A stretch of DNA of 64,000 nucleotides from Eledone cirrhosa. Taxonomy: Eukaryota. Positions 1 to 64,000 of this stretch are shown one piece after another. The stretch's first letter is position 1. Each line of letters begins with the position of its first letter. The notes beneath the pieces were generated by a model that saw only the letters and a list, made by a program, of their open reading frames with translations, was not told where the DNA came from and ran no database searches. A program made the position numbers and the translations under genes. The stretch is from contig OZ024760.1 in NCBI GenBank assembly GCA_964016885.1, forward strand, positions 1,612,001 through 1,676,000, given 5' to 3'.

Positions 1-13860: not shown

Positions 13861-15817
13861 GAAATGCTGAAAGCATCTGGAACGGTGGGACACACTATGG
13901 TCACCCGGATAGTAAACCAAGTCATACAGAATGGGGTCGTTCCGAAGGACTGGCGCAGCAGCATCATCATTAGCTGCTACAAGGGTAAAGGTGATGCCCT
14001 AGATAGGGGAAACTATAGAGGCATTAAATTAATTGACCAGGTCATGAAGGTCACAGAAAAAGTAATAGTGCAACTAATCAGAGAGCGAATTGATCTAGAC
14101 GAAATGCAGTTCGGGTTTGTGTCAGGTAAAAGTACAACAGACGCTCTTTTCATTGTACGACAACTACAGGAGAAGTACCTAGCTAAAAGTAAACCCCTAT
14201 ACTTAGCTTTTGTTGACTTGGAGAAAGCCTTTGACAGAGTACCCCGCTCGATTATCTGGTGGGCCCTTAGAAAACTAGGTGTTGATGAATGGCTTGTGAG
14301 AGCTATACAAGGCATGTATAAAGAAACAGCCAGCAAGGTTAGAATTAACAACGAATATAGTGAAGAGTTTAGCGTAAAAGTTGGTGTTTATCAGGGCTCC
14401 GTCCTTAGCCCCCTACTATTTATTATTGCCCTTCAGGCTATAACAGAGGAGTTCAAGACCGACTGCCCATGGGAACTCCTATATGCAGATGATCTAACGC
14501 TCATAGCTGAATCAATGGCTGAACTAGAGAAGAAATTCCAAACATGGAAGCATGGCCTAGAATCAAAAGGCCTTAAAGTTAACTTGTCTAAGACTAAAGT
14601 TCTAGTTTGTAGGAAGGAAAATAGGGCACCGGTCCCATCTGGGAAATGGCCATGCTCAAGGAGTAGGTAGAAACTCCATTTTATGTCCCAAATGCAAAGT
14701 ATGGGTACATAAAAGATGTAGTGGGATCACAGTGTAGTGGGATCACAGGTAAACTATCTAAGAATATAGATTTTATATGTGGCCGGTGCTCTGGTGCAAT
14801 AAGTAGCAGCAAGTGGCCACAGAATACTAACTCATTCCATTGCACAGTTGGTTCTATAGAAATAGGGACAGCTTCCGTTACCTGGGTGATAAAATCAGCA
14901 GTGGGGGATGGTGCTCTGAAAGTACAGTAGCTAGGGTCAGAACGGGATGGAAAAAGTTCAGAGAGCTTATACCACTATTGGCCGCTAAAGGGTTCTCTCT
15001 AAAAATGAAAGGCAGGCTGTATGATGCCTGCATACGAACAGCAATGTTACATGGCAGTGAGACCTGGGCATTGTGTGCAGAGGATATACGCAGACTGGAG
15101 AGAAGCTTGCATGCTCCGCTGGATGTGTAATAGTAACATACGTGAACGGCAAAGCATAAACGTACTAAGGGAGAAATTAGAAATAAGAGGGATCAGATGT
15201 TGTTTACTCGAGAGAAGGCTACGTTGGTATGGTCACGTGATGTGCATGAAAGACGACAGCTGTATAAAAAAGTGCAGGGCAATAAAAATAGACGGTAGCC
15301 ACGGAGTAGGCAGACCCAGAAAAACCTGGGACGACTTGATAAATTCCGACCTCACACACTTACACCTCTCCAAGACAATGTCACTGGACCGAGAGCTTTG
15401 GCGCTACACAGTAATAGAGAAGACCCGCCTTACCTAAGTACAAAGTGAAACCTACTACAGTCAGTAGGCACCTCTAACAAAATACACCCCGTCCCACTAC
15501 CCCCACCCCATCCACACCACCCCTTCAATGTAAAGTTATGTTGGTGTCACAACATCCAGCCCGAAACAAATGAGGTCGTGTAGGTGTCACGACAAAAAAA
15601 CACACAGTCCACGCTGTAATGTGGCCGTGTAGGTAATACGGTAAAAACCTCCCAGTTCCACACTGTAAATGTGGTTGGTGTTAGGAAGGGCATCCAGCTG
15701 TAGAAAACCAGCCAGACAGTCCTATGCGAGCAAGACAACCACTCTTGCCTCAAGTGGGAAAACTCTCGTCCAAACCCATGCTAGCGTGGAATATGGACGT
15801 TAAACGATGATGATGAT
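13861..15817 (+). mobile_element. 5'-truncated RTE LINE with 3' UTR and (GAT)n tail
   Basis: NYRGIKL, AFVDLEKAFD, QGSVLSPLLF, YADD, RLRWYGHV, GRPRKTW; ends ggacgttaaacgatgatgat. Confidence 0.93.
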
Positions 15818-16045
15818 ACATACATATATATAAATACATATATATGTACATGTATATATACATGTAAATATATTACACAAATAGAAGTGTGTTACACAGT
15901 GAGATGTGTGTAAAGAATTATTACAAGTGAGTTTTACCGTTATTGTACAGAGAACAGTATCTACAGGTTTAGCAATTAAATAGAAAAAAACTAAGTCAGA
16001 ATCAAATCACTGAATTAGAGTTTTAAATCACCACCAACCTTATAA

Positions 16046-16088
<43 letters not shown>

Positions 16089-16121
16089 TGTATATATATA
16101 TAAATATATATATCTATCTAT

Positions 16122-17005
16122 CTAAGGCGGGTAAAATTCCCGAGATCCATGGACGAGTTCTCTCCAGCGGTCTCTGTCCCTCATTATCGCTGCCATGTCC
16201 TGCATCTCCAACAGACCAGTGTCTGTCCTTAGGGCATCAACATACGTTAACCTTGGTCTTCCTCTTCTAGTGTGTCCATGTAGGGGCTCCCAAAGGAGCA
16301 CTGAGTGCAATGTCAACTCTGGATGTCGGTGAGCATGTCTAGCCAACCTCAGTCTCCTCTGTGTCACTTTTGAGCTGACTTCTGGGATGCTCCCATACAG
16401 CTCTGAGTTTTTCATCCTCAGTGTATACTGATTAATGTTCAGAGCCATCCTCAGCATTCTCGTGTAGCACCCATCCACCATCTGAGTGAGTTTCTTGGTC
16501 AGTGTCCAAGTCCCAGACTCATACAGCAGCACAGACTCCACTACAGCAATGAAGAGGCGGATTTTCAGGTCTCTACGAAGGTCCGACTTCCACACCGATC
16601 TCAAGCTGTGGCACGCCACCCAAGCCTTGCTCTTCCTCTCAACCACATCATCTTCCGATTTCCCAATCTTTGCTCCCAAATACAGGAAGTCCTCAACCAA
16701 TTCCAGCGGCTTCCCGCCTACATTAGTGATCCCCTCTGGCTTCTCAACATTCTCTACCAGATATTTTGTTTTAGTCTCATTCATTCTCAGCCCCACACTC
16801 ATCGACACAGTCTCAACTTCCCGCATCAAATCTTCTGCCTCCTTCACTGTATTTGTCACCAAAACTATGTCGTCGGCAAATTCAGCATCCGATACCTTTT
16901 TCGCCCTAACTCTCCTGCTCTGAGCCGGTCCTACAGTAAAGCCAGAGTCCTGGTGTTTCTCCAGTGCAAGGCGCATACAATAGTCCACTACGATGATAAA
17001 AATGA
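16122..17005 (-). mobile_element. RTE-like LINE 3' fragment, second family
   Basis: EFADDIVL, DFLYLG, LLWEPLHGHTRRGRPRLTY; both ends in (TA)n. Confidence 0.88.
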
Positions 17006-17044
17006 TATATATATATAAATATATGCATACATATATACATATAC

Positions 17045-17512
17045 ATCATCATCATCATCATCATCATCATCAGGTTTAGCGTCCGTGTTCCACGCTTGCA
17101 TGGGTTTGGACGGGGGTTTTCCCACTTGAGGCAAGAGTGGTTGTCTTGCTCGCACAGGACTGTCTGGCGGGTTTTCTACAGTTGGATGCCCTTCCTAACA
17201 CCAACCACATTTACAGTGTGGGGCTGGGAGGTTTTTACCGTGTTGCCTACACGGCCACATTACAGCGTGGACTGTCTGGCGGGTTTTCTACAGCTGGATG
17301 CCCTTCCTAACACCAACCACATTTACAGTGTGGGACTGGGAGGTTTTTACCGTGTTGCCTACACGGCCACATTACAGCGTGGACTGTGTGTTTTTTGTCG
17401 TGACACCTACACGATCTCATTTGTTTCGGCCTGGATGTTGTGGGACCAACATAACTTTACATTGAAAGGGGCGGTGTGGGTGGGGTGGAGGTGGTGGGAC
17501 GGGGGTGTGTTT
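17045..17512 (-). mobile_element. RTE 3' UTR fragment with internal tandem duplication
   Basis: Reverse complement of ~15480-15815, with a ~115-bp block present twice. Confidence 0.85.
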
Positions 17513-17534
17513 TGATATACATGCATATATATAT

Positions 17535-17572
<38 letters not shown>

Positions 17573-17612
17573 GCATACATATATACATATACATATACAT
17601 GCATATATATAT

Positions 17613-17663
<51 letters not shown>

Positions 17664-17753
17664 TATGCATATATATATATATATATATAAATATATGCAT
17701 ATATATATATATATATAAATATATGCATACATATATACATATACATATACATG

Positions 17754-17805
<52 letters not shown>

Positions 17806-18237
17806 TATACATATATATATATACATATATATGTATATATATATATATACAACACCAGCAAAGATAACAACAATAACAGTGAAAAACACAAGAAAATATT
17901 TTTGCAGCATATTTTTTTTTTTTGTCCATTTTATTAAATTGTTTTATTTTATGACTTTTTTTTTTTTTTTGTAATTTCTTTTTATTTATTTCTTCTAGAA
18001 ATGAAATATAACTGACAATAGATATAACAAAACAACACAACTGTCCTCTCCCCCATCCATCCCCCACCCTTACCCTATCACATCTACCCCACCCCACCAC
18101 ACCCACCCCACCTGTGAGTGAAAATAAAACAAAAACATCTCTTCTTAAATAATTCAATTCATATTTGTCTTACTTGACAAAACTTCAATTCAAAATTCAT
18201 TCAACAACAACAACAATAACAACAATAATAATAATAA

Positions 18238-19570
18238 TGGTTTTTGATTTAGGCACAAGGCCAGCAATTTTGGGGAGGAAGGGAAAGTCGATTAAATTAA
18301 CTCCAGTACATTACTGGTACTTTATTTTATCGGCTCTGTAAGGATGAAAGAAAAAGCTAACCTCAGCTGAATTTGAACTCAGACCGTAAAGGGCCATAAC
18401 TCTATGCTGCAAATCATAACAATAATAATATTATTATTAATAATAATAATAATGGTTTCTTATATAGGTACAATGCCAGCAATTTTGGGGGAGGGGAAAG
18501 TTGATTAAATCGACCCCCAGTGTATTACTGGTACTTTATTTTATCGGACCCCTGTAAGGATGAAAGGAAAAATTAACCTCGGCGGGATTTGAACTCAGAC
18601 CATAAAGGGCCATAACTCTATGCTACAAAGCATGGTGTTCGAACCTCTACCGATGCTGCCAATCCACCACCCTCATACAGTAATAATGCTTTCTTTATAA
18701 TAATAATAACAAAAATAATAATAATTGTTTCTACTTTTGGCACAAAGCCAGCAATCACCCAGTGCATTACTGGTACTTTATTTTATCGACCCCGTAAGGA
18801 GGAAAGTTTATATAGTAATAATAATAACAAAAATAATAATAATTGTTTCTACTTTAGGCACAAGGCCAGCAATTTGGGGAGAGGGGAAAGTCAATTAAAT
18901 CGGCCCCAATACATTAATTATTAATAAAGATAATGATGGTTTGTAATTTAGGGCCCAATTTTGGAGGGTAGGGGCAAGGTCAATTTCATTGACACCAGTA
19001 TTTCGCTGGTACTTTATTTTATCAAAACCTCAAAATAATGAATGTCAAAGTTGACCTTGGATAGAACAAATACTGCAAAGCATTTTGTCCAATGCTCTAA
19101 CAATTCTGCTAAGCCACTAATCTCAAATGCAATTCTCAGGGAGATTCAGCATGACACAGTGTGTGACAAGACTGTCTCTTACAATTACAGCTACAACTCA
19201 TTTTTTGGCTGCTGTGTGAAATAAAGCGTCTTGTTCAAGGACACAATGCACTGCTTGGAAGCTAACTAAAGGGCTGTAACTATATACCACAAAGCACGTT
19301 GTCTGACTCTCACATTATTTTGCCTAATAATAATAATAATAATAGCAATAACAACAACAACAATTATAATAATTGTTTCTTATATAGGCACAAGGCCAGC
19401 AATTTTGGAGGAGGGGAAGTTGATTAAATTGACACCAGTGCGTGACTGGTACTTTATTTTATCGACCATGTAAGGATGAAAGGCAAGGTTAACCTCAGCA
19501 GGATTTGAACTCAGATTGTAAAGGGCCGTAACTCTATGCTGCAAAGCATGGCATCCGACCCTCTGCCATA
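18238..19570 (-). mobile_element. Cluster of ~6 same-orientation family B SINE copies or fragments separated by (AAT)n
   Basis: Repeated ggcacaaggccagcaatt...actggtactttattttatcg blocks. Confidence 0.85.
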
Positions 19571-22439
19571 ATAATAATAATAATAATAGCGTAAACATTA
19601 AAATTTTAGATTAACATTTTCAATCATATATTTTCCCCTCTTCCATCCCCCTCCCCATCAAAACAGAAATTTACAGTGTTGTTTATTTGTGTCTTTTATA
19701 ATATTCTGTTTGTTATTTTTTATATAAATCAATTTAATTTAATCTTTTTTTTTTTTTTTTTTTTTCAAAACCAAATATTCAGAAATTGAACGTCTTCATA
19801 ATTTAATCGAAAATTATGCTTTAGAATGTGAAATTTGATCTTTTCTTAAAATGAATAATAATAATAATAAGTAAATAAATAAATAAATAAAATAGCACTT
19901 GGCACTTCCATAGTTATATAAACAACATAAACCTTTAGGGAGAAAATAAACAAATTTAAATATTTAAAAAATTATTTATATTAAACCACACAAAAATAAA
20001 CAAAAATAAAAAGAACAATACAAATTTAACCAATAAATGAATATCCCTGGCTTAAGTTTGTGGCTTATAAACTTAATATATTGCTATCCTGGGAATTGAA
20101 CCTTTATTAAGTATTTCTGGCTAGTTTTGGGGCCTTAAGACTTAATACATCCTTTTTCTAGGAATTGAATACATAAAAAATATCTCTGGCCTAATTTTGA
20201 GGATTGAAAACTTTGTGTATTGCCATCCCAGGAATTTGATTTTTAATAATTATTCTTGACAAATTTTGTGGTATTAAACTTGAAGCATCACTGTTTAGTG
20301 TTTTACAGAAATTTCACTAACCTTGAGATTGAACCAATAAACTTGATTCATGTCTTGTTTTGTTCACAGAATCTAATTATCAAACTTATTAAATATGATG
20401 CATCCATAAGCTGCATAGAACTAAGGCAACCTATCTAAGAAAGCAGTCACTCCAAAAGTAGAGAAAACACTGGCTCTGTATATGTAACGAAGGCAACTTG
20501 TCTACGTGAGCAGTCACTTAAAAAAAATAAAACTACATGATGAAGATATGGCCTCTATATGTTGTTGTGAAGGCAACCTTTCTAGGAAAGCAATCTCTCC
20601 AAATAAAAACTAATACAAGAATACAGGGAAGACAGAACAATTAAGTCTTGACAGACAACCTCTCTAGTGCTGGTGGCATGATAAGATGCACCTAGTCCTA
20701 TGCTGTAAGGTGGTTAGTTATAGGAAAGACATCCAGCTTGAAAAACCACACCAAATTTATGAAATACATAACCATCATATATTTATTATTAGTACCAGTA
20801 TTATTTTTCCTTTAGAGAAATTTCACTATGATCATCATCATCATCATTTAACGTCTATAATTCTATGTTTGTATGGGTTAGATAAATTGTCATATTATGA
20901 GACATGAGACAAGTCAGATCAGGAGACCATTTCATGTTCATACGGAGACTGTTTCTCGAATGTAAATTAGCGCTTGCAGCTCGCCTGATGAGCCATATCT
21001 CATGCGGCCCATTTCTAAAAAAAGGTTGCTTGTGCCTGCTTTAAACACTTGAAACAGACCTGGCGAAAAACTGTCTCTGGTGTTATGAAATAAAACCACT
21101 TATTTTAAAGGGTTCCAATTTAAGTAAAAATTTGTAAAGACAATTTTATATATGAACCATATATTAAGTTACTATTAAAACTATTAATTGATTGAAATAC
21201 AGATTCATATTTTTTTTTAAATCTTCCCAAATAATATTATATAGGAACCATGTTAAGTTACTCTCTTAGTAATGAAATGATTAATAATTGTAGTAAATCA
21301 CTCAATATTTTACATTAATTGAAATATATCTTTTATATCAATTAAAATATTTCAAGCTAATATACGAGAGCTATAAAGTAAATTACTATCTTAGTAATGA
21401 AATAATTAATTTTATTAAATACCACAAAATTCTTCATCAGCTAATTGAAATAGAGTGTATTTCAGTCACAAAGGGGTTAACATTTTATACAGAAAATTAC
21501 AATCTTAAAAATGAAATAATTAATAATTTTGGTAAATCTCACAAAATTATAATCTTAAAAATGGAATAATTCATAATTTTGGTAAATCTCACAAAATTAT
21601 AATCTTAAAAATGGAATAATTCATAATTTTGGTAAATCTACAAATATTTTTTATGGAAAATTATAACCTTAACCCTTTAGCATTTACATTACTCTTTATT
21701 AACTATTGTATTTTCACAGTAAACACTTGATTTCACATAATTATTTCATAACAATATCAAATCTATGAGATTTTGATATAATTTATTTTGAGAACAATAA
21801 CTTTACATCACTATGAGCAGCCAATTATGGCTAGTTTGAACAGAAAGAGGTGAGAGAATTCTGGCTGGACATGGCCAGTTTAAATGCTAAAGAGTTAATA
21901 TTGGAATAATAAATAATTTTAGTAAATACACAAATTTCAGTGAATCCCACAAAACCTTTATTATGTAATTGAAATAAAGATATGATCCTATTACGTGACT
22001 AGAGAAATACGACTAATTATGGTATTGAACCTGTAAACTGGGTATATCATACTTGATGTTAATTTATATCTTTGCAGGGAGAGAGCTGGTGTTGTTGTTT
22101 GCTGAATTTTGAACATTGAAGAAGTGCAGTTTTCCTTAAGTAAAAGAATTGTCACAGTTGAAAATAAACTTTATCTCATCATCACTAAATATGTATAATT
22201 GCATGATTTTACATACACATAGGTATACATATGTAAATGTTTACATACATACACAGGTATAGTACATTTAGAGTTATATATACATATATATTTGTGTTGT
22301 GTGAGTGGGTATGTAAATGTATTTAAACATGTATAGATATATATAGGTGTGTATGTATGTAATGTAATGTATGTAATGTATGTATGTATATATATATATA
22401 GATACATAGTTATGTATGTATGTATATATATGTATGTAC

Positions 22440-22473
<34 letters not shown>

Positions 22474-22535
22474 GTGTGTATATATATATATGTTTATATA
22501 TTGAAAAATGTGTGAAATCCATGTCACAGTTAGGT

Positions 22536-22800
22536 ATATTTGAAAAAAGGAAAAGAATGACTTCACTTGTAGGGCTAAACAATCTAATTTTATAATATCA
22601 TAATTTTACAATTTGGGTTTGTAGATCTAGTAAGATCTTTGTTAACTTGGGTGGGGAGATTTAAAAAAAATTTTAGAAGTTAACCGGGAATATTTTTTTA
22701 AATATTTCCACCAAAGTTAACAGAGAACTTACTAGATCGACAAAACTGTAAAATTATAATATAAAATCAAATTGAAGTAATTCTTTACATTTTTCAAATA
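22536..22800. mobile_element. Degenerate foldback MITE
   Basis: tatttgaaaaa...tttttcaaata with internal inverted symmetry; left end also present at ~9001-9120. Confidence 0.6.
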
Positions 22801-22824
22801 TGTTTATATGGATATTCTAATAAA

Positions 22825-22865
<41 letters not shown>

Positions 22866-22912
22866 CAGGAAAGAAGAGTGACACAGTTTGCTATACAAAA
22901 AAAGGTTTTTAA

Positions 22913-23033
22913 TCTCATTGCTGACAATTGTTTCTCTGAACTGGTAGGTCTAGAGATCGCTACCCGCTTGTTTTCACGTCAATCGATCACCAATACATAG
23001 TTGTAACCAGTCAATTCATCGGAGCTTGTGAGA
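22913..23033 (-). ncRNA. Degenerate hammerhead with long stem II
   Basis: Minus strand: GCT-CCGATGA...CTGGT/ACCAG...GAAA-CAATTG-TC^AGC. One core substitution; palindromic stem III. Confidence 0.55.
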
Positions 23034-23235
23034 ATGATAGCTGGACTACACTTAAGTGGACTACCTATAACAATAATCTGTTACCCCGTATATATATATA
23101 TATATATATATATCTGTGTGAGTCTGTGTTTATACATACATATGTATGTGTGTATATATATATATATGTTTATACATACATTTATATTCATATACATACA
23201 TATATATATGTACATATAATTATATTTATAATTGT

Positions 23236-23277
<42 letters not shown>

Positions 23278-23578
23278 TCATCGCTGTTTTACATCCATTC
23301 TTCAATGCTAGCATGGGTTAGATGGGTTGTCCTATTGTGGGCAATGTCAGGTTGGGTGACCATGTCTTGCTCATAAGGAAACAGATTTTGGCTTCATTTC
23401 TACAGTTGGATGCCCAGCCTAACACCATATAAATATGCATATATATATAATTAATATATATATATCTTTTGTTTATTACTATTATCATTATATATTCATA
23501 TATATATATATTCATATATATATATATATATTCATATATATATATTCATATATATATATACATATTCATATATATGTA

Positions 23579-23620
<42 letters not shown>

Positions 23621-23788
23621 TATATATATATATGAGTATATATATATATATATATAGTTAGAGAGGCAAAAAATTGCTTATTGTGATCCAGTTTTTGGTT
23701 AAGAAAGCCAGTTTCATGGATGGTTTCAACGTACGGTTAGGGGTAACTCCACAAGTTTGTAAGAATTCCGTTCAATCTTGGAGTATAA

Positions 23789-23956
23789 AGTATAAAAGAG
23801 AAAACACAGGTAAGCATTAAGAGAAGCATTTAATCCAGGTATTTACGACCGTTTCATTGGTATAGCAATATAAGGTTGCACTTACCAATGAAACGGTCGT
23901 AAATACCTGGATTAAATCCTTCTCTTAATGCTTACCTGTGTTTTCTCTTTTATACT
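23789..23956. repeat. Inverted repeat (74-bp arms, 20-nt loop) containing an HHR 3' half
   Basis: 23789-23862/23883-23956; contains GAAACGGTCGTA. Confidence 0.9.
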
Positions 23957-24006
23957 ATATATATATATATATATATGAATATATATAGATATATATATAT
24001 ATATAT

Positions 24007-24340
24007 ATATACGATATTGAACAAATGGAAACTATATTTATAAAACCATATTTATTTCATTATACATATTTCAGGGATACCATATTAAAAATATGGCGTG
24101 CCTTCTTCAGATAAAATACAATATATAAGCAGTTTTACAAATAAATTTGACGTACCATAAATATTGATCAACTTCCATTTAAATGGAAGTTGATCAATAT
24201 TTATGGTACGTCAAATTTATTTATAAAACTGCTTATATATTGTATTTTATCTGAAGAAGGCACGCCATATTTTTAATATGGTATCCCTGAAATATGTATA
24301 ATGAAATAAATATAGTTTCCATTTGTTCAATATCGTATAT
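24007..24340. repeat. Near-perfect palindrome, no loop (centre 24180/24181)
   Basis: ...acttccattt|aaatggaagt..., arms ~160 bp with one short indel. Confidence 0.95.
24243..24308 (+). ncRNA. Minimal type I hammerhead ribozyme (mirror copy on - strand at 24053-24118)
   Basis: Stem I TATTTTAT/ATGAAATA; CTGAAGA; stem II AGG/CCT with inner CCATAT/ATATGG; GAAA-TATGTA-TA^. Confidence 0.78.
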
Positions 24341-24662
24341 CTACTCCAAAACTTGTTGAGTGCTTTATATCAGTTATAAAATATTTACTCGTTCTAACCC
24401 AACAATTTTAAATAAAACCTTTGCATATATACATATATATATATGTATATATATATGTATATATATGTATGTATATATATATAAATATATGTTCATATAT
24501 ATATATAAATATATGTTCATATATAGATATATATGTATGTTCATATATGTATATGTTTATATATATGTTCATATATATATGAACATATATTTATATATAT
24601 ATATGAATTTATATATGAATATGTATATATATGAATTTATATATGAATATGTATATATATGA

Positions 24663-24748
<86 letters not shown>

Positions 24749-24752
<4 letters not shown>

Positions 24753-24900
24753 GATGAACGGATTCTGACGCCTCTGTTAGAATCGTGAGACTTCGTGAAA
24801 CCTTGAGTAATGGAATAATTATATTGTGTTGTTTATTATATAATTAAATAGCTCTGTTCTATACATAGAGCACTCTTCTTTCTTTTACCTTTTCCACGGA
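24749..24900 (+). mobile_element. HHR-bearing mini-element, same family as the 34455-34718 foldback
   Basis: CTGATGA-ACG...CGT-GAAACCTTGAGTA^ATGG. Downstream sequence (ctgttctatacatagagcactc) matches the reverse complement of 34465-34530. Confidence 0.6.
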
Positions 24901-25782
24901 AATTCTTAACATATACATTTATATATATATTTATATTCATATATATATATTCGTATATATATACACATATATATAAATGTATAAATAAATATATATATAC
25001 ACACACATTTATACATATGTATAAATACATATATATATATATACATATACACACATACTTATATCTATTTATTTATATATATATTTGGTTATATATATAT
25101 ATATAAATAAATATATATATATATATATAAATATATATATATACAGATATACACACATATTTATTTGTGTATGTATGAATATAAAATTGTGCATATGTCC
25201 ATGTCCATCTGTGCATGTGGGTGTATATGTGTTTAAAGTGAACCATAAATAAGATATGTAAATTTAAGGGTGGGCGTTGTGTAGAATTTATCACCACACC
25301 TAACATATATCCTCATCGTATTCAATAGACAAAACATAAATATCATAACCACACTCACGCATGCTTATATACATATATAAAGACATAAACACATACATCG
25401 AAAGGAAAGATTTTTTTTCATTTTAAAATTTTATTTCAGAGTATAACACAATTATTATTAACAATTTCAAATTAATTTCCAAAAATATTCAAATAAATAA
25501 AAATAACAACATTTCCGCTCCCCACCCCACCCCACACCACTTGTTTTAATTTAATATTTGTTGTTGTTTCTGTTAAAATTATCTCAGTATTTTCTTAATA
25601 TATATGTGTGTATGTGTGTGAATAATAGTTTTAAAATGTTTGGCAAATATATATATATATATATAATAATAATAATACTTTAATCTGTTATTTTAATAAA
25701 TATATATATGTATATATTTTAATTAATATATGTATATATATATGTATATACATATATATATATATACATATATATATATATT

Positions 25783-26660
25783 GTATCTAAATGCAATGAT
25801 AGTCGATGTGGCACATGTCAATCCATACACGCCGGTCAATATATGAAAACAAAAACCAGAAAAATATTCCCAAATGCAAATATGAACTGCAAAAGCAGAA
25901 ATCTAATTTACTGCATTAAATGCCCGAATTGTGAAGAACTATATGTCGGTCAAACTGGAAATGCACTATCGGAACGTGCACGGGTACACCGACAGCAAAT
26001 CAGAGACCCAAATGTCCGTCAGATACCCCTAAGTAACCATCTAGCAACATGTGGTCAGGGAATATTTATAATATTCCCATTCTACAAATTACACGGCCCA
26101 AGTGAAATCGAGAGAAAAATCAAAGAAAAGAATGTTATTGATAAATTCAAACCCAAGCTAAATGAACAATAATAATGTAAATCCTACTATGACTACGACC
26201 ACTAACAACAACATAATAATAATAAAAGTGATGTTGATGGTGATGATTACTAGAAAATGCTATTTTCATCATTTCTAAAAATAGCAAAACAATTGATGCC
26301 TTGGATAGGGTCAATTAGTAGTCATTAGACATGCTCAACCAACCGTGACGCTTAAACCAATCAGCTTTAGTAATCCAGTGAAACTACACACCGATTGGTC
26401 GAAATACAGTTTGCAAGATTTAGCATTCTGGAGCCACTTTTCACTGTATATAAGGCACAAAATTTACCCATCTCATTACAGTTGAAAATTGCAAACTTGA
26501 CTGTCACCACACAATATGAACCTGAAGATTGCGAAAGCATGAAAGTACTTGTTCAATTAGCACTTACCATTTAATATTCTACCATACTATTTCATTCTAA
26601 TACCATTATAAATTTTAAAGGATTGTAAATAAAACGAATAAATCAGACAAAGTTGGAATT
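25783..26660 (+). mobile_element. Penelope-like element 3' fragment: GIY-YIG endonuclease (ORF to 26172) plus pseudo-LTR
   Basis: In frame: KCNDSRCGTC...NCKSRNLIYCIKCPNCEELYVGQTG..RARVHRQQI..HLATC, typical of the PLE Zn-linker and GIY-YIG domain. Followed by CCAAT boxes, TATATAAG (26447), an HHR and AATAAA (26628). Flanked by (TA)n on both sides. Confidence 0.9.
26517..26555 (+). ncRNA. Minimal type I hammerhead ribozyme in the Penelope pseudo-LTR
   Basis: TGAAC-CTGAAGA-t-TGC gaaa GCA-t-GAAA-GTAC-TT^GTTCA: stem I TGAAC/GTTCA and palindromic stem III AAGTACTT. Confidence 0.85.
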
Positions 26661-26920
26661 CCTTTTATTAATATAATCTTCTATAGACAATCATACACAC
26701 CCGTGTATATATATATATACATATATAAATATATCTACATATATGTATATATATATTTTCATATATGTATATATATACATATTTACATATATATATATAC
26801 ATACATATACATATACATATATATATGTATAAACATATATATATATGATTACACATATATATGTATACATATATATGTGTATATATATATATATATACAC
26901 ACACACATATATTTATATAC

Positions 26921-26960
<40 letters not shown>

Positions 26961-27084
26961 GTATATACATATATATATATATATATATATACATATGTAT
27001 AAATATGCATATATGTATTTATATATATACATATGTATATATATATTTACATATAAACATATACATATATATATATACATATAT

Positions 27085-27238
<154 letters not shown>

Positions 27239-27427
27239 ATATATATATTTCGTTTCTGAATTTATTTAGCAAGATTCTTTATCTGAAAACGTGTGTTTAA
27301 ACCGATATTGTTATACTTTGGGAGGGTCATGTTGCCAATAAGAAACACACGCACGAGTTGCTTTCACTTCAATTTATTATAATAAATTTATAAATTTGCG
27401 CTGGTTGGTTCCACAACCAGATGATTG

Positions 27428-27515
27428 TTATATATTGTCAAAGTTCTTTCGTCACACATTCTGTGACCTCTAGAGGTCACAGAATGTGTGACGAAAGAAC
27501 TTTGACAATATATAA
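27428..27515. repeat. Perfect 88-bp palindrome
   Basis: Centre gacctct|agaggtc at 27471/27472. Confidence 0.95.
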
Positions 27516-27877
27516 ATATCAATATATATATATACAAAGCATATATATATGTATATATATATATGCTATGTATAACTTTGGGCATTTTCAATCTCTAGAA
27601 AAACTGAGCATATAGAATATCATTGACTTACTTATAAACCTACAATACATAATATATAGAACAGTAAATGTATGTAGAAATGGAGGTGTGACATGCATTA
27701 GTATACTAGTATATATGGTGTACATATACACATAGATACACCTTATAAATATATATTGGGTCATCAAGTATGAAATTTGATATTTGACGACCCAATAATA
27801 TAAATTATTAATTTAATATATATATTATCTGTCATATATCTCGCCCGTCCCCTCAATCTATTTTATTTCTCATTCTT

Positions 27878-27913
27878 TCTTCTGATGAAAGACTAGTGTC
27901 CGAAACGTTAAGA
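27878..27913 (+). ncRNA. Minimal type I hammerhead ribozyme
   Basis: TCTT-CTGATGA-a-aGAC tagt GTCc-GAAAC-GTT^AAGA with an AACGTT palindrome. Related copies at ~60110-60260 (-) and ~8642-8735 (+). Confidence 0.78.
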
Positions 27914-28427
27914 CCCTCTTCCTGCTATATCAAGCATTAACCTAATATATACCTTCCATATACTGTACCGATTGTGTTGTTATTTCTGTTTACCTTTTAT
28001 ATATATATATATACACACATTTATATGCACATCTCTCAATGTTCATATATATATATGTGTGTGTGGAATGAATGTTTTGCTGAAATATATAAATGTAGAC
28101 AAAGCTATGCGTGTAGGTATGTATGTATGTGTGTATATATATATATATATAAATAAATAAATAAATAGATGTATGTTTCATATTGTGGTGTGGTAAAGAG
28201 CGAGGGAGAAGAGAGGAAAGCGGATTGTAGGATTAATTAAAACAAGGGAGTTGCTGTTGCTAGGAGTGAAAACATTACTATGGTAACAAGAAAGGAAGTG
28301 CTTGGTTTGTTTTCGTTTGGTTGGCTAAGACTGGATGTGGAACACAGGGATTCTGGGTCTGCCTGCGCTTCCTTTTTTTTTCTTTTTTTTCAGTCACGGT
28401 TTGCTGATCACATTTGTGGTTCACTGA

Positions 28428-28608
28428 TCACGCTCCCATCATCTTCTTGACTGTGTAACCGGGCATGGAGTAGAAAAATAATGCCAACACTAGGACCAGC
28501 AAGATAAATATGATAATCTTCAAGATCATCCATTTGTAGTTGTGCCATAGAATATATCGGATTGATTTGAGAGGATTCAGGAACCAAATAAATGAGGAGT
28601 CTGGCCGG
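28428..28608 (-). CDS. OTOF: Otoferlin-like ferlin, last coding exon (C-terminal transmembrane anchor)
   Basis: After a ttcttctgcag acceptor, minus strand reads (phase 2) [59 protein letters not shown], matching my recollection of the otoferlin C-terminus ([14 protein letters not shown]...LYSVPGYLVKKILGA). Not in the ORF track. Confidence 0.93.
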
Positions 28609-28703
28609 CTGCAGAAGAAAAATATAATGAAATAAATTAGTTAAGAGAAAAATATAATTCTGTTCTATATTTTTGAAACAAGGAATTATTTACATTATAT
28701 ACA

Positions 28704-29271
28704 CTAGCAGAAAACCCACCCTTCGGGTGGTTTTCTGCTAGCTGCTCTAGTGTGTATATTGATATTATACATGTAGATATGATACATCAAATAAAATCGC
28801 CACCGGAAGTGTTGACATCACACACTCTCTCTTTCTATATATATGGTAGTTGAAGTGGTGGTGGTGGCAACGATATACCGGAAGTGGAATTTTGAAAAGA
28901 AGTCAATTTTAAATTATTTATTTTTACGAAATTATTTTTGTTTACAAAATTTAGTAGATAAATTATGTAATATTCTTTCATTATTTATTCAATGGGCGGT
29001 GGATTGGCAGTATCGGTAGAGGGTTGGACGCCATACTTTCTAGCATAGTTACGTCCCTTTACATTCTGAGTTCAAATCCCACCGAGGTTAACTTTGCCTT
29101 TCAACCTTACGGGGTCGATAAAATAAAGTACCAGTAATGTACTGAGTAATTGCTGGCCTTGTGCCTAAAGTAGAAACAATTATTTATTCAAAGTAATCCA
29201 ACTTATTTTACTAACGGGATAAAAAAATAAATAAACCGTACGCAGTCCCGCAGACCTTCCTTTATTATAGA
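28704..29271 (-). mobile_element. Non-autonomous Helitron in the last otoferlin intron
   Basis: Minus strand: A|TCTATAATAAAG...CCACCC gaa GGGTGG...CTAG|T, i.e. TC start, subterminal hairpin, CTAG end and AT target. Related + strand copy at ~619-1065. Confidence 0.8.
28993..29180 (+). mobile_element. tRNA-derived SINE (family B, Meta-like central domain) with target site duplication
   Basis: gcctttca.ccttacggggtcgataaaataaagtaccag core; flanked by ttatttattcaa. Other copies at ~7553, 10528(-), 31040, 38043, 44020, 45700(-), 51010, 53462 and 59644(-). Confidence 0.85.
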
Positions 29272-29325
29272 TAAAGATTGGACGGATAGGTGACCTGAAC
29301 AAGTGTTAATAATAACATCACTGGG

Positions 29326-29369
29326 ACACCTGATGAAGGCCGGACAGTACATCAGCCGAAACATTGTGT
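29326..29369 (+). ncRNA. Degenerate minimal hammerhead
   Basis: ACAC-CTGATGA-a-GGC...GCC-GAAAC-ATT^GTGT; stem III probably AACGTT with CpG decay. Flanked by 16-bp inverted repeats at 29277-29292/29392-29407. Confidence 0.65.
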
Positions 29370-30578
29370 TAATAACAAAACAAGATGAGGACACCTATCC
29401 GTCCAATGTATATAATGTAAAAATATAATTGTTTCTACTTTTGGCACAAGGCCAGCAATTTTCTAGGTATGAGAGGTGAGGTGAAAGTTGATTAGCTCTT
29501 CACATCCTATAATTGGCACAAGGTCAACAATTTTAAGAGGAGTGGAAAGTCAATTAAATTTACACCAGTAAGGATGAAAGGCAAAACTCATCTCAACAGG
29601 ATTTGAACTCAGAACCCCACAAGCACCCAGTTCAAAGGAGGAGTTCAGTATAGAGTTAGTTCCATTTGTATATCATCCTCATCATCATCATCTCAACTCT
29701 TGGAATCACACTTTTCATATATATAGTGCCAAGAAATCCCAGAAGAAGGAAGTCGCAGTCGAGCAAGACCACGAAAAACATGGGCGGAGGTGGTGAGAGC
29801 AGACCTCAGATCGCTGAAGCTCTCGGATGAGATGACAAAGGACCATGATGAATGGAGAGATGCTGTGCTGAATAGGACCCATCCCACCCTTGCAAGCAGG
29901 GAAAAGCAGACGTAAATGATGATGATGATGATGTAACATTGTTTTGAAAAAATTATATATGAAAAGTGTATATTTTTAAAGAGTGAAAAAAAAAATGTAT
30001 ATGAAAAGTGTAATTTTTTAAAAGCTGAAGAAACATGTATATGAAAAGTCTGTCTGGTTTTGAAGGGGTCATAAAAAATGTATATGAAAAGTGTGATTTC
30101 GAAAGATTTGAAAAAAAAATGTATATGAAAATTCTAATTTCTTAAAAGGTGAAAAAGAATGTATATGAAATGTTTGATTTCAAAGGAGTTGAAAAAATTA
30201 CACTTATTTTTTTCAATTCTTTTCAATTCAGATTTTTCTATACAATCTTTTTCACATTTTAAGAAATCTCACTCTCCATGGATATTTTTTCACATTTTAA
30301 GAAATAAACATGTAGTTACTTTATTTCATCAAACATCTAGTTAATGTCATTTTATTTAATCAAACATCTAGTTAGATTTTTCAAAGAATCGACTTTTTCC
30401 AATTTGCGGTTTTTTTTCTTCGCTTTTTCAATTTACTGTGAGCCTATGTGAAGGGAAAGAGTGTGGAGGGAAATAAAGTAGCTTATTCAAGGACCATGAT
30501 GCTCCACTGAGAATCGAATTCACAATAATAAGACCATAAGACAAATACCTTAACAACTTAACCTCATGTTCAAACTTA

Positions 30579-30731
<153 letters not shown>

Positions 30732-31288
30732 TTATTGTAAGTGGTCATTTAAAGTGGTTATAATCATTGGCTCAAGGTGGTGGTTGGGGTGGTGGTGGTT
30801 GTGGGGGTAGTATTAGTAGTAGTGGTGATAGTAGTAATAGTGGAGGTGGTAGTGATATTTGTAGTAGTTGTAGTTTCAGTGGTGGTAGTAGTAGTATTAG
30901 AGATGATAGTGATGGTAGCGATAGTTGTAGTAGTAAAATATGAAATATGTGGAGAAGAAGGTATACTATACAGAACTACTGTACTAATGTAGTAACTACT
31001 ACAATAGTACTAATATAGCACTATAGTACTATATTTGTAAAGGTGGCAAATTGGCAGAGTCGTTAGAACGTCGGATAGAATACTTTATGGTATTTCTTCC
31101 AGCTCTCTGAGTTCAAATCCCGCTGAGGTCAACTTTACCTTTCATCCTTTCGAGGTCAATGAAAAAAAAAGTACCAGTGATTCTTCCCCTCTATATCTTT
31201 CTCAATTCCTCTCTCTCACTCTCTATCTTTCTCTGGAAGAAATCTGCTGTTCTCAGGCCTGGAGAGGGATGAGCTCCGCCAGGCTTAA

Positions 31289-31503
31289 CCCTTTACCATT
31301 TACATATATATATACTATTATATTTTCATGGTAAAGGCTTTACCTCACATAATATCTCACATAATATCGAATCTATGAGATTTTGAAAGTATTTATTTTG
31401 AGAACAATACCTTAACACCAGTATGAGTGGCCAGTTACAGCCAGTTTCAATAGAAAGAGGTAGAGAATTCTGGCCGGTTTTGGCCGGTTTGAACATTAAA
31501 GGG
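31289..31503. mobile_element. piggyBac-type MITE (TTAA target)
   Basis: TTAA|CCCTTT...AAAGGG|TTAA. Other copies at ~4144-4343, 5005-5234, 6385-6590, 21673-21894 and 50280-50672. Confidence 0.85.
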
Positions 31504-32289
31504 TTAAAATGCCCAAGAAATGCCATATGTCAATAAGGTGCCATACGTACATACAAATATAATAGCAGTCTAGTACTGGGGTTAATTATTCCTCTATATC
31601 TCTTTCTCTAGAAGAAATCTACTGTACTCAGGACTGGAGGGGGAGGGGCTGTGCCAGGGTTAAAATGCCCAAGAAATGCTGTATGTCAATACAGCACTCC
31701 TGTGACTCTATCAGGAGTTATGGGCCATACCATACATACTATATTAGTACTGTTCTCTCCCTAACATGTCTCTCTTCCAGTCTTTCTCGCTCTATTTTAC
31801 TCTCTATCTCTGCCTTCCCCCTCGTCCTCACCCCCATCTCCTCTTTCCTGTGACTGTCTTTCACATTCTACTTCACCCCCCCCCCCCCTCTACCGTGCCC
31901 CCGCCCCCCCGCTCTCATTCTCCTCCCTTTCTCCTGTGCCTATCTCTCTCTATCTTGGCATATCTCTCCTCTCTCTCTATCCACACACTGCATCATGTAT
32001 GTATGTATGTATGCATGTACATATATATGTATGTGTGTATGCAAGTATGCACGTATGTGTGTGCGTGTGTGTATGTATGCATGCATGTATGTATATGTGT
32101 ATGTATGCATGCATGTGTGTGTGTGTATGTATACATGCATGCATATATGTATGTACGTATATATGTATATGTTGTCTGTATGCAAGTATGCACGTATGTG
32201 TGTATGTATGTATATGTTGTGTGTATGCAAGTATGCAGGTATGTGTGTATGTATGTATAGTTGTGTGTATGCAAGTATGCACGTGTGTA

Positions 32290-32320
<31 letters not shown>

Positions 32321-32910
32321 AACCTGAGACCAACATGAGACTACTGCGTTTCTATGGCTAGAGTTACATTGTAAGATGATATATCTAGCTACACACCATG
32401 TGATGGTGGGAGGAGGGGGAGAGAATGACTAAAGGAAGGAGAAAGGAAGTGAGATATATATAGAGAGAAGGAGAGGGGGAGGGAGGGCGATCTTGAATGC
32501 AAAGTTGGAGAGAGAGAGTGTGTCCTAAAAAGAAAGACAGAGGGGTAGGGAAGTGAGCAGAGTGTCATGAAGAAGAAGAAGGCAAAGAAGAAGGAGGAGG
32601 AGGATGTGTCCTAATGTTTATTGCCACTGCCTCTGTTATGGAATTAAATTCTGAGAAATATATGTTAGTAGTGGTAGTAGTAGTGGTGGTGGTGGTAGTA
32701 GTGGTAGTGGTGGTATTAGTAGTAGTGGTGGTGGTGGTAGTAGTGGTAGTGGTGGTGTTAGTAGTAGTGGTGGTGGTGGTGGTGGTGGTGGTGGTAGTAG
32801 TAGTGGTGGTGGTAGTATGTATTAGTGGTGGTGGTGGTAGTAGGAGTAGAAGAGGGGTTCAATACTAAAAGACCAACAACAAGAAAGATATATATACATA
32901 TATATATATA

Positions 32911-32991
32911 TATTGGGTCGTCAAATATGAAAATTTGTAGAAATTTGTAGAAAAAAACATTTCTACAAATTTCATACTTGACGACCCAATA
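32911..32991. mobile_element. Tiny mariner-like MITE
   Basis: TATTGGGTCGTCAA...TTGACGACCCAATA; shorter copy at 27754-27797. Confidence 0.7.
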
Positions 32992-33234
32992 TATATATAT
33001 AAGGAACGATCGACTTTCGTCAAATCGGACCGAGGGAACAATGTTTCCGTCGGTCTTTCCAATTGCTAATACTATCTATCGGTCGCAACTCCAGGTAGAA
33101 GGAGCAACGTGAAATAAAGAGTCTTGCTCGAGGACATAACGCATCACCTGGTCCAGGAATCGAACTCACAACCTTACGATTGCGAATCCAATTCTCTAAC
33201 CACTCAGCCACACGCCTTCACTTAATATATATAT

Positions 33235-33411
<177 letters not shown>

Positions 33412-33464
33412 TATATTTTCAGCCCCATGGATTTTGTCTATTATATTCCTTTGTTACATTTAAA

Positions 33465-33522
33465 ATACCTGATGATGTCACCGGATTCATACTGAACCCG
33501 GTCATTGAAATGATCATGGTAT
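33465..33522 (+). ncRNA. Degenerate minimal hammerhead
   Basis: ATAC-CTGATGA...ACCGG/CCGGT stem II...GAAA-TGATCA-TG^GTAT. The cleavage base is G, so probably inactive. Confidence 0.62.
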
Positions 33523-33577
33523 AATAAACCTTTCAAGGAATTACACAAGTCCTGCCACCTGTTATTTTATTTTATAT

Positions 33578-33648
<71 letters not shown>

Positions 33649-33656
<8 letters not shown>

Positions 33657-33946
33657 TTAAAAAAATATATGATCAACACTACTGTGTTTTTTTTGCAAAA
33701 TGACAATAATTATTTAGCCAGATAGAAATACCTTAATTCAAGTACATATAGTCCGTCTGTATCGATCTAGAGTATATTAAATATTAAATCTATACTTACA
33801 GACGTAAAATGGCAACTATATTCTCTAGATCGATACAGACGGACTATATGTACTTGAATTAAGGTATTTCTATCTGGCTAAATAATTATTGTCATTTTGC
33901 AAAAAAAACACAGTAGTGTTGATCATATATTTTTTTAAATTATAAT
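33649..33946. repeat. Inverted repeat (124-bp arms, 50-nt loop)
   Basis: 33649-33772/33823-33946, directly after a (TA)n tract. Confidence 0.95.
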
Positions 33947-34497
33947 GTAATGCTCAGAAGTATTTTCTTAGAGCTTAATATTTGTAACTGACTACTAAAC
34001 TGAAATATATATATATATATAGGTTGTGAGTTCAATTCTCAGACCGGGTGATGTGTTGTTTCCTTGAGCAAGACACTTTATTTCACATTGCTCCAGTTTA
34101 CTCAGCTGTAGAAATGAGATGATAGGGACTGGGGTCCCTATCATTCCACTGCAAAGTGATTGTGGAGGTGCCACGGCAAAAAAGCACCCAGCACTCACTG
34201 TAAATGAGGTTGGTGTTAGGAAGGGCATCCAGCTGTAGAAATCAAGCCAGAATCAGTTCCCGTCCCACCCTTGCAAGCAGGGAAAAGCGGACGTAAAATG
34301 ATGATGATGATATATATATTATATATATAAAATATTTGTAAATCAAACTTTAGCTGTACTGTCCGCACCTTGTATATATATACACACACACATATATATA
34401 TACACACATATATACACATATATATATATTTATACATGCTATGTGTAACGTAATTGCAAAGGAAAAAAGAGTGCTCTATGTATAGAACAGAACTATT

Positions 34498-34718
34498 TAA
34501 TTAGAAAGTGAACAACACAGAATATAACTAATCCATTACCAAAGGTTTCTGGATCTCAGACGATAATAATATATATGTCTGGATCGTTTGTCAGATGTTA
34601 TAGATAAAATATATCTTTTATCTGACAAACGATCCAGACGTATATATTATTATCGTGTGTGACCCAGAAACCTTTGGTAATGGATTAGTTATATTCTGTG
34701 TTGTTCACTTTCTAATTA
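34498..34718. repeat. Inverted repeat (99-bp arms) carrying a mutated HHR in each arm
   Basis: 34498-34596/34620-34718; TTTAT-CTGACAA...GAAA-CCTTTGG-TA^ATGGA. Confidence 0.9.
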
Positions 34719-34857
34719 TATATATATAAACTTAGCTGCTATTGTTAGTGGTGTGAGTTTGTGAGACATGCTAAGTTCCGATACCATGTGCGTTATTATA
34801 TATACGCACACTATTCAGTTTTTTAATATACTTAGAAGTGATCAGGATACTAATTCT

Positions 34858-34937
34858 TCATCCACTGATGAGCAAGAATAGGTATTCCTCTTCACAATTA
34901 ATTTGCGAAACAGCATAGCCAAACGCTGTCTGGGTGA
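34858..34937 (+). ncRNA. Canonical type I hammerhead ribozyme
   Basis: Stem I TCATCCA/TGGGTGA; CTGATGA (34865); stem II GCAA/TTGC; GAAA (34907); stem III ACAGC/GCTGT; GTC at 34928-34930. Confidence 0.87.
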
Positions 34938-35086
34938 TTGGTAGTTACCACAATTCCGGTTTGTATTTATTTTCTTGATTTATTCTTAAATTGAGTCTGG
35001 CAAACCCTATTGTCTATAGTTAGTATTCTTTTCACCTTAGCAAATCTGGTCCCTTACGATTTGAACACATATATGTATATATCTGT

Positions 35087-35293
35087 AATTAGAAAATAGA
35101 ATAGCTTTCACTGTATTTTTTGACTAAAGAAATTTTAGTCTGATAATGGGGTTTAGAACCTTCAGATAAATGGAAAAAGATGAGTATTGTCAATACTCAT
35201 CTTTTTCCATTTATCTGAAGGTTCTAAACCCCATTATCAGACTAAAATTTCTTTAGTCAAAAAATACGGTGAAAGCTATTCTATTTTCTAATT
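35087..35293. repeat. Near-perfect palindrome (103-bp arms, 1-nt centre at 35190)
   Basis: ...atgagtattg-t-caatactcat... Confidence 0.95.
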
Positions 35294-35481
35294 TCACACC
35301 TGCCCACTGTTTCAAAACATATTTATTTGTATATATCTGTGTTTATCTTTCTTTTATATTCTATTATAATATACGGCTCGGAAAAATCTCTTTCCTAGAG
35401 CTATTTTATTGTAAGAGACTATTTTGAGTTTCTAACTCAATATATACCTTTTGATACACATATATATATATATATATATAT

Positions 35482-35953
35482 TAATAATATATATGCAGTA
35501 AGAAACACAGTAAACCGTGTGTCTAATATTACAAGGGTTGAAAAACCTTTCATTTACATTTCTGCTCCCTCACAAGTCGAGCTTATTAAGTTGTGTGTGT
35601 TGGACTGTTGTTTCTATTCAATACACGCTTACCACGTTTGACTAGCAGCGCACGAGGTGATAAATTTCATCTTTCTGTGTGAACGTTGGTACATAGTGTT
35701 AGTCGCATTTAATCAGATTCTCTCGCTGATGATGCCCAAGGATTATCTGTTACAAACACACTCAGGGCGAAACAGATTAGGGATAATCTGTCCGAGAGAT
35801 ATAATGGTTATTGAGGTGGTTTGTATAATAATATATTTTTATTTTATCATTCTGTCTGCTTCTTGGTTAAATATTTCAAACAAATGTGGTTTTTCAACCC
35901 TTGTAATATTAGACACATGGTTTACTGTGTTTCTTACTGCATATATATTATTA
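35482..35953. mobile_element. Mini-element with 66-bp inverted termini enclosing an intact HHR
   Basis: 35482-35547 is the reverse complement of 35888-35953; HHR at 35719-35799. Confidence 0.8.
35719..35799 (+). ncRNA. Canonical type I hammerhead ribozyme
   Basis: Stem I TCTCTCG/CGAGAGA; CTGATGA (35726); stem II GCCC/GGGC; GAAA (35769); stem III ACAGATTA-GGGA-TAATCTGT; GTC triplet at 35790-35792. Confidence 0.9.
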
Positions 35954-36621
35954 TACGGCTCAGTATTTTATACTTGGAGCTTAATAGTTACAGGGTTTCA
36001 ATTGGAGTTTTAACTCTAATTTTCATTTATATATATATATATATATATATTGATTGTCTGAGTTTCTGGGACTGGGAAGACCACCAAATCACAGAAGTAC
36101 TGAATACATGGTATGATACAGAAAGGCAATATTAGTAAAAGTAGAGGATCTACCAAGAGCTCAGTGGTTCGGCTTTGCCTTTCATTAGTAAAATTAATAT
36201 AAATTACTATAAATTAATATAAATTACAGTACCTGGGTGGATAGAGTCAAATTTTCCCCCTCCTTCCCACAAAAGGTCTGAACTTGTGTCGATGATCGAA
36301 ACCATTATAGCAACAAAGCTGTTATATACACAACTTACTTAATCTAATAAACACACATTTAATTACATATACGTGTTATTATACACAGCATTATATTAAA
36401 CAGCAATCTTCGGAAGTACAAGGGTTTAAATATTACAAGAGAAAAACAAGAGAAAAAAACAAACAAACTTGTGTATAATTATATTATGAAACTTAATAGT
36501 GAAAACTGAGAAACCACTCACTGCTGTCTCTCTCCACACCCCACCATATATATATATGTGTGTGTGTGTGCGTGAGTATATATATATATATAATAAGCAG
36601 ATACAGATATATATGTGTGTG

Positions 36622-36653
<32 letters not shown>

Positions 36654-37547
36654 AATTCAAGAGGTAAACAGAAATAAAGCAAACATCATCATGAAGAAAT
36701 ATATTACATAAACACTATATATATATATATATATATGGTGGCTGCCAACTCGTTTTCGAGTACGGCCACTACTTTATATCCATGTAGGAGAACCCCTACT
36801 GATGCGCTGAACGAGTGTGACTTTTTAGTCCAGCCAGCGACTTGAAAACTCTGGTACAAACACTACACTTGTGACAATTATTGACGCATAGTGCTGGGCT
36901 CATGGTACCATGTGACGACAAGTGCAGAGAGATCTCCAGATATAAAGCAATGCCTGTGCCGTGAAGCTTTTATAGTGAGCAAAGGCACTGCACAAAGCCA
37001 GTCCCACTCTCTTAACCAAGATGATATTTACCAAAAAGAAGACAAGTCAACATCATTGGATACCATCAGCGTTGCAGGTGTTATATCAGAGTTTTCCTTC
37101 TCCTAGAATTCTGCCTTGCCAAAGGCTAAGGGGTCATCTCTCCCGGTGATTTTGGATGGTCATTGAGCTCCTTTGCTCTTTGACAGGTTTTGTTTTTAGT
37201 CCTGCAGGATGTCCAAAGTCACCCTCCTCACCAAGAAACCTTGGTGGGGTTGCCAGTTTAGTCGCCAACAACCCAACCATGAGACAGGTTGTACTGTGTG
37301 TATATATATATACACACACACATACCGTCGAAACGGCTTGAGCTCAGCCGTCGGGGTCCTACTCGTTCCTATTACCCACTCTACTACCCTAAGTATTGAG
37401 TACTTTGGTGCGTTATGGTCCATCTGGTTCCTTACCACATTTCCTTCGTTATATATATATACAAATTTCCATACATACATTTGTAAATTTATAGATATTT
37501 TTATATATACATATACATATATATATGTCTGTATATATGTATGTGTC

Positions 37548-37578
<31 letters not shown>

Positions 37579-37846
37579 TGACGCTATAGTCACTTATATA
37601 TTATGGAATACTGTTGGCTTCTTGCGACAATGTTTTCTATACCTTTCATTTATATATATATATATATATCCTCATTATACTCCTCCCCCTCCACTTTTTA
37701 CTCTCATCTCCTCCTCTTTTTCATCCCCCCCCCCTTCAAAAAAATTGTTTTCCCAATATCACACATCAATCTAAAACTACTTTTCATATGTTGATTTAAA
37801 ACTGCACTATTCACAAGTGTTTTTTAACCTTCATATCATGTCTCCC

Positions 37847-37917
37847 TATTTTATCTGACGAAAACGCAAATGTTATTGCATGATGATATTTGTTTTTGAA
37901 ATGCGCATAATAAAATA
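37847..37917 (+). ncRNA. Minimal type I hammerhead ribozyme
   Basis: Stem I TATTTTAT/ATAAAATA; CTGACGA; long stem II (GCAAATGTTATT/GATGATATTTGT); GAAA; palindromic stem III ATGCGCAT; ATA triplet. Confidence 0.82.
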
Positions 37918-37955
37918 CATGGAACTCTTTTAACCATCTTTTGATCTTATATATA

Positions 37956-37997
<42 letters not shown>

Positions 37998-38798
37998 AAA
38001 AAGCAAGTAAGCTACATATATATGTATGCATCAGTTCTAGAAGGCAGTGAAATGGCAGAGTCTTTAGAACATCAAATAGAATACTTTATGGTATTTGTTC
38101 CAGCTCTCTGATTTCTCTAAGTTCAAATCCCGCCGAGGTCAACTTTACCTCTCATCCTTTTGAGGTTGATAAGAAAAGTACCAGTGAAGTACTGGGGTTG
38201 ATTCTTCCACTATATCTCTTTCTTATTTCCTCTCTCTCACTTTCTATCTTTCTCTGGAAGAAATCTGCTGTACTCAGACCTGGAGCGGGATGAGCTCCGC
38301 CAGGCTTAAAATGCTCAAGAAACGCCATATGTCAATACAGTGGCCCTATGACTCATTCAGGAGTTACGGAACCATACATACTATAGATGTAATATGTATG
38401 TGAGTATATATATATATATATATATATAGTTATAGAGGTGTGTATATACATTTTAATTTATATTTTTAATTATTGTGTGTCTACCCTTCCTTCCATAGAT
38501 TATAGACTCCATACACTGGCGGTTTTCCCTGTTTTATTGATGGCACACTATCTCTCTTTAGTGTGTAACCTTTTCAACATATTGTATATATAATTATATA
38601 TATATACATATAATTATATGTATGTATTAATATAATTTGTTGTATTTGGAGAGGGCTAATCTACAAATACACATACAGTTACTAATTGTAAATACTCGAT
38701 TATTAATTAATTTATGAACAAAAAGTTAATTATACTAGAGTGTGTGTTTTTATGAGTGTTTATTGTCAGAGTGACACTCCTCAGATTTACACCAGGAA

Positions 38799-39919
38799 TC
38801 ATCATCATCATCATCATCATCGTTTAACATCCATCTTCCACGCTTGCATGGGTTTGGACGGGAGGTTTCCCACTTGAGGCAAGATTTGTTGTCCTGCTCG
38901 TATAGGAGTGTCTGGCGGGTTTTCTACGGCTGGATGCCCTTCCTAACACCAACCACGTTTACAGTGTGGAACTGGGAGGTTTTTACCGTGTTACCTACGC
39001 GACCACATTACAGCGTGGACTGTGTGTTTTTTTGTCGTGACACCTACACAACCTCATTTGTTTCGGGCTGGATGTTGTGGTACCAACATAACTTCACATT
39101 TAAGGGTATGGATGGGGTGGGGGTAGTGGGACGGGGGTGTATTTTGTTAGAGGTGCCTACTGACTGTAGGTTTCAGTTTGTACTTAGGCAAGGCGGGTCT
39201 TCTGTATTACTGTGTAGCGCCGAAGATCTCGGTCCAGTGTAAGTGTGTGAGGTCGAAATTTATCAAGTCGTCCCAGGTTTTTCTGGGTCTGCCTACTCCG
39301 TGGCTACTGTCTATTTTTATCGCCCTGCACTTTTTTATACAGCTGGTGTCTTTCATGCGCATCACGTGACCATACCAACATAGTCTTCTCTCGAGTAAAC
39401 AACATCTGATCCCTCTTATTTCTAATTTCTCCCTTAGTTCGTTTATGCTTTGCCGTTCACGTATATTACTATTACACATCCAGCGGAGCATGCAAGCTTC
39501 GTTTCTCTCCAGTCTCCGTATATCCTCTGCATACAAGGCCCATGTCTCACTGCCATGTAACATTGCTGTTCGTATGCAGGCATCATACAGCCTGCCTTTC
39601 ATTTTTAGAGAGAACCCTTTAGCGGCCAATAGTGGTATAAGCTCTCTGAACTTTTTCCATCCCGTTCTGACTCTAGCTACTGTACTTTCAGAGCACCCTC
39701 CCCCACTGCTGATTTTGTCACCCAGGTAACAGAAAGTGTCCACTATTTCTATAGTACCATCTGTGCAATGGAATGAGCTAGTATTCTGTGGGCACTTGTG
39801 CTACTTATTGCACCAGAGCACCGGCCACATATAAAATCTATATTCTTAGTTAGCTTACCTGTGATCCCACTACATCTTTTATGCACCCATAAAATGGAGT
39901 TTCTGCCTACTCCTTTCCT

Positions 39920-39924
<5 letters not shown>
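38799..39924 (-). mobile_element. RTE LINE 3' fragment, same family as 13861-15817
   Basis: Near-identical protein (FCYLGDKISSGGG...GRPRKTW) and 3' UTR. Confidence 0.92.
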
Positions 39925-39967
<43 letters not shown>

Positions 39968-40057
39968 ATAATAATAAATTTGAAGACTAAAATCCAAAGA
40001 GGGCTCGATAAGGATAAATATATATCAAATATATAAGAGCCGTAGAGTAAATATATA

Positions 40058-40157
<100 letters not shown>

Positions 40158-40212
40158 GTGAGTTTTTTTTTACAAAATGAAAAATAACCGAGGTGTCCTA
40201 CACGAGTGAAAG

Positions 40213-40490
40213 TATAAGGAAAAAAGATGAAATCGAAAATGCAACTGGAGTCTTATTTAAAAAAATATATATATATTTATTTGGTTCCTTTACCGTTTTC
40301 CCAGTTCTTCTGCTTTTCGAAGGGGTCTGTGGTTTTTTTCACAGATGTGAGGAAAACCACAGACCCTCCATCTCAACTCTACTTTTGAAAAGCAGAAGAA
40401 CTGCGAAACCGGTAAAGGAACCAAATAAATATATATATTTTTTTTAAAGAAGACTCCAGTTGCATTTTCAATTCAATATTTTTCCTTATA
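40213..40490. repeat. Inverted repeat (~105-bp arms) with inner hairpin and degenerate HHR
   Basis: Arms ~40213-40322/40383-40490; inner gggtctgtggtttt/aaaaccacagaccc; GCAG aagaa CTGC-GAAA-CCGG-TA^AAGG. Confidence 0.85.
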
Positions 40491-40523
40491 TATATAAATA
40501 TATATATATACATACATATATAC

Positions 40524-40556
<33 letters not shown>

Positions 40557-40557
<1 letters not shown>

Positions 40558-55244: not shown

Positions 55245-56030
55245 CTTTTTCCTGAGAGGGTTGTAGAGGCAGAATCTTCAACCACTCCATTCAGGGGTCC
55301 TGTCAAAAGCAACCGTCTCTAACTGATCTGGCTGGACCCCCAAGTGAGACTATCTGAATTCATGGATGTTATCCAACAATCTTGCTCTGGGTCTCCTACC
55401 TGTTAGTATTGCCCATAAAATCTTTCCAGTGATTCTTTCCTGAGACATTCTAACCACATGCCCATAGTATTGGAGCTGTGATCTCTCAATTCGGAGAAGG
55501 AGCAGCTCTACCTGGAGTAACTCTCTGATATCTGAGCTACACACTCTTTCCTGAGACATTCTAACCACATGCCCATAGTATTGGAGCTGTAATCTCTCAA
55601 TTCAGAGAAGTAGCAGCTCTACCTGGAGTAACTCTCTGATATCTGAGCTACACACTCTTTCCTGAGACATTCTAACCACATGCCCATAGTATTGGAGCTG
55701 TGATCTCTCAATTCGGAGAAGGAGCAGCTCTACCTGGAGTAACTCTCTGATATCTGAGCTACACATTCTTTCCTGAGACATTCTAACCACATGCCCATAG
55801 TATTGGAGCTGTTATCTCTCAATTCAGAGAAGGAGCAGCTCTACCTGTAGTGACTCTCTGACCTCAAAGCTCTGCACTCTGTCGAGTAACCCCGAGGAAC
55901 CCCGTTTTGGCCACTTGTATTCGCAATCATATTTTTTCAGTCATTACCCAAGATTCATGACCATATGGAAGGGTTGGCATGACTACTGAATTGAAGATAA
56001 CGAGTTTGGCTTTTACACCAGTCTCCCTTC
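55245..56030 (-). mobile_element. RTE-like LINE fragment with four 111-bp tandem units
   Basis: LLLRIERSQLQYYGHVVRM...GRRPRAR; units start at 55434, 55545, 55656 and 55767. Confidence 0.85.
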
Positions 56031-56183
56031 CAAGAATCATCTAGTTTCTTGAAACCTCCGGTAATGAAATAATTATAATGTGGTGTTTATTATGTAAATA
56101 CATATATATACATATATATATACATATATATACATATACCTATATATATAGACATAGACTTATATATATATATATATATATAT

Positions 56184-56941
56184 CTAAGGCGGGTAAAATT
56201 CCCGAGATCCATGGACGAATTCTCTCCAGCGGTCTCTGTCCCTCATTATGGTTGCCATGTCCTGCGTCTCCAACAGACCAGTGTCTGTCCTTAGGGCATC
56301 AACATACATTAACCTTGGTCTTCCTCTTCTAGTGTGTCCATGTAGGGGCTCCCACAGGAGCACTGAGTGCAATGTCAACTCTGGATGTCGGTGAGCATGT
56401 CCAGCTAATATCAGTCTCCTCTGTGTCACTTTTGAGCTGACTTTTGGGATGCTCCCATACAGCTCTGAGTTTTTCATCCTCAGTGTATACTGATTAATGT
56501 TCAGAGCCATCCTCAGCATTCTCGTGTAGCACCCATCCACTATCTGAGGTATCGGATGCTGAATTTGCCGACGACATAGTTTTGGTGACAAATACAGTGA
56601 AGGAGGCAGAAGATTTGATGCGGGAGGTTGAGACTGTGTCGATGAGTGTGGGGCTGAGAATGAATGAGACTAAAACAAAATATCTGGTAGAGAATGTTGA
56701 GAAGCCAGAGGGGATCGCTAATGTAGGTGGGAAGCCGCTAGAATTGGTTGAGGGCTTCCTGTATTTGGGAGCAAAGATTGGGAATACGGAAGATGATGTG
56801 GTTGAGAGGAAGAGCAAAGCCTGGGCGGCGTGCCACAGCTTGAGATCGGTGTGGAAGTCGGACCTGAAAATCCGCCTCTTCATTGCTGTAGTGGAGTCTG
56901 TGCTGCTGTACGGGTCTGAGACTTGGACACTGACCAAGAAA
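56184..56941. mobile_element. RTE-like LINE copy (family of 16122-17005) with inverted 5' portion
   Basis: 56184-56547 matches 16122-16485 in the same orientation; 56548-56941 matches 16490-16896 inverted. Confidence 0.9.
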
Positions 56942-56953
56942 TATATATACATG

Positions 56954-57297
56954 GAGGCACATGGCTTAGTGGTTAGAGCATTGGCCTTGCAATCGAAAGG
57001 TTGTGAGTTCAATTCTCAGACCGGGTGATGTGTTGTTTCCTTGAGCAAGACACTTTATTTCACATTGCTCCAGTTTACTCAGCTGTAGAAATGAGATGAT
57101 AGGGACTGGGATCCCTATCATTCCACTGCAAAGTGGTCATGGAGGTGTCACGGCAAAAAAGCACCCAGCACTCACTGTAAATGAGGTTGGTGTTAGGAAG
57201 GGCATCCAGCTGTAGAAATCAAGCCAGAATCAGTTCCCGTCCCACCCTTGCTAGCAGGGAAAAGCGGACGTAAAATGAAATGATGATGAAATGATGA
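56954..57297 (+). mobile_element. Full-length family A SINE
   Basis: Near-identical to 11275-11610. Confidence 0.88.
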
Positions 57298-57333
57298 TAT
57301 ATATATAGACATAAACTTATATATATACCTATA

Positions 57334-57375
<42 letters not shown>

Positions 57376-57411
57376 TACATATATATATATACATATACAC
57401 ATATACTTATA

Positions 57412-57443
<32 letters not shown>

Positions 57444-57451
57444 CATCTACC

Positions 57452-57485
<34 letters not shown>

Positions 57486-57493
57486 CACATATA

Positions 57494-57538
<45 letters not shown>

Positions 57539-58944
57539 CCACCCCATAATGTATACACAATTTGATTAAAATGTTGAAGTGTGTATACATTTTTGGAGGA
57601 CACCCTCTATATATATATACACATTCATATATTCTTTAGCTAGCTGGCTAATTGTTGTTGTTGTAGTTGTGAGGATGGTGGTGGCAGTGGTGGTGGTGGT
57701 GGTGGTTATAATGATGGTGGTGGTGTGGTGGTGGTGGTGGTGGTTATAATGATGGTGGTGGTGTGGTGGTGGTGGGGGAGTTGAGAAACATGTTGACACA
57801 GACTTCACACATCAAAGGATTGCTTTGTTTACTGTGATATAAATTGGAAAAAATGGTACTGTGGTGGTGGTGGTGGTGGTGGTGGTGGTGGTGGTGGTGA
57901 TGGTGGTGGTGGTGGTGGTGGTGGTGGTGGTGGTGGTGGTGGTGGTGGTGGTGGTGGTGGTGGTGGTGGTGGTGGTGGTGGTGGTGGTGGTGATGGTGGT
58001 GGTGGTGGTGGTGGTGGTGGTGGTGGTGGTGGTGGTGGTGGTGGTGGTGGTAGTAACAGTGATGGTGGGGTTAATTGCAGTAGTAGTAGTAGTGGTGGTA
58101 ATTGTAGTATTAGTAGTAGTGGTAGTTGTAGTATTAGTGGTGGTGGTGATAGGGTTGCTGTAGTAATAGTAGTGGTAGTAGTAGTAGTAGTAGTAGTAAT
58201 AATAGTAGTAGTAGTAGTAGCAGCAGCAAGAGTGGTAATTGTAGCATTAGTAGTAGTGGTAGTTGTAGTATTAGTGGTAGTGATAGAGTTGTTGTAGTAG
58301 TAGTAGTAGTAATGGTGTTGGTAGTAGTAGTAGTATTGATGGTAATGGTAGTGATGGTGGTAGTAGTAGTGGTGGTGGTGGTGGTGGTAGTAGTAGTAGT
58401 AGTAGTGGTAATTGTAGTGTTAGTAGTGGTGGTAATTGTAGTGTTAGTAGTGGTGGTGGTGGCAATTGTTGTTGTAATATTAGTAGTAATAGTAGTAGTA
58501 GTAGTAGTAAGGAGAGTAGTTGCATGGCTGGGTGCTAATTGTATTAAGGAGGAGGCGGAGGGGGGGGGGGAATGATAAGACCATCTCTTGTTCATGATTC
58601 ATGGGGTTCTATCAACAAAGAGTGACAAATAGAGTTTCTTCAGGTGAAATGAACCTGCAATTGTTTCAAAAGACCCCCCCCCCCTCTTTATCCCAACCCA
58701 CTCTGTCCTACCCCCACCCAACCTACCACCCACCCAGGCGATCTATCTTTCTCTCTCTCACCCACCCACTTCCCTTCTTACCTCCCTTGAATATACAGAA
58801 TGGTAACAACAACAACTACTAAAACAACATCTTATCACAACAATAAATATATAAACATATATATCAATAACTTTTTGTCTACTCTGGGATTTTTACATAA
58901 CCTTACCTACTGAGTACGCTGAGATGCAACTGGTACTAGCAGGG

Positions 58945-59366
58945 AAACTTATGCTAGGCCTGTCTAAGACAATGACACTGGATCGAGACCTTTGGCGCCA
59001 TGCAGTTTTACAGAAGACCCGACTACCTTTGCATACAAACCTACAGTCAGTAGGCACCTCTTAAATCAATGTACACCCCACCGACACACCCTACCCGATC
59101 CCCCCTCTCCTGTTCTGTCCACTGTGTTGATGACACAACAGTCCACACTGTAAGGTGGCCGTGTAAGAGACACAGTGAAAAGGCTCCCAGTCCACACTGT
59201 AAATGTGGTTGGTGTTAGAAAGGGCATCCAGCTGTAAAAAAAAAAACCTGCTAGAGATGCTTCAGTGAGAGCAGGACATGGTCTCCCAACCATTCCTGCA
59301 TCAAATGGAACAAAACCGTCTAACCCATGCTAGCGTGGAAGATGGACGTTAAACGATGATGATGAT
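58945..59366 (+). mobile_element. RTE 3' end fragment
   Basis: Similar to 15370-15817 and ends in the (GAT)n tail. Confidence 0.75.
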
Positions 59367-61004
59367 ATATATATATCAATATATTAGGTATTAAATTAAC
59401 AATGAAAATAAAAACAACAAAGTCAATTTATTTTACCTATTCATACCATTGTTTTACGATCGTTTCTGAGGGTTGATCATTTTGACATATTGTCTGATCT
59501 ATAACAGTTATATAACTGTATACTATCAGACTTCATATATAGGTTCGATCAGACTGTCTTCTTCGAAAACAATGATTCTGGACACTCTGTATGTATGTAT
59601 CTATACTTGTGTAGAGATATGTATACTTTTCCGTTTAATATATAATTGTTTCTACTTTTGGCACCAGGCCAGCAATTATCACAGTACATTACTGGTACTT
59701 TATTTTATCGACCCCGTAAGGATGAAAGGCAAAGTTAACCTCGGCAGGATTTGAACTCAGAATGGCAAGGGCCGTAACTCTATGCGTCAAAGCATGGCGT
59801 CCGACTCTCTACTGATACTGCCAATCCACCGAATACACTCCATTATGGTGGAGTGAATATTTCAAACTACTTCTAGTAACACGTTGCCTGCCACCATCCT
59901 CTTTACTACTCTCCTGTTGACCAGTTGTCATGTGACAGTCATTTCATTTGCAATCTTCAGACAACGAATGGTTGGGAATTCTTGTCTTGAATTTTATTTC
60001 TGGACTGAGAAAGTCTCCTGGTGATTTGGGATTTCTCGCGATATTTTACTCAGAGTACCATTATTTTCTTCATGAAACTACAGTAGGGACATATATGTGT
60101 ATTTAAAAGCCAAACAGAAATAACAACACAATTGGTACAGTATATGGAAGGAATATATTAGGTTAATGCTTGGTATAGCAGGAAGAGAATATTAACCTTT
60201 TGGACGCTAGTCCTTCATCAGAAGAAAGAATGAGAAATTAGAAAGATTGAAGGGACGGGTGGGTTGGAATTGGAAAAAAGTGTCTTTAGATAAAAATAAC
60301 AGGTCCATATGAGTCCCAGGTTCAATTGGGGAGAACCACAGTAAGGTACTCAATAGATTAGTAGAGTGTATACAACAAATTTAATATAGAAATGGCTTCT
60401 ACTGGACTAGAACTGTTTTATTTGAATGATATTTGTTATATATATATAGAGAGAGAGAGAGAGACTGATATATATATACATACATATGATGATGATGATG
60501 GTGTGTGTCTGTGTCTCATAACTTAGCAGTTCAACACAAAAGAGATTGATAAAATAAGCACCAGGCCATGATAAAAAGAAATAAAGTACTGGGCTCGATA
60601 TGATCAGTAACATCATAATTGCTAAATGAAGCTGGTGGTGCTACAGCATGGCCACCGTCTCATGAGAGAAACCAGTAAAAGAATGAAAAAAAAAAAAATT
60701 ATATATATATATATATATATACACACAACAACAATAACAAAAACTGCAACAACAGTCATCCTTTCATCTTTGGATAAAATCATGAACCCCCCCACTTCAC
60801 CCACATCACCCCAAATCACTCCATTTCCTTTTAACTAAATAGTCTCAGCTGGTACAGAGCCCCCACCCCACTTCTGCTAGGCAAAGTTTATTTAAAAGAA
60901 GGTGGGGGGACTTTAGGTCCAATGACCAGAACAATCACTGACTGAGAATCTCCTTAGCCTCATTTTGAATTTGAGACTTTCAGACAAGTAAAAAGCACCA
61001 GAAA

Positions 61005-61683
61005 TCTAACCAGCCAGCCAGCCAACCAACAAGTTAGCCAACCAGCTAGTAAACCATCCTGCCAATCAGCCAACCAACAAGGCCATCCAACTAACCAACC
61101 AGCCAGCCAACTAGCAAGCCAGCTAGAAAATCAACCAGCCATCCATCCAACCAAACAATCAAGCAAGCAATCAGCCAGCTAGCTAGTCAATCAATAAGGC
61201 CAGCCAGCCAACCAAGCCAGCAACCAAGCAGCCAGCCAACCAACCAATCAAGCAAGCAAGCAACCAGCTAGCTAGTCAATCAATAAGGCCAGCCAGCCAA
61301 CCAAGCCAGCAATCAAGCAGCCAGCCAACCAACCAATCAAGCAAGTAAGCAACCAGCCAGCTAACCAAACAGACAGACACCCATCCAACCAACCAGCCAA
61401 ACACCCAACCAGTCAAGCAAGCAACCATCCAGCCAACCAACCAATTGTCAAGCAAGCAAGCAACTATCCAGCCAGCCAGCCAGCCAACCAACCAACCAGC
61501 CAGCTAGTCAACTAGACAGCCAATTAACCAACCATCTAGCCAGACAACCAATCAACCAATCAAGCAAGTAACCAGCCAGACAATCAACCAATCAAGCAAG
61601 TAACCAGCCAGACAATCAACCAACCAATCAAGCAAGTAACCAGCCAGCTAGTCAACCAGCCAGACAGCCAGTCAACCAACCAC
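61005..61683. repeat. Degenerate (CCAA/CCAG)n tetranucleotide satellite
   Basis: Read directly. Confidence 0.9.
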
Positions 61684-61880
61684 TGATTGACAAAGAGACA
61701 GAAAATATCAACAAAATCGCAGAAATCCATTTGTAAACCTCCTCCTCCTCCGAGGAAGGTGGACATTTTCCATTTTTTTCTTTTCTTTTTTTTCTTCGAA
61801 ATCAATTCCAATTCCTCACACTTGGATGCACTATTAGAAAGAGTCTCTGTGTCTCTAACTATCTCCCCCCCTCTCTCTCC

Positions 61881-61948
<68 letters not shown>

Positions 61949-62063
61949 AGTTCCACAACAAATTAGCAAACCATATTCAAGGAGTGCTCTACCAACTTTG
62001 GATATAACCACCCAGTTTTTTACCACTATATATATACACACACACACATATATATATACATAA

Positions 62064-62242
<179 letters not shown>

Positions 62243-62352
62243 TACATATACATATATGCATGTATATACATATATATATATATACATACATATATATATA
62301 CATATATATATATGTGTATATATACACACATAAGTACATTACACATACGTAT

Positions 62353-62455
<103 letters not shown>

Positions 62456-62799
62456 TATATTTATATATATATGTATATATATGCGTGTGTAGGTATCTAT
62501 ATTGACATACACAAATAAAAGGGACATTTGCAAACATAAAACCGAATTTCACGCAGTCTACTGGGATTAGTTTTTGGAAGGCACCCATCTGTGATGAGAG
62601 GCAAACAACTTGTATGGTCTTGAATGTCTGAGGGGCTAGGAAAAAGGTGAGGGAAGAGGAAAGGTCGCAGAACAGGCTGATAACAACCACCATAACAACA
62701 TCAAAAGCAACAATAACTGTAGAGAGAGAATCTTATGAAAGTTACCGAAAGTATTTCTAACCAACCAAGTAAGTCATCTTTCAAGCTAGCCAATCAAAC

Positions 62800-63780
62800 C
62801 TCAACTAACTAACCAAACCTTAGTTAGCCAACCAAACCGTTGTTAACCAACCAAACCTTAGTTAACCAACCAAACTATGTTAACCAACCAAACCTTAGGT
62901 AACCTATCAAACCTTAGTTAACCAAACAAACCTTTGTTAACCAAACCTTAGTTAACTAACCAAACTTTAGTTAACCAACCAAACCTTAGTTAACTAATCA
63001 AACCTTAGTTAACTAATCAAACCTTAGTTAACCAACCAAACTTTAGTTAACCAAACACACATTAGTTAACCAAACAAACCTTAGTTAACCAACCAAACCT
63101 TAGTTAACCAACCAAGCATTGGTTTAATAGTTAAAATTCAGCTAGGTTCCAAAAATGCAGCTAATCAGCCAAGCCCCAACTAACCAAACCTTTGTTTAGC
63201 TCTAAACTAACTAGCTAACCAATCAAATCACATTTTAATCAACTGAACCCAAATAACCAATCAAATCACAGTTTAATCAACCAAACCTCAACTAGCCAGC
63301 TAACTACCTAAACTAACCAGCTAACCGACCAAACCTCAACAAATCAACCAAACCTTCAAAATACTCAACTAACCAATCAAATCCTAGCTTAATCAGCTGA
63401 ACCCCAGCTAACCAATCAAATCACAGTTTAATAAACCACAGGTCAACTAACCAGCTAACCACCTAAACCAACCACCTAAACTAACTAGCTAACCAACCAG
63501 CTAACCAATCAAATATCAGTTTAATCAATTGAACCCCAACTAACCAATCAAATCACAGTTTAATAAACCACAGCTCAACTAACCAGTTACCCACCTAAAC
63601 TAACTAGCTAACCATCTAAACTGACCAATTAACTACCTCAACTAACCAGCTAACCAATGAAATCCTAGTTTAATCAACTGAACCCCAGTTAACCAATCAA
63701 ATCACAGTTTACTCAACTACACCTCACCTAGCCAGCTAACTACCTAAACTAGCCAGCTAACAGACCAGACCAAACCAGCC
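62800..63780. repeat. 18-bp minisatellite (aaccaaaccttagttaac) grading into degenerate longer repeats
   Basis: Repeated accttagttaaccaacca to ~63115, then aaccaatcaaatcacagtttaa units. Confidence 0.88.
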
Positions 63781-64000
63781 GTTGTTATATAAACAAATAT
63801 AGATGTGAGCATAAGACTGTGTAGCTACTTTTTATTTTCCATTCCACCCTACCACACCCTACCACACCACTCTCAACCCACACCCAAACCACCACCACCA
63901 CTATCACCACCCAGAACCTCACCCACACCACCACCACCACCACTATCACCACCCAGAACCTCACACCCACACCACCACCTTCCCCCTCTTCATCCCTTCT

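Follow-up and report, generated by a model that had tools for sequence, protein, structure and literature searches.

Retrozymes, the tails of Penelope-like elements (PLEs) and pseudoknotted hammerheads are all known already. ORF-less tandem units with a type I hammerhead ribozyme have been described as non-LTR retrozymes (PMC7229834), and these retrozymes are argued to derive from PLEs (bioRxiv 10.64898/2026.07.22.740005). EN+ PLEs are reported to form partial tandems, to carry an inverted 5′ copy and a tail of 30–40 bp at one end only, and to use (TA)n targets (PMC8557442). According to PMC11167929, the tail lies between two start sites of the reverse transcriptase (RT), cutting and extension affect both strands of the DNA, and the PLE hammerhead requires protein for cleavage, although insertion in vitro can proceed without the ribozyme. 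An extra base between positions 9 and 10.1 is a reported trait of PLE hammerheads (PMC4209133; Cervera and de la Pena, 2014). Pseudoknots are described as common in hammerhead ribozymes; they are formed ahead of the remaining ribozyme structure, make cleavage faster and rescue hammerheads whose stem II is very short (PMC3088659).

In this study a stretch of 64,000 nucleotides from Eledone cirrhosa (contig OZ024760.1, positions 1,612,001 to 1,676,000; hereafter the window) was analyzed, which contains a copy of a short non-coding repeat present hundreds of times in the genome. The genome of 3.0 Gb is AT-rich and microsatellite-rich, and reverse-transcriptase fragments were the only convincing Pfam matches among the window ORFs; one such fragment, at 41854–42711 on the reverse strand, has a PHD finger at its C-terminal end. 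A DNA search of the genome returned 1428 candidate copies of the repeat, and the best of 40 that were scored were mostly 95–98% identical. Mapping 120 loci on one genomic period revealed a non-coding, tandem unit of approximately 473 nt, with a head-to-tail spacing of hammerhead units of 468–478 nt and arrays of two to three units. When four sequencing runs were mapped onto a two-unit copy, the family was seen in genomic data of the best-matching organism, and seven contigs of it were recovered from a second organism. One run, its kind unrecorded, gave a single 287-nt contig at a depth of 246 over the hammerhead, which we do not count as expression, and the sequencing-run search listed no RNA run carrying the family.

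The copy in the window is a monomer consisting of a 66-nt arm and a 485-nt arm that end at two different sites, A and B, respectively; with a single ribozyme, it could not by itself release a unit-length circle. It sits between the two halves of a (TA)n target, at 35460–35481, after the 3′ end of a neighboring hammerhead element of another family, and at 36033–36050. The inverted arm (35482–35547, reverse strand), in which the unit is read back from end site A, is identical at 65 of 66 positions to its source, the 3′ part of the unit up to the TA-rich site A (35888–35953, forward strand), and has a variable length in other copies. The direct arm (35548–36032, forward strand) covers about one period of the head-to-tail copies and ends at site B; it includes a GCTC...GAGC hairpin at 35564–35582 (forward strand), which follows site B in the unit, and the stretch of 79 nt from site A to site B (35954–36032). 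The first-pass annotation had described an element enclosed by 66-bp inverted repeats, which are present but do not form its termini, because the element continues to about 36032 and the right boundary given earlier falls 79 nt short of site B. No credible ORF had been recognized, and this holds: the longest frame over the element and the only long one (35642–36013, 123 aa from stop to stop) had no Pfam match. The unit thus lacks protein-coding capacity, as the definition of a non-LTR retrozyme requires, and it contains no ORF for RT plus GIY-YIG endonuclease, so it is not an autonomous PLE.

The intact GUC hammerhead proposed from the window sequence was recovered in full on the forward strand. 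Stem I is formed by 7 bp between 35719–35725 and 35793–35799; the core CTGATGA (35726–35732) is followed by one extra T at 35733, the extra base being among the listed traits of PLE hammerheads (PMC4209133). Stem II (35734–35737 with 35765–35768, 4 bp) carries a loop II of 27 nt (35738–35764), so that stem and loop occupy 35734–35768. The remainder, from 35769 to 35792, comprises the core GAAA (35769–35772), an 8-bp stem III closed by a variable loop (GGGA in this copy) and GTC at 35790–35792, with the cut predicted after 35792. CUGANGA, GAAA, an NUH triplet and three stems with stem I open, the structural features of a type I hammerhead, are therefore all found here. A match to Rfam is no part of this structural definition; none of the Rfam hammerhead models matched, whether at the gathering score or with E values of up to 10, a miss probably due to the long loop II and the extra base. 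The core pattern had 274 exact matches in the genome and its reversed control had none, which indicates that the hammerhead did not arise by chance. An isolated stretch of 106 nt folds into the hammerhead shape, with a z-score of only −1.6.

Conservation was assessed in 119 distinct copies, obtained from 169 matches in the 120 loci, 86 of which had been picked by a partial core pattern with loop II left free. The full core pattern occurs in 96 of the 119 copies, GATTATCTGTT likewise in 96, and the GGGA loop in only 46, loop III being variable. At loop III (window 35779–35784), 45 copies read AGGGAT and 18 have ATCCCT, the exact reverse complement, which amounts to an inversion of the loop between the stem III arms. 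The stem III of 8 bp makes a monomeric fold of the predicted ribozyme plausible, whereas metazoan minimal hammerheads have a short palindrome at this place (PMC4209133). A pattern search for relatives with another stem III returned 18 matches, all of which were rejected as such: 15 belong to one unrelated repeat, one is an unrelated single sequence and two are point mutants of the family.

Across the 120 loci, 3′ ends were confined to two sites: A, at window position 35953, and B, at about 36032, 79 nt further on. Both are TA-rich and run into (TA)n, and (TA)n adjoins nearly all intact 3′ ends; target-site duplications are unreadable inside these flanking tracts. Among 107 distinct insertions, 65 are head-to-head arm pairs and 41 have one orientation without an inverted arm. 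In the 51 inverted pairs with both ends assignable (14 further pairs with an unassignable end were left out of this count), 50 combine A with B, one has A at both ends and none has B at both. If the ends were independent, this pairing would have p of about 2e-14, a value to be read with the proviso that a few loci may be segmental duplicates. A GCTC...GAGC hairpin is found behind both sites, in 28 of 33 read-throughs of A and in 20 of 31 read-throughs of B. A short repeat, which we take to be SINE-like, has been inserted repeatedly at site A, inside TATTAT (loci L035, L036, L066, L073, L077, L084, and L091).

The 5′ ends carry no mark of ribozyme cleavage at the predicted site: 131 of 189 arms run through it, and 4 of 189 have a 5′ end within 5 nt of it, which is about the uniform expectation and thus no enrichment. 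The templates were thus uncut or re-ligated. Adjacent units differ at 1–4 of 300 bases, and the two arms of one insertion differ at 2–7 of 170 in 10 of 11 cases; as a signature of a monomer rolling circle these differences were set aside, because they fail to separate a circular from a multimeric template.

The pairing of an A end with a B end, which leaves a one-end tail between two start sites, is the signature of the PLE tail. Together with the partial tandems, the inverted 5′-truncated copies and the (TA)n context, it supports the earlier suggestion of a retrozyme-like or PLE pseudo-LTR unit, and the sequence evidence indicates that the unit was likely retrotransposed in trans by a (TA)n-targeting PLE. 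We infer this mobilizing PLE rather than identify it. PLE-like ORF pieces were detected by tblastn in 42 of 201 sequences, and two of them contain DKT, RWK-like and CxCx5C motifs, as described for the Hydra clade, which targets (TA)n. No autonomous PLE with the unit as its pLTR was found, either among the PLE pieces of these 42 sequences or among 30 copies from a single PLE family, and neither the long ORFs near the 120 loci nor ORF 3′ regions provided a PLE link. A candidate link at one locus (L055/L056), with no TA run between ORF and hammerhead, proved to be the inverted arm of a separate insertion.

PLEs of several kinds were encountered during these searches. L093, L113, L118 and L201–L230 contain very abundant PLE ORFs, which in L093 and L113 are Hydra-like by motif, and the protein end of L118 gave 150 scored matches of 85–100% identity out of 64096 candidates. 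Minimal hammerhead-like motifs of other PLE families lie in the window at 24251 (forward), 24110 (reverse), 37855 (forward) and 51350 (reverse), the 24110/24251 pair being an inverted insertion, and in L116 the 3′ region of a PLE ORF terminates with such a motif. L064, L102 and L104 belong to a PLE family with a 3′ region of approximately 1 kb and a hammerhead-like end with an altered core, CAGAAGA, and a long stem III. Two long near-perfect hairpins in TA-rich context, at 33646–33949 and 34494–34722 (arms of 132 and 103 bp), are possibly short two-armed insertions of related elements.

Like metazoan non-LTR retrozymes as described in PMC7229834 and bioRxiv 10.64898/2026.07.22.740005, the family is built of low-GC, non-coding units a few hundred bases long, arranged in tandem and each with one type I hammerhead. 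Many of its copies are solitary monomers, and a PLE origin is proposed for it as for them. The family differs in its short arrays of up to three units and in its mostly bipartite inverted insertions with PLE tails; expression and processing to linear and circular RNA monomers also belong to the definition of retrozymes. With the EN+ PLE pseudo-LTRs of PMC8557442, PMC11167929 and PMC4209133 it has in common partial tandems, an inverted 5′-truncated copy, a one-end tail, (TA)n targets and the extra hammerhead base between 9 and 10.1. Unlike EN+ PLEs, the unit has no ORF, and its tail measures 79 nt rather than 30–40; its end sites resemble the target in being TA-rich, while priming by the anole element involves no homology (PMC11167929). 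Putatively non-autonomous Chlamys elements, such as MRC1, resemble it as non-autonomous PLE derivatives with head-to-tail insertions, but they are green algal and belong to a clade described as mostly without canonical hammerheads (PMC8557442).

Loop II of this family has a conserved partner. Positions 35741–35759 of the loop are complementary to 35696–35714 (forward strand), directly upstream of stem I, at 16 of 19 positions in typical copies. The predicted duplex consists of helices of 8, 3 and 5 bp, and each of the 16 pairs holds in 104–116 of the 119 copies; over the whole structure, 97% of cells are paired vs 27–48% for slid partners. Subfamily changes are mostly one-sided and keep the pair (U-A to U-G, G-U to A-U, A-U to G-U), although some break one, and in 70 aligned copies two-sided covariation within the window family was not above shuffles. 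A pairing of an upstream CAGAU with loop II or the core is lost in older subfamilies and was rejected; the pairs at 35715–35716 hold in 88–91 of 119 copies. The copy in the window is itself atypical: position 35701 is A, as in 2 of 119 copies, rather than T, so that one pair of the distal helix is lost and the duplex weakens to −14.1 kcal/mol. Its predicted stem I has a probability of 0.93, 0.71 and 0.69 in some contexts, where the hammerhead fold wins, and of 0.35 with the inverted arm and 0.21 in a 140-nt slice, where it loses. Pseudoknotted hammerheads similarly combine Watson–Crick pairing between a stem loop and a flank beside the other stem with a short stem II (PMC3088659); the examples given there are of 4–6 bp, whereas the complement predicted here extends over about 19 nt.

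Three further families in the genome keep a loop II/flank duplex with different sequences. Their loops are of 28–33 nt on stems II of 2–4 bp, and each has a three-part complement to its own 5′ flank that ends in GUG:CAC. The median energy of the cognate duplex is −16.6, −15.9, −13.5 and −15.8 kcal/mol in the four families (n = 91, 23, 25 and 6), vs −4.1 to −12.4 for swapped partners and −4.8 to −6.5 for shuffled flanks. Matched changes distinguish families or subfamilies (GUGGAA:UUCCAC vs GUGAAA:UUUCAC; AUACC:GGUAU vs AUAUC:GAUAU), and the complement between loop II and the flank of stem I is kept through such changes across all four families. The evidence for selection on the duplex comes from these other families. 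The three align mutually at 63–71%, but the window family does not align to them by blastn, so its kinship with them rests on shared motifs. The GCTC...GAGC motif also lies behind their end sites. A MAFFT alignment of the four families lost the helix register and was excluded from the pair counts.

One of these relatives adjoins the element studied here. The unit at approximately 34735–35459 (forward strand; hammerhead at 34858–34940) is more abundant, with 2177 candidates, has the same two end sites, tail and loop II/flank duplex, and holds an internal inverted duplication of 106 bp at 35084–35296; the (TA)n that follows the B end of this unit is where the window element was inserted. The two others (L159–L200), with periods of approximately 520 and 550–600 nt, were found by a pattern that gave 730 matches in all vs 102 in the control, and have stems II of 2–3 bp and stems I of 8–9 bp; their stem III domain measures about 65 nt. 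Inversion junctions fall at the flank/loop II region in L190 and L199, and in L190 this creates a long perfect inverted repeat.

On balance we lean toward a unit of approximately 473 nt, moved in trans by a PLE, in which the predicted pseudoknot between loop II and the flank braces stems I and II for cleavage. In two families the core, GUC and a stem I of 8–9 bp are kept with a stem II of only 2–3 bp, which could hardly displace a duplex of −14 to −16 kcal/mol and thus favors coexistence of the duplex with the active fold. In all four families the proximal helix directly adjoins the ends of stems I and II, where a brace would be expected, and the rescue of very short stems II by pseudoknots (PMC3088659) fits this reading. 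Against it, nested folding lets the duplex replace stems I and II, just as an OFF fold would look, and with only 5–8 loop bases left to bridge a duplex some 19 nt long, stem II may be incompatible with the complete duplex. A real but rather unlikely alternative is an OFF latch: the duplex would be the first structure to form as the RNA is transcribed, would exclude both stem I and stem II and would preserve an uncut RNA to serve as template; such a latch would be opened only by a protein (e.g., the PLE RT) or late in the cycle. It would agree with the duplex exceeding a probability of 0.5 in 24 of 28 intact copies of monomer length, linear or circular, where stems I and II do so in none, with its preference in 63 of 119 short contexts, with the arms that cross the cut site (131 of 189), and with the few bases left to span the duplex. 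The protein-dependent cleavage of a PLE hammerhead that insertion does not need (PMC11167929) points the same way, as does the report that self-pairing blocks the hammerheads of plant retrozymes and of viroids (PMC7229834). The same source has most metazoan retrozyme circles predicted to leave the hammerhead free, whereas here the loop II complement dominates nested folding. However, the programs used draw nested folds only, without pseudoknots, and never show both folds together, so the result in 24 of 28 copies does not separate a brace from a latch, and both the intact core of relatives with a stem II of 2–3 bp and the brace-like place of the proximal helix speak against the latch. In a possible mixed case, part of the duplex braces and the whole duplex inhibits.

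Other accounts of loop II and of the element appear less probable. That the duplex serves protein binding, RNA stability or transport, with cleavage slow or incidental, is decidedly improbable: the distal GUG:CAC pairs are identical in the four families, as expected of a recognized surface, one of nine frog retrozymes is reported to have cleaved in vitro (bioRxiv 10.64898/2026.07.22.740005), and G12A copies exist (both arms of one insertion, L002/L004), but the families preserve the core, GUC, stem I and stem III, and changes in stem I are matched. The first-pass annotation had instead let loop II invade stem III or the GAAA core and so turn the ribozyme off. The complements on which this was based, AACAGAT and GATAATC, are both present in the window copy, and a 7-bp complement arises by chance in 2.9% of loop shuffles. 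The seven AACAGAU pairs hold in 111–116 of 119 copies, and in prefix folds from 35700 with the 3′ end at 35776–35782 they reach 0.73–0.88, so a half-made stem III possibly leaves room for a brief intermediate; these folds omit four bases of the flank strand, just as the previously suggested span of 35700–35810 would lose part of the flank partner. Once stem III is complete, however, pairing with AACAGAU accounts for about 1% and pairing with GAUAAUC for less than 0.01% of the ensemble (four contexts of the window copy), and the two exceed 0.5 in 6 and 0 of 119 short contexts, respectively, and in none of the 28 monomers. The GATAATC partner is present in only 46 of 119 copies and absent from 73 because loop III varies, other pairings already constrain both strands, and in the other families the flank duplex occurs alongside stem III sequences that are unrelated. 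Such a switch is no family feature, and we consider it very improbable as an explanation; what survives of the proposal is that loop II pairs, its conserved partner being the 5′ flank at 35696–35714 and not stem III or GAAA. Hardly credible at all is a MITE or other DNA element with 66-bp TIRs that captured a hammerhead, for which the inverted repeat of 65/66 in a TA context could be cited, but inverted arms of approximately 35 to 800 nt leave no fixed TIRs, 41 of the 107 insertions have no inverted arm, units stand head to tail, and the 79-nt tail is found beyond the repeat at just one of its sides.

The unit, sites A and B, the rule of one A and one B end, the hairpins and the complementarity in four families can be read from the DNA, and a possible cycle with a pseudoknot brace may be built on them. 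A tandem copy would be transcribed; the flank/loop II duplex would form first, the 3′ half would then add stems II, III and I, and all or part of the duplex might be retained as a tertiary contact. The PLE protein would bind the multimeric or re-ligated circular RNA at the two hairpins. Its endonuclease would cut both (TA)n strands, A and B would each serve as priming site for one of the DNA ends, and head-to-head joining of the two cDNAs would create the inverted arm and the tail at one end. In a joint reading that we regard as doubtful, a lineage of Penelope-derived RNAs would carry the latch, of 16–19 bp, to keep a hammerhead that is in itself self-sufficient off until it is opened by the PLE protein; the two repeated hairpins, spaced by 79 nt, would each seat one half of an RT dimer on the same RNA, and each DNA end of the (TA)n break would therefore have to use its own priming site.

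A long loop II/flank duplex was not found for PLE or retrozyme hammerheads in a limited check of the literature, whose supplements (Cervera 2014/2020; Craig 2021, file S2 with Hydra-element hammerheads; Perreault 2011) may show such a fold. In PMC8557442 and PMC11167929, the role of PLE hammerheads and the way in which inverted arm and tail come about are treated as open questions. The family described here offers a small, recently active and ORF-less substrate for questions on PLE hammerheads and tails, with two sharp features: the long loop II/flank duplex kept across four families, and the near-absolute use of different start sites at the two ends, with a similar hairpin behind each. If true, a latch opened by protein together with an RT dimer seated on two hairpins would explain both the role of the PLE hammerhead and the origin of the PLE tail, and the whole system would sit in an RNA of 473 nt, small enough to reconstitute.
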